DNA from: a virus
IMG/VR virus record: IMGVR_UViG_3300008261_001864
Location: 1 to 64,000 of that record
Direction: 5' to 3' (one strand)
Length of the DNA stretch: 64,000 nucleotides
Made by a program: the position numbers and the translations under genes. Each line of letters starts with the position of its first letter. Positions within the stretch are counted from its first letter, which is position 1. Shown piece by piece: positions 1 through 64,000 of this stretch. The notes beneath the pieces were generated by a model. It saw nothing but the letters and a program-made list of their open reading frames with translations, was not told the origin of the DNA and ran no database searches.

Positions 1-1193
1 GCCGTGACGCGGATCGCCTTGATGGTCTGGTCCGAGGGGGCGTCGAACGAGTAGGGTCGCAGGATCGTCTCCACGATGCCCCGCAAGGCACGCGCCCCCG
101 TGGGCCGCTTCCGTGCCTCTGCCGCGATAGCCCGCAGGGCTTCCTCGTCGAACTGGAGGTCAATGCCGTCCATGCTAAAGAGCGCCTGGAACTGCTTGAC
201 GATGGCGTTCTTCGGCTCCGTCAGGATGCGGACCATTTCCTGCTCGGTGAGTTCCAGCGTGGTGGTCAGGACCGGCAGACGCCCCATGAGTTCGGGGATG
301 AGGCCGAACTCCAGAACGTCGTCCTCCGTCGCCTGTAGATAGACGTCGGTACGAGACAGCTTCTTGGCCTCACGCGCTCCGAAGCCGATGCCCGCCCCAC
401 GGTTGACCCGCTTCTCGATGACCTCCTCAAGGCCCGCAAACGATCCCGCACACACGAACAGAACGTTCGTGGTGTCGAAGGCATCCCCGTACATAGACAT
501 CCCGCCCCGTGAACCCATGCCACGCGGGACAACCATCTTGGAGCCTTCCAGAAGTTTGAGGAGCGCCTGCTGGACCCCCTCGCCGCTGACGTCGCGGTAC
601 CCCGTGGCCCCACGCCCAGACTTGCGGGCCAGCTTGTCGAACTCGTCGATGAAGATGATGCCCCATTGGGCACGCTCCACTTCACCGTCGGCGTCCTGCA
701 CCAACCCTTGCAGGAGGCTCTCAACGTCGTCGCCAACGTATCCGGCCTGCGTGAGACGGGTGGCATCCCCGACGAAGAACGGGACCTTGAGCATACGGGC
801 GATGCTGCGAGCCAACTCCGTCTTGCCGGTTCCGCTCGGACCCATCAACAGGATGTTGGACTTCTGAACCTCCACCCCGAGGTCGAGTCCGTTCTTGACT
901 GCTTCCCGCCGCTTGTAGTGGTTATAGACCGCGATGGCCAGGTCTGTCTTGGCCTTGTCCTGCGCGATAACGTGCCCGTCGAGGATCGCCTTGATCTCTC
1001 GTGGCTTGCGGAGAGGTTCTTCCTTGGCGGCCGTCTGTACGTCGGCCTTCTGGGACTGCGTGTACGCCTTGTGCCCGTCCTCCAGACAGCGGTTGCAGAT
1101 GTAGGGGCCACCGTCGTTGCCGATCAGAGCCTTGACCTCGTTACGGGGCCGGTTGCAGAAGCCACACTTGGCGGTTGTCTTGGTGGTCGTCAT
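1..1193 (-). CDS. clpX: ClpX AAA+ unfoldase (3' end runs off the window; not in the ORF track)
   Basis: Manual translation from ATG at 1193: Zn domain CGFC...ICNRC, AVYNHYKR, Walker A NILLMGPSGTGKT, pore loop QAGYVGDDVE, Walker B IIFIDEFDK, RDVSGEGVQQALLKLLEG, IGF loop AGIGFG. Confidence 0.97.
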   Translation of the reverse strand, partial: MTTTKTTAKCGFCNRPRNEVKALIGNDGGPYICNRCLEDGHKAYTQSQKADVQTAAKEEPLRKPREIKAILDGHVIAQDKAKTDLAIAVYNHYKRREAVKNGLDLGVEVQKSNILLMGPSGTGKTELARSIARMLKVPFFVGDATRLTQAGYVGDDVESLLQGLVQDADGEVERAQWGIIFIDEFDKLARKSGRGATGYRDVSGEGVQQALLKLLEGSKMVVPRGMGSRGGMSMYGDAFDTTNVLFVCAGSFAGLEEVIEKRVNRGAGIGFGAREAKKLSRTDVYLQATEDDVLEFGLIPELMGRLPVLTTTLELTEQEMVRILTEPKNAIVKQFQALFSMDGIDLQFDEEALRAIAAEARKRPTGARALRGIVETILRPYSFDAPSDQTIKAIRVT

Positions 1194-1196
1194 GAT

Positions 1197-1236
1197 CCCC
1201 TCTTACACCGACGAGCGATAAGGCCCGTATGGTTTT
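1197..1236 (-). promoter_or_regulatory. Class A repeated motif (AAAA-N23-GGTGTAAGAGGGG) upstream of clpX
   Basis: GGTGTAAGAGGGG ends 3 nt before the ATG. The same motif precedes starts at 5481, 8430 and 18920. Confidence 0.6.
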
Positions 1237-1267
1237 GGCTCCGATGCCTCGAACGGACCATCGGCAC

Positions 1268-1302
1268 ACCCACTAGGCAGAGCGTTCGCGGACAATCAAC
1301 CG
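1268..1302 (-). promoter_or_regulatory. Class B promoter-like motif CGGTTGATT-N16-CCTAGTGGGT
   Basis: Same two boxes with identical spacing occur at 18971-19005 (+). TTGATT resembles a sigma70 -35 box. Confidence 0.6.
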
Positions 1303-1306
1303 AGGC

Positions 1307-1344
1307 AACAAAAAAGCCGCCTGACCCGAAGGCCAGACGGCTTT
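1307..1344 (-). terminator. Intrinsic terminator after the amidase gene
   Basis: Minus strand AAAGCCGTCTGGCC-TTCG-GGTCAGGCGGCTTT then TTTGTT: long stem, cUUCGg loop, U-tract. Confidence 0.88.
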
Positions 1345-1362
1345 AGCCTGCAAGCACGCCCC

Positions 1363-2109
1363 TTAGACGTCCGCGTACACGATGCAGTCGGCGTCCCAGA
1401 CAAGCCCATCGCACTTGATCTCGAAGGGGTTGGCTGTAATCGCACAGACGCCACCATGCCCGAAATCGTTGTGGGACTCCTTGCCGTAGCGGTTCGACAC
1501 CAACAGGGTGATGTTGTTGTCCCGCACAAAGTCGATCCATGCGATGGCGGGAAACCCGCCGTTCCCCCAATTTGACGAGAACGCAACGAGGTCCGCATCG
1601 CCCGACTCGTAGAAGTCAGACCACTTATCGTTCTTGCGGTCCCTGACGTCACGGCAGATGAGTAGCCCGACCTTCTTGGTGCCATGCTCGCCAAAGTCAC
1701 ACGATAGGATCGGGGGGTTGGCTCGGCCTTCATCGGCCCATAGCCAATCGTTACCCCACGGGTTCACCTTCTGGTAACTGACCCACTGACCGTTCGGTGC
1801 GACCAACACCTGCGAGTTGTGAACCTTGCCGGTCTGCGGGACCTTCTCGACCATCCCCCAGACGACGTGGACGCCCAGCCGCTCCGACAAGGCTTTCATG
1901 ACCTTGAAGGTCTGGCCTTCCGGGATAGGCTCCGCACACTCGGCGGCCTCGGCCTTCGACATGAAGGAGTATCCCGTGGTTGCCAGTTCCGGCAGCACCA
2001 CCAGCTTGGCCCCGTTCTGGGCCGCTTCCTTCACAAAGCCCGCGAGCTTCCGCAGGTTGTCCTGCATGGCCTTGAAAACGGGGGCGAACTGGACGACGGC
2101 AACCTTCAT
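1363..2109 (-). CDS. Nitrilase/carbon-nitrogen hydrolase superfamily amidase
   Basis: MKVAVVQFAP start; Glu-Lys-Cys triad in VVLPELATTGY, YQKVN and GLLICRD; SNRYG. Confidence 0.92.
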   Translation of the reverse strand: MKVAVVQFAPVFKAMQDNLRKLAGFVKEAAQNGAKLVVLPELATTGYSFMSKAEAAECAEPIPEGQTFKVMKALSERLGVHVVWGMVEKVPQTGKVHNSQVLVAPNGQWVSYQKVNPWGNDWLWADEGRANPPILSCDFGEHGTKKVGLLICRDVRDRKNDKWSDFYESGDADLVAFSSNWGNGGFPAIAWIDFVRDNNITLLVSNRYGKESHNDFGHGGVCAITANPFEIKCDGLVWDADCIVYADV

Positions 2110-2147
2110 GGTGGGTATCTCCTATGGGGGGCGTCCCATCAAAAGAA

Positions 2148-2552
2148 CTACGGGGTCGCCATAAACTGCCGTTCCCAGAGTTTCACCTTCGGGCCTCGCC
2201 ACGTCATCGGGTTCCGCACAGGGCTGCCCACCATGAGGCTCGTGCTGACCTTGCCGGTCCGCTCCCCTCGCTGAAAGACAAAGCCTTCGGTCGAGCGATA
2301 CACCACACCGTGACCCCGCTCCTGCAAAGCACGCAGCCCAGCCAGAGGGTCTGCGACGTCGGATCGGAACCGCATGAACTTGGTGGCGTTCACCTCGATG
2401 ATGCCGAGGCTCTCAAGGCCAAAGAAAAGAGTCTTGGCCTTCTTGGCCGCCTCGCAGAACATCCCTGCGATCTGGTGGGGCGTCACCGTCGTCATCATCT
2501 CGACGGCGAAGAAGGTGGTCATCGGGGGCGGCTTGGTGGTCGGTGTCGTCAT
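2148..2552 (-). CDS. Hypothetical protein
   Basis: 134 aa ORF with its start overlapping the thyX stop. Confidence 0.7.
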   Translation of the reverse strand: MTTPTTKPPPMTTFFAVEMMTTVTPHQIAGMFCEAAKKAKTLFFGLESLGIIEVNATKFMRFRSDVADPLAGLRALQERGHGVVYRSTEGFVFQRGERTGKVSTSLMVGSPVRNPMTWRGPKVKLWERQFMATP

Positions 2553-3379
2553 CAGAGGGCCGGTTCGTAGATGGCCTCGTTGGCCTGTAGTTTGCGGAAC
2601 TGCTGCCAGCCCGTGAAGTTGCCGCTGATCTCGGGGGATTCCAACGCTTGGGCAACGTGTTCAAAGGGACTCATGTGGCCGCTCGCCTGCAACCGCTGGC
2701 AGAGGTCGATGTCGGCCTTCGGGTCACGCTTGCCGTCATGGGTCAGGTAGGAGACTCGGGCGCACCGCCCCACGGAGATGAGTCGAATCTGCTCCTCCGT
2801 GTAACCATCGGCTCGAAGCTGATCGGCGTCGTCCGTCAACGGCATATGCCAATGACCCACGGGCACGACGGTAGGGGCATGGGCATCGTAGAGCGCCTTC
2901 ATGAGAACGGCGATCTCACGAATCTCGGGCTGCGCGTCCTTGTGCGCCCGCAGGGCAAAGAAGTTCTTGAACTCGGTGGCCGTCACGATCACGGTCTGCC
3001 ACATGAACGGCTCAAGGAGACGGTTCACCAACTGCTTGTGAACGCCAAGGTCGAGGAGGCGGCGAGCGTTGAGGACCGCATCCAACTTGGCCCCTTCCCA
3101 CAGGCCGTCCGCGATGCGGCGCTCCTTGTCGCTGAGTTCCTCGTCGGCCTGCATCCCCTTCTGGTTCTTCCCCCAATAGGTCGGCACGAACGGATCAGCC
3201 TCCACACGGGCCAGCATCTTCTCGACGGGGATGGCGCGGGACGACGCGGAGTTGCGTGAAAACTGGCGGTGCGTGTTGAACTCGGCCAACACGATGCGAG
3301 GAAACGTCACCTCGAAGGTGGTGAGCCGTTGGCCCGAGGGGGCCATATGGTCAGCGAGAATCTTCGCAGAGTACGCCAC
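2552..3379 (-). CDS. thyX: FAD-dependent thymidylate synthase (phage-type ThyX)
   Basis: EFNTHRQFSRNSASSR motif (variant of RHRx7S), FFALRAHKDAQPEIR, CARVSY, HMSPFEH. Confidence 0.9.
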   Translation of the reverse strand: MAYSAKILADHMAPSGQRLTTFEVTFPRIVLAEFNTHRQFSRNSASSRAIPVEKMLARVEADPFVPTYWGKNQKGMQADEELSDKERRIADGLWEGAKLDAVLNARRLLDLGVHKQLVNRLLEPFMWQTVIVTATEFKNFFALRAHKDAQPEIREIAVLMKALYDAHAPTVVPVGHWHMPLTDDADQLRADGYTEEQIRLISVGRCARVSYLTHDGKRDPKADIDLCQRLQASGHMSPFEHVAQALESPEISGNFTGWQQFRKLQANEAIYEPAL

Positions 3380-3950
3380 GGTCGATCCTTTCGGTTTGGA
3401 GGCGCACCGCTTCTACCACGTCGTCCCATGAGGTCGCACGAGTTAGTCCACGGTCTAGCCTGTTGTAGGGCGCTTCCCATAACAGCCCTATGCCGTCTGG
3501 GTTCTCCTTCGTCCAAGCCATGACGTTCTCGGGCTTGTCGTCCACGAACACGTCGCCCCTGCACAGGTGCTTGGCCTCCGTATAGACAAGGTGCGTATCG
3601 GGGATGCCAACCTGTCGAGACAGCCAGCCTGCTCGGTCGGTGTACCAAAAGGGTGAGTTCCTCATCGGAGCCGTCACCGCGTACACCTCGGCCACCCCTT
3701 GGAGGCGAGACACTCCCTCCGAGACACCCTCGTAGCGGGCGAGCCTGGCCGCTACACCAGGTCTCGCACACTCGTAGAAGAACTCGTGCTTCCACGCTGG
3801 ATCGAAGGTCTGGAACAGGTCCCAATCCGTGAACTGCTCACGGGTGTAGGTCCTGCCGCTCAACTCCTCCATCGTCTGGATGGCGAAGCCAAGGAAGTCG
3901 GCCAGCACCCCATCAACGTCCAGCAACACCCTCGGCCTTCTCTGCGCCAC
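3351..3950 (-). CDS. HAD-family 5'(3')-deoxyribonucleotidase (NT5C-like)
   Basis: LLDVDGVLADF, VTAP, KHL..GDVFVDDKPEN, APYN, SWDDV motifs. Confidence 0.9.
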   Translation of the reverse strand: MAQRRPRVLLDVDGVLADFLGFAIQTMEELSGRTYTREQFTDWDLFQTFDPAWKHEFFYECARPGVAARLARYEGVSEGVSRLQGVAEVYAVTAPMRNSPFWYTDRAGWLSRQVGIPDTHLVYTEAKHLCRGDVFVDDKPENVMAWTKENPDGIGLLWEAPYNRLDRGLTRATSWDDVVEAVRLQTERIDRGVLCEDSR

Positions 3951-4665
3951 GGTAAATCTCCAACTTCTTGAGCCAGTAGATGATCGACATGGGCTGAGTT
4001 CCGAATCGGGCGGCGATCTTATGGGGCGACAGCCCCTCCCCGTACAGGCGAATCACCTCATCGACGTCAACTCGGCCGTGTGTGGGCGCTCCCATGACCT
4101 CGCTGACGAGGTTCCCACAGACCTGTTCTCGGAGGTCGGGGTCCGCATAGACGTAGTTGCGGAGTGTATACATCGAGACGCCACAGACCTCGGCCAACTC
4201 CCGCCATGTCCTCCCCACCGCGAGCCGGATGATCTCATCGTCGGGGGGCTTCTTGTGGGACTTGTCCTTCAAGACCACCCCGTGCTTGTCCGCGATCAGT
4301 TTGACCTCGGCGGGAGTGGTGCCAATCTCGGTGGCGATCTCCTTGGCGGTACGCTCGGGTGACAAAGCCGCCTGTATGCGGGCGTGCCGCTCCTCTCGCT
4401 TCGCATCCGAGAGCCGTGGCAGGTCGGCTCCAGCCTTCTTGCGCCATTGGGAAACCGCCTGCCGCGACACTCCAAGGCGGGCCTGGACCTCATCGGTGGT
4501 CAGTTCGTACAACTTCTCGGTCAGCCAGTAGTGTCGCAACTCGTCGGGATCAGGGTAACGGGCATCCGGCCCCAACCCCCGCACAGCCTCGGCCTTGTTG
4601 GGGAACATCCCGTACCGCACAGGCGCACTCCCCTGCTGAGAGCAGAACAGCTTGAGGCCACTCAT
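3913..4665 (-). CDS. Multi-helix-turn-helix DNA-binding protein
   Basis: About four HTH-like segments: TDEVQARLGVSRQAVSQW, TAKEIATEIGTTPAEV, TWRELAEVCGVSMYTL, SPHKIAARFGTQPMSI. Confidence 0.8.
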   Translation of the reverse strand: MSGLKLFCSQQGSAPVRYGMFPNKAEAVRGLGPDARYPDPDELRHYWLTEKLYELTTDEVQARLGVSRQAVSQWRKKAGADLPRLSDAKREERHARIQAALSPERTAKEIATEIGTTPAEVKLIADKHGVVLKDKSHKKPPDDEIIRLAVGRTWRELAEVCGVSMYTLRNYVYADPDLREQVCGNLVSEVMGAPTHGRVDVDEVIRLYGEGLSPHKIAARFGTQPMSIIYWLKKLEIYRGAEKAEGVAGR

Positions 4666-5090
4666 AGCGTCTCCTTGATCTGGAGGGACAGCCGCTCCAT
4701 CTCCGCGATCAGTTCCCGCTGCCGCTCCATGAGAGCCAACACCTTCTCCTCCTTGGTCGGCTCGGGCGGCTTAGGCGGGGGCGGCGGCTCCACCTTGACC
4801 CACAGGGGAAGCTGCGGCGCTCCAAGGAACAGACCGAGTTCCTCCAGGTAGAACTCGATGATCTCCACGGTCTGGCGTCCGAGATTCTGGATTTTCAGCA
4901 ACTCGAACCTTGACATCTTAGCAAGGTCGGCAAGTGTCTTGATGGCCCGACGGTCAAACACCCCCTGTGCGCGGTTGCCGAACGGCACCACATGAACGGG
5001 CGTCTCCAGCAACTTCTCTCGCGGCAACGCCTTCAAGTGAGCAAATAGAGGCTTGTCCTTGGTGTAAATCTTCATCGCTCTAGCGGCCAT
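4662..5090 (-). CDS. Stand-alone RNA polymerase alpha-subunit C-terminal-domain-like protein
   Basis: NRAQGVFDRRAIKTLADLAKMSRFELLKIQNLGRQTVEIIEFYLEELGLFLG follows the alpha-CTD pattern. Start moved to ATG 5090, which has a GGAGG RBS. Pro-rich linker and C-terminal coiled coil. Confidence 0.82.
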   Translation of the reverse strand: MAARAMKIYTKDKPLFAHLKALPREKLLETPVHVVPFGNRAQGVFDRRAIKTLADLAKMSRFELLKIQNLGRQTVEIIEFYLEELGLFLGAPQLPLWVKVEPPPPPKPPEPTKEEKVLALMERQRELIAEMERLSLQIKETL

Positions 5091-5133
5091 GTGTACCTCC
5101 TGCGCCGCTATCAGAGCGGCAGCATGGGGTAAC

Positions 5134-5162
5134 AGGTAACACAGCGTAAGAGCAACTGTCAA
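5134..5162 (-). promoter_or_regulatory. Sigma70-like promoter upstream of the alpha-CTD gene
   Basis: Perfect TTGACA (5157-5162), 17-18 nt before an imperfect -10 (TTACCT/TACCTG), in an AT-richer gap. Confidence 0.5.
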
Positions 5163-5172
5163 GCGTTGTCGA

Positions 5173-5481
5173 TCAATCTTTTGACAAATCCACACTGGCC
5201 CGCTGGATGGCGGCTTCCAGCGAGGCGGGCAGGGCGTCATCGTCGAGGAAGTCATCGACGTCGAAGGCAGACCGCATGAGGCGTGAGAAGGCGTCATCGG
5301 AGTCCCGCCAGCCGTCGATGAAGTGCCGCAGGGCAGCGGTCACTTGATCCTGCTCCTCTTGCGTGCGGGCACGACGGTACATGGCCTCGAAGCGGGCCAC
5401 CTCGTCGGGTTTCATGTTGGTGGTGAGTCCTCGGAACCGAAGGACGTCGATGAGCAGGTTCTTCCGCTTCCGCTTGTTCAT
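5173..5481 (-). CDS. Hypothetical protein
   Basis: 102 aa ORF directly after a class A motif; basic N-terminus, acidic C-terminal part. Confidence 0.75.
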   Translation of the reverse strand: MNKRKRKNLLIDVLRFRGLTTNMKPDEVARFEAMYRRARTQEEQDQVTAALRHFIDGWRDSDDAFSRLMRSAFDVDDFLDDDALPASLEAAIQRASVDLSKD

Positions 5482-5484
5482 ACC

Positions 5485-5522
5485 CCCCTCTTACACCGGG
5501 GCAGGTAGCGACTCGGGCGTTT
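5485..5522 (-). promoter_or_regulatory. Class A repeated motif (AAA-N22-GGTGTAAGAGGGG)
   Basis: Exact 13-mer before ATG 5481; overlaps the TAA stop of the upstream gene. Confidence 0.6.
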
Positions 5523-5712
5523 CTTCGGAGCCGTCCAGCCGATTGACCTCCTCGACCACACAGCCCTGCTGGGCAAGCCACTCCATGAAAGCGGGGGCTT
5601 CCTCGTCGGTGAGTGTCGTGGTGAAGAGGTTGACGCCTGGGAATAGAACGAGCCGTTGGTCGGGCATCGCCACTTCCTCGTTCGTGCGAACAACCATCGA
5701 GTAGTAACCCAT
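5491..5712 (-). CDS. Small acidic hypothetical protein (start may be 5667)
   Basis: Fills the gap between flanking genes; two plausible ATGs with RBS-like sequences. Confidence 0.6.
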   Translation of the reverse strand: MGYYSMVVRTNEEVAMPDQRLVLFPGVNLFTTTLTDEEAPAFMEWLAQQGCVVEEVNRLDGSEETPESLPAPV

Positions 5713-5723
5713 GCCCTGCACCC

Positions 5724-6860
5724 CTAGTCGAGAACAGTGACGGTCGCTTCTCGGGGAAGCCGTAGTCCGACGGCCTTCGACCAATCCACCCACAGCGTGT
5801 ACTCGACAGAGGCCACAACCTCCCAGCGATCTAGGACCTCTCGGGAAGCCACCCGATAGGTGTCGGAGTGGACTTCCAAGACGCCTACGCTGCCCCGCAG
5901 GCCCACGGCAAGGTCACCATCGAGCGCGAGGTACGGCCAATCCTGCCGCCGACACTCCTCGACGACGGCTGCGGGGCCAGCCCAGAAGGTCGCCTCGTCA
6001 ATGTCCTCGGGAGTCACTTCGTCGATGTCTCGGATGTCGGGACACGCAAGCGCCAGCGTGCGAGCCATCTCGATGACCCATTGGGTGCCGATCACGCTCT
6101 GCTGGTGGGTCAGCACGTCGAACCGCAGGTTGAGGCTCTTGAAGTCTGCCAACCCCATGCTGGTCCGCACAAAGGCCGTCGCCCTCGGCAACGGTGTCGC
6201 CCACGAGGGCGGGCCATCCTCCAGCGTGAAGCCGCCAGTACCGTCGGCGTCGAAAGCGTCCAAGAAGTCTCGGGCGTTACCCTTCACACCGGCCAGCAGT
6301 TGGTCGGCGTTCGCCCGTAGGCGCTCCACGATGCCCTTGCGGCCCTCGTGGGTGATAACCTTTGCCATCGACGTTTGAGCCTGCGTGGCCGTCAGCGTAG
6401 CCAACGCATCGCTCTCGCGGGAGCGGTCAAACGTCCATTGAAGCAGGAAGCCTTCGAGGTCGGGCCTCAGACGGGGAAGCGGCTTGACGAGCGTGCCGTC
6501 CTCCCGCTTCACGGGGGCCGGTTGCCAAACGTCCTCCTCGGTGATGCGAGCCAGCACCTTGCCTGTCTCACGGCTCACCAGCAGGATGCCCTCTCCGTCC
6601 TGTAGGAACTCGTCCGACAGGTAGAGGGCGGCCTCCCGCAACTCGGCGGCCTCACCTTCCAGTTGCTCTTGGAAGGTCGGACAGAGGGCGTCGGCAAGTT
6701 TGTCAGCCGACCAGCCTTCGGCCTTCGCGGTCAGGAAGGCTGCCTGTAGGGAAGCATCCCGCTGCACGAGGCCACGGGCTGCCAAAAGAGAACCCGAGGC
6801 GGGACGCGCCAGCGTCCTCACCTCGGAGGCCAAACGGGTCAGAGCGTTTTCAGTCGTCAT
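5724..6860 (-). CDS. Hypothetical protein; C-terminal half possibly a degenerate HK97/encapsulin-like fold
   Basis: 378 aa ORF overlapping the AAA+ gene stop. The fold guess rests only on weak pattern resemblance. Confidence 0.6.
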   Translation of the reverse strand: MTTENALTRLASEVRTLARPASGSLLAARGLVQRDASLQAAFLTAKAEGWSADKLADALCPTFQEQLEGEAAELREAALYLSDEFLQDGEGILLVSRETGKVLARITEEDVWQPAPVKREDGTLVKPLPRLRPDLEGFLLQWTFDRSRESDALATLTATQAQTSMAKVITHEGRKGIVERLRANADQLLAGVKGNARDFLDAFDADGTGGFTLEDGPPSWATPLPRATAFVRTSMGLADFKSLNLRFDVLTHQQSVIGTQWVIEMARTLALACPDIRDIDEVTPEDIDEATFWAGPAAVVEECRRQDWPYLALDGDLAVGLRGSVGVLEVHSDTYRVASREVLDRWEVVASVEYTLWVDWSKAVGLRLPREATVTVLD

Positions 6861-8430
6861 TGGCAATCAGTTTGAGTGCGCCTGTCTTACGGTCAGGGGC
6901 CGATGCGAACTTCGCACGGATGCCGTCATTGGCATCCTCATCATAGCCCACCCACTCCAGAATCTCACGAACGTCGTCTGTCATGGTGCGGATAATGCGG
7001 GGCTTGTAGGCCAACTCGGTAGCCAACACTTCCTCGTCGAGCGACGGCTTGCCTTGGTCGAAAGACTCGATCATGGCGGCCCCGATAGCCTGCTCCATCT
7101 CGCGCCCCACCATGCCACCAGCCTTTTCAGCCAGCAAGGCCAGATTGAAGTCCTCGACGTTCTGCCCCGCCTTTCGCAGGTGAATCTTGAGGATGTCAAC
7201 CCGATCTTCTTCGGCAGGCATATCGAAGAAGAACCGCTCGTCCATGCGGTTCACGAACTCGATGGGCAGGGTCTTGAGGGAGTTCGCGGTCATGGCGAGA
7301 CAGACCGGCGCATCCGTCTCCTGCAACCACGTTGACAGGATGCCGATGGTGCGGCTTGTCGTGCCAGCATCCGACTGCGCGGACGACGCCCCACCCGACA
7401 GCGACTTCTCGGCCTCGTCAATCCACACGATGCAGGGAGCCGCCGCCTCGATCATGCGGGTCACTCGGTAGATGTTGGCCTCGGACTCACCGACGCCACT
7501 CGACCGCAACTTGCCCATCTCGACCTGCACGACAGGCAAGCCCCAAGCGTGGCCCATCGCCTTGACGGACAGGCTCTTACCACAACCCCACACGCCAGCC
7601 AGCAACACACCCTTGGGAGGACGCAGGCCGAACTTCTGCCCCTGCTCCGTCCATGCTGCCCGCGTCTTACGCGCCCACGCCTTGAAGCGTCCCGCACCAC
7701 CAACGTCGTCGAAGTTGAACGCCGAGGTGTCGATGTACTGCACGAGGTCCGACTTGCGGAGTTGCTTCTGGCGGTAGTCCGAGACGATCTTGGGGTCGAT
7801 GCGGCGAGGGTTCTTGGCATCCTTCTTGGTAGCGATGATGCTCTGCGAGATCGCCATTTTGATCTCGTAGGAGGTCATGCCCTTGAACACCTTGGGAGTG
7901 TTGTCGGGAACGGGCGTGTGGAGTTGACGGGCCGCATCCTCCACGATGGCGAGAATCTCCTCGCTGGTCAGCCCCTTGTCCTGCACGACATCAATGTAGC
8001 GGGACAGCTTCTCGGGAATGACTCGCCGCGAGCCGACGAAAATGACGATCTTGACGACCGTGTTATCCTGGTGCAACTGGTGGGCGATGTTGAGGAACCG
8101 CCGCTGAACGTGCGGGTCCACCAGCCAACGCTCGGGGTCCGTCACGACGTAGATGTTCTGCTCACGCTTGGGATCATCCCGATACATCTGGATGAGAGCC
8201 TGATGGATGCCCAGCGTGTTGGGGTCCTCCGTGTGGGTCCGCTGCTTCCAATCGTTCACGAGATTGTCGAGCGGCACCAACCCCATCGCAGCGTTGTAAA
8301 CCCACGTCCGCTTCGAGAAGTCCTTGAGGGTCTGCTGTAGGTTGACAAGGAAGCGGTCCTCCTCGTCGGTCACGAAGTAGATGAAGCGGGCCAGACTGCG
8401 AAGGTGGAATGTCAACTCTGGGTTCGTCAT
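6850..8430 (-). CDS. Ycf46-family AAA+ ATPase
   Basis: Degenerate N-terminal ATPase-like domain (VTDEEDR), then FDDVGG, PPKGVLLAGVWGCGKSL, GVGESEAN, APCIVWIDEAEK, DAGTTSR, MTAN, RMDERFFFDMP. Confidence 0.9.
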   Translation of the reverse strand: MTNPELTFHLRSLARFIYFVTDEEDRFLVNLQQTLKDFSKRTWVYNAAMGLVPLDNLVNDWKQRTHTEDPNTLGIHQALIQMYRDDPKREQNIYVVTDPERWLVDPHVQRRFLNIAHQLHQDNTVVKIVIFVGSRRVIPEKLSRYIDVVQDKGLTSEEILAIVEDAARQLHTPVPDNTPKVFKGMTSYEIKMAISQSIIATKKDAKNPRRIDPKIVSDYRQKQLRKSDLVQYIDTSAFNFDDVGGAGRFKAWARKTRAAWTEQGQKFGLRPPKGVLLAGVWGCGKSLSVKAMGHAWGLPVVQVEMGKLRSSGVGESEANIYRVTRMIEAAAPCIVWIDEAEKSLSGGASSAQSDAGTTSRTIGILSTWLQETDAPVCLAMTANSLKTLPIEFVNRMDERFFFDMPAEEDRVDILKIHLRKAGQNVEDFNLALLAEKAGGMVGREMEQAIGAAMIESFDQGKPSLDEEVLATELAYKPRIIRTMTDDVREILEWVGYDEDANDGIRAKFASAPDRKTGALKLIANDD

Positions 8431-8433
8431 AAT

Positions 8434-8474
8434 CCCCTCTTACACCGACTCGAAAAGAAACGGCCCACCTTTTT
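8434..8474 (-). promoter_or_regulatory. Class A repeated motif (AAAAA-N23-GGTGTAAGAGGGG)
   Basis: Exact 13-mer ending 3 nt before ATG 8430; its A-tract lies in the loop of the upstream terminator. Confidence 0.6.
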
Positions 8475-8487
8475 AGGGTGGGCCGTC
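8453..8487 (-). terminator. Intrinsic terminator after the DUF1257-like gene
   Basis: Minus strand ACGGCCCACC-CTAAAAA-GGTGGGCCGT followed by TTCTTTT. Confidence 0.85.
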
Positions 8488-8511
8488 ACGCCGCAAACGT
8501 GTTGCGAGGGA

Positions 8512-8838
8512 CTAGCCCACCGCAATAATCATCTCGACCTCGCCATCGCGGTTCATCTGGCGAGACTCGATCATGATGCCCTGACGGGCGCACTCCAACT
8601 TGTACTTGGCCTCTCCGTAGTGCATACGGAACAGACCCAGCTTGTCGGTGGTGTGGCCGTAGTCGGTGTCGCCTGTGATGTCACCCGTCTTGAGGTTGAG
8701 GGTGGCGTTCTTCATGGTCCCGCTCGTGAAGCGGAGTCCGTTGACATCCTCGACGAACGAGATGCCAGCGGCGGTTGCAGCCTGCTTGGCGAGCGCCAAG
8801 TCCTTGATCTCGGTCTGCGTGGTAACTCGGTGGGACAT
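8512..8838 (-). CDS. DUF1257/Ycf35-like protein
   Basis: MSHRVTTQTEIKDLALAKQA...DYG...YG...ARQG..I pattern, and its position between DUF2997-like and Ycf46 genes. Start at ATG 8838 with GAGGA RBS. Confidence 0.75.
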   Translation of the reverse strand: MSHRVTTQTEIKDLALAKQAATAAGISFVEDVNGLRFTSGTMKNATLNLKTGDITGDTDYGHTTDKLGLFRMHYGEAKYKLECARQGIMIESRQMNRDGEVEMIIAVG

Positions 8839-8857
8839 AGTGTGTTCCTCTCTGAGC

Positions 8858-9040
8858 CTAGCGGCCCTGGGTTTCGTGAACGGTGTCGCACTCGGGTCCA
8901 ATCTCCTCGTCGGAAAGCTGCTTGCCGACTGCGTTGGTGACCCGGTAAATCTCGCTGCAAAGGTGCGAACCACGGTCCAGCACCTCCGTGACAACCTTAC
9001 CGTCCTTCTTGATAACAACCTTGACTCGCATCGCGGGCAT
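8858..9040 (-). CDS. DUF2997-like small protein
   Basis: VKVVIKKDGKVVTEV...G..C..I....G pattern; GGAGG RBS before ATG 9040. Confidence 0.72.
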   Translation of the reverse strand: MPAMRVKVVIKKDGKVVTEVLDRGSHLCSEIYRVTNAVGKQLSDEEIGPECDTVHETQGR

Positions 9041-9059
9041 CGTGTCCTCCTCTACCCCT

Positions 9060-9680
9060 TCATACACCAGAACCCTTGAACTTCACTCGCCCGCCAACCG
9101 GGACGACGTTTGTGGCTGGCTCTGGTGCCGCCCACGCATCTCGTGGCGGTGTCTGATCCCCTCTTACACCGGCCAACATCCGGCCCCCTTGAAAAGGTGA
9201 GTTGATAGGGAAAGATTCTGGTCGCACGGCTGGCTCCCTCGCCACAACAGGCTCGACGGGCTGCGTCGGAGGAACCTCGACGGGCGCAGGGGTGACAACA
9301 GGCTCCGCTGCGATAGGCCTGGTCACAACGGGCGGTCGCCGTACCTCTGCGACAGGCTCGGCCCGCACGGGTGCCTCGATGACCGGCGTGGCATCGGGGT
9401 CAACCCACGATCTGATGTCGGGCGGCCTGCTGGCATCGAGGGACAGGAACTTCTTGCCCGCGATGATCTTGAAAAGGGGGTCGGCAGGGTCCATGCGAGG
9501 AGTGTTCTTGAAAAGCCGGTCCTCCCATGTGTTGACCCGCATATCAAACCGACTCTGGCCGAACAGGCTACGAGTACAGTCGGGGTTGATGCACCGCTTG
9601 CACCACCCCTCTTGAAAGGTCGCCAACGGCTCCCCAGCGGTGTTGCACTCGGACAGTTGATCTCGTCGCGGGACCGTCAT
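9060..9680 (-). CDS. Hypothetical protein with Cys cluster and Pro/Val/Ala-rich linker
   Basis: ATG 9680 overlaps the polymerase stop (ATGA); EC...WCKRCINPDC. Confidence 0.75.
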   Translation of the reverse strand: MTVPRRDQLSECNTAGEPLATFQEGWCKRCINPDCTRSLFGQSRFDMRVNTWEDRLFKNTPRMDPADPLFKIIAGKKFLSLDASRPPDIRSWVDPDATPVIEAPVRAEPVAEVRRPPVVTRPIAAEPVVTPAPVEVPPTQPVEPVVAREPAVRPESFPINSPFQGGRMLAGVRGDQTPPRDAWAAPEPATNVVPVGGRVKFKGSGV

Positions 9681-12532
9681 GCACCCCTCTCCTCCCCTAC
9701 CTTGCCGTCCGATAGGTTCTTCTCCAGTAGTTGCTCTGCGAACCGTCCCGCGTTGACCCGTATCTTGAGGTTGGGGTCGATCAGTACGTTGCCAAACCCG
9801 TCGATGAGCCGCAGGTAGTGGCCCGTGTCCACCGTCATCCAACGCCCGATGGCCTCCCTGACCTGTGCGACCGAGAGCGCCGTCGTGGTCTTGAGCCGTA
9901 CCGTGGCGGTCCTCACCTTCTCGGTACCCTGCTGGGCAGGTGCGGAGGGCGGCGGGGGTGCCGTGGGGGCCACCGCCACAGGTGCCGCCGCAGGTGCGGG
10001 TGTTGTCTGGGGGGCGACCTCAACGGCTGGCTCGACCTGCTTGGCTTCGACGGCTACTGCGGTGCCCTGCGGGACATAGGGCAAGAGGGCGGCCGGTACC
10101 TTCTTGTAAACGTACCCGTGAGAGATGAAACCACCCTCGGGAGGCTGCTCGCCTTCCTTGGCCCTGTGGCACCCGAACTCGGCACCCCAAGACTCTCCCA
10201 GCAGCGGGTCCGTCACCAACGGGACCAGCCACTTGGGCGAGTAGGGCGGCCTCGCCATGATGGTGGGCTTTTCCATCTCGCGGGTCAACACGGGGATGAC
10301 CTCGAACACGAGATCATGCCGCACCTCAAAGACCAACTCATCGTGGACGGTCAGGAGCATCCTGACCGCATCCGCTGCGTCCTTGAGCCAGCCTTGGCGG
10401 TACAGTTCCTTGTGGATCAGCACCATGCTGATCTTCATGATGTCGGCACCGCTACCCTGGATCGGGTAGTTCGTCGCATGACGCTCGCCAGACGCCCGTA
10501 GGCTCCGAACGTCCTCCTCGGTCTGGACAATCTTGCCCCATGAGTCCTTCTGGCCCTTCTGGAGGTTGGCGTCGGGAATCGCAATCCATCGCCCGAACGC
10601 CGTCCACACTCCAAGGTCACGCTTGACCTTCTCGTGCTGACCCTTGACCCAGTTGGCGAACGTGGACACGGCCTTGTCGAACGCCTGCTTGCGCCGCTGG
10701 GCCTCCAGCCGGTTGCAGCCGGTCGCCCGCATGATGGAGGCGGGGCCGCCGCCGTACACAAGGGCGAAGTTCGCCACCTTGCCCATCTTGCGTTCGTCCT
10801 TGGTGACCTCCTTCTTGTTGAAGAACGCCCTCGCCGTGATGCTGTGGAGGTCGCCGTCGCCGTTCTGGAACTCCTTGATCCAGACAGGCTCGTTGGAGAG
10901 GTTCGTGACGATACGGAGTTCCTCGGCGGCGTAGTCGCACTTGACCATCGTGTATCCCGGCCGGGCCACGAAACTCGTGCGGACGTCCGAGGTGCCAGGG
11001 ATGCCGTGGATCGGGATGCCGCTGAACCCGTCCTCCGCGTTGCCTGCGGGGGCCGAGAAACGTCCCGTCGCTGCACCCGTCTGTTTGAACGAGAACCGCA
11101 GTTCATCGTTACGGTCAGGGTTCGCGGACAGGCTCTCCAGATAGGTACCCAGCATCTTATCTTCTTCGCGGTACCCGTCCACCCACTCCAGCACCTCGGG
11201 GGCGTTGACGCCCAACTCCTCCCTGATGGCCTTGAGGCTCTCGTAGTCCGTCTTGTACTGCTGGGACTTCTCGTTCAAGGGAGGCTTGGGGTTGATGTTC
11301 AACCCCCGCTCGCCAAAGAGGAACTCGCCAAGTTGCTTGGTGGAGCCAGGCTCGAACGCCTCAAAGCCCTTGGAGGTCGCCAATGCAACGATCTTGTCGC
11401 GGTACTCCTGCCACTTGGCCCTGTGGGCGTTCCGCAGCCCCTCCAGACGGCTCCGATCCACCCTGACCTTGTTACGCTCCATGACGCGGACGACCTGCGT
11501 GACCTGCTTCTCCAGCCGGTAGATGAACTTTCGACCCGTCGGGTCCCTGTCGATGACAGGCAGGAGGTCGGGTCTGGCACACAGGAGCCGCGTACAGATG
11601 GCGTCGGAGCCAGCGTACTTGACGACACCTGGCTCGTCAGGGGAGAGGCTCGGGAAACTGATCTTCCGCGATGTCGGGAACAGTTCCTTGAGCTTTATCA
11701 TCTCGTAGGGCGACCCGTCGGGGGCGCGTAGCAACTGTGCGGCCTTGTCCTTGAGGGACAGGTTGTGGTCGCCCGAGTACAACGTGAAGTAGGCGAGCAT
11801 CCCGTCCTCGAAGGAGTCGGGGTGCCAGAAGTCAATGCCCGTCACAGGGTACAGGAACTCTTGGTCGAACTTGGCGTGCCAGAAGTCGATCACCACCCTC
11901 GGGGGCGTCTCGAAGTCCTTGAAGGCCAGCGGGTCTGTCTGGCCGGGCTTGGGGGTCGGCTGCGCTGCCCGACAGAGCCGTGTGATGGCGGCCTCGACAC
12001 GCTCGACGGGTTTCACATTGAGGTCAGGGCCACCGTCCAGCGCCTTGTGTCGGACGGGGATGTAGTAACCCGTCTTGGCCTCACCGACCGCGATACAGAA
12101 GCCGACGATCTGATGGTGGGTGCGGGGCCGTCCCTGTGCGTCCCACTCGATGCGGTTGTCCAGCCCTTCCGTCTCAAGGTCCAGCGAACACTTGCCGTTC
12201 GCCAACGCCTCATCGACGATACGCTCAACCTCGTCCGAGGTACGCACCAGCACGAACTCGTGGTACTTCATCCACGGCTTCGTGATGTCGGGCACCTCCC
12301 GCTCGGCCTTGATGCCGGTGGCACTCAGGAACGATTCGAGATCGTCGCCCTCGTCCTCATCCACCTTGAAAAGGCTGGTCTGTTTCGTTGTCTCGGAGGC
12401 GACAGCTTCCCGCAACTCGGACACGAGGTCCAAGTCATCGGGTTCCTCGGCGGGTGGGGTGGGTACCTTCGCGGGTGCGGCTTCCTCGTCCAACAGGGCT
12501 GCGATGTCATCCAAATCGTCGATTTCAGTCAT
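9677..12532 (-). CDS. polA: Family A DNA polymerase with 3'-5' exonuclease domain and acidic N-terminal extension
   Basis: ExoI LDLETEGL, ExoII HAKFD, ExoIII YAGSD, ATGRFS, motif A DYAAEELR, motif B RKMGKVANFALVYG, NYPIQGSGAD, motif C TVHDEL. Start ATG 12532 with GGAGGAG RBS. Confidence 0.96.
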   Translation of the reverse strand: MTEIDDLDDIAALLDEEAAPAKVPTPPAEEPDDLDLVSELREAVASETTKQTSLFKVDEDEGDDLESFLSATGIKAEREVPDITKPWMKYHEFVLVRTSDEVERIVDEALANGKCSLDLETEGLDNRIEWDAQGRPRTHHQIVGFCIAVGEAKTGYYIPVRHKALDGGPDLNVKPVERVEAAITRLCRAAQPTPKPGQTDPLAFKDFETPPRVVIDFWHAKFDQEFLYPVTGIDFWHPDSFEDGMLAYFTLYSGDHNLSLKDKAAQLLRAPDGSPYEMIKLKELFPTSRKISFPSLSPDEPGVVKYAGSDAICTRLLCARPDLLPVIDRDPTGRKFIYRLEKQVTQVVRVMERNKVRVDRSRLEGLRNAHRAKWQEYRDKIVALATSKGFEAFEPGSTKQLGEFLFGERGLNINPKPPLNEKSQQYKTDYESLKAIREELGVNAPEVLEWVDGYREEDKMLGTYLESLSANPDRNDELRFSFKQTGAATGRFSAPAGNAEDGFSGIPIHGIPGTSDVRTSFVARPGYTMVKCDYAAEELRIVTNLSNEPVWIKEFQNGDGDLHSITARAFFNKKEVTKDERKMGKVANFALVYGGGPASIMRATGCNRLEAQRRKQAFDKAVSTFANWVKGQHEKVKRDLGVWTAFGRWIAIPDANLQKGQKDSWGKIVQTEEDVRSLRASGERHATNYPIQGSGADIMKISMVLIHKELYRQGWLKDAADAVRMLLTVHDELVFEVRHDLVFEVIPVLTREMEKPTIMARPPYSPKWLVPLVTDPLLGESWGAEFGCHRAKEGEQPPEGGFISHGYVYKKVPAALLPYVPQGTAVAVEAKQVEPAVEVAPQTTPAPAAAPVAVAPTAPPPPSAPAQQGTEKVRTATVRLKTTTALSVAQVREAIGRWMTVDTGHYLRLIDGFGNVLIDPNLKIRVNAGRFAEQLLEKNLSDGKVGEERGA

Positions 12533-12534
12533 GG

Positions 12535-12951
12535 TTACGGCTCCTCCACGATCACCACATACACCGACTCCCGCCACAGCCGGATGAGTTCCTGCCCGAT
12601 TTCTGGAGGCACCCCGACGGGTTCAAAACAGGTAGGCATCTTGGGGGCTTTCGGGATGCAGTCGGCCTTACGGTAGAAAATGCACTTGCCCGACAACGCG
12701 CATTGGCGCGAGTCGGGCGACAGTCGGTGCAGGATGAGTTGTGGGGATGGCCCCAGAGCCTTTACGAGCGGACTCGTCCAGCCATGCAGCGCGTGATCGA
12801 CCATCTCCTTGGTGGTGACCAGCAGGTACTCGGCGTAGCGGCTGGTCCTCAGAGGCTCCCAAGCGGCTTCCCAGACGCCAGCCTTGCTGCGAACCAGCAT
12901 GAGGTGGAGGTCGCCCATCTCACGGGTCTGGAGTTTGATCTGTCGAGCCAT
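12535..12951 (-). CDS. Hypothetical Cys-containing protein
   Basis: 138 aa; four spaced Cys; translationally coupled to its neighbours. Confidence 0.75.
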   Translation of the reverse strand: MARQIKLQTREMGDLHLMLVRSKAGVWEAAWEPLRTSRYAEYLLVTTKEMVDHALHGWTSPLVKALGPSPQLILHRLSPDSRQCALSGKCIFYRKADCIPKAPKMPTCFEPVGVPPEIGQELIRLWRESVYVVIVEEP

Positions 12952-13880
12952 CAGTCTTGCTCGTCGTCGTCGCCGTAGCCCTCCTCAACGACGGGAGCGG
13001 GTCCAACTCGACCCTGCTGACGGTCAGCCAGCACCATCCCGAAGTTGTTGACCCCCTGCGGGATCACGAGGCCCGCCTTGCGGCGCAGCACGTTGGTACG
13101 AAAGGGGCGGTAGTCCACATGGTGGTGCCACCGTCGGAACTTCCAGACCACCTCCGCAACGTCGGGGTGCATGGCGGCGAGCATCCTGCTCTTGTTGAGC
13201 GTACCCTCGATCTCGTAGAACTCTCGGGTGTTGCCGCCCGTCATCCGCTGGGTCGCCACCTTCCCACACAGGAAGGCGTTGAACTGCACGGTCACCCACT
13301 TGTCCTTCAAAACCCGCAGGGACAGGTCGGTGTCCTCGTTGTAGCGCCCCCGCCAACGGTACTGGATGTCGTTGCGGATCAGTAGGCACGAGTAGATACG
13401 GGTGTTCAGCACATAGGGGGGCAGAGCATCGACGGCCTTGGCGAACCCTTGGTAGTTGAAGCCCGCGACCGCGACATTCTCGTACCGTTCCACAAAGTCC
13501 TCGGCGGCTCGAAAGACGCTGCCCGTCTCACAGACGATGCGGGTGTTGCGGTTCATCCTGTAGAAATGCTCGAAGTTGTCGTCCATCACCCAATGCCACG
13601 CGGCCCCCTCCGAGATCGCATGATCCCAAGCGAAGTTGCGTGCGGGGCCTGGCCCCTTGCTCTTGGTGGTCCCAAGATCATCGAAGGCGTCGTACTCCTC
13701 GATGTACCGTGGGGGTAGGATGAGTAGCTTGTCGGCTCCGACCTCGGCGGCGTACAGGTCGAACTCGGGTTCCTCGACGATGATGCGGTACGGGGTCCGC
13801 ATCCGATCCAGCGCCTTGCTGGTCAGCCGCGACTCCCATCGGCCCTTCGACACCACATAGATGGGGTGGCTAGGATTCAT
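12951..13880 (-). CDS. GT-A-fold DNA-base glycosyltransferase (TET/JBP-associated, GREB1/JGT-like)
   Basis: IYVVSKGR, GPARNFAWDHA, WVMDDN, RIYSCLL, WRGRYNEDTDLSLRVL, GGN motifs. Start moved to ATG 13880. Confidence 0.82.
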   Translation of the reverse strand: MNPSHPIYVVSKGRWESRLTSKALDRMRTPYRIIVEEPEFDLYAAEVGADKLLILPPRYIEEYDAFDDLGTTKSKGPGPARNFAWDHAISEGAAWHWVMDDNFEHFYRMNRNTRIVCETGSVFRAAEDFVERYENVAVAGFNYQGFAKAVDALPPYVLNTRIYSCLLIRNDIQYRWRGRYNEDTDLSLRVLKDKWVTVQFNAFLCGKVATQRMTGGNTREFYEIEGTLNKSRMLAAMHPDVAEVVWKFRRWHHHVDYRPFRTNVLRRKAGLVIPQGVNNFGMVLADRQQGRVGPAPVVEEGYGDDDEQD

Positions 13881-14181
13881 CGACGTACCGCTTGTCGGTG
13901 CCAGGCCCACCCCAATGAGACTTGTAGGGATGCCAGATGCTCTTGGTCTTGGCGTTCAACTTCTGGCCGATGCGGGCCGCGAAGTCGTCGAGGTCCTCCT
14001 GCGAGTTGAAGCGGACCACGATGGTCGCATAGGCCACCTGCTTGTCCTGCACGAACTCGGGCATATTCTGCCACTCACGCCGCCACACAGGCTCGCCCTC
14101 GGGGTCACCAAGGCCCGTGGCCTCCAAAAACGAGTCAATGTCGTCGCCGTCGTCATCTTCCCAACGCCTGTCCTGACTCAT
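13870..14181 (-). CDS. Small acidic partner of the glycosyltransferase
   Basis: EWQNMPEFVQ...IVVRF..QEDLDDFA..IGQ....KTKSIWHP pattern, which I recall from phage genes upstream of this glycosyltransferase family; overlaps the GT start. Confidence 0.7.
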   Translation of the reverse strand: MSQDRRWEDDDGDDIDSFLEATGLGDPEGEPVWRREWQNMPEFVQDKQVAYATIVVRFNSQEDLDDFAARIGQKLNAKTKSIWHPYKSHWGGPGTDKRYVDES

Positions 14182-14801
14182 CGCTGCCTCTCCTTGGCCC
14201 CTATCTTGTCGAGGACCTGCCGCATCACCACGACAGCCTCGGCGTTCGTCTGCTTGCCGTTCGTGAGCCGCCAGCGGAGCCGATCCAGCACGCTGCCGAC
14301 CCGCAGGTATCCGTCCATCGTGAAGCTGGGTTTAGCGGCACGCAGCCGCCTCTCACAGACACCCAACAACTGCTCGGCCTCCGTCGAGATAGGACCTTCC
14401 TCGAAGGTCACAACCTCTCGGGGCAACTCGGGGGTCGGTAACCCGAAGGCCCGCTCCATGAGCGCCAGTAGCCGTGTGAAGGGAACGTCGAGTTGCTCGA
14501 ACTTCTTGAACAGGGCGATGCAGTCCCACTTCTCCTGACAGACAAAGCACCACACGCCCGCTGGCTTGCCATCCGTCGCCGGATAGTACCTGGTGGACGG
14601 CTTGTTGTCCTTGCCGTGGAAGGGGCACGAGAACTGCTCGGGCTTGTGGCCGTTGTAGCGTAGGGCCGACCCGTAACGGGCCAACACGTCCCCGACCTCT
14701 ACCCTGTCCCGCAAGGTGGCAACCCGCTGCCGCACCCATTGACGGGCGGCCTCGGACTGCCGTGCCTCCTGTGTCGCTTCGGCGTGGAAGTCCCTTGCCA
14801 C
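14178..14801 (-). CDS. Stand-alone primase-type CHC2 zinc-finger protein
   Basis: FSCPFHGKDNKPS...WCFVC...DCIALF; no TOPRIM motifs follow. Confidence 0.85.
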   Translation of the reverse strand: MARDFHAEATQEARQSEAARQWVRQRVATLRDRVEVGDVLARYGSALRYNGHKPEQFSCPFHGKDNKPSTRYYPATDGKPAGVWCFVCQEKWDCIALFKKFEQLDVPFTRLLALMERAFGLPTPELPREVVTFEEGPISTEAEQLLGVCERRLRAAKPSFTMDGYLRVGSVLDRLRWRLTNGKQTNAEAVVVMRQVLDKIGAKERQR

Positions 14802-14808
14802 TGTGACC

Positions 14809-16281
14809 TCACACGTTGTTCATGGCGTCCAAGACCGCCTGATGATCCTCGACACCCATGCCGCGACCGTCGCTGCCCTGCCATGTGTCGAGGTTGTAGA
14901 TGCGGCGGCAGGCGAACTCGACCTTCGCCATGAACGGCTCAATCAGCGGGTTGTCTCGGTTCTTCATGTTGCAGAACAGGGTGGTGCCGTTCTTGCGATG
15001 CTCGTCGTCGAGGAACGTGGTCGTGATGACGTCCGCTGACTTCTCGACCTCGTTCGCATAGGCAAGAGCCGACATCTTGTAGCGGCCCTGATTCTTGACG
15101 GCCTCCTCCTTGCCCTGACGGTTGATCTGGAACAGAAGCAGGGTGGGGATTTTCTCACCGTTGTTGAAATGCAGGCAGAACTTCTTGGTGTCGCGGATGA
15201 TGCTGTTGAGTTCGACCGTGTAATCCTTGGCCCGCTTCTCTTTCCGCGCCTCCATAAGCTGCCCGTGGTCAATGACCACCAGCCCAATCTCCATCTGCTT
15301 GTGGGTGAGTTCGGCGTCCATGCGGATGTCCGTGATCGTCATGTCACGGTCGGGGGCGCGAATCTCGAACGAGCAGTAGTCTTGGTTGTTGCAAAAATCG
15401 TCGATGACCGTCTGGTAGAAGGCTTCATCCTCGGGCGTCAGTTCGCCGTCGCGCACCTTGCGGTAGTCGAGGGGGCGATACCCCTGCGCCCGAAACTTCG
15501 CATGGCTGCTGTGGAGGACGTAAATCTGGAGCCGCAACTGCTCGTAAGGCATCTCCAGCGAGTAGTAGAGGACGTTCGTGCGGTAGCGGGTGACGAGGTT
15601 GTAGCACCAGTTGAGAGCGAAGGTGGTCTTGAGTTCGCCAGGGAACGCCGCGTGAACCCAGAGTTCGCCCTTCTTGATGCCGTGGCTCACCGAGTCGATG
15701 TTGTTGAGGCCGGTGAACCGACCCCACACCTTGTCCTTGTTGACCTTGGCATCCTTGTAGGAGTCCCACATGGCCTGCCCGTCTAGCCGGATGTCGCCAG
15801 CCGTTCGGGCATTGAAGTCCGAGATCACAAGGTCATGGGCCTTCTGCTGGAAGTAAACAAGCCCTTCCCTGACGCCCTGCTTGCGTATCTTCTCGCGCCC
15901 CTCCTGCACCACCAGACCCTTGTTGATGATCTCGTGGGCCTCCTTCAAGAGGGCCGACGCCTTGATGCGGTTCTGGTCCTCCTGTAGGGTCTGGATGAGG
16001 TGCGTGTAGTTGGTTCGGATGTACCACGGGGCGGCCTCAACGTCCTTGAGACGCTCCGTTACCTCGATGTCGCCGGTCTTGTCGAAGTAGTCAGCGACCG
16101 TCTGCCCGCTGGGCATTTCGAGACGCTGCTGGAAGTATTGCTTGAGGAAGTCAAAGAGCCGCCCGTCGTCGGGGCGCGTCCACTCCAGATGCGACTGCAC
16201 GAGCTTCTGGAAGTTCTGGACGAGGTTCTCGGGCGCGATGTTGCTGTCGAAGTCAATGCACGAGCGTAGGAGCCTTTTCAT
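14809..16281 (-). CDS. DnaB-like (SF4) replicative helicase
   Basis: TGLNNID...GIKKGEL, Walker A variant AAFPGELKTT, YSLEM, LVVIDHGQLM, QINR, VEKSADV, KNRD. Confidence 0.9.
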   Translation of the reverse strand: MKRLLRSCIDFDSNIAPENLVQNFQKLVQSHLEWTRPDDGRLFDFLKQYFQQRLEMPSGQTVADYFDKTGDIEVTERLKDVEAAPWYIRTNYTHLIQTLQEDQNRIKASALLKEAHEIINKGLVVQEGREKIRKQGVREGLVYFQQKAHDLVISDFNARTAGDIRLDGQAMWDSYKDAKVNKDKVWGRFTGLNNIDSVSHGIKKGELWVHAAFPGELKTTFALNWCYNLVTRYRTNVLYYSLEMPYEQLRLQIYVLHSSHAKFRAQGYRPLDYRKVRDGELTPEDEAFYQTVIDDFCNNQDYCSFEIRAPDRDMTITDIRMDAELTHKQMEIGLVVIDHGQLMEARKEKRAKDYTVELNSIIRDTKKFCLHFNNGEKIPTLLLFQINRQGKEEAVKNQGRYKMSALAYANEVEKSADVITTTFLDDEHRKNGTTLFCNMKNRDNPLIEPFMAKVEFACRRIYNLDTWQGSDGRGMGVEDHQAVLDAMNNV

Positions 16282-17144
16282 ACCGGCCCTCCCCCACCAC
16301 GCTTCTTGCCACCCTTCTTGAAGCGAGGAGCGTCGTCGCCAAAGATTGCCCCCATCTCCACGGCGGGTGCCGTGAACTGCGAGGCAGGGGCGTGGGTGGG
16401 CCTCGGAGCCGGTTCTGGGCTTGGCGTTCGGACCCCCATGCCAACGTCCTCGTCGTCCTCCGTCCCGTCAAAGCCGTGGAGGGCATCCGTGGGGCGTTGC
16501 TCGATGACGAGGTTGATGACCTCAAAGAGCCGGTGGATGTAGCCGCCGACGTCCTCGTTGTACGAAAAGTGGCCGTAGCCAAACGGGCTGCTGGGCACCT
16601 CGACGAGCCACGTTGGCTTATCAGCCGCCTCCCGCAGCATGAGGGCTTCCTTGAGGACGCCAGGCATGGCGACGTTCTTGTATCCGAGGAAACCCAGCCG
16701 CAGGATCACGAGGTCGATCTCGGGGCCGACCAAATCCCCGATGCTGTTGTAGGTCACCACGTCGTCCCGCGTGTCGCGGGAGCGCGTCTTGTAGGACTCG
16801 TTCCCCAGATAGACGGTCTTGAGTTTCTCGTCCGTCACGATGCGGTAGCGGAACATCGGCCCCTTGCAGGCCAGCGTCCACTTGAGGTGGGGCAGCAGGT
16901 CCGACCAGTAGGACTTGATGAACAGGTTGTCGCCGGTTCGGTCCACCTTCGGCGGCAGCCCCTTGCCCGCCAACTCGTAGAGAGGGCTGCGCGTCATGGT
17001 GGGCGCGGAAGCGATCTCGGGTCCGAGGTACGCCTTCAAGGTCTTGGCGTAACTACAGATACATTGGGTGACACGGCCCTCGTCGCCATCGACGTGGGTG
17101 AACCCCGTGTAGTTGCACTTGGAGCAGCCCTTTTGCTCGGTCAT
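16278..17144 (-). CDS. DnaC/DnaI-like helicase-loader homolog with degenerate ATPase motifs
   Basis: N-terminal CSKC..TG...CIC Zn motif, NLFI strand, DLVILRLG, LMLR....KPTW; directly upstream of the helicase. No GxxxxGKT. Confidence 0.55.
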   Translation of the reverse strand: MTEQKGCSKCNYTGFTHVDGDEGRVTQCICSYAKTLKAYLGPEIASAPTMTRSPLYELAGKGLPPKVDRTGDNLFIKSYWSDLLPHLKWTLACKGPMFRYRIVTDEKLKTVYLGNESYKTRSRDTRDDVVTYNSIGDLVGPEIDLVILRLGFLGYKNVAMPGVLKEALMLREAADKPTWLVEVPSSPFGYGHFSYNEDVGGYIHRLFEVINLVIEQRPTDALHGFDGTEDDEDVGMGVRTPSPEPAPRPTHAPASQFTAPAVEMGAIFGDDAPRFKKGGKKRGGGGPV

Positions 17145-17168
17145 GTGCGCCTCATACACCGGCAAGGG

Positions 17169-18920
17169 TCATTCATCGGAGGAATCCTTGCCCTGTAGGC
17201 GTCGGATGAGGTCCTTGGTACCTGACCCCTCACGCTCGAAGTCGAGAGCGCCCACCGCCGCCTCGCCCAGCACTCGGTCGATGAGGTTCTTCTTGGACTG
17301 CAAGAGAGCCAGAACGTGATGGTCAATCGTCTTGCGGTCCTTCTTCTTCTCGCGGGGCCGCTCTGCGATGAGGTGGTAGCAGACGATGTGCTGATGGGGG
17401 CTGCCAATACGGATAGGCCGCCCGAGAAGCTGGACGTAGTTACCCCATGACCACGGGGCATCGTAGAAGATCATCGCGGACGCAGCCTGTAGGTTGATGG
17501 CCTCGCTGCCAGCGTCCGTGATGAAGATGACCTTGACATCCGACTCAAGGTTCTGAAAGACCTCCTGATGGCGGCGACGAGTCTTGTCGTCCTCCCGCCC
17601 CGTGATCCGCACGCTCTTGATGCTGGCCTCTGCGAGGATGTGCTGGAGGCGCGTCACAACCTTCTCAAACCGCGTATAGACGATCACCTTGTCGTTCTCT
17701 AGTTCGTCCGTGATGAGGTCGAGGAGCGCCTGCTCCTTGGCCCCCAACTTGTCGATCTTGAGTAACTCGTCCCTGTAGATGCCCGTCTCGATCTCGGACT
17801 CGGCCTCGAACTTGAGGATCGACAGGGAATCCACAACCTGCTGGCAGTAGATGAGGGACACGAACGCCTTGTGTTCCTCGTAGTCCTTCACGGTCCCGTC
17901 GCCCATCTCAAAGACGCCCGACAGCGCCTCACCGTACTTGGAGTCCTCGGCGGGGCTGAGTTCGCAGGTGATCTCCTTGGTGATGAGGGTCGGCAGTTCG
18001 TCCGAGACGACGTGCTTGGGACGCCCGAGGAAGAACGGGTCGATCTTGTCACGGAAGTGCTGGAGGTTCCGATACCCGACGACGAGCGGTACCTGTCGGC
18101 CCCCTGCCACACGGGTCAGCCGCGTCACGCAGTAGTCGTTCATGAACGCCGTCTTGGTGGTGAACAGGTCGGGTACGAGCGCCTTGTAGATGGAGAACCC
18201 CTCCATGAGGTTGTTCTTGAGCAGCGTGGCGGTCAGCCCGTAGGCCCGATGGGCCAGCCCCGAGAGTTGGGCGCAGACCTGCCAGGTCTTGGTCGAGTTG
18301 GTCTTGAAGGCCGTCGCCTCGTCAAAGACCACCACGACGTTCTGGGTGTTCTGCACGATGCCGTGGACCATGCCCGGCTTGACGGGAGACTTCGGGTCCT
18401 TGGGGTCGGCGCGACCAGCCCCCTCCGTCCAATCCTTCACCAGCAGGTGATAGTTGACGAGCAGGACGGCCTTCTCGTCCGTGTTGGTGGGGTGCTTGGC
18501 CCACGCCTCATAGACCTTGCGGCGCTCTTTGGGGGTCGAGGTAGTCACCACGAACGTCTTGACGTTGTGGGCAAACCTGTGAATCTCCCCCTCCCATTGA
18601 CGCAGGGCTGACTTCGGGGTGACGACGATGACCTTGTTGGCCGGTTCCTTGGGCCACAGGTAGCAGAGGGTGCCGATCACCTGAGCCGTTTTCCCCAGGC
18701 CAGTTCCGTCACCCAGCACCATCCGCTTCATCATCAGAAGGTGGTAGATGCCCTGCGACTGATAGTACCGCAGCCGCAACGGTTGGGGCTTGCCGTCCAG
18801 CCCCTTGATCTCCGTGCGGAGCATTGGAGTCGGCTTGAGCGCCACCGTCTTGGAAGCCCGTATCTTCTTGAGGTTGTCGTAAGCGGCTTGGATTTCTGGG
18901 GCGAGCGGTTTGTCTGCCAT
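17169..18920 (-). CDS. SNF2-family SF2 ATPase/helicase
   Basis: LRYYQ, LGDGTGLGKT, VVFDEAT, LTAT..KNN, KVIVYT, SEAINLQ, YDAPW, QLLGRPIRIG. Start ATG 18920; the ORF-track extension to 19442 is spurious. Confidence 0.93.
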   Translation of the reverse strand: MADKPLAPEIQAAYDNLKKIRASKTVALKPTPMLRTEIKGLDGKPQPLRLRYYQSQGIYHLLMMKRMVLGDGTGLGKTAQVIGTLCYLWPKEPANKVIVVTPKSALRQWEGEIHRFAHNVKTFVVTTSTPKERRKVYEAWAKHPTNTDEKAVLLVNYHLLVKDWTEGAGRADPKDPKSPVKPGMVHGIVQNTQNVVVVFDEATAFKTNSTKTWQVCAQLSGLAHRAYGLTATLLKNNLMEGFSIYKALVPDLFTTKTAFMNDYCVTRLTRVAGGRQVPLVVGYRNLQHFRDKIDPFFLGRPKHVVSDELPTLITKEITCELSPAEDSKYGEALSGVFEMGDGTVKDYEEHKAFVSLIYCQQVVDSLSILKFEAESEIETGIYRDELLKIDKLGAKEQALLDLITDELENDKVIVYTRFEKVVTRLQHILAEASIKSVRITGREDDKTRRRHQEVFQNLESDVKVIFITDAGSEAINLQAASAMIFYDAPWSWGNYVQLLGRPIRIGSPHQHIVCYHLIAERPREKKKDRKTIDHHVLALLQSKKNLIDRVLGEAAVGALDFEREGSGTKDLIRRLQGKDSSDE

Positions 18921-18921
18921 G

Positions 18922-18965
18922 CCCCCTCTCTTACACCAACCCGAGAAGCCACCGGGGCTTTTTTT
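18922..18965 (-). promoter_or_regulatory. Class A repeated motif (A7-N21-GGTGTAAGAGAGGGGG)
   Basis: Ends 1 nt before the SNF2 ATG. Confidence 0.6.
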
Positions 18966-18970
18966 GGTGG

Positions 18971-19005
18971 CGGTTGATTTCCGCTGGGGTCGCTTCCTAG
19001 TGGGT
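18971..19005 (+). promoter_or_regulatory. Class B promoter-like motif CGGTTGATT-N16-CCTAGTGGGT
   Basis: Same boxes and spacing as 1268-1302; ends 26 nt before the plus-strand micro-gene. Confidence 0.62.
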
Positions 19006-19031
19006 ACAGAACGCCAACCACGGAGACTCAA

Positions 19032-19193
19032 ATGACCATCGACCCGACCGACTTTGGCAGCATCGAGGACAGCGCGGAGTTCGCAGAGTTCGAGCGTGAC
19101 GAGGAGGCTCTCGCCCAACTGATCGCAGAGGGCTTCATCGGACGCCCCGTGGTCGCCCAGACCCCCGTGGTCGAGGACGACATCAACTTCTAA
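19032..19193 (+). CDS. 53-aa acidic micro-protein with SSB-tail-like C-terminus (EDDINF)
   Basis: MTIDPTDFGSIEDSAEFAEFERDEEALAQLIAEGFIGRPVVAQTPVVEDDINF*. GGAG RBS, high GC3 codons and an upstream class B motif. Below the ORF-track size cutoff. Confidence 0.72.
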   Translation: MTIDPTDFGSIEDSAEFAEFERDEEALAQLIAEGFIGRPVVAQTPVVEDDINF

Positions 19194-19198
19194 AAAAA

Positions 19199-19410
19199 CG
19201 AGGCCCACGGCCTCATACGGACGAGCCGGTGTAGCAGCCGGATAGTCGGGTGGCCCCCGATGAAGCGAAGCGGGGTTGCTCCCCGTAAAAAAGCCGCAAC
19301 GCCTACGCAAAGCAGGCCGGTGCTGGACGGCACCGCATGGATGGAGTGGTGGAGGGCGCAAGCCCGATGAAGCCCCCCGACCAACCGTCCCTACCCATAC
19401 ACCCACAGCC
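19199..19410 (+). ncRNA. Candidate structured non-coding RNA with a kink-turn
   Basis: No credible ORF. Hairpins at 19200-19214, 19271-19285 and 19318-19335. K-turn-pattern hairpin GGUGGA-GGGC-GCAA-GCCC-GAU-GAAGCC at 19348-19374. CCCGATGAAGC occurs twice. Confidence 0.4.
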
Positions 19411-19420
19411 CACCAAAGCA

Positions 19421-19464
19421 TCGGCCCGCCGCTTCCTGCCATGTGGTCAGGGAGGGCGGGCCGA
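19421..19464. terminator. Long GC-rich hairpin between convergent units (probable terminator)
   Basis: TCGGCCCGCC...GGCGGGCCGA outer stem with CTTCCTG/CAGGGAG inner stem; only weak U-tracts on either side. Confidence 0.55.
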
Positions 19465-19481
19465 CGTCTTTCGAGCGAACG

Positions 19482-20408
19482 CTAGGCAACCGCCTCGCTG
19501 TCCACGGTGCGACCGTGACAAACGAAGGGCGTGGCTAGGTCCCACTTACCAGCGGCGATCAGCTTGCTAAGGGCATCCTGCCGGTACACGCACTTCTGGA
19601 CGAGCGGGTTGCTGTTCGCGGCCAACCAAGCCCGACGAACCGCGATGTACTCCTTGACCCACTCCTTTTCGTCACCCCCAGCGGCGGGGGTCGGTTCCTT
19701 GACGGCAGCCTTGTGGGTCGCCACACGGCCAGGGCCCGAATGGATGCAGGTGTCGTAGATGGTCAACAGCCCCAACGCCGACGTGAGGCCAAAGGACTCC
19801 GCGTGCTTGACGGCGGGCGAGAAGTACACCTCGTCGAACACCTCGTCCTGCGCCCGCTGCATGAACGCATCCTTGCCCGCCTTCTTGAGCAGCGCGATCA
19901 GATCGTTCAACCACGCCGGATAGGGACCGCCTGGCGTCACCTTGGTGGACTCATTGGAGGCGATCTGGGGGAGGTACTTCTGGAGGTCGCCCGCCAACGG
20001 GCCGCCCAGAGCGATGTACCGCTTCACCACGAGGTCCAGCGACCCCGCCTTGTCGGTACACTGGTGCTTGCCATACGAGATGCCAGCCCCATCCTTCAAG
20101 ATCGTACACGTTGCGTAACTCTCGGGGGTCGGGACCTTACCCGTCTCGAAGATGGCGAGAACCGCATCAATCGCCTTCTTCTGCGCCGCCGTGTAGGCCA
20201 GCTTGCCCGACTTGGCCGCAGGAGCCGCCTTCGCAGGGGCCGCCCCCTGCTTCAACGACGCCTCATAGGCTAGGCTCTGCTTCTCGGTACCAGCACCGTG
20301 GATGCCGTCGGCCTTACCGACGTTGAATCCATGCTCGTTCAAGAACTCCTGCCACGCCTTGACGGCCTCGCCCTTGTCGCCTTGCTTGGTTCTGATTGGT
20401 GTCGTCAC
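19482..20408 (-). CDS. Modular endolysin: N-terminal peptidoglycan-binding domain plus GH46 chitosanase/lysozyme-like domain
   Basis: GDKGEAVKAWQEFL...ADGIHGAGT (PG-binding); AIFETG, DGAGISYG, QDEVF...YF.PA, YDTCIHSG. Confidence 0.85.
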   Translation of the reverse strand: MTTPIRTKQGDKGEAVKAWQEFLNEHGFNVGKADGIHGAGTEKQSLAYEASLKQGAAPAKAAPAAKSGKLAYTAAQKKAIDAVLAIFETGKVPTPESYATCTILKDGAGISYGKHQCTDKAGSLDLVVKRYIALGGPLAGDLQKYLPQIASNESTKVTPGGPYPAWLNDLIALLKKAGKDAFMQRAQDEVFDEVYFSPAVKHAESFGLTSALGLLTIYDTCIHSGPGRVATHKAAVKEPTPAAGGDEKEWVKEYIAVRRAWLAANSNPLVQKCVYRQDALSKLIAAGKWDLATPFVCHGRTVDSEAVA

Positions 20409-20427
20409 GTTTGACCTCTACCCTGGT

Positions 20428-20444
20428 TAGATAATGAACAATGA
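20428..20444 (-). promoter_or_regulatory. Possible late-promoter motif TCATnnTTCAnTATCnA
   Basis: AT-rich patch upstream of the endolysin; 13/17 match to 21222-21238. Confidence 0.35.
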
Positions 20445-20480
20445 GGTTCATCTGGGTATGGGTCTGGGTAGGGGTCTGGT

Positions 20481-21155
20481 CTAGGTCTTGGCCTTGCCGC
20501 GAGGAGGCTTGAGAGCCTTCTCGATCTTCTTGAGGCGGTCCTCTAGGTCATCGAAACCCTCGGGAAGTTCGGGCGACTCGACCTTGGACTCCAACTTCGC
20601 CACCCGCTCGGATACCTCGGAGATCGAGGTGTGGAGAGAGGACAGCGACGACACCGCGCCATGCAGCTTCTTCAACTCCTCATGGATAGCGGCGTTCTCG
20701 GCCTTGCAGGAGGGGTGCTGGTTCTGCGGCTGTGAGGCTTGCAGTTCCATCTCCTTGAGCTTCTCCTCGTGTTTCTCCTTCGACCGCTGAGAGTAGAACT
20801 TCCACGCCGCACCACCGCCGAGGACCGCGATGGCGGCAATCACAACGGTCATGCCACCGATCTGGCCGTTCGCAGGGATGAGTTTGGACAGTTCATCCGT
20901 CGCGGTAGTCGGCACACCCACGCTCGCCACCGTGTTGGCAGGCGGGGTAGGCATCGGAAGTTGCTGGGGCATCGGGTACTGCGGAGTGGCGTCAGCCAAC
21001 AGGACCGGCAACTCCTCGTGGGCCACCACAACGTCGGCCTCATCGGCCTGCGCGACCTCGGCGTGGTGCTTCACCTTGGCGTGCTTCACCTTGGCGGCGT
21101 GGTGAATCTCGTGCTTCTCGCCCTCGTGGGCTTGGACCCCTTCGTGCTGCTCCAT
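20481..21155 (-). CDS. Single-pass membrane protein with C-terminal coiled coil (alternative start GTG 21329)
   Basis: TM segment MTVVIAAIAVLGGGAAWKF, His-rich N-terminus, heptad-rich C-terminus; GAGG RBS before ATG 21155. Confidence 0.7.
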   Translation of the reverse strand: MEQHEGVQAHEGEKHEIHHAAKVKHAKVKHHAEVAQADEADVVVAHEELPVLLADATPQYPMPQQLPMPTPPANTVASVGVPTTATDELSKLIPANGQIGGMTVVIAAIAVLGGGAAWKFYSQRSKEKHEEKLKEMELQASQPQNQHPSCKAENAAIHEELKKLHGAVSSLSSLHTSISEVSERVAKLESKVESPELPEGFDDLEDRLKKIEKALKPPRGKAKT

Positions 21156-21337
21156 CTGACCGTCCTCTCTTTCGAGTGATTGTTCCACCGATGTTGTTGT
21201 CTCATCCGATCCATCTGATTCTTGATAGTGAAGTATGATAGTGGTGCCCGGCGGGATTAGGCAGTTTTGCAGCCGGGGATCGGTGAGACTGATCGGCTCG
21301 GTCGGAAAGATGCAGTTTTCCGTGGTCACTCACCCCC

Positions 21338-22447
21338 TTATTTCATCTGAGCGAGGGTCGCCTCCAAGATGGCGCGAGTCGCACCAGACAAGGAAAAGTT
21401 GTTGAGAATCGTTTGTATGAGTTGTTTCCCCTCCTTCATACGGGTCAGACTCTTTTTCTCACCCCCGTAGGTGTAGTCACCAAAGACCCGACGCACCAAC
21501 CCCGCCTTCACGAACTTGGTGAGGTCACGCTCGTTCAGATACTCTGGCTTCCCGTTGCACACGATGGCGACCGCCTCGTAGTCCCCCGAGTACCCGCCTC
21601 GATCCACCTTGTAGTGGTCGGGCTTGGCGTCGTAGGACTTGCCGTAGGTGATCTCGACGACGTTCTTACGCCCCGCCACGCTCGCCGCATCCCCAGCCAC
21701 CTGCCCCGACTCCACCAACCAATGCTTGATGGAGATGCCCGTCCCTCGGGGCATCTTGTCGTCGTCCAGTTTCCAGCCCTGTGCGTCCACGACCTTCGAG
21801 TTGAACTTGCCGTCGAAGTCCACGAGCTTCATGGCCTTCACGACGTTCCCATAGAGCCACGCGGGCTGGGAACCCTCGTCGGCTTTGATGGGGAACTCGA
21901 AGGAACGGATCGTCCAGATGTCTTGGTCGGCCCCCGCGCCAATGAACATCTGCTCGTAAACGAAGTGCCGCATCGCCACAAAGACGTGCTTTGCGTCGGT
22001 TCGACCGTAGGCGACTCGGCAGGTGTCGGAACGGCTGTACTCATCGGACGAGTACCCCGTGCCCCGCTGGAGGTCCGTCACAAACAGCCACCCGACGCCT
22101 GCCGGAATACCGGCTTTCCCCTTGGCGTCGTTGAAACTGACCTCCTTGGCTCTCGGCTTATCGTACCGTACCTGACCGCCAGAGGGCGGCGGGGGCGACG
22201 AGGGACCCGTCGAGGGGCTGCTCCGATCATAGGTGGGCCGCTGCCGTCCCGTCAGAACGTCACGGGCGACGTTGACCTGTACCATCTGATCTTCGCTACC
22301 ACCCCGATCAGGGTGCGCCTCGAACGCCTTGGCTCGGTACGCCTTGGTGATCTCAGCCTCGCTGGGGTTGTCAGACGGCGAGAAGCCAAGCAGGGACTTG
22401 GCCTCGTCGAGCGTCATGGCGATTCGCAGGAATGAGTAACGGTCCAT
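21338..22447 (-). CDS. J-domain (DnaJ-type, HPD) protein with unknown C-terminal domain
   Basis: AKSLLG...EITKAYRAKAFEAHPDRGGS..QMVQVNVARDVL. Confidence 0.85.
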   Translation of the reverse strand: MDRYSFLRIAMTLDEAKSLLGFSPSDNPSEAEITKAYRAKAFEAHPDRGGSEDQMVQVNVARDVLTGRQRPTYDRSSPSTGPSSPPPPSGGQVRYDKPRAKEVSFNDAKGKAGIPAGVGWLFVTDLQRGTGYSSDEYSRSDTCRVAYGRTDAKHVFVAMRHFVYEQMFIGAGADQDIWTIRSFEFPIKADEGSQPAWLYGNVVKAMKLVDFDGKFNSKVVDAQGWKLDDDKMPRGTGISIKHWLVESGQVAGDAASVAGRKNVVEITYGKSYDAKPDHYKVDRGGYSGDYEAVAIVCNGKPEYLNERDLTKFVKAGLVRRVFGDYTYGGEKKSLTRMKEGKQLIQTILNNFSLSGATRAILEATLAQMK

Positions 22448-22451
22448 CGTG

Positions 22452-23045
22452 TCACCAGAGGGAAAACGAGAGAGCGACGTGCGGCCCGCCCGTCAACGAT
22501 CCGAAGGCCAGCGCGTAACCCGCGTGCAGGCCCATGTTGCGGGTCAGGTCCAACCCCACGTTCACGCCAATCGACCTTACACCGACGTACCCGTTCAAGT
22601 TGAAGGAACGGTAGAAAAACGGCTCCAGCATGAGGCCGATGTCCACACCGGCCCCCGCGTCACGCGCCTGTAGGGCATCGAGCGGCAAGTACCCAGGGGC
22701 CACCTTGACGCGCCACCTCATCCCCCACTCGGGTTCGACGTAGCGGGCGACCTGCATGGCAAGGTTCGCCGTCACGTCCACCGTGTAGGTACACCAATCG
22801 AGGCGCACCTTGTAGGAGTTGCCCCCGCTCACGAACATCCGACCCGCCTTGTCCTCGGTGATCTGGATGGGGTCGAGTTTGACGGTAGGCTTGTTCTCCA
22901 GCAGGCACCGCTTCTCGTCCATGACCGTCAGGAAGGTCGCTAGGTCGGCATCCTCCACACAGGTATTCCCTGCGGGACACTCTGCGGCCCCAGCGACCCC
23001 CGCCGACAGGATGACGGGCAGCACCGTACAGATGAAGCGCCTCAT
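22452..23045 (-). CDS. Secreted protein with predicted C-terminal outer-membrane beta-barrel/beta-sheet
   Basis: Signal peptide ending AGA-A; amphipathic strands FNLNGYVG, IGVNVGLDL, MGLHAGYAL; C-terminal VALSFSLW. Confidence 0.62.
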   Translation of the reverse strand: MRRFICTVLPVILSAGVAGAAECPAGNTCVEDADLATFLTVMDEKRCLLENKPTVKLDPIQITEDKAGRMFVSGGNSYKVRLDWCTYTVDVTANLAMQVARYVEPEWGMRWRVKVAPGYLPLDALQARDAGAGVDIGLMLEPFFYRSFNLNGYVGVRSIGVNVGLDLTRNMGLHAGYALAFGSLTGGPHVALSFSLW

Positions 23046-23049
23046 CGGC

Positions 23050-23574
23050 CTACCCCTTCCTGTACTTGTCGGACAGGCTCTTGATGTCCTTGACGGTCAC
23101 CTTCGAGGAGTCCTTGACGGACACCGCGATGACCTCGGGCGACACCACGACGATCTCTTTGACGTCGGTGTTGCGAACGCCCTCTGGCAGCTTCACCTTG
23201 ACAGGCTCGGTCTGGCCGACCGGCACATACTCAACGGTTGTCGGGTCCGAGAACAGCCCAGGAGGCTTGATCGCTACAACGCCAACCTGCGTGTGACCCC
23301 CAGCGTCGGGCGTCCCAATGGGGATCGGCTTGCCATCGGGACCCACGCGGTCAGGCGGCACCGTATCGACCGTGGGGAGGCTCTCCTCCTTCTTGCCCAA
23401 CAGCTTCCCGAGGATGCCTCCGATCTGTAGGTTCTTGAACCCTGCCTTGAAAAGGATGAACGCACCCACGACGAGCAGTAGGGCGACCCCAGGGGCCGCC
23501 AGATACTTGAGGCACCAGCGGCCAATCGACTTCAAGCGTTCCCAGACCAACTTCATGAACTCGCGGATCGTCAT
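23050..23574 (-). CDS. N-terminally anchored membrane protein (i-spanin-like position)
   Basis: TM segment YLAAPGVALLLVVGAFILF followed by a Pro/Val-rich soluble domain; overlaps the holin-like gene stop. Confidence 0.6.
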   Translation of the reverse strand: MTIREFMKLVWERLKSIGRWCLKYLAAPGVALLLVVGAFILFKAGFKNLQIGGILGKLLGKKEESLPTVDTVPPDRVGPDGKPIPIGTPDAGGHTQVGVVAIKPPGLFSDPTTVEYVPVGQTEPVKVKLPEGVRNTDVKEIVVVSPEVIAVSVKDSSKVTVKDIKSLSDKYRKG

Positions 23575-23993
23575 AGCTTCTCCTCAACCACGTCCGTCGT
23601 GGGGCTGGATAGGTCAGCGGGCGGGCTGTCCAGCGGGATCACATCGCTGGCATCCGTCTTGGTGGTGCCGTCCTTCTTCATGAAGCCTCGGAACCGCCCG
23701 TACAGCCAGCCGCAGCCAAGGCCACAGACCAGCGCGTACATGACACGGCCCGACAGGCTGCCCGCGACCTGTTCGGGCCACGGAAAGGCTCTCATGCAAA
23801 CGGCCAGAATGATGCCGTTGCCAACCGGCCCCAGCGGCAAAAAGACCTCCCGCCACCACTTGCTCTGCCTAATGGCGGGGCGGTACGTCTCGATGACTCG
23901 ACGGATGCCAGCCGTCATCACATAGATGGTCAGGCCCAGCGCGACCGTCTGCCAGTTCGTGAAAAGTTCCAGCCCAGACTCCATAGAAGCCAT
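23571..23993 (-). CDS. Holin-like protein with three predicted TM segments
   Basis: Three hydrophobic segments, basic then acidic tail, first gene of the cassette leading to the endolysin; Met1/Met4. Confidence 0.65.
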   Translation of the reverse strand: MASMESGLELFTNWQTVALGLTIYVMTAGIRRVIETYRPAIRQSKWWREVFLPLGPVGNGIILAVCMRAFPWPEQVAGSLSGRVMYALVCGLGCGWLYGRFRGFMKKDGTTKTDASDVIPLDSPPADLSSPTTDVVEEKL

Positions 23994-24025
23994 GAGGGGT
24001 TCCTCCTTACAGAGAAACCCCTCAT
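23992..24025 (-). promoter_or_regulatory. Hairpin occluding the RBS and start codon of the holin-like gene
   Basis: mRNA AUGAGGGGUU-UCUCU-GUA-AGGAGG-AACCCCUCAU(G): perfect 10-bp stem enclosing the SD and including AU of the AUG. Confidence 0.7.
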
Positions 24026-24048
24026 CGAAGCATTAGGTCCTGCGAGTG

Positions 24049-24288
24049 CTAGGCGTCGGCTGGACCGTCCTCGGTGGTTGTCACCTCGGGTGACTCAGCG
24101 GACAGGACGGGGAGTTCCCCCGCCTCCCATGACGCCAAGTGGCGTACACGCTCCTCAAGCAACACACGCTGCTCGGGAGTCAGGGACGGGTCCATCATCA
24201 TGCCCCGCATACGCTCCTTGGCGTCCTTGGCGGCCTTGTGGCGCACCTCGGGGTCGATGTCGAGATAGGTGTAGTGTCGGATTGCCAT
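24049..24288 (-). CDS. Small hypothetical protein
   Basis: ATG 24288 immediately after the upstream stop; 79 aa, helical. Confidence 0.7.
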   Translation of the reverse strand: MAIRHYTYLDIDPEVRHKAAKDAKERMRGMMMDPSLTPEQRVLLEERVRHLASWEAGELPVLSAESPEVTTTEDGPADA

Positions 24289-24289
24289 G

Positions 24290-27200
24290 TTACGGCCCCG
24301 CAAGCTGGATGGTGGACGGATCGAGGTCGGCCTTCACGTTGTCGCGGATCAGCGGGTGTCCCTCGATGCGGTAGTAGTCGAGGGCAGCGTTACCCTCGCC
24401 AACGCCCACGGTCGAGAACGCCACGACGGCGGGCGCATATCCCAACACAGTAGGCCGCTGGACCTGTGTGGCTACCATCATCATCAGTTCGTCGCCAGCC
24501 GAACCCTCATAGACCCCCTTGGGAGTCACGGTGTTGCGAACCAAGTAGGCGACACCAGCCAATACCTTCGTCTCGTCGTTGAAGGGCAGCATGGTACCCA
24601 CGATGCCAGGGGCCACCCACCCACCCGGGTTGTCGCCACTCACCGTATAGCCTGACCCGCCTCGGTTGGTACGGAAGTTCGTGAAGGGTGCCGCAGCATC
24701 GGGGGTCGAGCCGTCCACATGGACAATCATGTTTCCGGCTGCGCCGGAACTGTCGGCCAACCGCACAACGCTCGTGACCTCTAGGCTGGACGAGGGGGCC
24801 ATACCGGCAAACTCACCGACAAGGCTGGGGTTCCCCATCACGGTCTGACCAAGCTGATGCTGCGCGAAGTAAGTGCCGGTGAAGTCCTTGTCACGCCACA
24901 GGGCACCCAAGGGCAACCGCTCCGTCAGGCCGTTGTACCGCGACACATAGGTGTGCGGGAAGTCAGCGGAGAGGAAGGTGTTGCCATAGAAGTTCGGGCG
25001 ATCAGCCGACGGGTTGGTTGGGGGATAGTTGGTGAGGTCCTCTTGACCAAGGTTTCCGAGTGGGTTGACGTCACTCACCTGCCCCGCGATGCGCCCCGTA
25101 CCAGCCGTCGTCATGAAGGGCAACGACGCCAGCACCTCAAAGACCTTCTCGTTCGGCCTCGTCAGCGCCGAGACGTCGGGCTTCGTTGTCGCAAGCTGGT
25201 TGGCGGTACCCGAGTCCAACGGACCCACTAGCTGGCCGATGTCCAAGTTGGAGGTCTGCGTACCCCACGCATCGCCACCATAGGGCGTCCTGCTGTAGTT
25301 GAAGAGAGCCGTGTCGCTGGCAGGTAGCGGGGCCGGAAGTACGCTGACAGGACCAGCCACCATCGCCGTAGTGCCCGCAGCGATGGGGTTGATGTTGTTG
25401 GTGTAGCGGTTGGCAACGTTCGTATCGGCTGCCTGCGTCCGCATCGTCGTGCTGCCCGACGACACATAGCGGGTCAACACGATACGGACCTCCCGCTTCG
25501 TCATGGACGCGATGTTGAACGGAGCCTCCTCGGGCGGCTCCGAGAACGCATCACGGTCAAACCCGAAGATGCTCGCCTCGATGACGTAATCGCCAGCCGA
25601 GAAGTTGGCGAGGGGGTTGGGCGACCGCGACACGTCCAAGCAGGCAGAGTTCAAGATGAACGTCGCATCGCCGTCCTCGTCCACCTCGATCCAAAAGGTC
25701 GGTCCCTGCACGTCCTGCCGCAGCAGGTTGACGGCACCCGTCGGCGGGTCGATGAGTTGGCGGGTCAACGAGTTGAAGGGCGACCCGTTGTCGCGGTAAT
25801 CCGCTGCCTCATAGACACCAAAGAGGCGAGCAATACCGTAGAAGGGCGGCAGTTCAAGGCCGGTCCGACCCATCCCTCGGGGGTCCGAGAAGTGCCGGAT
25901 GCCCGCGTAGTTCTGCCCCGACCGCGAGAAACTGCCGTTGTAGACAGCGGGCGGGTAGGGCGTATTGAGATTCAGGGTCGAGAAGATCGCATAGCTGACG
26001 TTGTTGAGGTACGGGACAAAGTTCCGCTCGGAGTCCGCGAAGGACGAAGCCGTGCCCGAGTAGAACATGAAGTTGATGCCCCGTCCGAACGTCGCTCCAT
26101 CCGAAGGCTGGATGGGAACGTGGACGGCACCGGCCTTCGGGATCAGGTGGGCAGGCAGGCTGACGTACATATTCTTGGAGGACGTCTGCCCGTCCGTCGA
26201 ACCAGAGAACAGGCCCAGCGGGTCTGTCGTCGTCCACTTGGAGGATAGGCCGTCACGCTTGAACCTCGGCATCAACCCTTGCGCGGTACGGATTTCGTAA
26301 CTGAGTCCCGTTTGCGTGACATGGATGGGCCGATCCAACGTCACCGACGCCGTTGCGACGGCCGTGATCGTGTACCGCCCCTGCTGGAAGCCATCCTTGA
26401 TGATAAGCGCCATGCCGACTGTCACGCCCGACAGCGTAAAGTTCTGGGTGGCGTCCGTAAACCCTCTGAAACCAGATGACGTTTGGCCTGCCGTGCCCGC
26501 CAGGAAAACGGTGCCCGTCGAGACGTTCGCAGCGGTACCGTCCATCGTCTTGAGGGTAGTGGGCCACGAGAACCGACGGAACGGCTGCACCACCAAGGTC
26601 TTGGAGCCAGCGTCAACGTAGGACTCGGCGGTGACAGGCAGCGGGCCTGGAACCCCAGCGGGCGGCAAGTCCGCGTACTTGCTCCACGAGGGCGCAAAAG
26701 CCGTGTCCATCCGATAGTTGTCGGCGGGGTAGGAAGCGGCTCGCCGCAGAACCGTTGTGGATGGTCCCTGTAGGTTGACGGAGTGGATCGCATCAGAGAC
26801 GCGAGCCGTACCACGCCCCGCCCCGTAGAGCGCCCAGACCTTGATGAACATTCGGCGGTTTGCCACGGTCGGGAAGCTGTTGACCCCATCGCCCAACGTG
26901 ATGAGCATATCGTCGTTGGCCGTAAACTCCGTCGGAACGGCGTTCGTGGAGGTCACCGTGTAGTACAGGGGCGAGATCGGGTAGGTGTCGCCGTCGAGCC
27001 GCAGTTCAACCGTGAAGTTGACGTCGTTGACCCACCGCACTTGATCGAGGTCCGATCCCAAGCCAGCCTTGAGTTGAGCGATCTCCAACTTCAAGACGTC
27101 GCCGTTGTCAAACTGCGCGGCTCCAATCGTCGAGGGAGCGATCCGCTTGACCTCTAGGTTGAGATCGAACGCCGAGTTGTAGTTGACGGGCGCGGTGCCC

Positions 27201-28693
27201 GTGACCGGCTCGATGACCACCTCAAAGGGCTGGGCAACGATAGCATCCGAGAAGATCAGACGGTTTCCGTCGGGCTGATCCAACTCCGAAACCGCCAGCG
27301 AGGTTCCCGTCGAAACCATGTCCTGATAGGCAACGAGGGTACCCTGCGTACCACCGTTGGACCGCTTCCAGTTGGCCCGCAACTCGCCCTTCAACAGCTT
27401 GTCGAAGTTGTAGCGGAGCAGGGACTCGTAGTTGAAGCCGTTGGGGTTCACGACGTGCCGCAGGTCGAGGATGTCCGTGGACGCCACCTGATCTGCAAAG
27501 AGTCCATCGGGACGGCTCGACAGCACACGGACCACCGACCCCACAGGATGGGCCTCGGGGATCGTCCCAGCCTGACCCCGAAGGACGTTGTTGAGCGTGT
27601 TGCCGGTGGTCCCTTGGTAGGTCAGAATCTCATCGCCAATCTGGATGGTGATGGGCGACAACGAGGCCAACGGGAGCGGGGTGTTGGCGATGTTGGTCAA
27701 CGTGACATTGGTGGCAACCGCGCTGCCCGTGAGTGCTACCGAAAGCGTCGGAGTGACCGAGAACGTCTTGACACCCGTGCGGTCAACCGCCGTGGGGTTC
27801 CTGTTGATGGCCCCGTTCAAGTTGGGGCTGGGATGACCCAACCACACCACGGAGTTGCGACGGAACACCGCGCACAGGGGGATCGCATAGACGTACCCAT
27901 CGACGGTGCCGAGGGCGTTCTGGGTGCCGTCGCCAGCCCGCCAGAGGCCAGCGTCACCCAACTCCTGCCTCATGTTCTGGAAGGTGTAGAGGGTGGGCGA
28001 TGTAGCCGCGCCCTGTCCCTTCACATAGGAGGTGTCGAACCCGTCGGGGAAGTTCGAGAGTCCCACAGGACCCTTCACGACGCGGATTCGGTACTGTAGC
28101 TGGACTCGCTGGCTCGACTCAAAGCCGAGGCTGGGGTCCAAGAGATCGTCGGGCAGGAACGTGTAGCCTCCCTCGACGTTGCCGTAGCGGTACAGGTTGG
28201 ACGACGTAGGCTTGTTGGCCGTCGAAGGGTTGGGGGCCACGCGGGCTTGCCAAACCTCAAGAAACACGAAGTCGGCCCGCTGGTCCCCCGCATTGGCAGG
28301 GGGCGGGTCAAGTGCGATGATGTTGGTGGTGTCGAGATCGTTGGCGGCACCCGGCGGGGTGCCCGTGCGGGTGCCCATCACGGGGACAAGCCACCCATTG
28401 ACGTTCGCCCACATCACAGACTGATTCTCGCCAAGCCGCTGACGCCCAAAACGGAACCAGTTGGACCACATGGGGTTCGTCTGGAAGTCCGCAAGAAGGC
28501 TCGTCTCGTTGCCAAGCCAACCCGACGGCACACCGCTCAATACTCCCTTGCGGGAGACGTCCAGCATCATCTCCTGCAACAGGTTGAACTCCGCGTCCAT
28601 CGGAGGCTTACCCTGTTGCAGGATGACCTCACGGAACTCACGCGCCGTGGGATCGAGAACTCGTGAAACGCCGGGGCCCAGATTCGTCGCCAT
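24290..28693 (-). CDS. Large baseplate/tail-fibre-anchor structural protein (paralog of 33060-35630)
   Basis: 1467 aa, beta-rich; N-terminal VILQQGKPPMDAEFN motif typical of tail/baseplate attachment domains. Confidence 0.75.
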   Translation of the reverse strand: MATNLGPGVSRVLDPTAREFREVILQQGKPPMDAEFNLLQEMMLDVSRKGVLSGVPSGWLGNETSLLADFQTNPMWSNWFRFGRQRLGENQSVMWANVNGWLVPVMGTRTGTPPGAANDLDTTNIIALDPPPANAGDQRADFVFLEVWQARVAPNPSTANKPTSSNLYRYGNVEGGYTFLPDDLLDPSLGFESSQRVQLQYRIRVVKGPVGLSNFPDGFDTSYVKGQGAATSPTLYTFQNMRQELGDAGLWRAGDGTQNALGTVDGYVYAIPLCAVFRRNSVVWLGHPSPNLNGAINRNPTAVDRTGVKTFSVTPTLSVALTGSAVATNVTLTNIANTPLPLASLSPITIQIGDEILTYQGTTGNTLNNVLRGQAGTIPEAHPVGSVVRVLSSRPDGLFADQVASTDILDLRHVVNPNGFNYESLLRYNFDKLLKGELRANWKRSNGGTQGTLVAYQDMVSTGTSLAVSELDQPDGNRLIFSDAIVAQPFEVVIEPVTGTAPVNYNSAFDLNLEVKRIAPSTIGAAQFDNGDVLKLEIAQLKAGLGSDLDQVRWVNDVNFTVELRLDGDTYPISPLYYTVTSTNAVPTEFTANDDMLITLGDGVNSFPTVANRRMFIKVWALYGAGRGTARVSDAIHSVNLQGPSTTVLRRAASYPADNYRMDTAFAPSWSKYADLPPAGVPGPLPVTAESYVDAGSKTLVVQPFRRFSWPTTLKTMDGTAANVSTGTVFLAGTAGQTSSGFRGFTDATQNFTLSGVTVGMALIIKDGFQQGRYTITAVATASVTLDRPIHVTQTGLSYEIRTAQGLMPRFKRDGLSSKWTTTDPLGLFSGSTDGQTSSKNMYVSLPAHLIPKAGAVHVPIQPSDGATFGRGINFMFYSGTASSFADSERNFVPYLNNVSYAIFSTLNLNTPYPPAVYNGSFSRSGQNYAGIRHFSDPRGMGRTGLELPPFYGIARLFGVYEAADYRDNGSPFNSLTRQLIDPPTGAVNLLRQDVQGPTFWIEVDEDGDATFILNSACLDVSRSPNPLANFSAGDYVIEASIFGFDRDAFSEPPEEAPFNIASMTKREVRIVLTRYVSSGSTTMRTQAADTNVANRYTNNINPIAAGTTAMVAGPVSVLPAPLPASDTALFNYSRTPYGGDAWGTQTSNLDIGQLVGPLDSGTANQLATTKPDVSALTRPNEKVFEVLASLPFMTTAGTGRIAGQVSDVNPLGNLGQEDLTNYPPTNPSADRPNFYGNTFLSADFPHTYVSRYNGLTERLPLGALWRDKDFTGTYFAQHQLGQTVMGNPSLVGEFAGMAPSSSLEVTSVVRLADSSGAAGNMIVHVDGSTPDAAAPFTNFRTNRGGSGYTVSGDNPGGWVAPGIVGTMLPFNDETKVLAGVAYLVRNTVTPKGVYEGSAGDELMMMVATQVQRPTVLGYAPAVVAFSTVGVGEGNAALDYYRIEGHPLIRDNVKADLDPSTIQLAGP

Positions 28694-28725
28694 GTCGTGT
28701 CCCTACCTTACCGATGTGGGTCTGA

Positions 28726-29382
28726 TTAGTAGATGACCGCCCAACCACCAAGTCCACGGGGGGTCGATAGACTGCCCGTCCCTGTGAACTCAAGGATCAG
28801 TTGCGTACCTTGGTTGATGACCGGCACAGTCAACACCCCTCCAGAGGTAGCGGTCAACCACGAGCCGCCGTTGTCGAACGACACGTTGCAGGTGAGGTCC
28901 GATGGCGACCTCTCCGTGTAGGTCAGGGCGGTCTGGCTCGTCGAAGTGGATGTCGTCCGCGTCGTCTCGAACGCCTCCCACACGATCACACAGGTGGATG
29001 GAGCGGGGGCTGTCAAAGTCTGCATGACCGTCCGAACGGTCTGGGTGGCCCGCAGCCGACACTTGCCTCGATCCCCAAACGCCCCCTTGGGCGTGTATGC
29101 GCCAGCCGCCACAAGGTTGAGGTCCGTGATGTCCAGCAGGTCATCGGTGGCGATACGGGTGAAGCCTGGGTAGGCGGCCAGCATCGCCGTGGCCTTCTGG
29201 GTGATGAGGCCCGTCTGTGCCGTGTAGAGGCCCACAGGGTCCCGCACCGTCAGGTAGTCGGGGACGTTGACGATGCAGCCCCCTGGGTACTGCACGGGAG
29301 CGGAGCCACCCACGAGAACGTCCACGATCTTGGAGTTCGCAAAGGTCGCCGTGTGGTAGTCGATGACGTAGAGACTGCTCAT
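28726..29382 (-). CDS. Putative virion structural protein
   Basis: 218 aa, Thr-rich, VSFDNGGSW (Asp-box-like), within the tail block. Confidence 0.65.
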   Translation of the reverse strand: MSSLYVIDYHTATFANSKIVDVLVGGSAPVQYPGGCIVNVPDYLTVRDPVGLYTAQTGLITQKATAMLAAYPGFTRIATDDLLDITDLNLVAAGAYTPKGAFGDRGKCRLRATQTVRTVMQTLTAPAPSTCVIVWEAFETTRTTSTSTSQTALTYTERSPSDLTCNVSFDNGGSWLTATSGGVLTVPVINQGTQLILEFTGTGSLSTPRGLGGWAVIY

Positions 29383-29636
29383 GGCGTGTCACTCGCGGGG
29401 GCGTCGGGTGTAGCCGTACCCGAAGATGCCTGTTCAAGTGCTGGTCGTTGTGGTTTGTAGCGTTCTTTCCAGTCAAACCCAACCTCCAAGTCGTAGCCCA
29501 TTGGAGGGTGCTTGTTCTCGTCGTACTGCTCTCTGGTATAGGGGGCTTCGCCTATCGGGCGAACGCCGTCCCACCAAAAAATCTCTACGATTTTGTTTGT
29601 CTCGGGGTCGATGCTCACCCATTCCGTCGCAGGCAT
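29379..29636 (-). CDS. Small acidic protein, possible tail-fibre assembly chaperone
   Basis: ATG 29636 with AGGAGG RBS; directly downstream of a fibre gene; NKIVEIFWWDG...VGFDW. Confidence 0.55.
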   Translation of the reverse strand: MPATEWVSIDPETNKIVEIFWWDGVRPIGEAPYTREQYDENKHPPMGYDLEVGFDWKERYKPQRPALEQASSGTATPDAPASDTP

Positions 29637-29644
29637 ACACCCTC

Positions 29645-32600
29645 CTAGTACAGAAAGACAATGACGGTGCCAGACGAACCCCTGCCGCCGGTTCCACCGT
29701 CGCTGGCTACCAAGTTGAAGCCCGCTGAACTCCCGCTGACGTAACATCCAGCGCCGCCACCGCCGCCACCGCCGCCGCCTCGACCAACGCCGCCCGCCCC
29801 GGGTGACTGTAGATAAAAGGTGGTCTGAAACGGGCCAGAGAAGTAAGTGGCACCACCACCGCCACCACCACCACCACCCGCACTACGAATCCAACTCGGA
29901 CCACTATCCCCGCCACCCGTGCCACCAGCCCCGCCGGGGTTACCCGATGGAGTACCACCGCTGGTAGAAGCAAAAAGGGATGTGCCTCCCTGCCCACCGT
30001 CGCCGCCGTAGCGTTCTGCGGTGAGGGAATAAGCGGGGGACACTCCACTAAACGTGGGGTCGTTGATACTGCCGCCACCGCCACCGCCGCCAGCACCATA
30101 GGAAGCGCCAGAGCCGTCCGAGCCTGCTCCTGTCGTCTGTGACCCGCCTCCCGCAGCCCCAGCGCCTTCGTAATCGTGGGGTTCGCCATAAACAGCCCCA
30201 CCAGAACCTCCTGCGGCAGAGGCGGTGTTGGCGGGTGCTGCAACAGCCCCACCCGCGCCACCGTTACCGGGACGCGCTTGGGCTATCCTCTTGTAGCCCG
30301 TTCCGTCGGCTTCACCATAGTTCCGAGTGGAACCGTCATGCACAAGAACGTAAGTATCCCCTCCACCCGCACCGCCGGGGTTACCCGTATCGTAATCATT
30401 TTCGGGTAGGCTACCACCCGAACCACCAGTACCACCAGCAGGCACCTTGAAGTAGAACTTGGTAATATCGGATAGAGGAACAACATCTAAACGAGGCGTA
30501 CCCCAGCTACCACCACCACCGCCACCACCACCGCTGGCTTTCGCGTAAGAATAAAAGACAGGGCCGGGAAAGGCCGTGGTCTGGGCCGTCCCTTTACCGC
30601 CGCCGCCGCCACCGCCACCAGCCCCGCAAACATAGACGCGGGCAAAGTTGTACCTAGAGTCCCAAGCCGTGCCTTTGACGTATTCGCCGGAACCGTCCGT
30701 GCTTGTGATAATCCAAACTTTTGTCGGAGCGAACGCCGTCCAACCCGTCCCGTTGTGCGACAGCACGTCACCAGCCACACCGGCAACGCCCGTCACGACC
30801 TCCGAACTATTCAAAACTAGGGCTTCGTTGGGGCCGGTGCTTGACGTATCTAGCCAAACAATCCGGCTCCCATTACCAATCTTGATCCTCTGGATAATGG
30901 CAGCAGAAGTACCAATGTCGATTCCTTCCGTGCCTTCTATGTAGGTCGTGGTCAATGACCCGTTCGGCCCTAGTTCTCCGATTCTGATGGTAGTATCTTC
31001 GGAGCGGTTTCCAATAACTATGTCTGTGCCAGAGATTGTCGTTTTAGTAGCGACCTTTTCGCCGGGGTTTGCCCAATCGCTTCCTACCCAGACTTGCTTT
31101 CCCCGCAGGTAGGTATTTGTGCCTGTCGCGTCATAGTTGCCGACGTAGGTTGAAGCGTTGTTCGCCAGCGTGGTGCCAATCAAAATCTGGGCGGTCGAGG
31201 TACTGGCCCCGACAAAGACGTTGTTGCCGCGCAGGTAGGTGTTGGTGGTCTGGTTGGCCGCCCCCGTCGAGGCGTTCTTGGCCCCGAGGTACAGGTCGGT
31301 CGTAGCCTCCACCCACGTCGTCGTTGCGTTCGTGGGCGTCGGGGAAGCATCGTCGCCACCCACAAAGACCGTCGTGCCTCGCAGGTACGCCTTCGTGGTC
31401 GTCGCCACCGTGCCAAGGTACAGAGTGGTCGAGTCCGTACCAACCGAAAGAGTTACGCCTTGCAGCGACACGGTGGTGCCGTTTTCCCCTACCGTGACCG
31501 TCTGCCCTCTGATCTGGGTAATCACGCCTGAGTTGGCTTGGCCTATGTAGATGTCAGCCTTTGCGCCAGGCGAACTCCCAATCCTGACCATCTGAGCGTC
31601 ATCATCGAACCCAATGTTTATAAAAGTCCCTCTCAAAAAGGTGTTGAGGGAGGTGCCGATGGGGGGTGAGTGGCCCAAGAACAGAGAACCACCGTCGGTG
31701 ATTTGTGATCCGACCGAAACCGTAGTGGTTGTGTTGTTACCTACCACAATCTGCACACCCTTGACGTAGGTGTTGGCAGACACCTCGGCGTTATCGCCAC
31801 CGACATAGACTTTCTCGCCTCGCACGGAAGTCTCGACTCCCGTGGTGGCCGTGACAGGCCCGACCGTCACGATACCGTTGGCCGCCATCACCGTGCCGAC
31901 GGATGTGATCGTAGTGTTTAGGGACGATCCAAAACTGGCTGTATTTCCGTCAATCTCAACATCGACCGCACCCCCAGACGGAGCGTAGCCCATCTTGATA
32001 TTGGCAAGAGTGGGGTTCGTGAGAGTGCCAATGTTGATGTAGCCGGTATTGGCGCTGACCCCGATGTTGACCGTAGAACCACGCAGCCAAGTGGTGGTGG
32101 TCTGGTCGGCGTCACCGACAGAAGCGTTCTTGGCTCCAAGGTACAGAGTGGTAGCCGCCTCAACCCACGTCGTCGTTGCGTTCGTGGGAGTCGGGGAAGC
32201 ATCATCGCCACCCACAAAGACCGTCGTGCCTCGCAGGTACGCCTTTGTGGTCGTCGCCACCGTTCCCATCGTGAGCGTGGTCGATCCAACACCGACGTTC
32301 ACGGTGTTGCCAGCCAGAGCCGTCGTCACCGTACCAGCCGTCGTGTTGCCGACCGTGACGGTGGCCGAGTTTGCGGTCGTCGTACCAACGCTGATCGCGG
32401 ACGTGTTCGTGTCGTTTCCGACACCCACCGTGTTGCCGTGGATGTTCGTCGCAACCGCGCCGCCGACGAAAGACGATGCGTTACCTACCTGAACGGTCGC
32501 GGTAGCGTCCGTGACGCTACCGACGCTGATCGTGGTCGTGTCGGAGTCGTTACCCACCCCGACCGTGTTGCCGTGGATGTTCGTCGCAATCGTGCCGCCC

Positions 32601-33052
32601 CACGCGGCGAAACCCAGTTGAATCAATGCGTTGTTAGCGACCGTGTTACCGATCCAGATGGCCGTTGTATCGTCGTCATTACCAATGGCAACCGTGTTGC
32701 CGTGGATGATCGTATCGACCGTGCCACCGGGAGGCGCGTTGCCTAGCTGGATGGTAGCGGTCGTGGAAGTCTGGCCCAAGAGGCCGATACGGATGTTGGA
32801 GCCACGGATTTCGGTGTCCGAGGCGACCCTGCCCATCGTCAGAGCCGTCTGCGACACCGTACCGATGTCGAGAGCGCCCGTGGAATCGAACCACGGCGAC
32901 AAGACCTGTGTGGAGGCGAACAACACCGAGACGCTGGTGATGCCCGTACCAGCCCCCGAGGGAGCCAGCAGGGCGTTGGCAGGCACCGTAGAGGCAGGGA
33001 GTCGGCCCGCCCCCGGTTGAACGATCTGGTTAGGGTCTGAGTTGATAGGCAT
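29645..33052 (-). CDS. Tail fibre/adhesin: beta-helical repeats plus C-terminal glycine-rich domain
   Basis: Many T.(I/L).G.TV.(V/I)G repeats; C-terminal ARVYVCGAGGGGGGGG...GGTGGRGSSGTVIV. Confidence 0.82.
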   Translation of the reverse strand: MPINSDPNQIVQPGAGRLPASTVPANALLAPSGAGTGITSVSVLFASTQVLSPWFDSTGALDIGTVSQTALTMGRVASDTEIRGSNIRIGLLGQTSTTATIQLGNAPPGGTVDTIIHGNTVAIGNDDDTTAIWIGNTVANNALIQLGFAAWGGTIATNIHGNTVGVGNDSDTTTISVGSVTDATATVQVGNASSFVGGAVATNIHGNTVGVGNDTNTSAISVGTTTANSATVTVGNTTAGTVTTALAGNTVNVGVGSTTLTMGTVATTTKAYLRGTTVFVGGDDASPTPTNATTTWVEAATTLYLGAKNASVGDADQTTTTWLRGSTVNIGVSANTGYINIGTLTNPTLANIKMGYAPSGGAVDVEIDGNTASFGSSLNTTITSVGTVMAANGIVTVGPVTATTGVETSVRGEKVYVGGDNAEVSANTYVKGVQIVVGNNTTTTVSVGSQITDGGSLFLGHSPPIGTSLNTFLRGTFINIGFDDDAQMVRIGSSPGAKADIYIGQANSGVITQIRGQTVTVGENGTTVSLQGVTLSVGTDSTTLYLGTVATTTKAYLRGTTVFVGGDDASPTPTNATTTWVEATTDLYLGAKNASTGAANQTTNTYLRGNNVFVGASTSTAQILIGTTLANNASTYVGNYDATGTNTYLRGKQVWVGSDWANPGEKVATKTTISGTDIVIGNRSEDTTIRIGELGPNGSLTTTYIEGTEGIDIGTSAAIIQRIKIGNGSRIVWLDTSSTGPNEALVLNSSEVVTGVAGVAGDVLSHNGTGWTAFAPTKVWIITSTDGSGEYVKGTAWDSRYNFARVYVCGAGGGGGGGGKGTAQTTAFPGPVFYSYAKASGGGGGGGGSWGTPRLDVVPLSDITKFYFKVPAGGTGGSGGSLPENDYDTGNPGGAGGGDTYVLVHDGSTRNYGEADGTGYKRIAQARPGNGGAGGAVAAPANTASAAGGSGGAVYGEPHDYEGAGAAGGGSQTTGAGSDGSGASYGAGGGGGGGSINDPTFSGVSPAYSLTAERYGGDGGQGGTSLFASTSGGTPSGNPGGAGGTGGGDSGPSWIRSAGGGGGGGGGATYFSGPFQTTFYLQSPGAGGVGRGGGGGGGGGAGCYVSGSSAGFNLVASDGGTGGRGSSGTVIVFLY
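31272..31411. repeat. 140-bp intragenic direct repeat, copy 1 (copy 2 at 32124-32263)
   Basis: Near-identical DNA encoding the identical peptide GTVATTTKAYLRGTTVFVGGDDASPTPTNATTTWVEA. Confidence 0.92.
32124..32263. repeat. 140-bp intragenic direct repeat, copy 2
   Basis: 852 nt (in frame) from copy 1. Confidence 0.92.
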
Positions 33053-33059
33053 TACGTCC

Positions 33060-35630
33060 TCACGCCCGCTTGTTCAGAAGGTTGCCCTTGATGTGGAAAA
33101 CACAGGCCGTCGTCGTGTTGCTGTTGGGGTCGGGGTTGAAGAACACCCCGTTGGTCTTGTCAAAGATCGCCGCACGAACCAGCAGCACCATCACAAGCTG
33201 CCCCTTGCGACCAAAGAAAACCGAACCGCCCGCCGCGTCATCCGGCAACTCGGCCAAGAAGGCCAAGAAGTTGCGGTGCCGCTTCGCATCCGTGAGAGGC
33301 TGCGAGTAGGCGTTGGGGTCATAGAAGGAGGCCGTCGCCACGGGGTAGAAGGTGCGATCCTCGACATCGACGTGACCCGCAACCCGCTCGAACGACACTT
33401 CCTGCGGGCTGGGGGTGTAACCAACGTAGATGGGGAGCCGCAGGAGGCCCGTCGAAGCGTTGAACTCCGAGGTATAGACCTTGCCACCAGCCGACAACTC
33501 GTGGTCGCCGTTGAAGGTGCCCGTAGCCGTAGGGTAGATGCCACCGATCTGCGTGAACGCCGAAGGGTACGGGTATGCGGTGTCGAGCGATCCCGAACCG
33601 ACCGTCAGAACGTGCAGGAAGTTCTCAATGAAGCGGGGCGTCACCGTCAACGGGTTGGGAAGGCTCGCTTCCTTGCCGGTCTGCGGGTACCGAGACTCGT
33701 AGGGGATGTTGACTTGGATGGTGTTGGCCTGCACGGGCCGTAGCGGCGTGTACTGAACGACAATGGTGTGGCCTGCCGTCAACGCTGACGGGAACGTGAG
33801 GATGGTGCCGTCACTCGAAAGCGTCGGCGTGGCACCCACACCGTTGACCGTGACGGTCCCGATGCTGACCGCTCGTTCCGGCAAACGTTGGGTGGTCGCG
33901 GCCACCGCGATCATCGTGTAGGCAGCCACCACGGGATGCTGGGCTTGTAGCCGGATGCCTCGGTGGGCCGTATCGTAATCGCTGCTCAACGTCACGCCTG
34001 GCAACGCCGAAGGGTTGTTGATCGAAACCGACGACGCATAGGTGTTGGTCGGGGTGCGGGACAACCCTAGCCCTGCGGGGTACTCGACGACGAGATCAAT
34101 GAACAGGCGCTCGTTCGTGAGGCCGATTGCAGGGAGGCTCGTGAACGTAAAGGTGGGGGCGACAATCGGGAAGGTGCCGAGGTTCGTGATGGGGCCAACG
34201 TAGTCCTCGGCGCTGTAGTTGGCTTTCTTGCCAGCCACCTCACCGACCCACCTCATGTTCGTGACATCCACGAGGATGCCGCCCGCCGGGTTGCAGTTCA
34301 ACCAGTTGAAGGCGCTCGCCCCATAGACAGGCAGGGACGTTGGGTCGATGGTGATGGCGTCTCCGACCGTCCACGATCCACCAGGGGCACTATAGACGAC
34401 CGTGATGATCTCGGTGTTGGGCTTGTCGGTGAAGAACCGCCGCACGCTGTCAAACTGGCCGATGAAGTTGCCACCGTCCGTGTAACCCGTGACGTTTGGA
34501 ATGGTGCCCGGCTGCACGCCGATCTCGTCACAGGTCAGGACCGTGGCTCCGAAGTACCCACCGCCCTTGACGGTAGCGCCCCACTCCGTCCGAAGATTGT
34601 TGTCGAGGAGCAAGCCAAGGTTACGCGCCAGAACCTCTTGGTAGTTCCAGCCGGTCGGACTGACACCCCTGCGAAGGTCGATGATGTCTCGGGCGTCCAC
34701 GACGTCCGCAAACAAGCCGTCGGGCCGCCCCGAGATACCAGACGAGAAGATGCCTGCCCCGTTGTGGTTGGAGAGACGGTCATAGACCGTGCTGTTGCGG
34801 CGCACCACTCCCACGAGTGGTACCGCGTACATGAAGCCGTCCACGGTACCAAGGTCCGTCTGTGCGGTACCCGAACCGTCACCCGCTACCCAGAGGCCCG
34901 AGTCTCCTGCGGACGATTGATTGGAGTAAGTATAGGAGATCAGCGAAGTGCCATCCGGCACACCAGCCGAGGCCGGAACCGTGCTGGCCGTAACAGTCGG
35001 ATCGTCCATGCCCTCGGGGTAGGCTTCCAAGTCCACGTTGGGGATGACCCGTAGGCGGTACTGAATCTGGACCCGTTTGGTTGTCTCGGCCCCCACGTTG
35101 GTATCGAGGAGGTCATCATCCAGCGTGTACGGGTTGACGTCTAACGTGACCTTCACGTTACCGTTCGACCAGATGCGGGTCAGGCCGCTCTTACCGTCGC
35201 CCGTCGCCGCCGAGATGAGTCGCCGCCAGACCTCAAGGATCACTAGGTCGGTTCGCCTTGCCCCAAGCCCCACGGGGGGCGCAGGTAACGTCAACTGGTT
35301 CCTAGAGGTCGAACCTGTGTTGGCAACCGTGAGGAGCCAACCGTTCACATGGGCTGTCAGGTTGTTGGGGATGCGGAGGGTGTTGGAAAGCGTGGTGTAC
35401 TGGAAGATGCCCGACGTGGCATCGGACGTCCCCAGAAAGTCAGTAGCGATCCAGCCCGAAGGCATCAGTTGGCGTAGGGCTGCCTGAGTCAGACCGCCCG
35501 CCAAGTCGCCGCCAAGGTTCAGTTCCTTGTCGAGGACCGGCTTGCCCGCCTGATAGACGGGCGTTTCCCAATTTCGCCCCGAGGGGTCAAGGTAGCCACT
35601 GACGGCAGGGCCGTAGTTCTTGCTGCTCAT
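33060..35630 (-). CDS. Baseplate/tail-fibre-anchor structural protein (paralog of 24290-28693)
   Basis: VYQAGKPVLDKELN, RVQIQYRLRV, LGTVDG.MYAVPL..V.RRNS and RPDGLFAD motifs shared with the paralog. Confidence 0.75.
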   Translation of the reverse strand: MSSKNYGPAVSGYLDPSGRNWETPVYQAGKPVLDKELNLGGDLAGGLTQAALRQLMPSGWIATDFLGTSDATSGIFQYTTLSNTLRIPNNLTAHVNGWLLTVANTGSTSRNQLTLPAPPVGLGARRTDLVILEVWRRLISAATGDGKSGLTRIWSNGNVKVTLDVNPYTLDDDLLDTNVGAETTKRVQIQYRLRVIPNVDLEAYPEGMDDPTVTASTVPASAGVPDGTSLISYTYSNQSSAGDSGLWVAGDGSGTAQTDLGTVDGFMYAVPLVGVVRRNSTVYDRLSNHNGAGIFSSGISGRPDGLFADVVDARDIIDLRRGVSPTGWNYQEVLARNLGLLLDNNLRTEWGATVKGGGYFGATVLTCDEIGVQPGTIPNVTGYTDGGNFIGQFDSVRRFFTDKPNTEIITVVYSAPGGSWTVGDAITIDPTSLPVYGASAFNWLNCNPAGGILVDVTNMRWVGEVAGKKANYSAEDYVGPITNLGTFPIVAPTFTFTSLPAIGLTNERLFIDLVVEYPAGLGLSRTPTNTYASSVSINNPSALPGVTLSSDYDTAHRGIRLQAQHPVVAAYTMIAVAATTQRLPERAVSIGTVTVNGVGATPTLSSDGTILTFPSALTAGHTIVVQYTPLRPVQANTIQVNIPYESRYPQTGKEASLPNPLTVTPRFIENFLHVLTVGSGSLDTAYPYPSAFTQIGGIYPTATGTFNGDHELSAGGKVYTSEFNASTGLLRLPIYVGYTPSPQEVSFERVAGHVDVEDRTFYPVATASFYDPNAYSQPLTDAKRHRNFLAFLAELPDDAAGGSVFFGRKGQLVMVLLVRAAIFDKTNGVFFNPDPNSNTTTACVFHIKGNLLNKRA

Positions 35631-35652
35631 AGGGTGATCCTCTCGGCCCGTA

Positions 35653-36297
35653 CTAGAAGGTCAAGCGCCACACAATCGTCATCGTGGAGGTCGGAGGCTT
35701 GCTGATGACGGGAAACGTCAGGTAGTTGATGAGCGTTTCCTTGGTGGTGAGGACCACGGTGGCGTCGTAGGTGCCGTTCGCGGGCGTCACAGGGTTCTTG
35801 ATGGCGAGGTTCGACGACACGTTGCCGCCCACCAGACCCATCTCACAGAGGGGGCCGACGGCCTCCGACTCCGTAAAGGTGGTGGTGAAGTCCACCACGT
35901 TCGTGGGGTACCCGACAGGGATGCCGCCCGAGTTGATGAACTGTGTGTTTGCAAAAGTCTTGCGGGCGATCTCACTGTAGAGGGATCGCTGCGTGTTGGT
36001 GGGGGCCGGTGGCGACAAGACGCTCCAACCGGCGTCACCCGTACCTACCGCGAGACAGAAGGCACCGAAGGGTGCCTCCGAGTTGTCCTTGAGAAGTCGG
36101 GCCAAAAGGATGCTGGCATCCTTGACGACGAGATTTCGATGCTCGCGGCGCTCCACGAGGTCACCCGAGGTCCCGTCCCGCAACTCCACGGTGACGTCAC
36201 CCCTGATGTAGTACCCCTTGGGTTCTTCCACGCGGCTGACGAGGTTGAGGGAGAGACGGGACTCTTGGGCGGTCGGCAGCGACTCAACACTCTTCAT
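35653..36297 (-). CDS. Baseplate/tail-collar-type fibre attachment protein
   Basis: NLVV...LAVGTG...L.SEIARK...FTTTF..SEA.G.L.EMGL...F..I.K pattern. Confidence 0.68.
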   Translation of the reverse strand: MKSVESLPTAQESRLSLNLVSRVEEPKGYYIRGDVTVELRDGTSGDLVERREHRNLVVKDASILLARLLKDNSEAPFGAFCLAVGTGDAGWSVLSPPAPTNTQRSLYSEIARKTFANTQFINSGGIPVGYPTNVVDFTTTFTESEAVGPLCEMGLVGGNVSSNLAIKNPVTPANGTYDATVVLTTKETLINYLTFPVISKPPTSTMTIVWRLTF

Positions 36298-36348
36298 CTG
36301 GTTCTCCTGTTCATCTTGGGTGGGGCCATAAGTGGAAGTGCGACCCCC

Positions 36349-37527
36349 TTACGGCTCCAAGTTGATGTGCGACGGTGTAGGTACCACAGGAATAAGGTTG
36401 TTGGCGGTGATAAACGGAGCGTGCCCAGCCGCCGCAGGGACACCGAGTTCCCAATAGGTGTTGTTGAGGAACGCCACCTGCGCGGGGTCCCAAGTCAAAA
36501 AGTAGGCGTCGGCTGGCCCGTCCTCGGGAACGGGCATCGTTTCCGTGCGGAGATCGTCCACCGTGATGGTGGCCTCCATGAGACGCGGAAAGGCTGCCCA
36601 CAGCACTACCCCTGGGCCATTGAGGAGACGAGGCGATACCCCCGACTGCCAAGTGTAGAGGGGGAAGGGGTCGAGGACGGCCGGAAACTCATAGGTGTCA
36701 TATGCGGCCGTGCAGACATCCACGCTCTGCACCTCGATGGCAGAGTTGGCGATAGGGGCTTCAAGGGCGGGGCTGAAAAACACCTGTCCGAGAGGAGTGC
36801 CGAACAACCCTCCCTGCACCTCGCCGGTAAACCGAGACAGCGGTACCGTCACGGTGAGGTCTGGGTTGACCCATTGGAAGGTCGCCGTTCGAGGGATCAG
36901 GGACAAAAACCCTGTCGTCACCACCTGGTTACTGACCTCGACGATGTTCCACTCCGTCGTCGAAAGGTCGCTGGCAACCCGCAACACCAACGAGGTCGGG
37001 CTGCCTGGCTGCTCCTGTGTGACCTCTTGAACGACGTTGAAAACCCCTGCGACGTCCTTCACGGCATAGCTGGCGACGTCAAGCAGAGCGGCGTTCACCT
37101 GCATGGGCCGAACGAAGATGAGGCGCAGCCGTCGCGGACCCACGGCAACCGCCGTAAAACACGGCTCCGTACTGTACCCCGTGAAGATGGCCGACCTGTG
37201 CTGCCCATCCAAAGGGATGTTCGAGAGGGTGAGCAGCGAATCGACCACCACCGTGTAAAGCTGGTAGGACTGAACAGAGGTGTAGAGATACAGGGAGGCT
37301 GGGCTAAGGGGATCGGGTACGACACGATTGATGGTCAGCCCGGCAATCGTGTAGTTGGACGGCTGGAAAGTTGCTGGGTAGGTCGGATCGAGGTTGTCAT
37401 CGAAGGTCAGCCGCACCACATAGGGGTTGACGGCCTCCGCAGCGATGAGCCGGAAGGTAGTGGTGGCGATGCCGCCGTAGGTGCCGGTGCCGTATGGCCC
37501 CGTGCCGAAGTAGCCGACAACAGGCAT
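36349..37527 (-). CDS. Virion protein with Ig-like domains
   Basis: VRLTFDD.LD......NY.I and LRLIF..PM......SY.V repeats; N-terminal GTGPYGTGTYGG. Confidence 0.62.
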   Translation of the reverse strand: MPVVGYFGTGPYGTGTYGGIATTTFRLIAAEAVNPYVVRLTFDDNLDPTYPATFQPSNYTIAGLTINRVVPDPLSPASLYLYTSVQSYQLYTVVVDSLLTLSNIPLDGQHRSAIFTGYSTEPCFTAVAVGPRRLRLIFVRPMQVNAALLDVASYAVKDVAGVFNVVQEVTQEQPGSPTSLVLRVASDLSTTEWNIVEVSNQVVTTGFLSLIPRTATFQWVNPDLTVTVPLSRFTGEVQGGLFGTPLGQVFFSPALEAPIANSAIEVQSVDVCTAAYDTYEFPAVLDPFPLYTWQSGVSPRLLNGPGVVLWAAFPRLMEATITVDDLRTETMPVPEDGPADAYFLTWDPAQVAFLNNTYWELGVPAAAGHAPFITANNLIPVVPTPSHINLEP

Positions 37528-37530
37528 CGT

Positions 37531-40500
37531 TTAGCTCACAACCGTCACGGTGACGGTGTTGTGGGACGGGTTTCGGACGATCTGGTAAGTGTGGTACGCC
37601 CCGTCAAGGAAGTCGAAGGGGATGCCTGCCAGCACACGTTGGGCGTTGAGGTCCACCACCGCGACGTACCGCTCTCCCGAAGGCAGGGTCTTGAACGCTA
37701 GGGCGACCGTCATACCAATCGCTGAAAAACCAAGCCTGATCTGGGAGTCACCCAACCCGTAGGTACCGTCCTGCTCGACTCGGATGCGGAACGACACACG
37801 GGTAGAGAGGCTCGGAGAGTCGGTGAGAGGGGTGTTGTTCCGATAGATCGTCCTCGTGCCCGTCGCATCCGTGCCGTAGTTCAAGTGCAGGTAGGTCGCC
37901 TGCCGTGTGACGTGTGCGGCGTCGTCCGATGCCATCGTCCAAGGGGTAGGCTGGTTGGCGGCGTCCTCGGGCAGCGTCGTCCCGTCGTAGGAGAGGCAGA
38001 CTTCCTTCTGCCACTCGAACGAGTAGTGGTGGAAGCTGTCTTGGTCGGTGAAGGGCGCGATCTTGTTGGGCTGGCCGGTAGTCTGCTCGATGACCTCAAG
38101 GCTGTTGTAGAGGACATCATCGGGCACGAGCAGTCGCCACACCGACGTACCATCGTTGAACTTGAAGTCGCCGTCCACGTTCATGACGTCCTCGGCACGG
38201 TTGAAGGCCGAGAGGAAGCGGCGGTACGGCGTGGGGACTCGGACCTCCGAAGTCTGTGTGCGCGGGTAGAGGGGCGTGTCCTCGTTTAGCTTCGTGTACG
38301 CCTCAAGGGCAGGGTTGCGGAAAACGTCGTCCGTGCCCTGCGGAGGGATACCCGTGCTGCTCGACCAGAAGTTCGTGTGGGGGTGCGGGATGTTGGTCCG
38401 AAGATGCTCGGGACTCGCCATCACGTTCCGCTGGTTCATGTTCTGGTGATGCGGGACGATGCGAAGTTCGTTGGGCGATCTCGTGATCCCATAGCGAACA
38501 TAGTCCCACGCCGACGAGGATAGGCGCGTGGGGTCGAAGGCTCCCCAACAGATGCTCGGGAGGCCGCCAGCCAGTTGCCGAGGGATGCCAACCGCGCTGT
38601 CGGGAAGGTCAACGTTGTTGTAGCCGACCGAGATGAAGGGTTCTGGGTCGGCATCTTGGATGACCGTCACGGCCCCTGCGGGCGTTCGAGCGATCTTGTA
38701 GTTGTGGGCGGTACGCCAATCCGTCTGCAACGGAACTCGGAAACTCACCGTGCTGGGCTGCAACGCCACCACACGGTCGAGCGACAGGGCGTTCGAGGCT
38801 ACCGAGAGGATACCGTACACCCCCTTGTTGGGGCCGTCGTCGATGATGAGGTCATCCCCTGCCACCAGTGAAGGGGGAGGCAGGGTCGGAAGCGTCACGG
38901 TACTGCCCTGCACGGTGACGTTGCGGTAAGACGCCTTGAGCGGGAGGTGGTAGCCGATGAGACTGTCGGAGTCCTGCCCGCGCCACAACCCCACATAGAA
39001 CTTCTGGTCCGACCAGAGCCGCCACGCATTGACGTAATGCCAATCTGTCGTGCTGACCGCTTGGTTGCTGGAAGGCACCGCAGAACCAAACGACAGAACG
39101 CCTGTCAGACCTCCCCCAGAGGGCGCGGCAAAGGCCGTGTAGGGAAGGATACCCAGCAGCCCTTGGTCGGCAAACAGCGTGACGTTGCCCCCAATCTTTG
39201 CCACTCGGTAGATGTGTGGCTCGCCGTCCCCCCACTCGAACGGGTACCCCGCCAACACCGTACCGTCTGAGTGGAAGGCCACCTCGCGGACGCCACCGTT
39301 GACTCGCAACAAGACCCCGAGGGTACGCTGGCCGTCGTAGGCGTCCGCAGACACCCCGCAGAAGCCCACCCCGTCTGCCGTGTAGGAGTGAACGTGGCAG
39401 CGGAACTCCACCATGTAATCGTTGGAGGCACCGATGACGCGCTCATCCGACGTGAAGGGGGCAACGTCGTCCACATAGTAGACGAGGCCGCTTGTCGCCT
39501 GCGTGTCGGTGATGCGGAGGACTCGGCCAACCATCTGTGAGGAGGCCGTACCCATCTGGGACCACGGCGTGGGTGCCCACTCGGTCGGGAAACTACGGCC
39601 ACCGTACCCAAGAATGGGAGCAGCCTTGCTGGTGAGAAACGAGAGTTGTGTGAGACGGGTACCATCGTCAATCGCCACCATCACGGCATTGGGGGCCACC
39701 CCATGCGTGTAGGTGTACCCTTGGACGGAGACATCGAGGATGACGTCCGATGAAACCTCCAAGAGAGGCTCGATCCGCATGAGGCCACGGAAGTCACCCC
39801 CAACAAGCCCTGCTTTCTCGACGGTCGCTGCGTCGGTGGCGCTCGTTGAGCCGATAAGGACGAACTGTGAGGAGAGAATCGTCTCTGTCCCGTGGTAGCC
39901 CACGGGCGTCCAAGGGAAGGCCGCTTCCTCGGGGTGATCGTTGCCCTCGTAGCTTACAAAGACGCTAGGTGCCGTCTGGAGGGGGTTGGTAGGAAGCACT
40001 TGGTAACGGACGAAGTTCCACGCCGAAGTGTTGGTGGCGGCCCGACCAAGCGAACCCCAGAACACCTGCTGGACCTCGTTGAAGGGCGCAGGGACGTCCT
40101 CAAGGAAAGGTAGATCGTCCTCGTGAACCTTGAGGATTTCCACCACCTCGCCGTCGATGTAGAGCCGAACAATGCCGTCGCGGCCTCGGAAGATGCGGTA
40201 GCTGCGAGGGAGCGACCAATCGAGCGTAGCGGGCGCGTTCGTAGCGTCCCCGTTCGTGTCGATGCCGCCCGTCCATGCCGCAGCGTCATCCGGCGTGTCA
40301 GCGTAGTCCTTCCGCAGGAAACCCACCTTCTTGATACCGCCGACTTCAACGAAGCCCACCAGCATGGCTCGAAGGTCCGTAGAGTACCCCGCCGCCAACC
40401 CAGACCACACCCCTTGGTAGAGGGTGGCGGTTGCCGACTCGATGCTCCACGCCAACGCAAAAGCATGGGGGAACGTCTGGTCGAGCCGCCGCCGCCAAAA

Positions 40501-41694
40501 GAGCGGGTTGCCGTTCGGGAACACACCCGCAGACGTTTTCTGAACGACGAGGTTGGAAGCCGTCAGAGTAGTCGAGCCAGACCCTATCCGCTCCCACGGG
40601 TAGTAGATGTCGTTCTCTGGTAGCCCCGTCGGGGAGTACGAGATGAACTGCGAGGTGACGGTCCGCTCAAGGGGCGGGTAGGCGATCCTGTGGGTAGGGG
40701 TGTTGAACACCAAGAGGTTGGGATCGTTGAAGATCGCCGTGTAGGCCCGCTCGTAGGCTCGGTAATGCAACTCACGCTGGGTGGGTTGCTCCAATGCGGC
40801 GGGCACAACGTTGTCGAGGTCCAGCAGCGTCCAAGACGTGTAGGGTCCGACCAGACCGGCCAACGTCACCTGTAGGCTGGTGGTCGATAGGATTGCCCCC
40901 ACTTGCCTGTAGGTCGTGCCCGTTGTCCCCTGCAACGCCAAAGTGAGGCCGACGAACCCACTCAGTAGTGAGGCGCTCGTGAGCGTCACGGTGTCGGGGG
41001 CCGTCACCGTCACACCCGTACCCTGTTGGATGGTGCGGCTGGCCCTGTAGGAGGATGGCTCCAGCAGGACGTTGTTGTATCGGTAGGTGTGGTTTGTACC
41101 CGCGTTGGGTCGCCCGATGTCATGGTTCCAGCCGTTGAACTTGAACTCACGGGAGTTCAACCGCGTCACATCGACGGTGGGGTTACGAACCCACGAGTAG
41201 TCCACCTCAACGTGATCGCCCGACGCCAAAGGGCTGGGCATGACGATCTGCCCCAGCAGCCCATAGACGGCATCTGGGGCCACGGGGGTACCGTTCACCC
41301 GTACCGTCACATGGCTGGGCTGGTCAGCGATCTGCCCTGTGCGAGCATCATAGACCCGCCACGATGTCGCAGGCGTGTCGGGGAGCGAGAAGCTGGCTCG
41401 CAACTTGAGTCGGTTCGAGGAGGGAACGCCGAGGATCAGATAATCGCCGTCGTGCTTGCCCGACCCCGTGAGGTTTAGGTACTGGCCGACAAGGCTGGCC
41501 GAGAACTGCCCGCCGCTAACCTGCACGGTGTCATAAGACACGAAGGTTGCCGTGCTGCCCTGCAAGAGGGTGAGGGGCGGCTTGGCGATGGGTCCCTTGT
41601 CGGTGAACACCGAACGGGCATAGGGGGGTTCACCCGGTGGCCCGCCACCGTATGTCCCTGCGCCGTATGGTTCGTACCCGTAGCCTGTTGGCAC
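37531..41694 (-). CDS. Large virion protein with repeated ConA/LamG-like lectin domains
   Basis: Four Y.G..PE...PW-type starts and (H/R).Y(R/K/Q)(I/V)..-type strands; N-terminal GYEPYGAGTYGG. Confidence 0.68.
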   Translation of the reverse strand: MPTGYGYEPYGAGTYGGGPPGEPPYARSVFTDKGPIAKPPLTLLQGSTATFVSYDTVQVSGGQFSASLVGQYLNLTGSGKHDGDYLILGVPSSNRLKLRASFSLPDTPATSWRVYDARTGQIADQPSHVTVRVNGTPVAPDAVYGLLGQIVMPSPLASGDHVEVDYSWVRNPTVDVTRLNSREFKFNGWNHDIGRPNAGTNHTYRYNNVLLEPSSYRASRTIQQGTGVTVTAPDTVTLTSASLLSGFVGLTLALQGTTGTTYRQVGAILSTTSLQVTLAGLVGPYTSWTLLDLDNVVPAALEQPTQRELHYRAYERAYTAIFNDPNLLVFNTPTHRIAYPPLERTVTSQFISYSPTGLPENDIYYPWERIGSGSTTLTASNLVVQKTSAGVFPNGNPLFWRRRLDQTFPHAFALAWSIESATATLYQGVWSGLAAGYSTDLRAMLVGFVEVGGIKKVGFLRKDYADTPDDAAAWTGGIDTNGDATNAPATLDWSLPRSYRIFRGRDGIVRLYIDGEVVEILKVHEDDLPFLEDVPAPFNEVQQVFWGSLGRAATNTSAWNFVRYQVLPTNPLQTAPSVFVSYEGNDHPEEAAFPWTPVGYHGTETILSSQFVLIGSTSATDAATVEKAGLVGGDFRGLMRIEPLLEVSSDVILDVSVQGYTYTHGVAPNAVMVAIDDGTRLTQLSFLTSKAAPILGYGGRSFPTEWAPTPWSQMGTASSQMVGRVLRITDTQATSGLVYYVDDVAPFTSDERVIGASNDYMVEFRCHVHSYTADGVGFCGVSADAYDGQRTLGVLLRVNGGVREVAFHSDGTVLAGYPFEWGDGEPHIYRVAKIGGNVTLFADQGLLGILPYTAFAAPSGGGLTGVLSFGSAVPSSNQAVSTTDWHYVNAWRLWSDQKFYVGLWRGQDSDSLIGYHLPLKASYRNVTVQGSTVTLPTLPPPSLVAGDDLIIDDGPNKGVYGILSVASNALSLDRVVALQPSTVSFRVPLQTDWRTAHNYKIARTPAGAVTVIQDADPEPFISVGYNNVDLPDSAVGIPRQLAGGLPSICWGAFDPTRLSSSAWDYVRYGITRSPNELRIVPHHQNMNQRNVMASPEHLRTNIPHPHTNFWSSSTGIPPQGTDDVFRNPALEAYTKLNEDTPLYPRTQTSEVRVPTPYRRFLSAFNRAEDVMNVDGDFKFNDGTSVWRLLVPDDVLYNSLEVIEQTTGQPNKIAPFTDQDSFHHYSFEWQKEVCLSYDGTTLPEDAANQPTPWTMASDDAAHVTRQATYLHLNYGTDATGTRTIYRNNTPLTDSPSLSTRVSFRIRVEQDGTYGLGDSQIRLGFSAIGMTVALAFKTLPSGERYVAVVDLNAQRVLAGIPFDFLDGAYHTYQIVRNPSHNTVTVTVVS

Positions 41695-41706
41695 GATGAG
41701 CCTCGC

Positions 41707-43896
41707 CTACCAAGTGTAGATGACGACAAGACCACCGCCGCCTTTACCGCCAGCCCCCGAGGTGTACCCGTTGCGGGCCGCCCCACCGCCGCCGCCACCA
41801 CCACCGCCGAGGCCACCAATCCCACCGGCACCGCCGTTTGCCGTGTAGCGACCTGCCCCACCACCAGCGCCACCTCCCGCAGGATAGAGAGGGTTACCCG
41901 TGAAGGTTGCAGCGGTTCCGGCCGACCCGTTGGGAGAGGCTTGGGAACCGCCCGCACCACTATTACCACCGCCCATGAACGGAGCGCCTTGGCTGCCTCC
42001 CGTACCGTACCCGAGGGTTGTGGCGGCGTCGATGCTACCACCGTTCCCACCTGCACCCGCACCAGCGTTTGACAATGAGGGGACGTAGGTAAAGCCAGAA
42101 GTCACCACAGAACCAGAAACAGCGATGTTGGATGCCCCCTTGTAAAGGGCATCGCCACCGCCCACCGTCGCCGTAGGTGTGGCAGAGGCCCCGGTCCCGC
42201 CGTAAGCAATCACTCGATTGGTAAGGGTGACCCCAAACGTCACCGAAGAAGCAGCACCGTTGCTCCCAGCGGCGCTTATCGGTCCCGTAACCCCAGACCC
42301 ACCATTTCCCCCACCCGAGACAGCAACGCTGCCGGTGCTGGGGAGGTTACTAGCCAGCAGGGTGGTGTCTGTGATACCGCCCCCACTTCCTCCCCCGCCG
42401 CCGTAACGAAAAGCCGTCGAGTCACCGCATTGGCCGGAAGCCCCGCCACCCCCGCTTCCCACCGCGATGATTCGCACGAACGTCGCATTAGCAGGTTTCG
42501 CCCAAGTGTAGGTACCAGCCGTCGAGTAAGCAAACATCTGCACGGGCGTCGTCTGGGGAGACAAGTTCATCTGCACCCAATAGTTGCCGTCGTACATGAA
42601 CTCGACAATCTCACGGGTGGCTATGGTGACATTGTTGAAAGGCAACGACAACTTCGACCCGACCAGCGGCCCACCGAGAGCGGCATCCTTCTGCAAAGTG
42701 ACGGCTTCACCGATGTTCTGGAGGCGAATACAAGTGCCGACCACGACGGGGACGGTGGTGAACGCGGTAGCCTTCATCGTCGTCTTGATGGTCGGTGTCG
42801 CACCAAGCGTCATCGAGAGCAGCGGATTGACTTGAAGGAACGGTTTGGGGGAGGCGTTGGGACCGCCCGCCGTGTTCGAGATTTCGATGGGTACAGACGT
42901 GGAAGCCAGAACTTGCGTCGTCTGCGGGGGGTACACCAACAACCCGTCCAGGTTGATGTTGAACCCGTTTAGGTTCACAGGGCCAACAAGTCCCGCGCCC
43001 TCACCACCCCTGATAGTAACAGCCGTGCTAGTAGGGAAGGTGGAGAAGCTCGGCTGGATCAGTAGGTCGCCGTTATACGCTCGGCTGGTACCCTGCTGGA
43101 CCAGCCACCCGTTCGCAATCAGCGGGGAGGACTCGTCGCCAAGGTAAGTGCAAGTAACCTCCGTGGTAGTCACTTGGCCGAACAAACCGGCCGTAGGACG
43201 CAGCCACAGGAGGCCACCATCAAACGAGATAGTCACGCTAGGGGCATCCGCTTCTGCCCGAAAAACAAACGTGAATGTCGCACCCTTCTGAATGTTCACA
43301 GGAAGGATGTTGTAATCGAACGGGTGTGAACTCGAAATGTCCACCACCTGTATGGTGGCATCCACGCCGTACTCAAGGTCGAGGGTGACGATTCCGGCAG
43401 CCGTGTGATGAAAGTAGGCCACGTCACCCGCGTACCGACCCTCGCGCTCCCGCCGCTTTCGGAGGTAGGCGTCCAACAGGTAGTTCGAGTCACCCCGCTG
43501 ACCACCCGCCCATCCAGAAGCCGTAGCCTCTGAGTCGCCAAGGTCACACATCTCGGGCGTCATGCCCGCTGACGGTAAGGACAAACCGTCGGCATCAGCC
43601 ACGCCGAAGAACCTGACATCGCGGGTGGTACCTGTCTCGTCGATGCGAGTCAGTTTGACGATGTAGATGCCATCGACAAACGGCCCCTGCGCGGTCGCCA
43701 CCTGACTGTTGGAGTCAAGGATCGCTGGGGGGTTTGCCTGCGGGGAGGGCCATGACAGGAACTCCCAATAGGTGGTGACAGACGGTCCACCGAGGTCAGT
43801 CATGACCACGTTGGCGTCGGGGGCTAGTCCAAGAACGGACTTACCCGCTGCCCCGACCGTGCTGTTCTGTGAAAACTGGATGCTCGCAGAGGCCAT
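41707..43896 (-). CDS. Second tail fibre/adhesin with C-terminal glycine-rich domain
   Basis: STAGTYTWAKPANATFVRIIAVGSGGGG...GGKGGGGLVVIYTW; start moved to ATG 43896 (GGAGGGG RBS). Confidence 0.8.
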   Translation of the reverse strand: MASASIQFSQNSTVGAAGKSVLGLAPDANVVMTDLGGPSVTTYWEFLSWPSPQANPPAILDSNSQVATAQGPFVDGIYIVKLTRIDETGTTRDVRFFGVADADGLSLPSAGMTPEMCDLGDSEATASGWAGGQRGDSNYLLDAYLRKRREREGRYAGDVAYFHHTAAGIVTLDLEYGVDATIQVVDISSSHPFDYNILPVNIQKGATFTFVFRAEADAPSVTISFDGGLLWLRPTAGLFGQVTTTEVTCTYLGDESSPLIANGWLVQQGTSRAYNGDLLIQPSFSTFPTSTAVTIRGGEGAGLVGPVNLNGFNINLDGLLVYPPQTTQVLASTSVPIEISNTAGGPNASPKPFLQVNPLLSMTLGATPTIKTTMKATAFTTVPVVVGTCIRLQNIGEAVTLQKDAALGGPLVGSKLSLPFNNVTIATREIVEFMYDGNYWVQMNLSPQTTPVQMFAYSTAGTYTWAKPANATFVRIIAVGSGGGGASGQCGDSTAFRYGGGGGSGGGITDTTLLASNLPSTGSVAVSGGGNGGSGVTGPISAAGSNGAASSVTFGVTLTNRVIAYGGTGASATPTATVGGGDALYKGASNIAVSGSVVTSGFTYVPSLSNAGAGAGGNGGSIDAATTLGYGTGGSQGAPFMGGGNSGAGGSQASPNGSAGTAATFTGNPLYPAGGGAGGGAGRYTANGGAGGIGGLGGGGGGGGGAARNGYTSGAGGKGGGGLVVIYTW

Positions 43897-43931
43897 GAGC
43901 CGCCCTCCATGCAGGGGTCGGTATTGAAAGA

Positions 43932-44735
43932 CTAGAAGTGATGAATCTCTGCGGTGACGTGAGCGTTGGCCTTCGTACCAAGCCGATCCTTGTCGCGGAG
44001 GCCACCCCAATAGGAGCGGAAGTCATCGTAGTAGTAGTTGGACATCGCCCATCGCATCGCATCCCCGATCACACCGTCCGTGGGGATGATCTTGTCTTGG
44101 AAGATGTAGCGGATGCGGTACAGGGTGTGGGCAGGTCGCACGATGTCGATGATCTGCCGGATGGTCTTGTCGGCCTCGAAGGTGTTGGATGGGAACCCAC
44201 CGCCAAGCGGGATCACGACGTCCACATCGAACCCAAACTGGTCCGAGATGTCGAGGCCGCTACCCCCCTGTCGAACGATCAGGTAGTTCTCGGTCACCTT
44301 GATGGTGCCCTGCATGAACAGGCCGACCACCTCGGCCAAGGACGTAGGGATGCTGCCTTGGAAGTAGATTCGGATGAGGTTGAGCAGGACGTTGCGGAAA
44401 CCCTCGTCCGAGAACTCCAGTTCGGGCAGACGCCCGTTCAAGAACACGAAGTACCCGACGGTGGTGTAGAGGAACTCGCTTCGTGTGGTGTCAAAGGCGA
44501 AGTCGCTGGAGATGTCCTCCAGAGCCAGTTCCATCCTCGCCAACTCGACCGCAACAGCCTTGAGTTCGACCGTGTAGTTGGGTCCCTCGACGGTTGAGGT
44601 GTAGTTCGAGGGCAGCAGGGCCAACAACTGGCTAAAGATGCCCTGCGCCCGGCGCACCAAACGTAGGTTGTACTCCTGACCTGTCTGCGAGACGGTCAGG
44701 TTTTTTCGCCAGCTTTCGCTTACAAAACGAGGCAT
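43932..44735 (-). CDS. Baseplate wedge protein (P2 gpI/Mu gp48-like)
   Basis: LLALLPSNY, SDE.FR..L......QGS, DIVRPAHTLY; directly downstream of baseplate J. Confidence 0.72.
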   Translation of the reverse strand: MPRFVSESWRKNLTVSQTGQEYNLRLVRRAQGIFSQLLALLPSNYTSTVEGPNYTVELKAVAVELARMELALEDISSDFAFDTTRSEFLYTTVGYFVFLNGRLPELEFSDEGFRNVLLNLIRIYFQGSIPTSLAEVVGLFMQGTIKVTENYLIVRQGGSGLDISDQFGFDVDVVIPLGGGFPSNTFEADKTIRQIIDIVRPAHTLYRIRYIFQDKIIPTDGVIGDAMRWAMSNYYYDDFRSYWGGLRDKDRLGTKANAHVTAEIHHF

Positions 44736-44738
44736 TGG

Positions 44739-47700
44739 CTATCCCGCCCGATAGGTGACGGTGAAGTTGCCGAGATCGAGGTACTCGACCTCGGACCCGT
44801 AAACGTCGTGCGGCCCCTTGTCGCCTCGCACACGGTAGGAAACGCTGTAGGAGTGGTTGGCCGGAACATCGGGCACCACACCGGCCCCCGAGATCGACAC
44901 CAAGACCTTGTTGGCGACCGTCGCCGCTGTCGTGACGTCGGTGAAGCCAGGCAGCACCGCGCCAGAGTTTCCAATGATGTAGGCTTGGTTCGGCTGACTC
45001 CCCACCAAGAGCAGGTTGTCCACCAGCGTGAGAGCGATGTCGTCTTGAAAGACCCCTCGGTGTTCCGTCGCTAGACCACCCCCATCCGTCGTGGGGTAGT
45101 TGAGGGCGTCGTTCAACAGATAGACCCGCTGACCACCGGCATCGAGGCCCGCTATGTAGGTGCTGCTCGACAACACCTGCTCGCGGAGGATGAGAGCGCC
45201 GTCCGCATACGCCATACGGGCCAGAGGTACCACCTCGTAGTCAACGCCGCTTGTCCCGTCGATGGCCTTGATGACGTCCGACTGAGCGACACCCTGCCCG
45301 ATCACACGGCTGTTGAGTTCCACGCTCAGGTTGGCACGAACCAAGGGGTCCACCTTGTCCTTGGCGGCACCCGACTTCAACTGAACAGTTGTCTCGATTT
45401 CTACCGAGTTGACGATGGCCTGCTTGGCAAGGACGTCGGCCGTCGCATGACGGCGGTTGTTCAACACCGTCTGGAACTGCTGGAGCAGGTCATTCACCAC
45501 ATAGGTGACGGTGAAGTTCTCGTCCTTGGTGTAGTCCACGACGACAGGCTGGCCCGTCAGGATGGTGGAGGCCGAGGTACGGACAATGTTGATGGGAGTA
45601 CGGTCGGTCCCGCCCACGATCTCGAAGTCCACCCCCACCGTGTACTCGATGGAGCGATCCGAGTTGAACACGCGGACTGTGTTGGTGTTGATGCCGATGC
45701 TATCCAGAGGCTCCTGCACGAACCCGATGAGGACGTGCGCCTCGTCGTTCACGAGAATCTGAGAGCCTGCGGGCTTACCGTTCGCTTGAACGACCGAGAG
45801 GTAGTCCTTGGCCGCCGTACTCTCGCCTTGCAGGAGGGGGTCCTCCAGCCGGTACAGGTTGAAGTTGACGGACGCATCTAGGGCACCCGAGGACTCACCG
45901 ACCACCGATGTCACTCGACGGACGGGCTGTAGGCTGGGAATGAACTGGTTTTCCGAACGGAACCGATAATCCGCGTACACCACGTCATCGAGCGTCGTGA
46001 CGGGCTGCGCGATGGAGGTGTTGAGCCGGAAGGTCTGGAAGTCGATGACCTGCACACCCGAGAGGTCATAGTCGGCACCAAGGGTGGCGTTCCGCACCCC
46101 GTATCCTTGGGTGGGGTCATTGAGCATCTCGATGATGGGCGTCGTGGCCGTCACACGAGAGTCCAGAACTCGGAACGTCAGGGTTGTCAGGTCCACGAGG
46201 CTGCATTGGATGTTCTGGGCGAGGTTGAACGAGAACGAGAACTTCTCCGTGACCTGCCGCTCTCGGAGGCCCTGGACCCAGACATCGACCTTGCCGCCGA
46301 TGTGCTTCTTGCGAACTTCGTCCCAATCCCGCATCATCAGGCGGTCGCCCGACTTCACAACCTTTGACTTGATGATGCCGACCTGCTCGGCCGCCGTCTG
46401 GTAGTAGCCGTTTTCCGTGCCCGTATCGACGGAGACAAACGCCAACATACAGCGGGTGGCAAGGTCATAGTTCGATTCAACGTCGGTCCCGCCCACCAGT
46501 GACTCGACGTTCGTGACGGATAGTCCCGAGACGCCGCTGTTGCCAGTGATGGAGCCAGGCGGCACGTTCCCATCGGCTCCGGGGTTGAGGGCGGCGACGT
46601 CCGCAACCACCTCGTACCGCTTGGTTGTGTAGTTGTAGAAGGCTTCCGCGTTTGCAGCGGGTAGGATGTAGGAGCCGCCCACGCGGAACGAGGTGGCTAC
46701 CCCGGCAGCTTTCAACTCGACGCCCGCTGGGATGATGATGTCGATGGAGGGTTTAGAGGTGGTGTAGAACACCACCTGCCCCACCGCAGACCGACCGCCC
46801 AGACGTGCCTTGTTGACGTTCCGCGCCAGCTTGTCGAACTGGAGGTCGATCAGGTTTTGAACCGCCCTGTCCGAAGTGTACCCAAGTGCCGATCTCAGGG
46901 CGTACTTGTAGGGGCTGGTCAACACCGCGTCACTTGTCTCGCCCCCCAGCGCGTTGTCCATCTGCATGAGGGTCAAGAAACTCTGGCTGCGGTGAACGAA
47001 GTCCATCAGAAACCAGAGACGCTCGGCCTCCGAGGCGAACGGGTCAATGCTGACATCGCGGGTGGTCGAGCCAGGGATGAGGCTGATCTCGTTGTTGACC
47101 CTCCCAACGTAGTTGATGTAGTCGGTGACGATGGCCGTCTGGGTTCGGTTGGGTAGGTCGATGACGCCCGTATCAACCAGCAGGGGAGCGCCCAGCACCT
47201 CTTGGGAAAAGGGCGACTCGAACTCCGTGTTGGTGGACTTGTCGAAGTAGACGGTGGTGACGACGTAGTAGAGGGGGTCTGTGTCGGGCACGCCGTTCCA
47301 CTGGTCGGCGTTGATGATCCCTAGACCGCCGCCCCGATAGTGCGTGAACTTCGTATAGGTGACGAGGTTGTACGCCTCGACGGTGCCCTTGAAGCGGACG
47401 TCGGCATAGCTGCGGGACAGGTCGATGGTCTGATTGAGCGGAACCGCAAGTTCGTTCCCAAACTCATCCATTTCCGTGAGCCGGATGTTCAGCAGATAAT
47501 GATTGCTGTCGGACCACGACGTTGCGACGGGAAAGGTATCGGTAACGAAGTCCTCATAGACGTCTCCCGTCATGGGGAGTGGGGCTTCATTGACCTTGTA
47601 GTACCCCGTCTTGCCAGCGGGGGTCTTGGACGCATAGACGTTGTAGCCGATAAACACCTTCTGGTAGAGAATCTCGATCCCTCGGGACACCAGCAGATCG

Positions 47701-48095
47701 ACCCCGCCTCGACGCCGTGCGACCTTCAATCCTGTGGGGATCGTCGTGGCAGCGTTGAAGGCGTCCGAGGTATCTACCTGGGTGATGGTCGCCGTCGAGG
47801 TTCCCGACACCCCGCCGATGATGTCGATGGCCCGAAAGGCTACCGTGTTGATGCCTGGGCTAAGGATAAACCCCGAGGAGTACGCGGCAGGGTTGGGGAA
47901 CGAGAAGGTGTTGAGTTCGATCTTGAGCAGGTTGGGGTCGGTTACGAACGCCCCACCGTTCACCGACACCTGTAGGGCGACGGTATCCGTCGTGACGGTA
48001 CCCCTGATGACAACGGCCTCTTGGTTGGTGGTGAAGTTGAGGGCCGTCGTGTAGCCGGAACCGTCTCGTGCTTCTAGCTGGGGCGCGGTAGCCAT
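44739..48095 (-). CDS. Baseplate J-like (T4 gp6-like) protein, extended
   Basis: PGSTTRD, FDKLARN....R, AVGQVVF, IPAG, GADGNVPPGSIT, VTN.....GGTDVESN.DL..R, GKVDVWV. Confidence 0.9.
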   Translation of the reverse strand: MATAPQLEARDGSGYTTALNFTTNQEAVVIRGTVTTDTVALQVSVNGGAFVTDPNLLKIELNTFSFPNPAAYSSGFILSPGINTVAFRAIDIIGGVSGTSTATITQVDTSDAFNAATTIPTGLKVARRRGGVDLLVSRGIEILYQKVFIGYNVYASKTPAGKTGYYKVNEAPLPMTGDVYEDFVTDTFPVATSWSDSNHYLLNIRLTEMDEFGNELAVPLNQTIDLSRSYADVRFKGTVEAYNLVTYTKFTHYRGGGLGIINADQWNGVPDTDPLYYVVTTVYFDKSTNTEFESPFSQEVLGAPLLVDTGVIDLPNRTQTAIVTDYINYVGRVNNEISLIPGSTTRDVSIDPFASEAERLWFLMDFVHRSQSFLTLMQMDNALGGETSDAVLTSPYKYALRSALGYTSDRAVQNLIDLQFDKLARNVNKARLGGRSAVGQVVFYTTSKPSIDIIIPAGVELKAAGVATSFRVGGSYILPAANAEAFYNYTTKRYEVVADVAALNPGADGNVPPGSITGNSGVSGLSVTNVESLVGGTDVESNYDLATRCMLAFVSVDTGTENGYYQTAAEQVGIIKSKVVKSGDRLMMRDWDEVRKKHIGGKVDVWVQGLRERQVTEKFSFSFNLAQNIQCSLVDLTTLTFRVLDSRVTATTPIIEMLNDPTQGYGVRNATLGADYDLSGVQVIDFQTFRLNTSIAQPVTTLDDVVYADYRFRSENQFIPSLQPVRRVTSVVGESSGALDASVNFNLYRLEDPLLQGESTAAKDYLSVVQANGKPAGSQILVNDEAHVLIGFVQEPLDSIGINTNTVRVFNSDRSIEYTVGVDFEIVGGTDRTPINIVRTSASTILTGQPVVVDYTKDENFTVTYVVNDLLQQFQTVLNNRRHATADVLAKQAIVNSVEIETTVQLKSGAAKDKVDPLVRANLSVELNSRVIGQGVAQSDVIKAIDGTSGVDYEVVPLARMAYADGALILREQVLSSSTYIAGLDAGGQRVYLLNDALNYPTTDGGGLATEHRGVFQDDIALTLVDNLLLVGSQPNQAYIIGNSGAVLPGFTDVTTAATVANKVLVSISGAGVVPDVPANHSYSVSYRVRGDKGPHDVYGSEVEYLDLGNFTVTYRAG

Positions 48096-48098
48096 CGT

Positions 48099-49238
48099 TT
48101 ATCCTGTGAGGACGTAGTTCCGAAGGGACTGTCGGAGTATCCCCTGCTGTTGTGTGGAGCCAAGTAAATCCTGCGGCTCTGGGATGCGGATGCCTCGGTC
48201 GATCACGATGTTCCTGCCCGAACGGTTCTGTACGGTGATGTTTACGAAAAAAACCGTAGGGTCGGTGTTGCTCTGGGAGACGTCCACCCCAAGGAGGCGA
48301 TACGGGTACTCCTCGTCGGAGACTTCCTGCCCCACCGCTACCTCCTGCTGGCGCTTGATGGACTGCCAACGTCCAAACGCTCGGTAGATGTCGGAGACGA
48401 TGAGGTTCTGGATGATGCCGCTGGCACCGATCTTCTGACCGATCTGGTCGATGAGTCTTGTACCGTACCAGGTGTGGAAGGGGTTGGACCCTTCCTCAGT
48501 GTAGATGAGTTTCAAACACTCTTGGATGAGGAGGGCTTCATCCCTCACCTCCACGGTCCCGCCCGTCCGTGTGTACCGCCAATCGTTCTCCACCCCCGTC
48601 CCCGCACATCGGCGGCATTGTTGCTGGAAGGTTGTGTAGGACAGTTGGAAGAAGTCTTTGCCCCCTCGAAGGGGGCGATCAAAGATGATGAAGCGATAGG
48701 GCAGCCCTTCAACGGTGCTTTCGTCGTTCACCAAGGCCCACGGCGGCAGCAGGTCCTTGCCCCTGTAGTCCACGTTGGCGGCGATCCCAAGGGTGGCAGC
48801 GACCGTGCTGGTGGTAGGCACGAACAGGCTGGCCGATGCCCCCTTGTGGATGCTCTCGCAAGAGAGCCGCCCATTCATGTTCGAGAACATGGCTCCGATA
48901 CGGGCCTCGTTCAAGATGCGAACGAGGTTGTCCGTGGTCATGCTGGAGTTGGCTGGAAGGGTAACCTCTCGAAGGGCCGTCTGGTTGAGCCGCACCCTAA
49001 ACAGGTCATTGACCCCCGTTTGGATGCGGAAGGGACCAGCACGAGTTCCCGTCATGGTGGGTGGGGTCTGCACGCCCGTTGAGGGCACCTCGATCTCACC
49101 GTTCAACACCACTTTGACTTGATTGCCCGCAGCGATGCTGGCGGCTGGCGCGAGGGTCTGGTAATCGTCCGAGAGGTAAATGGCCTCGTTGACGATCCCA
49201 TGCTGGCAAACCTGGTCGATCTGGCGGTCATAACTCAT
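48099..49238 (-). CDS. Baseplate wedge protein with C-terminal gp25/gpW-like domain
   Basis: LIQECLKLIYTEEGSNPFHTWYGTRLIDQIG; CRRCAGTG Zn-knuckle. Confidence 0.75.
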   Translation of the reverse strand: MSYDRQIDQVCQHGIVNEAIYLSDDYQTLAPAASIAAGNQVKVVLNGEIEVPSTGVQTPPTMTGTRAGPFRIQTGVNDLFRVRLNQTALREVTLPANSSMTTDNLVRILNEARIGAMFSNMNGRLSCESIHKGASASLFVPTTSTVAATLGIAANVDYRGKDLLPPWALVNDESTVEGLPYRFIIFDRPLRGGKDFFQLSYTTFQQQCRRCAGTGVENDWRYTRTGGTVEVRDEALLIQECLKLIYTEEGSNPFHTWYGTRLIDQIGQKIGASGIIQNLIVSDIYRAFGRWQSIKRQQEVAVGQEVSDEEYPYRLLGVDVSQSNTDPTVFFVNITVQNRSGRNIVIDRGIRIPEPQDLLGSTQQQGILRQSLRNYVLTG

Positions 49239-50002
49239 GCCAACCCTTCCTCGTCGCCTGTCACACCGGCAGGGATGAATCCACCGTCGTCGCGGCCCGC
49301 CACACCCGGCTCGACCTGCGGGAGCGTCGTGCCCCTCTTGGAATACGGTAGGAAAGGAGCATAAACGGACTTACCGTGGGGGTCCCTGCCCTTGTCGTCG
49401 TAGATGGCAAGGTAGTTGTCGTTGGTCAGCAACTCGCTTATCTTGGTGGCAACCCACTCAAGTGACCCTTCGGTGTCGGCTGGCTGCTGGATGGACGCCA
49501 GCAACTCCAGTTCGGCGTCCAGTTGGTCCACATAGTCGATGACCCGTCGAATCTTCCGCTCCAGATACTCCCGCCGATAGTGAAGGGCTGGGTGCATCCA
49601 CTCACGGGCCGTTCGGATGTACTCCGCAGAGGCGCTGTCTCGCAGACCCTTGCCGCCCACCACCTCCCCGTTCGACATATACTGAGCGGGCGAGGTGTCG
49701 GTACCAGCCACCAAAAAGACGGACTGCGCCCGTGTCCGCACCTGTAGGTCGAACTTGACGTCGCCCCCCAGAGCCTCGTAGGCCGCCACCAGACCCCCGA
49801 TGTACGTCGAGGTCGAACTAGAGGCCGAGTAAGCGGTAGGGACCCCGCCCCCGTCGTAAGTGAAGGTGAGGGACCCTGCCCGCAGCTTCTCGTAGTTGAG
49901 GTGTGCGACTCGACCCGAGATGTCGGCAAACTGCGATCTGGCGAACGTCATGAAGCGGTCGAACTGGCTCTTGTTGAACGTGCCGAGAAAGTCAAAAGCC
50001 AT
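49235..50002 (-). CDS. Hypothetical protein in the baseplate block
   Basis: 255 aa with a coiled-coil segment; coupled to neighbours. Confidence 0.7.
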   Translation of the reverse strand: MAFDFLGTFNKSQFDRFMTFARSQFADISGRVAHLNYEKLRAGSLTFTYDGGGVPTAYSASSSTSTYIGGLVAAYEALGGDVKFDLQVRTRAQSVFLVAGTDTSPAQYMSNGEVVGGKGLRDSASAEYIRTAREWMHPALHYRREYLERKIRRVIDYVDQLDAELELLASIQQPADTEGSLEWVATKISELLTNDNYLAIYDDKGRDPHGKSVYAPFLPYSKRGTTLPQVEPGVAGRDDGGFIPAGVTGDEEGLA

Positions 50003-50011
50003 CGCAGCCTC

Positions 50012-52291
50012 CTAGCCACCAAAGATCATCTTGAAAGCCGTCGCAAAGCCCGCAACGTCGGGTGCCGCATAGGCAAAGCAGGCACCACACGTCATCCCGT
50101 CGGCCGCGTTGCTCTTGGGCTTCTGTCCCTGCGCGTTGTCAACCGCGCTGTACCACTCGTCCACACCACCTGTGATGTTGGCCGCCGCCAACAGGTAGAA
50201 TCCGAACGAGAGGGACTCGATCCAATCTATGATCTCAATGATGAACTGTATCCATTTCTCAAGAACGTCGATCTTTGCGTTCACCGTGTCGATGAAGTCC
50301 TTGACGTCTTGAATGATGCCTTTGTAGGCGTCCACCAACGCCTGAGCCTTGTCGGCCAAGTCATAGAGCATCTTGGAGGACCACGGGATCATGTCGTCCA
50401 AGATGGAGATACGCTGCCAATCTGGGGGCACCCCTTGGTAGGATAGACCCCGAACGAAGTTCACAGCGGCGAGGACGTTCTTGCGAACGTTCTTGTCGTC
50501 ATACGCCCACGCAAACGTGACCGCATCATCCCGCTTGGCCGTGGCATTGAAGCCCGTGCCATCGACCTCGGCGCGGGTAAGCCTTTGCACAAGGGCCAGC
50601 GGCGTCGAGAACGACGCCAGATTGTTGGGGGATGTCCTCAACTCAGCCTGTGCGGGGGGACCGAACGGCAAAGGACCCGTCATGAGTTGCTTGAAACTCT
50701 CTGCGAACCCACCACCACCGCCTTCGAGCGCCGCATAGGTGTAGCGGTTCATGAGCCGAGCGGCCTTCACCCGATAGTTGGTGGAGGTCCACGGGGCCAT
50801 CATGCCCTGCACGCTTATGGCCGCAGGGTTGATGTTCTTGTCGGGCACGGGCGGGTAGCTTTTGAGGTTGTATGCCTGACCACCGAACTGCGACATCGTG
50901 CCCTTGCCGATGTCGGAAACCTGGTAGCCCGGCAGGGGGTCGCCCTTGTCGTCGAACGCCGGATCGTACAGGATGTTCCCTTGATCGTCGGTGGCGACCA
51001 CACCGCCAACCTTCTTCGGCTTGAGTTCAAGGTCGAGGTGGAACCCAAGCGAGAAGGCCGCCAAAAACAGCGACCGAAACGCCTCCATGACGTCAAACTC
51101 GGTTGGGAGGGTGGGGTAGATGGCCTGCTGGATGGGGGTCGGCAACCCCATCACGAGATTGGTGCCCGCGTACTTGTAGTTGTAAATCCCCGTCGCGGGG
51201 TTCCTTTCCACGGTCCCAGCCTTGAGCGTCCCCCAAGACTCGGAGTCTTTGCGGTCAATACCAAGTTCCCCACTGAAAGCCCGCACCCGATACCAATATG
51301 TCTTGTCTCGTTCTATGCCGTTGTCGGTGAACCGCCACTTCCCCAGCACGTCGAAAAACTTGACCCAAAACCCCGACGTATCCCTCGTCATCACGAAAGC
51401 GTCCTTGAAGAGGACGACGGGCTGCCCGTACTCGTCGAGAACTGGTGTCTTGGTCTTTATGGGCTGCTGGGTCCGAGGGTCACGCAGCCCTGTGTCCAGC
51501 ATGGTGTAAACGATACCAGGCTTATCAAACGTGTCGATCAGGTCCTCGCTAGGGTACTCATCTGTCGATTCGATAAGCCAAGCGGGAGGGGTGAGAAAGG
51601 CTCCTCCCGTCTCAGCCATCAACCCCTCAAGAGCGTTATCGGCAGTCGGCACGGTTTGTCCGAGCGCCCACTCCAACGCAAAGGCTGGTTTCTCGATCTT
51701 GTTAGGGTCCTTAAAGAGTTCAGCCAGCCCGTCCACAATGTCGCCGTTGCGGTTGGATTGGCGCACCTTGAAGTTCACGGGAGCGGGGTAGGGAGGGATG
51801 ACCTGACCCTCGTTACCCTTGAACAACTTTTGGAGTACCGTCCACCCCTTCTGGATGCCAGGCCAACCGTTGGAGTCCACGACGACGAGGACGAACCCGC
51901 TGTTCGTCAAACCCGCCTGCGGCTTGGGTCGGTTGATGTCCTTGGCGTCCTGTAGCGAACCCTTCCACCGCTGGAGGAAGCCGGGCCAACCTCCACGCAG
52001 CCTCTTTAGCTGGGGATCGTTAGTGAAGTCGGGCAGCAGCAGCCACATATAGATGCCCGTCTGCCGCAGCGACTCCAAGATGGAGTTGATGGCTGCGACG
52101 AGGGCATCCACGAGGACTTTGATGGGGTTGCCGAGGTCCACCAAAAACGTCTTGATGGTGTTCAAGACGGCCTTGACGATCTCAAGGTAGTTCCCCAAGG
52201 TTTCGGCCACAGAGCGGGTCTGCTCCAGCAGGTCCTTGCCGGGGATGTAGTTCTCAACCGAGAAACTGAGCCAAGGGGTGGCGGCGGTCAT
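50012..52291 (-). CDS. Hypothetical virion protein with amphipathic helical termini
   Basis: 759 aa; N- and C-terminal helical regions flank an FN3-like YWYRVRAF segment. Confidence 0.7.
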   Translation of the reverse strand: MTAATPWLSFSVENYIPGKDLLEQTRSVAETLGNYLEIVKAVLNTIKTFLVDLGNPIKVLVDALVAAINSILESLRQTGIYMWLLLPDFTNDPQLKRLRGGWPGFLQRWKGSLQDAKDINRPKPQAGLTNSGFVLVVVDSNGWPGIQKGWTVLQKLFKGNEGQVIPPYPAPVNFKVRQSNRNGDIVDGLAELFKDPNKIEKPAFALEWALGQTVPTADNALEGLMAETGGAFLTPPAWLIESTDEYPSEDLIDTFDKPGIVYTMLDTGLRDPRTQQPIKTKTPVLDEYGQPVVLFKDAFVMTRDTSGFWVKFFDVLGKWRFTDNGIERDKTYWYRVRAFSGELGIDRKDSESWGTLKAGTVERNPATGIYNYKYAGTNLVMGLPTPIQQAIYPTLPTEFDVMEAFRSLFLAAFSLGFHLDLELKPKKVGGVVATDDQGNILYDPAFDDKGDPLPGYQVSDIGKGTMSQFGGQAYNLKSYPPVPDKNINPAAISVQGMMAPWTSTNYRVKAARLMNRYTYAALEGGGGGFAESFKQLMTGPLPFGPPAQAELRTSPNNLASFSTPLALVQRLTRAEVDGTGFNATAKRDDAVTFAWAYDDKNVRKNVLAAVNFVRGLSYQGVPPDWQRISILDDMIPWSSKMLYDLADKAQALVDAYKGIIQDVKDFIDTVNAKIDVLEKWIQFIIEIIDWIESLSFGFYLLAAANITGGVDEWYSAVDNAQGQKPKSNAADGMTCGACFAYAAPDVAGFATAFKMIFGG

Positions 52292-52294
52292 CGA

Positions 52295-52507
52295 CTAACT
52301 CCCGTACTTCAACTTTTCGAGTTTCCGCTGTAGCCGAGCAGCCTCAGATTCAGCGAGCGACTTTGAGACAAGGGCAATATCACGCAGCTTTGCGAAGATC
52401 GGCAACTCCTCACGGTACTGCCATTGTGGCTGCCCAGCGGGTTGTTCCTCCGCAGGGGGTTGTTCCTCCGCAGGGGTGGTCGCTTCATCCTTGGGGGTGT
52501 CCGTCAT
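52295..52507 (-). CDS. Small hypothetical protein with PAEEQP tandem repeat
   Basis: 70 aa; 18-bp duplication at about 52440-52475; C-terminal coiled coil. Confidence 0.68.
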   Translation of the reverse strand: MTDTPKDEATTPAEEQPPAEEQPAGQPQWQYREELPIFAKLRDIALVSKSLAESEAARLQRKLEKLKYGS

Positions 52508-52516
52508 GCGCGTCTC

Positions 52517-55500
52517 CTACATGGAAGCCAGTTTGGTGAGGTTCTTCATCTGCTCGTCGAGGTCGGATAATCGCTTGGCCGCATAGCGATCCACCAGGTA
52601 AAGCAGACCTGTCTGGACGTTCACCCGTCCGTCGATCCAGATGAACCGCTTGTTGTATAGCTGGTCGCGGTCTTGGAGGATGAGGCTTATTTTGGTGGCC
52701 GGTCCCGTGGGACTCGCCAAGTAACCCTGCCGATCCGATAGGGCGTTGGAGCGGTTGGAGACGTCATCGCCCATCAACCTGTTGACGTAGGTGAAGGCGG
52801 CGTCGGGACCCGCCACGACAGAGGTTTGGTCAAGCAGGGCTGTCCATGTGTTGGCTGCGGCCCCCCAATCCTGTGAGGCGTGCAGGACGCCAAGAAGGTC
52901 CCGCAGGCTGCTCACCGAGAGGCCGAACACGTTGACGAGACGGTAGGTGACGTTACCCGCCGTAGGAAACGGAACGTCACACGTTAGGGTCTGGGGGGTA
53001 ACTGCCGTGACAGCATAGACGCCACGGTTGTCGCCACTCTCGACGTACACGAAACAGCCGACGGCGATGTTGGCGGCCTCAAAGTCGAACGAGGCATCGG
53101 TGAGGTCGGAGCCGTTGACCGCGCCCGTGCGCGTGGTTGTCGTGAGAAGGTCGGTGAGAATACCGTCCGTGCCCTTGGCGGGGTTGCCGTCAAGGAACCG
53201 CTGGATCGCCAACACCTCGGAATCCACACCGCCAGCGGGGCTGTTGTTGGTGAGGACAAACGGCTTGACCTTGTTGGCGGCGATCTTGGGGGCGACCCAC
53301 AACTGCGAAGTCGAGAGGTGGTTGGAGACGCGGAACGTGCAAGTGCTGGGGGTGCCAATAAACGACACGGGGTAGTCAAGGGTTGCCGTCGTCGAGTTAG
53401 GCTTAGTGACGATCTGCCTCCGCTTCCCAGCGTTGACGTGAGTGGGGTCGGTAAAGATGACGGTGTGGCCTATGGCGGCCGATGCCAAGGCTGCCCCCGA
53501 GATCAAAGTAGAAGAAGAAATCGTGCAGGTCCCAGAGGCAACGTTCGGGGCGCTGGTGATGAGAACAGTCTCGGCACCGCTGGTGGTGGGAAAGGGAGGG
53601 TCCACCGTTAGCGTTGTCGCGGTGAGGGCGGTGATGAGTCGCCACCCAGCCCCCGCATTGGGGCCGGTCATGAACCGAACGATGTCGTACTGCTGGGGGG
53701 CTGGCGTCCCAAACCCTCCCGTGCGAGTCAGGGAGTTCGTGAAGTTCAATGCAACACCTGGGATGGTGTTGGTGGTTGTGGTGGAGATGGCGAGGGTTTG
53801 AACGGCGGCGTACTCCTCGTCAACGTAGGTCTGCTCACACTCGAAGGTGCGGGTCTGGATAGGCAGGCCCATGTCGTTGATGTCCGACTCGGCCAGACCG
53901 TCGAGGGCGGGAAGCCTGTAGGGTTCCGTCCGCTTGTTGACGAGATACACCGACTTGCACTCGACGAACTCGTTGGTGAGCGGAGGATCGTTGAAGTAAA
54001 AAAAGTTGTTGGAGTACAGCAGGGTCCCTGTGGCCTTTACGAGGGACGCCTCGAACTGCTTTTGGAACACGGTGTCGGTGGGGTCCAGCGAGATGGTGGC
54101 CCCTCGGGGGATGGCCGTCGTCACCGCTGGGGTGACGGTCAGCGCCGTGCCCGTCGGATCGACCGTCACCGTCCCTGTGTAGGTGGGGAGCGCGGTCCCG
54201 AGGACGGTCACGAGAACCTTCATGTCCTTCTTAAAGCCGGGCCGGAAAAACACGCTGGTCCCTGTGGCGTTATCGACGGGGATCGTTGTCGCACCCGCAG
54301 GGACGTAAGCGGTGATGAGGGCGCGTGGAAACCGCCTGTAGTAGGACTCAACCAACGAGTCGATGTCGGACGTCCCGAAACTCAGGATAGGGTCGCCGTC
54401 CTTGATGTCTGCGGTGTCGGAACCTGCAAACGTGGCGTTGAAGATGTGGTCCTTGTAGGTCGGGTACAGGCGCGAGACGGTGCTGGGCAGGTACATCTTG
54501 GTGTATCGCGGCGTTTCCACCCACCAGATGAACCCGCCGATGACCCACTCTTTTTTGTAGAATAACTGATCGTCGATGTCGTTCGTGACGTCGGCGTAAA
54601 GGTCACGCGGGGGGTTGTCCACCTTGCCGTCAAAGCGAAACCGTCCGCTGTCCGCACCGACGAGCCGACCGTCGAAACTCTGTATGGCATCCTCAAGGTG
54701 GTTGATGCTGTCGTTGGAATACTTGAGGAACCGGCGAGCCACGAGGTCCATGTTGGAGGTGTGGGCCTCTTTGTAGAAGATGGACTCGCGCCCTTGCCCT
54801 GGCAGCCCTGGGCTGCTGGGCGCGTTTTCGGTGCGGGGGCCATAGCTGGGGGCTGATCCCTGCGCCTGTGCGGCGAAGTACGCGGTGACCTCACCACGGA
54901 AGTTCGTGAGGGTTTCAACACGGAAGTAGAAGGTGTCGGCGCTCCAGATGGTGTACTCCATCTTGAGTACCTGTCCCAGCATCCCGTTGGGTTCTTCGTC
55001 CGACGTCGTGTTCGGAACGATGCCGTGCGTGTAGGTGTACTTGAGACGGCTGGCGGGCTTCACCGACACGTTGCCCAGGTAGCAGATGCCCACCTCGTCG
55101 GCCCCTGACAGGGGCGGGTCAAAGTTGACGATGCCCGCGCTGTCGATCCCGTAACTGACAAACTGACCAATCTTCCCGCTCGCCTTTCGGAAGATACCGT
55201 AGGGCTGAGACAACACGGGAGGCAGCAGCGTAGCGGCCCGTGTGTCACCGTCCTCACGGATGGTTCGGATGGATCGCTTCAAGATGGCTGTGGCAGGAGC
55301 GTACTGACGTTGAGCGTTGCTGGTAAGCTGTACCTCGGTCCACCCATTGAGGAACTTGGTCCCCACCACAAGGTAGTAGTCAGAGAATGTGTGGGTCCCG
55401 TCGGTGAACAGCAGGACGATGCCTGGGACGTAAACGGACGTCTGATCCCCGTACACCTTGATGCGGTTCATGCCCCGAGGGATGACCTGATAGGGATTGT

Positions 55501-58500
55501 CCTCGGTGGTGAAGAAGTAGTCCGTGAACGGGGTTCCGTCGGGCGGCGTGGACGATAGGAACAGGGGTGGGTCGGATGCCTCGTTGACGATTACCTGCCC
55601 TGCCGCCAAGGACACAAGGGTTCGGTTGGTGGTGCCAGGTGCCGGGTACGTCGCGCCCGCGATCTGATAGACATTCTGGGTGCCCACACGCAACAAAGAG
55701 CCGGTGGGCAGCTTGCTAGTCTGGTTGCCTGCCAACGTGAACGTCGAGGTGTCCTCGGTAAGGATGACCTTCTCGACGTAGAGGGGATACAGGAGGGTGA
55801 CGGACTGCTCACCTCCAATCGCCTCGTACACGTTGTAGTCGATCTGGAGTAGTTCCGAAGGGCCAACAATGGCCCCGTGGGGCACGGCGTCCGTGGTGGG
55901 CTTCAAGTCGGGCTGGAAAGTCATCGAGGACGACGACGTAGTGACCACCACCTTCGCGGGCGTCTGCGGGCGACCCCCACGATAGACTTTGGGGGGAGGG
56001 TAGGCGGCGACCGTGCGACCATTGGGATTGAACGAGAAGGTGGTACCGGGCTCCGAACGGGGTGGGAGCCTCTCTCGACTGATTCCGAACGTCACCCGCT
56101 CTGTCGTGACGGGGAGTTGGTTGCCACTCTGGTCAAGGGGGATGTAGGTGACGATAGCCTCCTCACCCGCCGCAAACCTCTCGGTGAACTCAATGAACCC
56201 AAGGGGCGGCTGGAGGCTGTAGTCGGTACCGGGCGTCTGCGTCACGCAGGCATACACCTTCGGAGGGGTGCCCGAAGGGATGTCGGCCGCGCTAAAGTTC
56301 AAGTTCCCCGTCGCAGCACTCACCTGCACGGTGCCCGTGGTGAGTGTGGTGGAGAAATCGTTGTCGGTCGGAACAGCCGTCGTCGAGCCTATCTGGGTGT
56401 AGTTGTTCTGCCCGACTCGGAAGCGAGTATTGGGAGCATCCACGACGTCGAGACGCAGGCGGCGATAGATGAGGTAAGCCCTCGGGGTGCTGGAGTTGTC
56501 CACCGGGCTACCGAGAAACGACAAGAAATCGGTACCTACGGACGACACCACATAGCTTCCGATGTCGGGTCCCGTGCTGATGTAAAGGGTGTCCCCTGCC
56601 GTGACGCCTATAGCGATGAAGTCTCGGGTGGTGTCTTGGAGGGACCCGTCGGGGGAGACGATCCCGTAGGCGTTGGCCGACTGAGGGATGATGTCGGTCT
56701 GGTTCTGGATGAATCCCAACTCGCGGATGCGTTCGACCCTCGTGATGGGATCGGGAAAGCTGATGGGCTGCCAGTAGCGGTCAGCCATGACCTCGGGGGA
56801 GCGGCGAATCTCGTACTCGACGTTGGTAGCGTTGATGAAGTCACCGAGGTCGATGTCTGTGAGGAGCGGGGTGACGATAGACCCCGCACTCAACCGATAG
56901 ATGCCCTTCGCTGGCCCTCCCTTGACCACCAAGACGTCATTAGACTCGACTTGAAAGGTGGCCGAGTCGGGGTCCCAGAAGTTGCCGTTGTCGAGGATGC
57001 CGGTGGTGCCCTGCGCGACCACCTTGCCGACCGTGTTGACGAGAGTGACGACGCCTGGTACACGGTCCAGCAGATAGTCCACACCCTCTGTAAGGTCATT
57101 GAACAGGTTGGAGGACGGCGCAGACTCTAGGGCGAACTTGTTGTTGGCCCCGAGAATCAAAGGGTTGGGGAGCGGGAACGTGCCGTTCGGCTTGGTGAAG
57201 GTGAGGAACTGGTCCTTCTTACGGTTGGCAAACTTGAGTTGCCCATCCTCGTAGGAGAGGACGTACCCGAGGCCCGACGGAGGATCGCCGCTGTCGGCGG
57301 TAAGGTTGGTGAGGTTGCCCGTAAAAGTGCCCGTGCCTTGTTCCACAAAGACCTTGATGGGGAATCTGATCCCCTCGACAGGTAGCGCGGGCAGGGAGAC
57401 AAACGGGGTCTGTCCGATGGGGTCTGCCAGCACGGCTGCGTAGTCGCCGTACTGCTTCCAGTATGAGGTCAGATCGAACTGGTCGGGGTTTGACCCTGAT
57501 AGGTTGAGGAAGTTGCGAAAGAAACGGAGGCCCACACCGTTCTCAAGCAACAAGTCGCCAAACACCACTTGGACGGAGTGGCTGATAGTCCACGCCGAGA
57601 ACTGCACCTGCCCGACGTCGTTGACCTGCACGGTCCCAGAGGCTTGGAGGGCCGCAGCACCAAAGGACTCCACCCGCTCCACGGTAGGGAACTGGTAGCC
57701 GTCATCCTGTACGAAGATGAGGTCGCCACCCCGATCAGGCGCTCCCACAATCGCATTGGGGGCCGAGGTGGTGCCGAGGTCCTGACGGGGCAGTTGTTTG
57801 CCGTACTCGATGAAAACGCCGTCGTAGTATATCTTGGAAGCCGCCAAGGCATCCGTGTACGAGAGCCTGATGAGGCCCGTTGCCCTCGACCATTGGAAGG
57901 CCCCTGGCAGAGGCATCGTGAAAGCGGTTTCATCCGCGACCTCCGTGGGGGTCAACCAGACCCCGTGATCGAGGCGAACGACAGGGCTTTGTCCCGTGGC
58001 GGGTAACGGGCTGAGAATGATGCCCTTCGCAAAATACTCCTCTGTCGTCCCGATCTGTCCGTCGCTCTGGTCGGGGGTGAAGAACGCCTGACGTTGCCAC
58101 CGCAGAGTTTGACCTTCCCATGCGGTGAGGTCCGACGGGTTCCAGTTCAACTCACCCGTTGACCGCAGCATCTCGACGGTGCCCGAGGCAGGCGACCCGA
58201 ACGCGCTTACGATGACGACGCCGATGGTGGTGCCACCCCCAATGGCCCCGTAGGACAAACGGTAGGGAGCCGCAGGCAGCCCCTCAATCGGCACGGGAAG
58301 ATGCAGACGCGGAGAGTCATTGAGGGTGGCTTGAACAACGCCGATGACCTCTACGGGACCCCCCGGCAGCAGCTTGAAGGCTTGGGTGGTGTTGTCGTAG
58401 GTGAAGCGGTCGAAGGGTTGCGTGGTGGTTCCTTCGTTCTTGGACCACGCAAACTTGGCCTCGACGAGCGACTGCCCTCTGGGGACGCCGCCCAATAGGG

Positions 58501-58684
58501 GCGGGGGGTGAGGCACCACCGTCACGAAGTAGTCCACTCGGGGGACGTTTTCGGACCCATCCGTAAAGTGCGCGTTGTAGGCCGTGGCGTTCAAGATCGC
58601 CGTCTTGGGCGTGAACGTAAACGGGGAGTTAGCCGCCCCGATGCGGGCTGGCTCGACGACGTAGCCCTTGACCGACATTCCCAT
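52517..58684 (-). CDS. Giant (2055 aa) baseplate/tail structural protein
   Basis: Beta-rich, with repeated G..L.D...DF....V..GD.L....G.N.G.Y modules and G.LN(F/W) repeats. Confidence 0.75.
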   Translation of the reverse strand: MGMSVKGYVVEPARIGAANSPFTFTPKTAILNATAYNAHFTDGSENVPRVDYFVTVVPHPPPLLGGVPRGQSLVEAKFAWSKNEGTTTQPFDRFTYDNTTQAFKLLPGGPVEVIGVVQATLNDSPRLHLPVPIEGLPAAPYRLSYGAIGGGTTIGVVIVSAFGSPASGTVEMLRSTGELNWNPSDLTAWEGQTLRWQRQAFFTPDQSDGQIGTTEEYFAKGIILSPLPATGQSPVVRLDHGVWLTPTEVADETAFTMPLPGAFQWSRATGLIRLSYTDALAASKIYYDGVFIEYGKQLPRQDLGTTSAPNAIVGAPDRGGDLIFVQDDGYQFPTVERVESFGAAALQASGTVQVNDVGQVQFSAWTISHSVQVVFGDLLLENGVGLRFFRNFLNLSGSNPDQFDLTSYWKQYGDYAAVLADPIGQTPFVSLPALPVEGIRFPIKVFVEQGTGTFTGNLTNLTADSGDPPSGLGYVLSYEDGQLKFANRKKDQFLTFTKPNGTFPLPNPLILGANNKFALESAPSSNLFNDLTEGVDYLLDRVPGVVTLVNTVGKVVAQGTTGILDNGNFWDPDSATFQVESNDVLVVKGGPAKGIYRLSAGSIVTPLLTDIDLGDFINATNVEYEIRRSPEVMADRYWQPISFPDPITRVERIRELGFIQNQTDIIPQSANAYGIVSPDGSLQDTTRDFIAIGVTAGDTLYISTGPDIGSYVVSSVGTDFLSFLGSPVDNSSTPRAYLIYRRLRLDVVDAPNTRFRVGQNNYTQIGSTTAVPTDNDFSTTLTTGTVQVSAATGNLNFSAADIPSGTPPKVYACVTQTPGTDYSLQPPLGFIEFTERFAAGEEAIVTYIPLDQSGNQLPVTTERVTFGISRERLPPRSEPGTTFSFNPNGRTVAAYPPPKVYRGGRPQTPAKVVVTTSSSSMTFQPDLKPTTDAVPHGAIVGPSELLQIDYNVYEAIGGEQSVTLLYPLYVEKVILTEDTSTFTLAGNQTSKLPTGSLLRVGTQNVYQIAGATYPAPGTTNRTLVSLAAGQVIVNEASDPPLFLSSTPPDGTPFTDYFFTTEDNPYQVIPRGMNRIKVYGDQTSVYVPGIVLLFTDGTHTFSDYYLVVGTKFLNGWTEVQLTSNAQRQYAPATAILKRSIRTIREDGDTRAATLLPPVLSQPYGIFRKASGKIGQFVSYGIDSAGIVNFDPPLSGADEVGICYLGNVSVKPASRLKYTYTHGIVPNTTSDEEPNGMLGQVLKMEYTIWSADTFYFRVETLTNFRGEVTAYFAAQAQGSAPSYGPRTENAPSSPGLPGQGRESIFYKEAHTSNMDLVARRFLKYSNDSINHLEDAIQSFDGRLVGADSGRFRFDGKVDNPPRDLYADVTNDIDDQLFYKKEWVIGGFIWWVETPRYTKMYLPSTVSRLYPTYKDHIFNATFAGSDTADIKDGDPILSFGTSDIDSLVESYYRRFPRALITAYVPAGATTIPVDNATGTSVFFRPGFKKDMKVLVTVLGTALPTYTGTVTVDPTGTALTVTPAVTTAIPRGATISLDPTDTVFQKQFEASLVKATGTLLYSNNFFYFNDPPLTNEFVECKSVYLVNKRTEPYRLPALDGLAESDINDMGLPIQTRTFECEQTYVDEEYAAVQTLAISTTTTNTIPGVALNFTNSLTRTGGFGTPAPQQYDIVRFMTGPNAGAGWRLITALTATTLTVDPPFPTTSGAETVLITSAPNVASGTCTISSSTLISGAALASAAIGHTVIFTDPTHVNAGKRRQIVTKPNSTTATLDYPVSFIGTPSTCTFRVSNHLSTSQLWVAPKIAANKVKPFVLTNNSPAGGVDSEVLAIQRFLDGNPAKGTDGILTDLLTTTTRTGAVNGSDLTDASFDFEAANIAVGCFVYVESGDNRGVYAVTAVTPQTLTCDVPFPTAGNVTYRLVNVFGLSVSSLRDLLGVLHASQDWGAAANTWTALLDQTSVVAGPDAAFTYVNRLMGDDVSNRSNALSDRQGYLASPTGPATKISLILQDRDQLYNKRFIWIDGRVNVQTGLLYLVDRYAAKRLSDLDEQMKNLTKLASM

Positions 58685-58693
58685 CCGACAACC

Positions 58694-59266
58694 TCATATG
58701 ATCTTGCCCACACCCACCCCGGAGGACGGGGAAGGTGCAGGCGCTCCCACAATAGGGACCGGGATAGTGAATCCTGCAAAGGCTATGTCGAGGCCCATCC
58801 CAATCGCCGTGGCGAGTTGAGCCACCGAAGTCCCTGTCATGCCCGCTGCCGCAAAACCCGCCAGCATCGACGGTACCGAAGAAGGCCCTGGGAAAGAAGC
58901 CACCCCTGTGCCGACCCCAACCGTGGGATGCACGGTTGTTATCATGCCCTGCAAGAAAGCGAGCGAGAGGCCGTTTGCAAGAGCGGCTATTAGCTGGGGG
59001 GCCGATGTGCCCGCCATGTTCATGCCCGCAAACCCCGTGGTAAGGCCCGCCAGCAATAGGGGCTGGGGGATCGCACAAGGGAATAGCCCCGCACCAACCC
59101 CAAGGGTGCCGACATCTACGGTTGTGACGACAAGGGTACTGGATGTCCACAGGTTGACGCCTGTGCCCACCCCGAGGGAGAGTTGTGGCAACCCAACGCC
59201 CGTAAAGGCGACCCCCGCAAAAGACGCAGCCAGCGTACCTGCTATGGTGGGGGGTGTAAGTGGCAT
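58694..59266 (-). CDS. Hydrophobic three-repeat protein; putative spike-tip
   Basis: Start overlaps the spike gene stop; three ~60-aa repeats; almost no charged residues. Confidence 0.55.
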   Translation of the reverse strand: MPLTPPTIAGTLAASFAGVAFTGVGLPQLSLGVGTGVNLWTSSTLVVTTVDVGTLGVGAGLFPCAIPQPLLLAGLTTGFAGMNMAGTSAPQLIAALANGLSLAFLQGMITTVHPTVGVGTGVASFPGPSSVPSMLAGFAAAGMTGTSVAQLATAIGMGLDIAFAGFTIPVPIVGAPAPSPSSGVGVGKII

Positions 59267-61446
59267 CAGATCGACCTTACACCAGCACTCCCAAGAAGCG
59301 GTAGCCCTGTGATGTAGTCGAGGGTCGGAGTCCCAGGGGGCAGCGAGGGCGTTGCCCGCACCACACCAAGAACTGCTGTGGCCGCGCCTCCCAGCATGAT
59401 GTTTGGGGAGGAGAGGTCAATACCCGCAGGACTCACGATGGTCACCAAGGCACCCGCTGTGACGCTGACCGCCGCCGCCGCCGTCAACGAGTATGCTGCA
59501 CCAGACGAGACGGTGAAGGCCGCGCCAGAAGTTTGAGTGATGGATGCACCCGAAGATTCCGTGATGGCCGCCGTTGCCGTTGTGGAGATCGTGCCGTTGA
59601 CGGTGACTGTCTTGGACCCTGCCGCGAGCGACTCGACGACAGGCCCAGCGATGACGTTCTTGAACTCCCCTCCCGAGATGATGGTTTCGTTCTTGTCTTG
59701 GGCATACGTCAGATAGGTCATACCATTGATGTTGACGTTACACCCGCCCGCGTTCATCGAGTAGCCGCTGATCGCCGTTTGGCTGATCTTGTCGGCCCGA
59801 GTGGTCGCCGCACCGTTGGAGGCGACGATGAAAGAACCACCCGTCTGGAGGTAGGTGTCGCCCGCCGACATCATGGTGTGCTTGCCCGAGACATCCGTGG
59901 ACAGGCTGTTACCCTGCGCGTCGGCGGCTCCGACATACCTGTTCTTCACAGGGCCGCGATACACGATGTCGAGAGAGTTCCCTGTGTCGGTGTTGCGACC
60001 AATCTCAGCCTTGATGCCGCCCTCCAGCTTGGCGAAAAGGCTCGTGTTGGAAGGAGAGGCCGCGCCGACAAAGAGTTTCAAGGCTCCCAGCAGGTTGAGG
60101 TCCGCAGACACTCCCTTCACACTGTCGCCGTAGGCGTCGTTGGAAGGCTTCGGCACCTGCATGAGCAGCTTGCCCTGCTTTTGAACAGCGACCGCGAACG
60201 GTACGTCGTCGGCTGTCGTAAAGACGGGGTTGATGCGGAACAGGAAGGCGGCTGCCGAGGTCTTGGCATCGAGGTCCGAACTGTTGCGATTGATAGTCTC
60301 AAGGGTGAACTTGCCTGGCGTCAACGCCTTACCCATCCCCCATAGCTGGGGGCGTAGGATTTGCCCGTACTGCTTGATGCCTAGCGTCGAGTAGGGATCG
60401 TTGCCGATCACCGTCCCCATGACGTGTTCGATGTAGGTCATTCTCGGGTTGGGGCAGAACCCGTCGATCTCCGTGTGGACCTCTTGGACGAGTTCGGTGT
60501 CGTGGGCGATCTCGGTACGGACCTCCGTGAAAGCGGCACCGGCACCCTCATCCGGCTTCGCCTCGATGCCAGCCTCCGAGGAGGTGGACGGGTAAAAGAC
60601 GGTCTTGCCGTTCGAGTAGGTGACGGGAGGGAAGTCCGTGGCGTTGTTGAACTGCTCCAACAGCACACCGCTCGGTGACGCAAACTTGTAATCGCCTCCG
60701 ACGGGACCTGGGCCGAGGTTCTGGTAGTCATCACGGCCATAGTACCCAGCGGCCTCGTCCTTCAAGGTCTTGGTCGAACCATCGGCTGTGACCACCTCGC
60801 GGGGTATCCAGAACACCTGTCGGCGTACCGGCCCCGAGTAACGCTTGACGCCTGCCTCGTTGTCGAACCGATGGATGGCTTGCGTGACGAGAGTGCGTTC
60901 CTCGTCCCTGAGTTCAATGAGGTCGCCTGCCCTGTTGACAAGGTTGACGCTGCGGTTCAACCACATCTCTGCGCCGCTCGACGACATACCGCCGACGTCA
61001 CCAGGCTGCATCTTGAACCGCTTGTACCGTACAGGACCACCGACATAGTTCCGATAGTCGGCCTTGTCCTCCTCGTCGATGTCGTTGGGGTCGCTGGCTG
61101 CAAAGGGATCGTACCGTAGCCCCTGCCGGTTTCCTGTCGGCAGGTACCCAAGGATGGTGGCCTCCGCGATGTTGTGCTTGGGCGACACCATTCGGTAGCC
61201 CACCATCACGAACGAGCCTACCTCGGGGATACCTCCCCAGAAGCTACGAGGCCCGCACATGGCCTGCGACAACTCCACCTCCATCCGATAGCCGCTGCCC
61301 GTGATGATCTTGACGTCCACCTTCATGTTGACTTCATCGACCCTCTGGACCACCCCAACACGGAAGCCGTGTGAGGTGCCGTGGTTGTCGATGAAGTCCT
61401 CGTTGACGGCGAAGTTGTCGGGGTACTTGGAGACGTAGTGGATCAT
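59266..61446 (-). CDS. Baseplate central spike (gpV/gp5-like)
   Basis: N-terminal OB fold (GVVQRVD...VDVKI...GIPEVGSFVMVGY) and C-terminal 8-residue beta-helix repeats (ITESSGAS ITQTSGAA FTVSSGAA). Confidence 0.85.
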   Translation of the reverse strand: MIHYVSKYPDNFAVNEDFIDNHGTSHGFRVGVVQRVDEVNMKVDVKIITGSGYRMEVELSQAMCGPRSFWGGIPEVGSFVMVGYRMVSPKHNIAEATILGYLPTGNRQGLRYDPFAASDPNDIDEEDKADYRNYVGGPVRYKRFKMQPGDVGGMSSSGAEMWLNRSVNLVNRAGDLIELRDEERTLVTQAIHRFDNEAGVKRYSGPVRRQVFWIPREVVTADGSTKTLKDEAAGYYGRDDYQNLGPGPVGGDYKFASPSGVLLEQFNNATDFPPVTYSNGKTVFYPSTSSEAGIEAKPDEGAGAAFTEVRTEIAHDTELVQEVHTEIDGFCPNPRMTYIEHVMGTVIGNDPYSTLGIKQYGQILRPQLWGMGKALTPGKFTLETINRNSSDLDAKTSAAAFLFRINPVFTTADDVPFAVAVQKQGKLLMQVPKPSNDAYGDSVKGVSADLNLLGALKLFVGAASPSNTSLFAKLEGGIKAEIGRNTDTGNSLDIVYRGPVKNRYVGAADAQGNSLSTDVSGKHTMMSAGDTYLQTGGSFIVASNGAATTRADKISQTAISGYSMNAGGCNVNINGMTYLTYAQDKNETIISGGEFKNVIAGPVVESLAAGSKTVTVNGTISTTATAAITESSGASITQTSGAAFTVSSGAAYSLTAAAAVSVTAGALVTIVSPAGIDLSSPNIMLGGAATAVLGVVRATPSLPPGTPTLDYITGLPLLGSAGVRSI

Positions 61447-64000
61447 CTATTTGCCGTACTTCTTGGAGGCACCCGTGGCACCGGCACCATAGGTGGGTTC
61501 GGGGGGCGGTGCGGACGGAGTGTTGACAGCGGCATCCGAAAGCGGGCCTCCGTTGACGGCCTGTGCAAGTTTCAGCTTCTCCTCGTCGAGTTGCTGCTGG
61601 TACTTGTTGACGCGGGCTTGGGCCTCATCCAACACATATTGCGGGACAGGGGGGACCGCCTGCTGTGCCTTGGCAAGGTCGGCCTGTGCTTGTGCGAGAG
61701 CCTCGGCGTTGCGGGCGACCGAGAACTCAAGGTTCTTGATGACGGTCCCTCGGACAAAGCTATCCGCAGCGGTGGTGACCGCCTCTTGGAAGCCCAGCTT
61801 GGCGGTATCGACCATCCCTGCAATATCCGTGAAGCCCATAGCCGCCCAACGGGCTGGGTCATTGAAGGGCGGCTTGAAGCGGCTGTCGGGCGTGCCTGTA
61901 TCGTTGTCTGGGAAGCGGCCAGGTGTTGTCGGTGCGTCACCGCCTCGAAGCGCCTTCTCTAGTTCTTGGTGTGGCTCGTCCAAGGCTTTGTAGAGGTCGA
62001 ACAGGTACTTGTTGACCTTGGTGATGACTTGATCGGACGTAATCGCAGGCAAGGTGTCGGTGTTGACAGGTCGGTTGTCGGTCCTGCCGCCCGTGGTTGT
62101 GATGGTGGTGCCTTCGAGCGTGACAGGAGCGCCGGTTAGACCGTTGACGGGTTCAATCTTGGTGGCTTGGCTCATAAACGCCAAGTCGGACCGCGACAAC
62201 AGACACGAACAAGGTGACGCACCCCCCGTGACGTCACCCTTGACCGACATCTCGGCAAGGGTGAGGGCGCGGGTTAGCTGCGTGGCCTCAATGCTGTCAG
62301 GTATCCGCAGCGTCTCAGTGGACCCCAGAGGAGCGGAGTTGATGAGGTTGGTGGCCGTCGATGAGTAGTCGGGAGTGGTCACTGTGGGGGTGCCAGAACT
62401 AAACTTGGAGCCGAACTGAGTGGCCCCCGTCTCTAGGTCCTCGGGCTGCAAGGTCGCAAGGTTCCGCGCAGGGTTGGGGAACGCTGTCGTGACCCCTCGG
62501 AGGCCCACGGACTGCGCGATCAGCGTGTCCGACAAGTTGCCCGAGAGCGTGGTCTGGAGGGAGATACTGGCGGCCTGATTGGCTTGGTTGGCGTTCCAGA
62601 CAAGGGACCCGTCTCGTAGCGACAGGCCACGGCCGTACCGAAACTGACCGACAACCTCAAAACCACGCTCATCCGAGACGGGACGGATGAGCGCCATACC
62701 ACCTCGGGAAGTAGTCTTGAACCCCGCAGAGTCATCGCTGATTCTCGCGGCACTAAGAAGGATTGTCTCAGCGACGACGGGCTTATTGTTGGAAACCGCA
62801 CCGCCCGCGTCGTACAGGTAGGTGAACACACCTGCCGAGTTCAGCCCGTATTGATAACGGTTCTGCATATACTTGACGCGGAGGGCACTTGATTTTCCTT
62901 CCTGTAGGGACTTGTCATACGCCGCTGCAAGGGAGGTCATGTTCGTGGTGCGTCTTTCTTCTGCGGTCTTACGAGCCTTGTCCTCTGCGGCCTTGGGCAA
63001 CCGTTCTACCTTTTTGATCTCGGAGCCACCCACCCCTGACTCGGAGGGTAGCTTCGTGGGCTTGAAAGGCCGTGTGTAGGCCATGACCACGTTAGGGAAC
63101 CCGCAGGGGCGTCCCGTCTTTGGGTGGCGCAAGATGAGAGGCGCGTAGGGGTTCTGGGCAGCGGGCTTATCGAACATCGACAAATCTTCGGGGGGCAGCA
63201 CGGCGGCGTCCCCCAACTCGATCTTGAACTTCGCCGCCTCGGCCAACTGCCTCGCCGTGTACTTGAAGATGCCCGGATTCTGCTCGATGGTTTCCGGCGC
63301 TGCCACGGTACCCGTTGGGGCTGCCTTTCCTGTTGTCGCGGCTTTTGAGACGGCGGGAGGGGTATAGCCCGTGAGTTTCAACTTGCCGATGCCTCTCGGC
63401 GCGAAGAACTTGGTTCTACGAGCCGTCAACGTCAACGTCGTCTGGGCCGACCCACCAAACTGAATGTTGTGCGATACGCCCGTGACGTACCACATCTGGT
63501 CTTTGGGAGCGACGTAGATGGGGAACCCCATCCGTAACTCGGGCCGCAGCGGGATGCTGACCGTCCCGCGATGACGACGGGCGTTCAAGCGATCCATCAC
63601 GTCCATGCCGTAGTAGAACATGAGTTGGGGGTCGCCCATGAACTCGCTGTTCAACTGGTGGGTGCGCCAGCCGTACTTACGAAGGAGGTGCCAATCCGTC
63701 ACGCTGGTGAACGGCTCAATGTCCTGCGGCATACCGTAGTCGATGGCACCACCGAAACTACCCGCCATCTGGACCTGGGTGACTACTTCCGACTCGGACT
63801 CCGAGAAGTCCCAATCTATGATGTCGATGTCCTGTATCCAACTGACCGGCTTGTTGGGCAGGGTGTCGAGGTTGTAGAAGGGCGGCTTGAACACGATGTC
63901 GCCCGTCACGTCCATGTAGAACTCGTACCCAATGGCGTCCTTGGCGGCGTTGGCGATCTCTAGCTTCGTCTGGTACTCGGACTGCCACAGGTTGACCTGC
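61447..64000 (-). CDS. Baseplate hub (gp27/gpD-like), 5' end outside the window
   Basis: Frame is open to the window edge: TKLEIA...IGYEFYMDVTGDIVFKPPFY, KYGWR, GTVSIPLRPELRMGFP, YVTGVSHNI...TTLTL. Confidence 0.85.
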   Translation of the reverse strand, partial: QVNLWQSEYQTKLEIANAAKDAIGYEFYMDVTGDIVFKPPFYNLDTLPNKPVSWIQDIDIIDWDFSESESEVVTQVQMAGSFGGAIDYGMPQDIEPFTSVTDWHLLRKYGWRTHQLNSEFMGDPQLMFYYGMDVMDRLNARRHRGTVSIPLRPELRMGFPIYVAPKDQMWYVTGVSHNIQFGGSAQTTLTLTARRTKFFAPRGIGKLKLTGYTPPAVSKAATTGKAAPTGTVAAPETIEQNPGIFKYTARQLAEAAKFKIELGDAAVLPPEDLSMFDKPAAQNPYAPLILRHPKTGRPCGFPNVVMAYTRPFKPTKLPSESGVGGSEIKKVERLPKAAEDKARKTAEERRTTNMTSLAAAYDKSLQEGKSSALRVKYMQNRYQYGLNSAGVFTYLYDAGGAVSNNKPVVAETILLSAARISDDSAGFKTTSRGGMALIRPVSDERGFEVVGQFRYGRGLSLRDGSLVWNANQANQAASISLQTTLSGNLSDTLIAQSVGLRGVTTAFPNPARNLATLQPEDLETGATQFGSKFSSGTPTVTTPDYSSTATNLINSAPLGSTETLRIPDSIEATQLTRALTLAEMSVKGDVTGGASPCSCLLSRSDLAFMSQATKIEPVNGLTGAPVTLEGTTITTTGGRTDNRPVNTDTLPAITSDQVITKVNKYLFDLYKALDEPHQELEKALRGGDAPTTPGRFPDNDTGTPDSRFKPPFNDPARWAAMGFTDIAGMVDTAKLGFQEAVTTAADSFVRGTVIKNLEFSVARNAEALAQAQADLAKAQQAVPPVPQYVLDEAQARVNKYQQQLDEEKLKLAQAVNGGPLSDAAVNTPSAPPPEPTYGAGATGASKKYGK

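Follow-up and report, generated by a model that had tools for sequence, protein, structure and literature searches.

Why should a DNA polymerase and a small protein encoded next to a glycosyltransferase carry closely similar acidic peptides in their N-terminal regions? This question is raised by the window analysed here, a stretch of 64,000 nucleotides (positions 1 to 64,000) of the virus record IMGVR_UViG_3300008261_001864. Hypermodification protects phage DNA from restriction enzymes and CRISPR, and to our knowledge it is poorly understood how the modifying enzymes reach fresh DNA in time. The original prediction held that the polymerase and the base-glycosylation machinery dock on the same replisome hub through the shared peptide. 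In accordance with this idea, our sequence comparisons suggest that the peptide common to the polymerase and the glycosyltransferase helper is probably a docking tag, by which the enzyme would be recruited to the site of replication.

A peptide common to the polymerase and the helper

The family A DNA polymerase PolA (Pfam DNA_pol_A, 7e-70) is encoded at 9677..12532 on the minus strand and comprises 951 aa when counted from the ATG at 12532, where the database protein P0121 begins; the open reading frame extends up to a GTG at 12577. The polymerase copy of the motif, DEDEGDDLESFLSATGI, covers PolA residues 58-74 (12311..12361, minus strand) and the second copy, EDDDGDDIDSFLEATGL, covers residues 8-24 of the 103-aa helper (14110..14160, minus strand). 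Both peptides are present letter for letter as first noted, and they are read from the minus strand, the plus-strand translations at the same coordinates being unrelated. They are identical at 10 of 17 residues, and their DNA at 36 of 51 positions. Four of the ten identical residues are encoded by different codons and the flanks of the two copies show no DNA similarity; the similarity therefore lies at the protein level, as had been proposed, and the codon differences rule out a recent DNA duplication as the origin of the pair. In all six reading frames of the complete 99,443-bp record, SFLxATG was found at these two sites only. When sites were scored with a 20-column matrix derived from polymerase orthologs, from which both window copies had been left out, PolA reached 40.6 bits and the helper 29.4 bits, compared to 12.5 bits for the highest-scoring remaining site of the genome and a maximum of 14.9 bits in 20 shuffled six-frame proteomes, and hence the resemblance between the helper and the polymerase is not due to chance. 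The match is also wider than first noted, as it takes in an aromatic residue ahead of the acidic run, which is W7 in the helper, while many polymerases have F, Y or L at this place. The peptide is thus laid out as an aromatic residue, an acidic run and a capped helix, with the pattern DDGDD-[P/L]-x-x-F-[L/M]-x-x-x-G-[I/L].

The prediction depended on the motif being conserved in orthologs of both proteins, and this is what we found: it is present in four helpers and in 35 of 43 orthologous polymerase tails, where it keeps a constant spacing before PWM and lies approximately 8 residues ahead of the folded core. The polymerase orthologs with the motif come from phages of 400-530 kb, and their comparison indicates that the peptide is ancestral in the polymerase tail of this giant-phage lineage. 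The motif behaves as a short linear motif, being located in a disordered region and kept while the rest of the polymerase tail varies in length and sequence. In the AF2 model of PolA (mean pLDDT 80.7), the core is predicted with values above 90 and residues 1-64 with values below 50, while the motif forms a short helix at residues 65-72 (pLDDT 50-61), which is unpacked on the core. An extra conserved C-terminal domain (residues 875-945) is connected by a disordered linker. Looser copies of the peptide are located further away from the core. The extreme N-terminus of PolA carries the acidic-hydrophobic repeat DDLDDIAALLDEE (12482..12520, minus strand), which resembles DDLxxFLxxL; a peptide of this kind is found at the start of most ortholog polymerases, and a second matrix match of at least 8 bits is present in 9 of the 43 tails. 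When the matrix was run over 40 related loci and a complete 529-kb relative, no further motif carriers emerged. The latter phage has the motif in its polymerase only, which leaves the putative dock without any other visible client.

The motif does not follow the known beta-clamp-binding pattern (QL[S/D]LF or QLxLxL), as DLESFL and DIDSFL lack the Q and have S at position 4. The PolA tail agrees with this pattern only at QTSLF, a canonical clamp-binding-like pentapeptide read from the sequence just upstream of the motif (12368..12382, minus strand). QTSLF is not conserved; among the other orthologs, only P0123 has such a peptide (KSLF).

The helper, its enzyme and an exchangeable tail

The helper gene (13870..14181, minus strand), whose ATG overlaps the stop codon of the CHC2 gene, codes for the N-terminal candidate docking peptide followed by a conserved core of approximately 70 aa, which reaches from W33 to the end. 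We found 413 homologs by a word-index search and 2,228 by a profile search (E up to 0.001). The window's protein carries the core signature W..EW..MPEFVQ ... KTKSIWHP, and 18 columns are invariant over 29 sequences. In 79 of 80 loci a TAGT gene is located directly downstream of the helper gene, and the two proteins are fused in both orders (phiAS5 ORF0218, P0251, P0270, P0160, P0248); the fused phiAS5 protein has no LF peptide at its N-terminus. Adjacency and fusions together identify the helper as a genuine partner of TAGT. The glycosyltransferase of the window (12951..13910, minus strand) starts at a GTG at 13910 or an ATG at 13880, both of which overlap the helper gene, and belongs to the TAGT family (Pfam PF20691, phrog_842), which it matches over profile positions 2-205 of 205 with 161.7 bits (E 2.9e-47; cut-off 27.5 bits). 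The helper motif is predicted to be helical at residues 15-21; folded alone, the helper reaches a mean pLDDT of 65.7, which is too low for a fold search. In the literature, we found no paper describing the small TAGT partner protein or its N-terminal tails.

Instead of the polymerase-type peptide, most helpers carry a clamp-binding-like peptide of the QxxLF type at their N-terminus. PhiF[DEGNQS] is present in 63 of 108 helper N-termini (shuffle mean 11, maximum 20) and QxxPhiF occurs 11 times, as opposed to 0.5 times in shuffles. Such an N-terminus on the TAGT partner of other phages fits a role in replisome tethering, and a canonical beta clamp is also encoded by a complete 172-kb phage whose helper has QTTLF. 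The polymerase-type peptide is carried by the window's helper and by P0002, P0005 and P0131; these four acidic-type proteins share 57-67% identity or fall into separate 50% clusters, and a metagenome scan for close motif-bearing helpers gave no match. On the core tree, the LF-type helpers P0003 and P0004 nest with the acidic-type helpers P0001 and P0002 (support 96/90), whereas P0005 and P0131 are placed elsewhere. The type of tail thus switches on the core tree, that is, the tails are exchangeable. A second case of tag sharing was seen in L049 and L046, where a DNA methylase ends with NNLFEEE and the helper begins with NNLFEEEE.

Helper and TAGT form a cassette, which is bordered upstream by the gene for the CHC2 zinc-ribbon protein (14178..14801, minus strand) and downstream by that for a 138-aa protein just upstream of PolA (12535..12951, minus strand). 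In 40 related loci the CHC2 gene directly adjoins the 138-aa gene with no cassette between them, and neither TAGT nor the helper was found in any of 32 relatives. Judged from this gene order, the helper-TAGT cassette was acquired inside the replication operon of this phage, at a distance of 1.3 kb from the polymerase start. The 138-aa protein has four invariant cysteines and gave no family, PDB or Atlas match. For the hydroxymethylated base in DNA to which a TAGT enzyme would transfer sugar, a ThyX-like gene (2552-3379), missing from relative G001, is the only candidate source seen, and it may code for a pyrimidine hydroxymethylase. The fragment shows no TET/JBP gene, and a megablast search against known phages gave no match.

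Candidate docks and competing readings

In the model that we propose, and to which we give about even chances, TAGT is tethered to the replisome by its helper via the docking peptide of the resident polymerase, with a divergent beta-type sliding clamp as the likeliest dock. The peptide would originally have belonged to the flexible N-terminal tail of the polymerase in the giant-phage lineage. The helper would be an adaptor, whose conserved core associates with TAGT and whose N-terminal tail serves as an exchangeable address tag, which in most phages is the clamp-binding-like QxxLF[D/E]. In this phage, with the acquired cassette in its replication operon, the tag on the helper is the peptide of the resident polymerase itself. 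As the helper shares this peptide, the adaptor would take the replisome site of the polymerase tail, most likely on the divergent clamp of the lineage, and deliver TAGT to nascent DNA.

Such a clamp is encoded by 22 of 25 relatives (5/5 and 17/20), one example being L201:907-2229. It was first found via a weak match of a C-terminal beta-clamp profile, and it matches phrog_947 (4e-10) and PDB 1vpk (2e-4); a second weak match of the C-terminal profile, L197, turned out to be spurious. Profiles of the canonical beta-clamp N domain, gp45 and SSB had no match in the phage's own record or in four relatives. The clamp gene is absent from this record, which is 21% complete relative to an expected genome of approximately 470 kb, and we infer from the relatives that the phage possesses one. 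Of the divergences compared, that of the clamp correlates most strongly with that of the motif (rho 0.51; partial 0.34, p = 0.01 with the polymerase core removed), followed in partial Mantel tests by that of the 138-aa protein (0.29, p = 0.015) and of an AAA+ protein (0.25, p = 0.03), all with p-values that fail correction for nine tests, and relatedness among genomes inflates tests of this kind. The co-variation of DnaB, CHC2 and SNF2 with the motif is close to zero; the helicase and CHC2 were among the docks originally put forward, whereas the phage beta-type clamp, which was out of view at that stage, co-varies most. The idea of docking on a shared hub is partly supported, namely by the conserved motif, its disordered tail, the true TAGT partner and the clamp-like partner tails elsewhere. 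Several observations speak against our model. The motif falls outside the canonical QL[S/D]LF pattern, the 529-kb relative has it in the polymerase only, and the 138-aa protein scores nearly as well as the clamp in co-variation.

The last observation leads to a different dock. The tag could bind another replisome protein, mainly the 138-aa protein, or else the zinc-finger/proline-rich protein encoded downstream, the Ycf46-type AAA+ ATPase or the host beta clamp. In each of the 40 related loci, PolA lies between the genes for the 138-aa and the downstream protein, the start and stop codons of neighbours overlapping, and small phages with LF-type helpers have no clamp gene themselves, which means that host proteins can serve as docks. 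We nevertheless consider this unlikely, as co-variation is highest for the clamp, the QxxLF-like tails in the rest of the helper family point to clamps, and the candidates have neither a known peptide-binding role nor a family match. Alternatively, the motif might act within the polymerase as a regulatory or self-associating helix on the body or the C-terminal domain, with the helper copy binding the polymerase as a tether or competitor. The invariant spacing to the folded core, the extra C-terminal domain on its linker and the restriction of the motif to the polymerase in TAGT-less relatives would suit such a role; the poorly predicted, unpacked helix and the looser distal copies far from the core would not, and we regard it as quite improbable.

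Some phages of 400-530 kb, the size class of the relatives, are known to compartmentalise replication, and the peptide is N-terminal in both proteins; it might hence be a localisation signal for a replication compartment or for capsid packaging rather than a replisome docking tag. However, two carriers in 99 kb and one in the complete 529-kb relative are too few for general sorting, and the alternative tail used across the helper family is similar to clamp-binding peptides rather than to sorting signals, which makes this reading very unlikely. Finally, short similarities arise easily between acidic, disordered regions and the cassette was inserted close to the polymerase start, but convergent low-complexity sequence or a neutral remnant of cassette recombination is disfavoured and hardly credible given the helper's score relative to shuffles, the retention of the peptide in four diverged helpers and the synonymous differences and dissimilar flanks, which argue against a recent DNA copy.

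Returning to the tethering model, we speculate more broadly, and with somewhat more doubt than confidence, that the peptide is a lineage-specific, previously unrecognised motif for the divergent clamp or another replisome hub, and that the helper is a plug-and-play tether, whose tag is rewritten for each replisome. If so, one small adaptor family would wire DNA sugar hypermodification to replication across thousands of phages. If the tethering model holds, a widespread 70-residue adaptor would deliver TAGT enzymes to the replication machinery via an exchangeable address peptide, and the exchange would be directly visible in this phage, since the tag matches its own polymerase. Replisome contacts could then be predicted from sequence by a simple rule, the divergent clamp of 400-530 kb phages would gain a new class of peptides, and a short peptide would be at hand as bait for the dock.

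Comparison with known systems

The clamp-binding motifs of bacteria and phages are short peptides in flexible tails, which are common to polymerases and other DNA enzymes and compete for one pocket, as exemplified by QL[S/D]LF of beta-clamp clients and by the C-terminal tails of T4 and RB69 gp43. Most TAGT helpers resemble them in their QxxLF-like N-terminus. The peptide of the window differs in that it has no Q and no L-F order, spans approximately 20 residues, in which the acidic run is obligatory and the helix is G-capped, and belongs to the N-terminal part of the polymerase.

The original prediction knew of no description of such a coupling. A precedent does exist in T4, whose alpha-glucosyltransferase binds to the sliding clamp gp45 (Sommer et al. 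2004; tested again by pull-down in PMC13216743). There, a phage DNA glycosyltransferase is physically linked to the replication clamp, as it would be here, and a coupling of sugar addition and replication was proposed for this link. The T4 enzyme belongs to PF11440 and not to the TAGT family PF20691, uses no separate adaptor and has no peptide in common with the polymerase N-terminus. The share of alpha-glucosylation in T4 was not determined by clamp binding (PMC13216743), which weighs against our model. The TAGT family, of which the enzyme beside the helper is a clear member, includes the beta-glucosyl-HMC-alpha-glucosyltransferase of T2/T6 (named so in PMC13216743).

Another parallel is found in the yeast replisome, where CIP-box peptides bind the Ctf4 trimer (PMC4980431). 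This system is eukaryotic and shares no sequence homology with the phage proteins, and its hub is known, whereas for the phage there are candidates. As proposed here for the phage peptide, however, the CIP-box lies in the N-terminal part of a polymerase subunit, recurs in unrelated proteins and recruits them to one hub (PMC4980431).

An acidic peptide in the polymerase and the TAGT partner

The peptide DEDEGDDLESFLSATGI is encoded at positions 12311-12361 on the minus strand, within the tail of the family A polymerase (PolA), and its counterpart EDDDGDDIDSFLEATGL at 14110-14160 on the same strand, within a 103-aa protein. Both translations agree exactly with the original prediction, according to which the polymerase and a glycosyltransferase partner dock on one replisome hub. 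The glycosyltransferase belongs to the TAGT family (PF20691, 2.9e-47). Every gene of the region lies on the minus strand, in the order SNF2 helicase, 295-aa protein, DnaB helicase, CHC2 zinc-ribbon protein, 103-aa protein and TAGT, followed by a 138-aa protein, the polymerase, a zinc-finger/proline-rich protein, two small genes and a Ycf46-type AAA+ ATPase. For the polymerase, the most probable start codon is the ATG at 12532, where its database copy P0121 begins; this places the motif at residues 58-74.

The sharing of the peptide is a real and strong observation. The string SFLxATG has just two occurrences in the six-frame translation of the record (99,443 bp). With a 20-column scoring matrix derived from 32 polymerase orthologs, from which both window copies were left out, six-frame translation of the whole record gave 40.6 bits for the polymerase, 29.4 for the 103-aa protein and 12.5 for the next best site, and the maximum in 20 shuffled six-frame proteomes was 14.9 bits. 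The coding stretches of the two copies are identical at 36 of 51 positions, different codons are used at four of the ten shared residues and no DNA similarity was found between their flanks, which rules out a recent DNA copy.

Nine polymerases from the database and 40 loci from IMG/VR provide orthologs of the polymerase, with 43-81% identity. Among 43 distinct N-terminal tails, 35 score at least 15 bits at a constant spacing, some 17 residues ahead of the invariant PWM at the start of the folded core; since the tails fed the matrix, this count describes conservation and is no independent test. In the consensus, an aromatic residue precedes an acidic run, which is followed by DDGDD-[P/L]-x-x-F-[L/M]-x-x-x-G-[I/L/M]; a looser acidic DDLxxFLxxL peptide stands at the start of most tails. 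In an AlphaFold2 model based on an alignment of 27 sequences, pLDDT stays below 50 for residues 1-64, lies at 50-61 in a short helix formed by the motif (65-72) and exceeds 90 in the core, from about residue 80. Docking peptides in flexible tails usually look like this in models.

Several further features of this module were observed. The 138-aa protein (12535-12951, minus strand) has four invariant cysteines and is always encoded directly upstream of the polymerase; family, PDB and Atlas searches gave no match. PolA carries an extra C-terminal domain (residues ~824-951, 9677-10100, minus strand; folded part 875-945, pLDDT ~87) on a disordered proline-rich linker, conserved in orthologs. Three parts make up the downstream protein (9060-9680, minus strand), whose start lies on the polymerase stop codon: four invariant cysteines mark its N-terminal domain, a long linker is rich in proline, and the conserved C-terminal tail closes with VVKxGAxIRLGG. 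The protein is laid out like a single-strand-binding protein and ends like ubiquitin. At several viral loci, orthologs exceed the usual length by 400-1,000 residues, a difference in line with intein insertions: PolA (L110, L111, L113-L115, L120), DnaB (L092, L093, L110, L111, L115) and SNF2 (L092, L100, L101, L110). LAGLIDADG domains are also present in two long matches to the family of the 103-aa protein.

An inserted cassette with an exchangeable tail

The record is 21% complete (CheckV) and the phage probably about 470 kb in size, so the absence of a gene from it says little. Its relatives include complete phages of 398-529 kb with terminal repeats. The replication module is syntenic in 40/40 loci, and in none of them does TAGT or the 103-aa protein separate the CHC2 gene from that of the 138-aa protein; TAGT is absent in five relatives searched and the helper, as we call the 103-aa protein, in 27 further ones. 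A two-gene cassette was therefore inserted into the replication operon of the window phage, with start and stop codons overlapping at each junction. A ThyX-like gene (2552-3379, minus strand; Pfam Thy1, 1e-16, partial) and genes for a 134-aa protein (2148-2552), a multi-HTH protein (3913-4665) and a stand-alone RNA polymerase alpha-CTD (4662-5297) have no counterpart in G001, a complete TAGT-less relative; counterparts of the neighbouring ClpX, CN-hydrolase, NT5C and AAA+ genes are present there. TAGT needs a hydroxymethyl base, which the ThyX-like enzyme could supply.

The helper belongs to a large family without a name (413 matches by word index, 2,228 by profile search), and we found no paper on it or its N-terminal tails. 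TAGT lies directly downstream in 79/80 viral loci, helper domain and TAGT form a single fused protein in Aeromonas phage phiAS5, and metagenomic proteins include helper-TAGT fusions in both orders and one fusion to a different glycosyltransferase. Adjacency and fusions thus identify the helper as a genuine TAGT partner, as had been assumed in the original prediction. Folded alone it reaches a pLDDT of 65.7, which would fit a domain needing its partner.

Conservation in the helper is confined to the core (W33 to the end). Among 108 distinct N-termini, 63 contain hydrophobic-F-[D/E/G/N/Q/S] (shuffle mean 11, maximum 20) and 11 contain QxxPhiF (0.5 expected), for example QTTLFDE, QQTLFGEE and QVALFEG; these QxxLF-type tails resemble beta-clamp-binding motifs. 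Four helpers (P0001, P0002, P0005 and P0131) carry the acidic polymerase-type peptide instead. In the tree of the short core domain, weakly supported at most nodes, P0001 and P0002 fall into one group with the LF-type helpers P0003 and P0004 (support 96/90), and P0005 and P0131 lie elsewhere, which implies at least two changes of tail type against the core. Intermediate-looking tails exist (LELFGATGL in P0180, LFDALGI in P0204, LFSFLDS in P0003). At two viral loci (L049:8718-9941 and L046:2642-3865, plus strand), an N6/N4 DNA methylase ends NNLFEEE and the TAGT helper directly downstream begins NNLFEEEE, a second case of DNA-modifying proteins with a common terminal tag, which fits tag sharing. 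Also in keeping with it, a complete phage of 172 kb whose helper has QTTLF encodes a canonical beta clamp.

A divergent clamp as candidate dock

Profiles for the beta-clamp N-terminal domain, gp45 and SSB gave no match in the record and four relatives. A weak match to the beta-clamp C-terminal domain pointed to a protein of 400-445 aa that is conserved in relatives. Along its entire length it matches phrog_947 (polymerase processivity factor, 4e-10) and, as a profile, it matches solved beta clamps (1vpk, 2e-4; 8dt6, 0.004). This divergent beta-type clamp, missed by canonical Pfam N-domain searches, is encoded at L201:907-2229 and L196:1345-2586 (both minus strand), in L198, L199 and L200 and at 17 more places. 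It is present in 5/5 and 17/20 relatives, the three without it being fragments (23-44% complete). It was not found in the incomplete window record, and its presence in the window phage is therefore presumed. In the three relatives with flanking ORFs listed (L198, L199, L201) it adjoins an ORF that by eye looks Cas4/RecB-like, with cysteines clustered at its C-terminus.

Our best reading, with about an even chance of being correct, is that the motif serves for docking and that the TAGT adaptor shares it through having taken over the address tag of the resident polymerase; within this reading we favour the clamp as the dock. In a mirror-tree comparison of motif distances with those of ten proteins in 20 genomes, the clamp correlated best (rho 0.51; partial, with polymerase-core distance removed, 0.34, p = 0.01). 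With nine proteins tested and genomes related to one another, this co-variation is suggestive only, and fast-evolving proteins may retain more residual phylogenetic signal. The peptide might dock on another replisome partner. Partial correlations of 0.29 (p = 0.015) for the 138-aa protein and of 0.25 (p = 0.03) for the AAA+ ATPase came next, and DnaB, CHC2 and SNF2 were near zero. No motif carrier besides the polymerase was found in related loci or one complete 529-kb relative, so the dock would have no other visible clients there. Direct binding of the peptide to the polymerase is a further rival; the AlphaFold2 profile argues against the motif helix being packed on the enzyme. The peptide could also be a localisation signal. 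A resemblance without function is the weakest rival, given the matrix scores.

Comparison with known systems

Coupling of a phage DNA glycosyltransferase to replication, of which the original prediction knew no description, has a precedent, as the T4 alpha-glucosyltransferase binds the replication clamp gp45 (Sommer 2004; PMC13216743). In T4, the share of alpha-glucosylation is set by expression level and not by clamp binding (PMC13216743). What is new here is that the peptide is non-canonical and stems from a giant-phage polymerase, and that there is evidence for a helper tail swapped to match its phage. By way of working, the closest analogue is the yeast CIP-box/Ctf4 hub (PMC4980431).

Follow-up and report, generated by a model that had tools for sequence, protein, structure and literature searches.

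What does a gene for a protein of only 53 amino acids, running against the direction of almost every neighbour, do in a phage genome when its product is strongly acidic and stops on residues close to the C-terminal tail of bacterial SSB? The amphipathic DDDIPF tail of SSB binds a hydrophobic pocket flanked by basic residues in more than a dozen partners (PMC3632105), and a sequence-only reading of the locus had proposed that the micro-protein, expressed early in infection, is a decoy of this tail or a DNA mimic and titrates host proteins of replication, repair or defence. We analyzed the gene in its window, a stretch of 64 kb forming the first part of a 99,443-bp IMG/VR record with an estimated completeness of 21%; the whole phage must therefore measure several hundred kb, and the record is a fragment of it.

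The window is a piece of a freshwater megaphage. Lake and freshwater metagenomes from several studies contain near-identical DNA, and its SNF2 helicase has 24 relatives in IMG/VR (53–63% identity), on contigs of up to 529 kb, while the sole relative in GenBank (43%) belongs to an uncultured 485-kb phage. Nearly all genes of the record are encoded on the minus strand. The micro-gene ORF occupies a 560-bp gap between the end of the lysis block, a GH46/peptidoglycan-binding endolysin at 19482-20408, and the first gene of the replication block, the SNF2 helicase (17169-18920, minus strand), from which it diverges. The replication block further comprises a DnaB-like helicase, a TET-associated glycosyltransferase, a family A DNA polymerase (PolA), ThyX and ClpX. 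The glycosyltransferase (PF20691, E 3e-47; 12951-13910, minus strand), lying within the replication module, suggests that the phage has hypermodified DNA bases. Other minus-strand genes of the window encode a stand-alone protein resembling the alpha-CTD of RNA polymerase (4662-5297), a multi-HTH protein with similarity to sigma region 4 (3913-4665) and a J-domain protein (21338-22447). The phage ClpX is full, with zinc finger and AAA parts (3-1193, minus strand); sought as a clue to the host, it matched many phyla at 46–52% identity and gave none. The SSB family PF00436 had no match in the 99-kb record, nor in five relatives, of which three are complete, and these phages therefore probably meet the SSB of the host and its clients. 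A search with PF10991 (DUF2815) gave no match, and gave none in control genomes either.

The ORF at 19032..19193 (plus strand, stop codon included) is almost certainly a gene, as indicated by the frame itself, its codon statistics and its homologues. Its ATG is the only possible start and is preceded, at a distance of 6 nt, by a Shine-Dalgarno sequence, GGAG, read from the sequence at 19022-19025. The GC content at codon positions 1, 2 and 3 is 0.68, 0.36 and 0.87, against about 0.60, 0.44 and 0.80 in the long genes. A codon table trained on the long genes of the minus strand gave the ORF 0.66 bits per codon, a value partly due to its richness in Asp and Glu, and placed it first of the 498 ORFs of 40–90 amino acids in the 99-kb record; the next-best small ORF scored 0.34 and the long genes 0.37 ± 0.08. 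The antisense frame gives noise rich in Ser and Thr, as would be expected across from a genuine coding frame. Reads from four freshwater runs were identical throughout the ORF, with no natural variants. The identical protein is already present on three contigs in public collections (NCBI, JGI/IMG and Logan) and must therefore have been called by gene finders before, so that the description of the gene as 'unannotated' does not strictly hold. The basic description of the product was borne out: 53 residues, of which 14 are acidic (6 Asp and 8 Glu) and two basic (both Arg, with no Lys or His), a C-terminus reading VEDDINF and a ribosome-binding site. The net charge is about -12.

Searching 1.8 billion representative proteins with phmmer retrieved two homologues, P0002 (54 aa, E 8e-9) and P0004 (50 aa, E 6.6e-7), to which a profile search added P0006 (54 aa) and a cluster look-up P0007 and P0008. 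Four of the homologues are distinct; they are 50–54 aa long and 59–68% identical to the query. Those that are full-length have the common start MTIDPT.F, and every one stops at the same place. The columns S10, I11, E12 and D13, E16, F17, A18, E19 and E21, G34, G37, P39 and V40, and D50 and I51 are invariant in the family alignment. There was no homologue in the phage GenBank collection, by DNA or by protein, none in IMG/VR with either the micro-protein or the family alignment as query, and none in JGI metagenome contigs or GTDB genomes; in 24 related megaphage records, of which five are complete, the profile met only noise (E about 0.05) in all six frames. As far as these searches reach, the family is narrow. 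The micro-protein matched nothing in Pfam (E<=0.01) or PHROG, and PADLOC and the ESM Atlas offered no lead. The top match of a profile search of the PDB, an integrin tail, had an E value of 0.5 and was taken as chance.

AF2, supplied with the family alignment, predicted a single helix (residues 14-32, block pLDDT up to 85) with disordered ends and no strands; the monomer model had a mean pLDDT of 68 and a pTM of 0.34. With 53 residues, no Pfam match and one helix without strands, the protein indeed has no room for an OB fold, as had been stated at the outset. Its core, encoded at 19059..19127 on the plus strand, consists of S-I-E-D (residues 10-13), E-F-A-E-F/Y-E (residues 16-21) and the predicted amphipathic helix, residues 14-32. 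It is followed by the segment G-x-I/M-G-R/V-P-V-V/A (residues 34-41; 19131..19154, plus strand), modelled as non-helical, which holds the four invariant residues G34, G37, P39 and V40. Together, the central helix and this G-x-I-G-R-P-V-V segment are the best-conserved part of the micro-protein, the helix region being better conserved than the tail; the protein is therefore more than a bare tail, and the tail may be secondary to the helix region.

The remainder is a linker and a terminal peptide. The linker (residues 42-47; 19155..19172, plus strand) has a low pLDDT and differs in both length and sequence among the homologues. The tail, E-D-D-I-N-F with a free carboxylate (19173..19190, plus strand), is SSB-Ct-like in its acidic run, its Ile at position -2 and its aromatic last residue; over the last 13 residues of the protein the pLDDT is 52-61. 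Across the family the endings are EDDINF, QDDINF, EDDIAY and IADIEF. Conservation of a D-D-I-x-F end, a test set beforehand, was thus largely borne out: D(-3) and I(-2) are invariant and the residue before the stop is F in five of six sequences and Y in the sixth, but D(-4) is kept in only three of the four distinct variants, and position -5 is E, Q or I. Position -1 is N, N, A or E and Pro in no variant. A drifting linker followed by a fixed D-I-x-aromatic end is, judged from this alignment, the pattern of a constrained terminal short linear motif. Within the 99-kb record D-D-I-x-F-stop occurs once, and the reversed control pattern does not occur.

Other classes of short motif were considered for the tail and rejected. 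The beta-clamp binding motif (QL-x-LF) would require a Gln or Leu pattern that the tail does not have, the proteasome-activator motif HbYX a penultimate Tyr that is absent, and the C-terminal peptide of FtsZ (D-I-P-x-F-L) is internal rather than terminal. LAA-type degrons of ClpX were likewise discarded as a class.

The micro-gene is preceded, about 27 nt before its ATG, by a bipartite promoter-like element, GGTTGATT-N16-CCTAGTGG (18972..19005, plus strand). This is the class B motif that had been assigned to the gene at the outset; we found it as GGTTGATT-N16-CCTA at 18972-19005 and located three further copies in the record. The four copies lie at 18972(+), 80530(+), 92704(+) and 1301(-). 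Three precede counter-oriented genes on the plus strand, and the fourth (window positions 1268-1301, minus strand) precedes the phage clpX. Apart from the micro-gene, the plus-strand genes behind the element lie beyond the window: a 126-aa gene at 80578-80958, which belongs to no Pfam, PHROG or PADLOC family, and a 114-aa gene at 92775-93119. Besides these three, the record has no credible counter-oriented gene, and the statement that the micro-gene is the only credible plus-strand gene holds for the 64-kb window but not for the record as a whole. A 40-nt version of the element with four differences recurs, on contigs from three freshwater runs, in front of other ribosome-binding sites and genes, and recurrence before different genes supports a portable promoter. 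Its -35-like half resembles TTGACA, and its second half is not TATAAT; we infer that the element would act as a promoter. The one pointer to early expression of the micro-gene is this separate promoter-like motif, which suggests that the gene may be transcribed early.

A GC-rich hairpin with an 8-bp stem (five GC pairs) directly follows the stop codon (19198..19216, minus strand). Its TTTTTTT tail is on the minus strand, and the hairpin therefore serves primarily to terminate the lysis unit upstream on the minus strand; it may act bidirectionally and end the micro-gene transcript as well. Between the micro-gene and the endolysin there is a non-coding stretch of 290 nt (window 19194-19481). An Rfam scan of 18800-19600 returned only a sub-threshold match resembling a SAM riboswitch (19332-19447, plus strand; 17.4 bits against a cut-off of 44.4, E 0.65). 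A second hairpin, GCCACC-loop-GGTGGC with a T7/A7 tract (18948-18971), lies between the promoter-like element of the micro-gene and the leader of the SNF2 helicase gene, which stand back to back. Six minus-strand genes, including those for ClpX, an AAA ATPase and the SNF2 helicase, carry that leader, GGTGTAAGAG-A/G-GG, 3-7 nt ahead of their ATG. Its copies are at window positions 1197-1209, 5485-5497, 8434-8446, 9158-9170 and 18925-18937, all on the minus strand, and at 80482 and 94376 of the record; at 9158-9170 no ATG follows within 7 nt. The leader is a shared translation-initiation or transcription-start signal.

On this basis we propose, tentatively and at clearly less than even confidence, that the C-terminus of the micro-protein is a docking peptide of the SSB-tail kind, serving as a decoy or an adaptor on a protein of replication, recombination or repair. 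We infer the docking, target, timing and effect of the micro-protein along the following lines. Driven by a conserved promoter-like element of its own, the gene would be read counter to its neighbours and give a disordered and very acidic product of two modules, the amphipathic helix with G-x-I-G-R-P-V-V and the variable linker with its acidic-Ile-x-Phe/Tyr end. A hydrophobic, basic-rimmed pocket of the replication, recombination or repair protein would receive the aromatic side chain and the carboxylate of the last residue, with the helix module providing a second contact or self-association. Occupation of the pocket would compete with SSB, in the case of a decoy, or bridge the target to another protein, in the case of an adaptor; the likeliest targets would be host SSB clients. 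With its conserved helix module the protein is more than a free tail, and it therefore fits an adaptor or bivalent binder as well as a decoy. A predicted complex of the micro-protein with the SNF2 helicase, run without controls, scored 0.00 and so carries no weight either way.

The absence of the penultimate Pro is a genuine objection to the SSB-tail reading. In the SSB tail this Pro is thought to enter the pocket along with the Phe, and E. coli SSB with Ser in its place (ssb-113) confers conditional lethality (PMC3632105). The variant that ends A-D-I-E-F, with fewer adjacent acids, also counts against the reading. The idea of an SSB-tail mimic thus survives in part: the gene is real and conserved, its SSB-like end is constrained and it has cousins with canonical tails, but the penultimate Pro is missing and the helix is better conserved than the tail.

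The cousins came from a scan for D-D-I-x-F-stop on both strands of 25 records of this phage clade, about 6.3 Mb in total. There were three matches, against one for the reversed control pattern, and all three, one of them the query, are the ends of small acidic ORFs that run against their neighbours. The first of the other two, P0009, is a protein of 81 aa ending DEDDDIPF (L006:2824-3066, minus strand); its gene comes second in a counter-oriented unit of two, which lies upstream of the SNF2 helicase, and is translationally coupled to the 130-aa ORF upstream of it (L006:3072-3461, minus strand). The second, P0010, has 62 aa and ends PPPDFDDIPF. It is encoded by a single counter-oriented gene (L030:1504-1689, minus strand, equivalent to L031:3001-3186, plus strand) in a 246-bp gap between co-directional genes and not near the SNF2 helicase; a further protein of 62 aa, P0011, is 79% identical to it and keeps the ending. 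The endings of P0009 and P0010 reproduce the SSB tail together with its Pro-rich lead-in. Neither an OB fold nor a Pfam or PHROG family was found for these canonical-tail micro-proteins, in which AF2 sees a short helix only. As far as their predicted products go, OB-less SSB-tail micro-proteins exist in this megaphage clade. In the literature searched we found no description of a natural protein that is essentially an SSB tail without the DNA-binding domain.

Common descent of the two micro-protein families is not claimed: hhalign aligned the query family with the canonical-tail family over the tail alone, the last 13 columns, with a probability of 5%, and 13 acidic columns can align by composition. 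The families would therefore seem analogous rather than demonstrably homologous. A broader proposal is that the OB-less micro-proteins of the clade, that is, the canonical family and the family with the derived DDINF/DDIAY ending, are made from counter-oriented islets that have promoters of their own and work in trans on the SSB interactome of the host. As decoys they might pull enzymes of repair, restart or defence away from host SSB; as adaptors they might deliver such enzymes to a phage replisome without a canonical SSB. We consider action in trans rather doubtful.

The position of the gene invites a different explanation, in which tail and helix belong with acidic-hydrophobic motifs by which the replication proteins of the phage dock on one another, and the micro-protein is a replisome regulator, competing with or bridging contacts on, for example, the family A polymerase, the DnaB-like helicase or the SNF2 helicase. 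The micro-gene heads the replication module, divergent from the SNF2 helicase and with the DnaB-like helicase and PolA downstream, and the canonical-tail micro-gene of L006 is likewise divergent from an SNF2 helicase; the third tail micro-gene (L030/L031), however, is not near the helicase. There is also a candidate vocabulary of such motifs within the phage. The N-terminal extension of PolA (12311-12361, minus strand) and a small protein that starts near 14.19 kb, upstream of the glycosyltransferase (motif at 14110-14160, minus strand), have GDD-I/L-D/E-SFL in common, within a longer motif GDD-I/L-D/E-SFL-x-ATG-I/L that occurs in this record only, among 25 records; PolA of the relatives carries an acidic-hydrophobic motif of the DDFM type at the same place. 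DDINF may be a further member of this set of acidic docking peptides within the phage, but its likeness, as DDINF-COOH, to the internal DDIDSFL covers few residues and is biased by composition. A regulator of this kind would resemble phage T7, where the acidic tails of gp2.5 (SSB) and gp4 (helicase-primase) end in Phe and dock on replication proteins, among them T7 DNA polymerase. For gp2.5, contacts with replication proteins are mediated by its acidic tail (PMC10359462). Taken together, we judge a phage-internal role unlikely.

The strong negative charge could alternatively mean that the micro-protein is a DNA mimic or general acidic inhibitor, whose negative helix imitates DNA phosphates and blocks a host DNA-binding enzyme or a defence protein, the C-terminal motif being incidental or stabilising. 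The model would be the way in which the 52-aa T7 gp5.9 acts on RecBCD and MukBEF; gp5.9 is a small acidic DNA mimic (PMC9836394, PMC7617805). A protein of 53 aa with a net charge of about -12 and one conserved acidic helix would fit, as would the separate promoter-like element expected of a host-takeover gene. Against this, PHROGs, the PDB, PADLOC and the ESM Atlas were all empty, giving no relation to any known mimic, the AF2 monomer model, with its single helix, hardly suggests a stable fold or a dimer, and mimicry leaves unexplained why the D-I-x-F/Y end is kept while the linker drifts. We regard DNA mimicry as quite improbable.

The promoter-like element common to clpX and the micro-gene suggests co-regulation and, since ClpX reads short terminal peptides, a micro-protein that is recognised by the phage ClpX as substrate, adaptor or regulator, or that delivers or shields a client; but the tail is unlike LAA-type C-terminal degrons or the SspB docking peptide, and the element also stands before two unrelated small genes and so is not specific to this pair, which makes a ClpX link very unlikely. 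That the ORF is a chance frame in an intergenic gap, as its shortness and the origin of all its homologues from short metagenomic contigs might suggest, is scarcely credible given a codon score that ranks first among 498, four distinct homologues (59–68% identity) that keep start, length, frame and end, a rightly placed Shine-Dalgarno sequence and promoter-like element, and a Ser/Thr-rich antisense frame.

The SSB C-terminal tail is a hub that organises bacterial replication restart, recombination and repair, and it has been proposed as an antibiotic target. If the micro-proteins dock on SSB clients, phages would have a host-takeover or anti-defence factor of a new class, one that naturally inhibits or hijacks the SSB hub at the protein level, and peptide inhibitors of the SSB interactome would be ready to hand. 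In that event the endings I-N-F, I-A-Y and I-E-F would tell which pockets can do without the Pro. Should the target instead lie inside the phage, the micro-proteins would still represent a conserved, separately promoted class of micro-gene in giant phages, with ties to the acidic docking motifs that form a network in its replisome.

By analogy, the tail of the micro-protein would compare with acidic terminal docking tails, a kind already known. With the tail of bacterial SSB it shares its place at the extreme C-terminus, a disordered linker, an acidic run, Ile at -2, an aromatic last residue and a free carboxylate, and the relatives' micro-proteins carry the exact hexapeptide and the Pro-rich lead-in. 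Unlike bacterial SSB (PF00436), the micro-protein has no OB fold and forms no tetramer, its -1 Pro is replaced by N, E or A, and one variant ends in Tyr; its conserved helix module is absent from SSB, and docking is here a prediction. T7 gp5.9, Ocr and Arn are alike in size (52 aa for gp5.9 against 53), in strong negative charge and in a likely host-takeover role from a separate transcription unit, but there is no homology, the AF2 monomer model hardly suggests a stable dimeric fold, and the micro-protein has a constrained terminal peptide rather than a charge pattern alone. The acidic tails of T7 gp2.5 and gp4 are phage-encoded, as here, and this phage too has a family A polymerase; they are, however, borne by large functional proteins, whereas the micro-protein has 53 aa and no other domain, and there is no sequence relation. 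The canonical-tail micro-proteins differ from the query in their I-P-F ending, in bodies that do not align with it and, in one case, in belonging to a two-gene operon, but they come from the same clade, are likewise encoded by counter-oriented genes, and share the small size, the acidity, the largely disordered chain with a single short helix, a linker rich in Pro and the D-D-I-x-F terminus.
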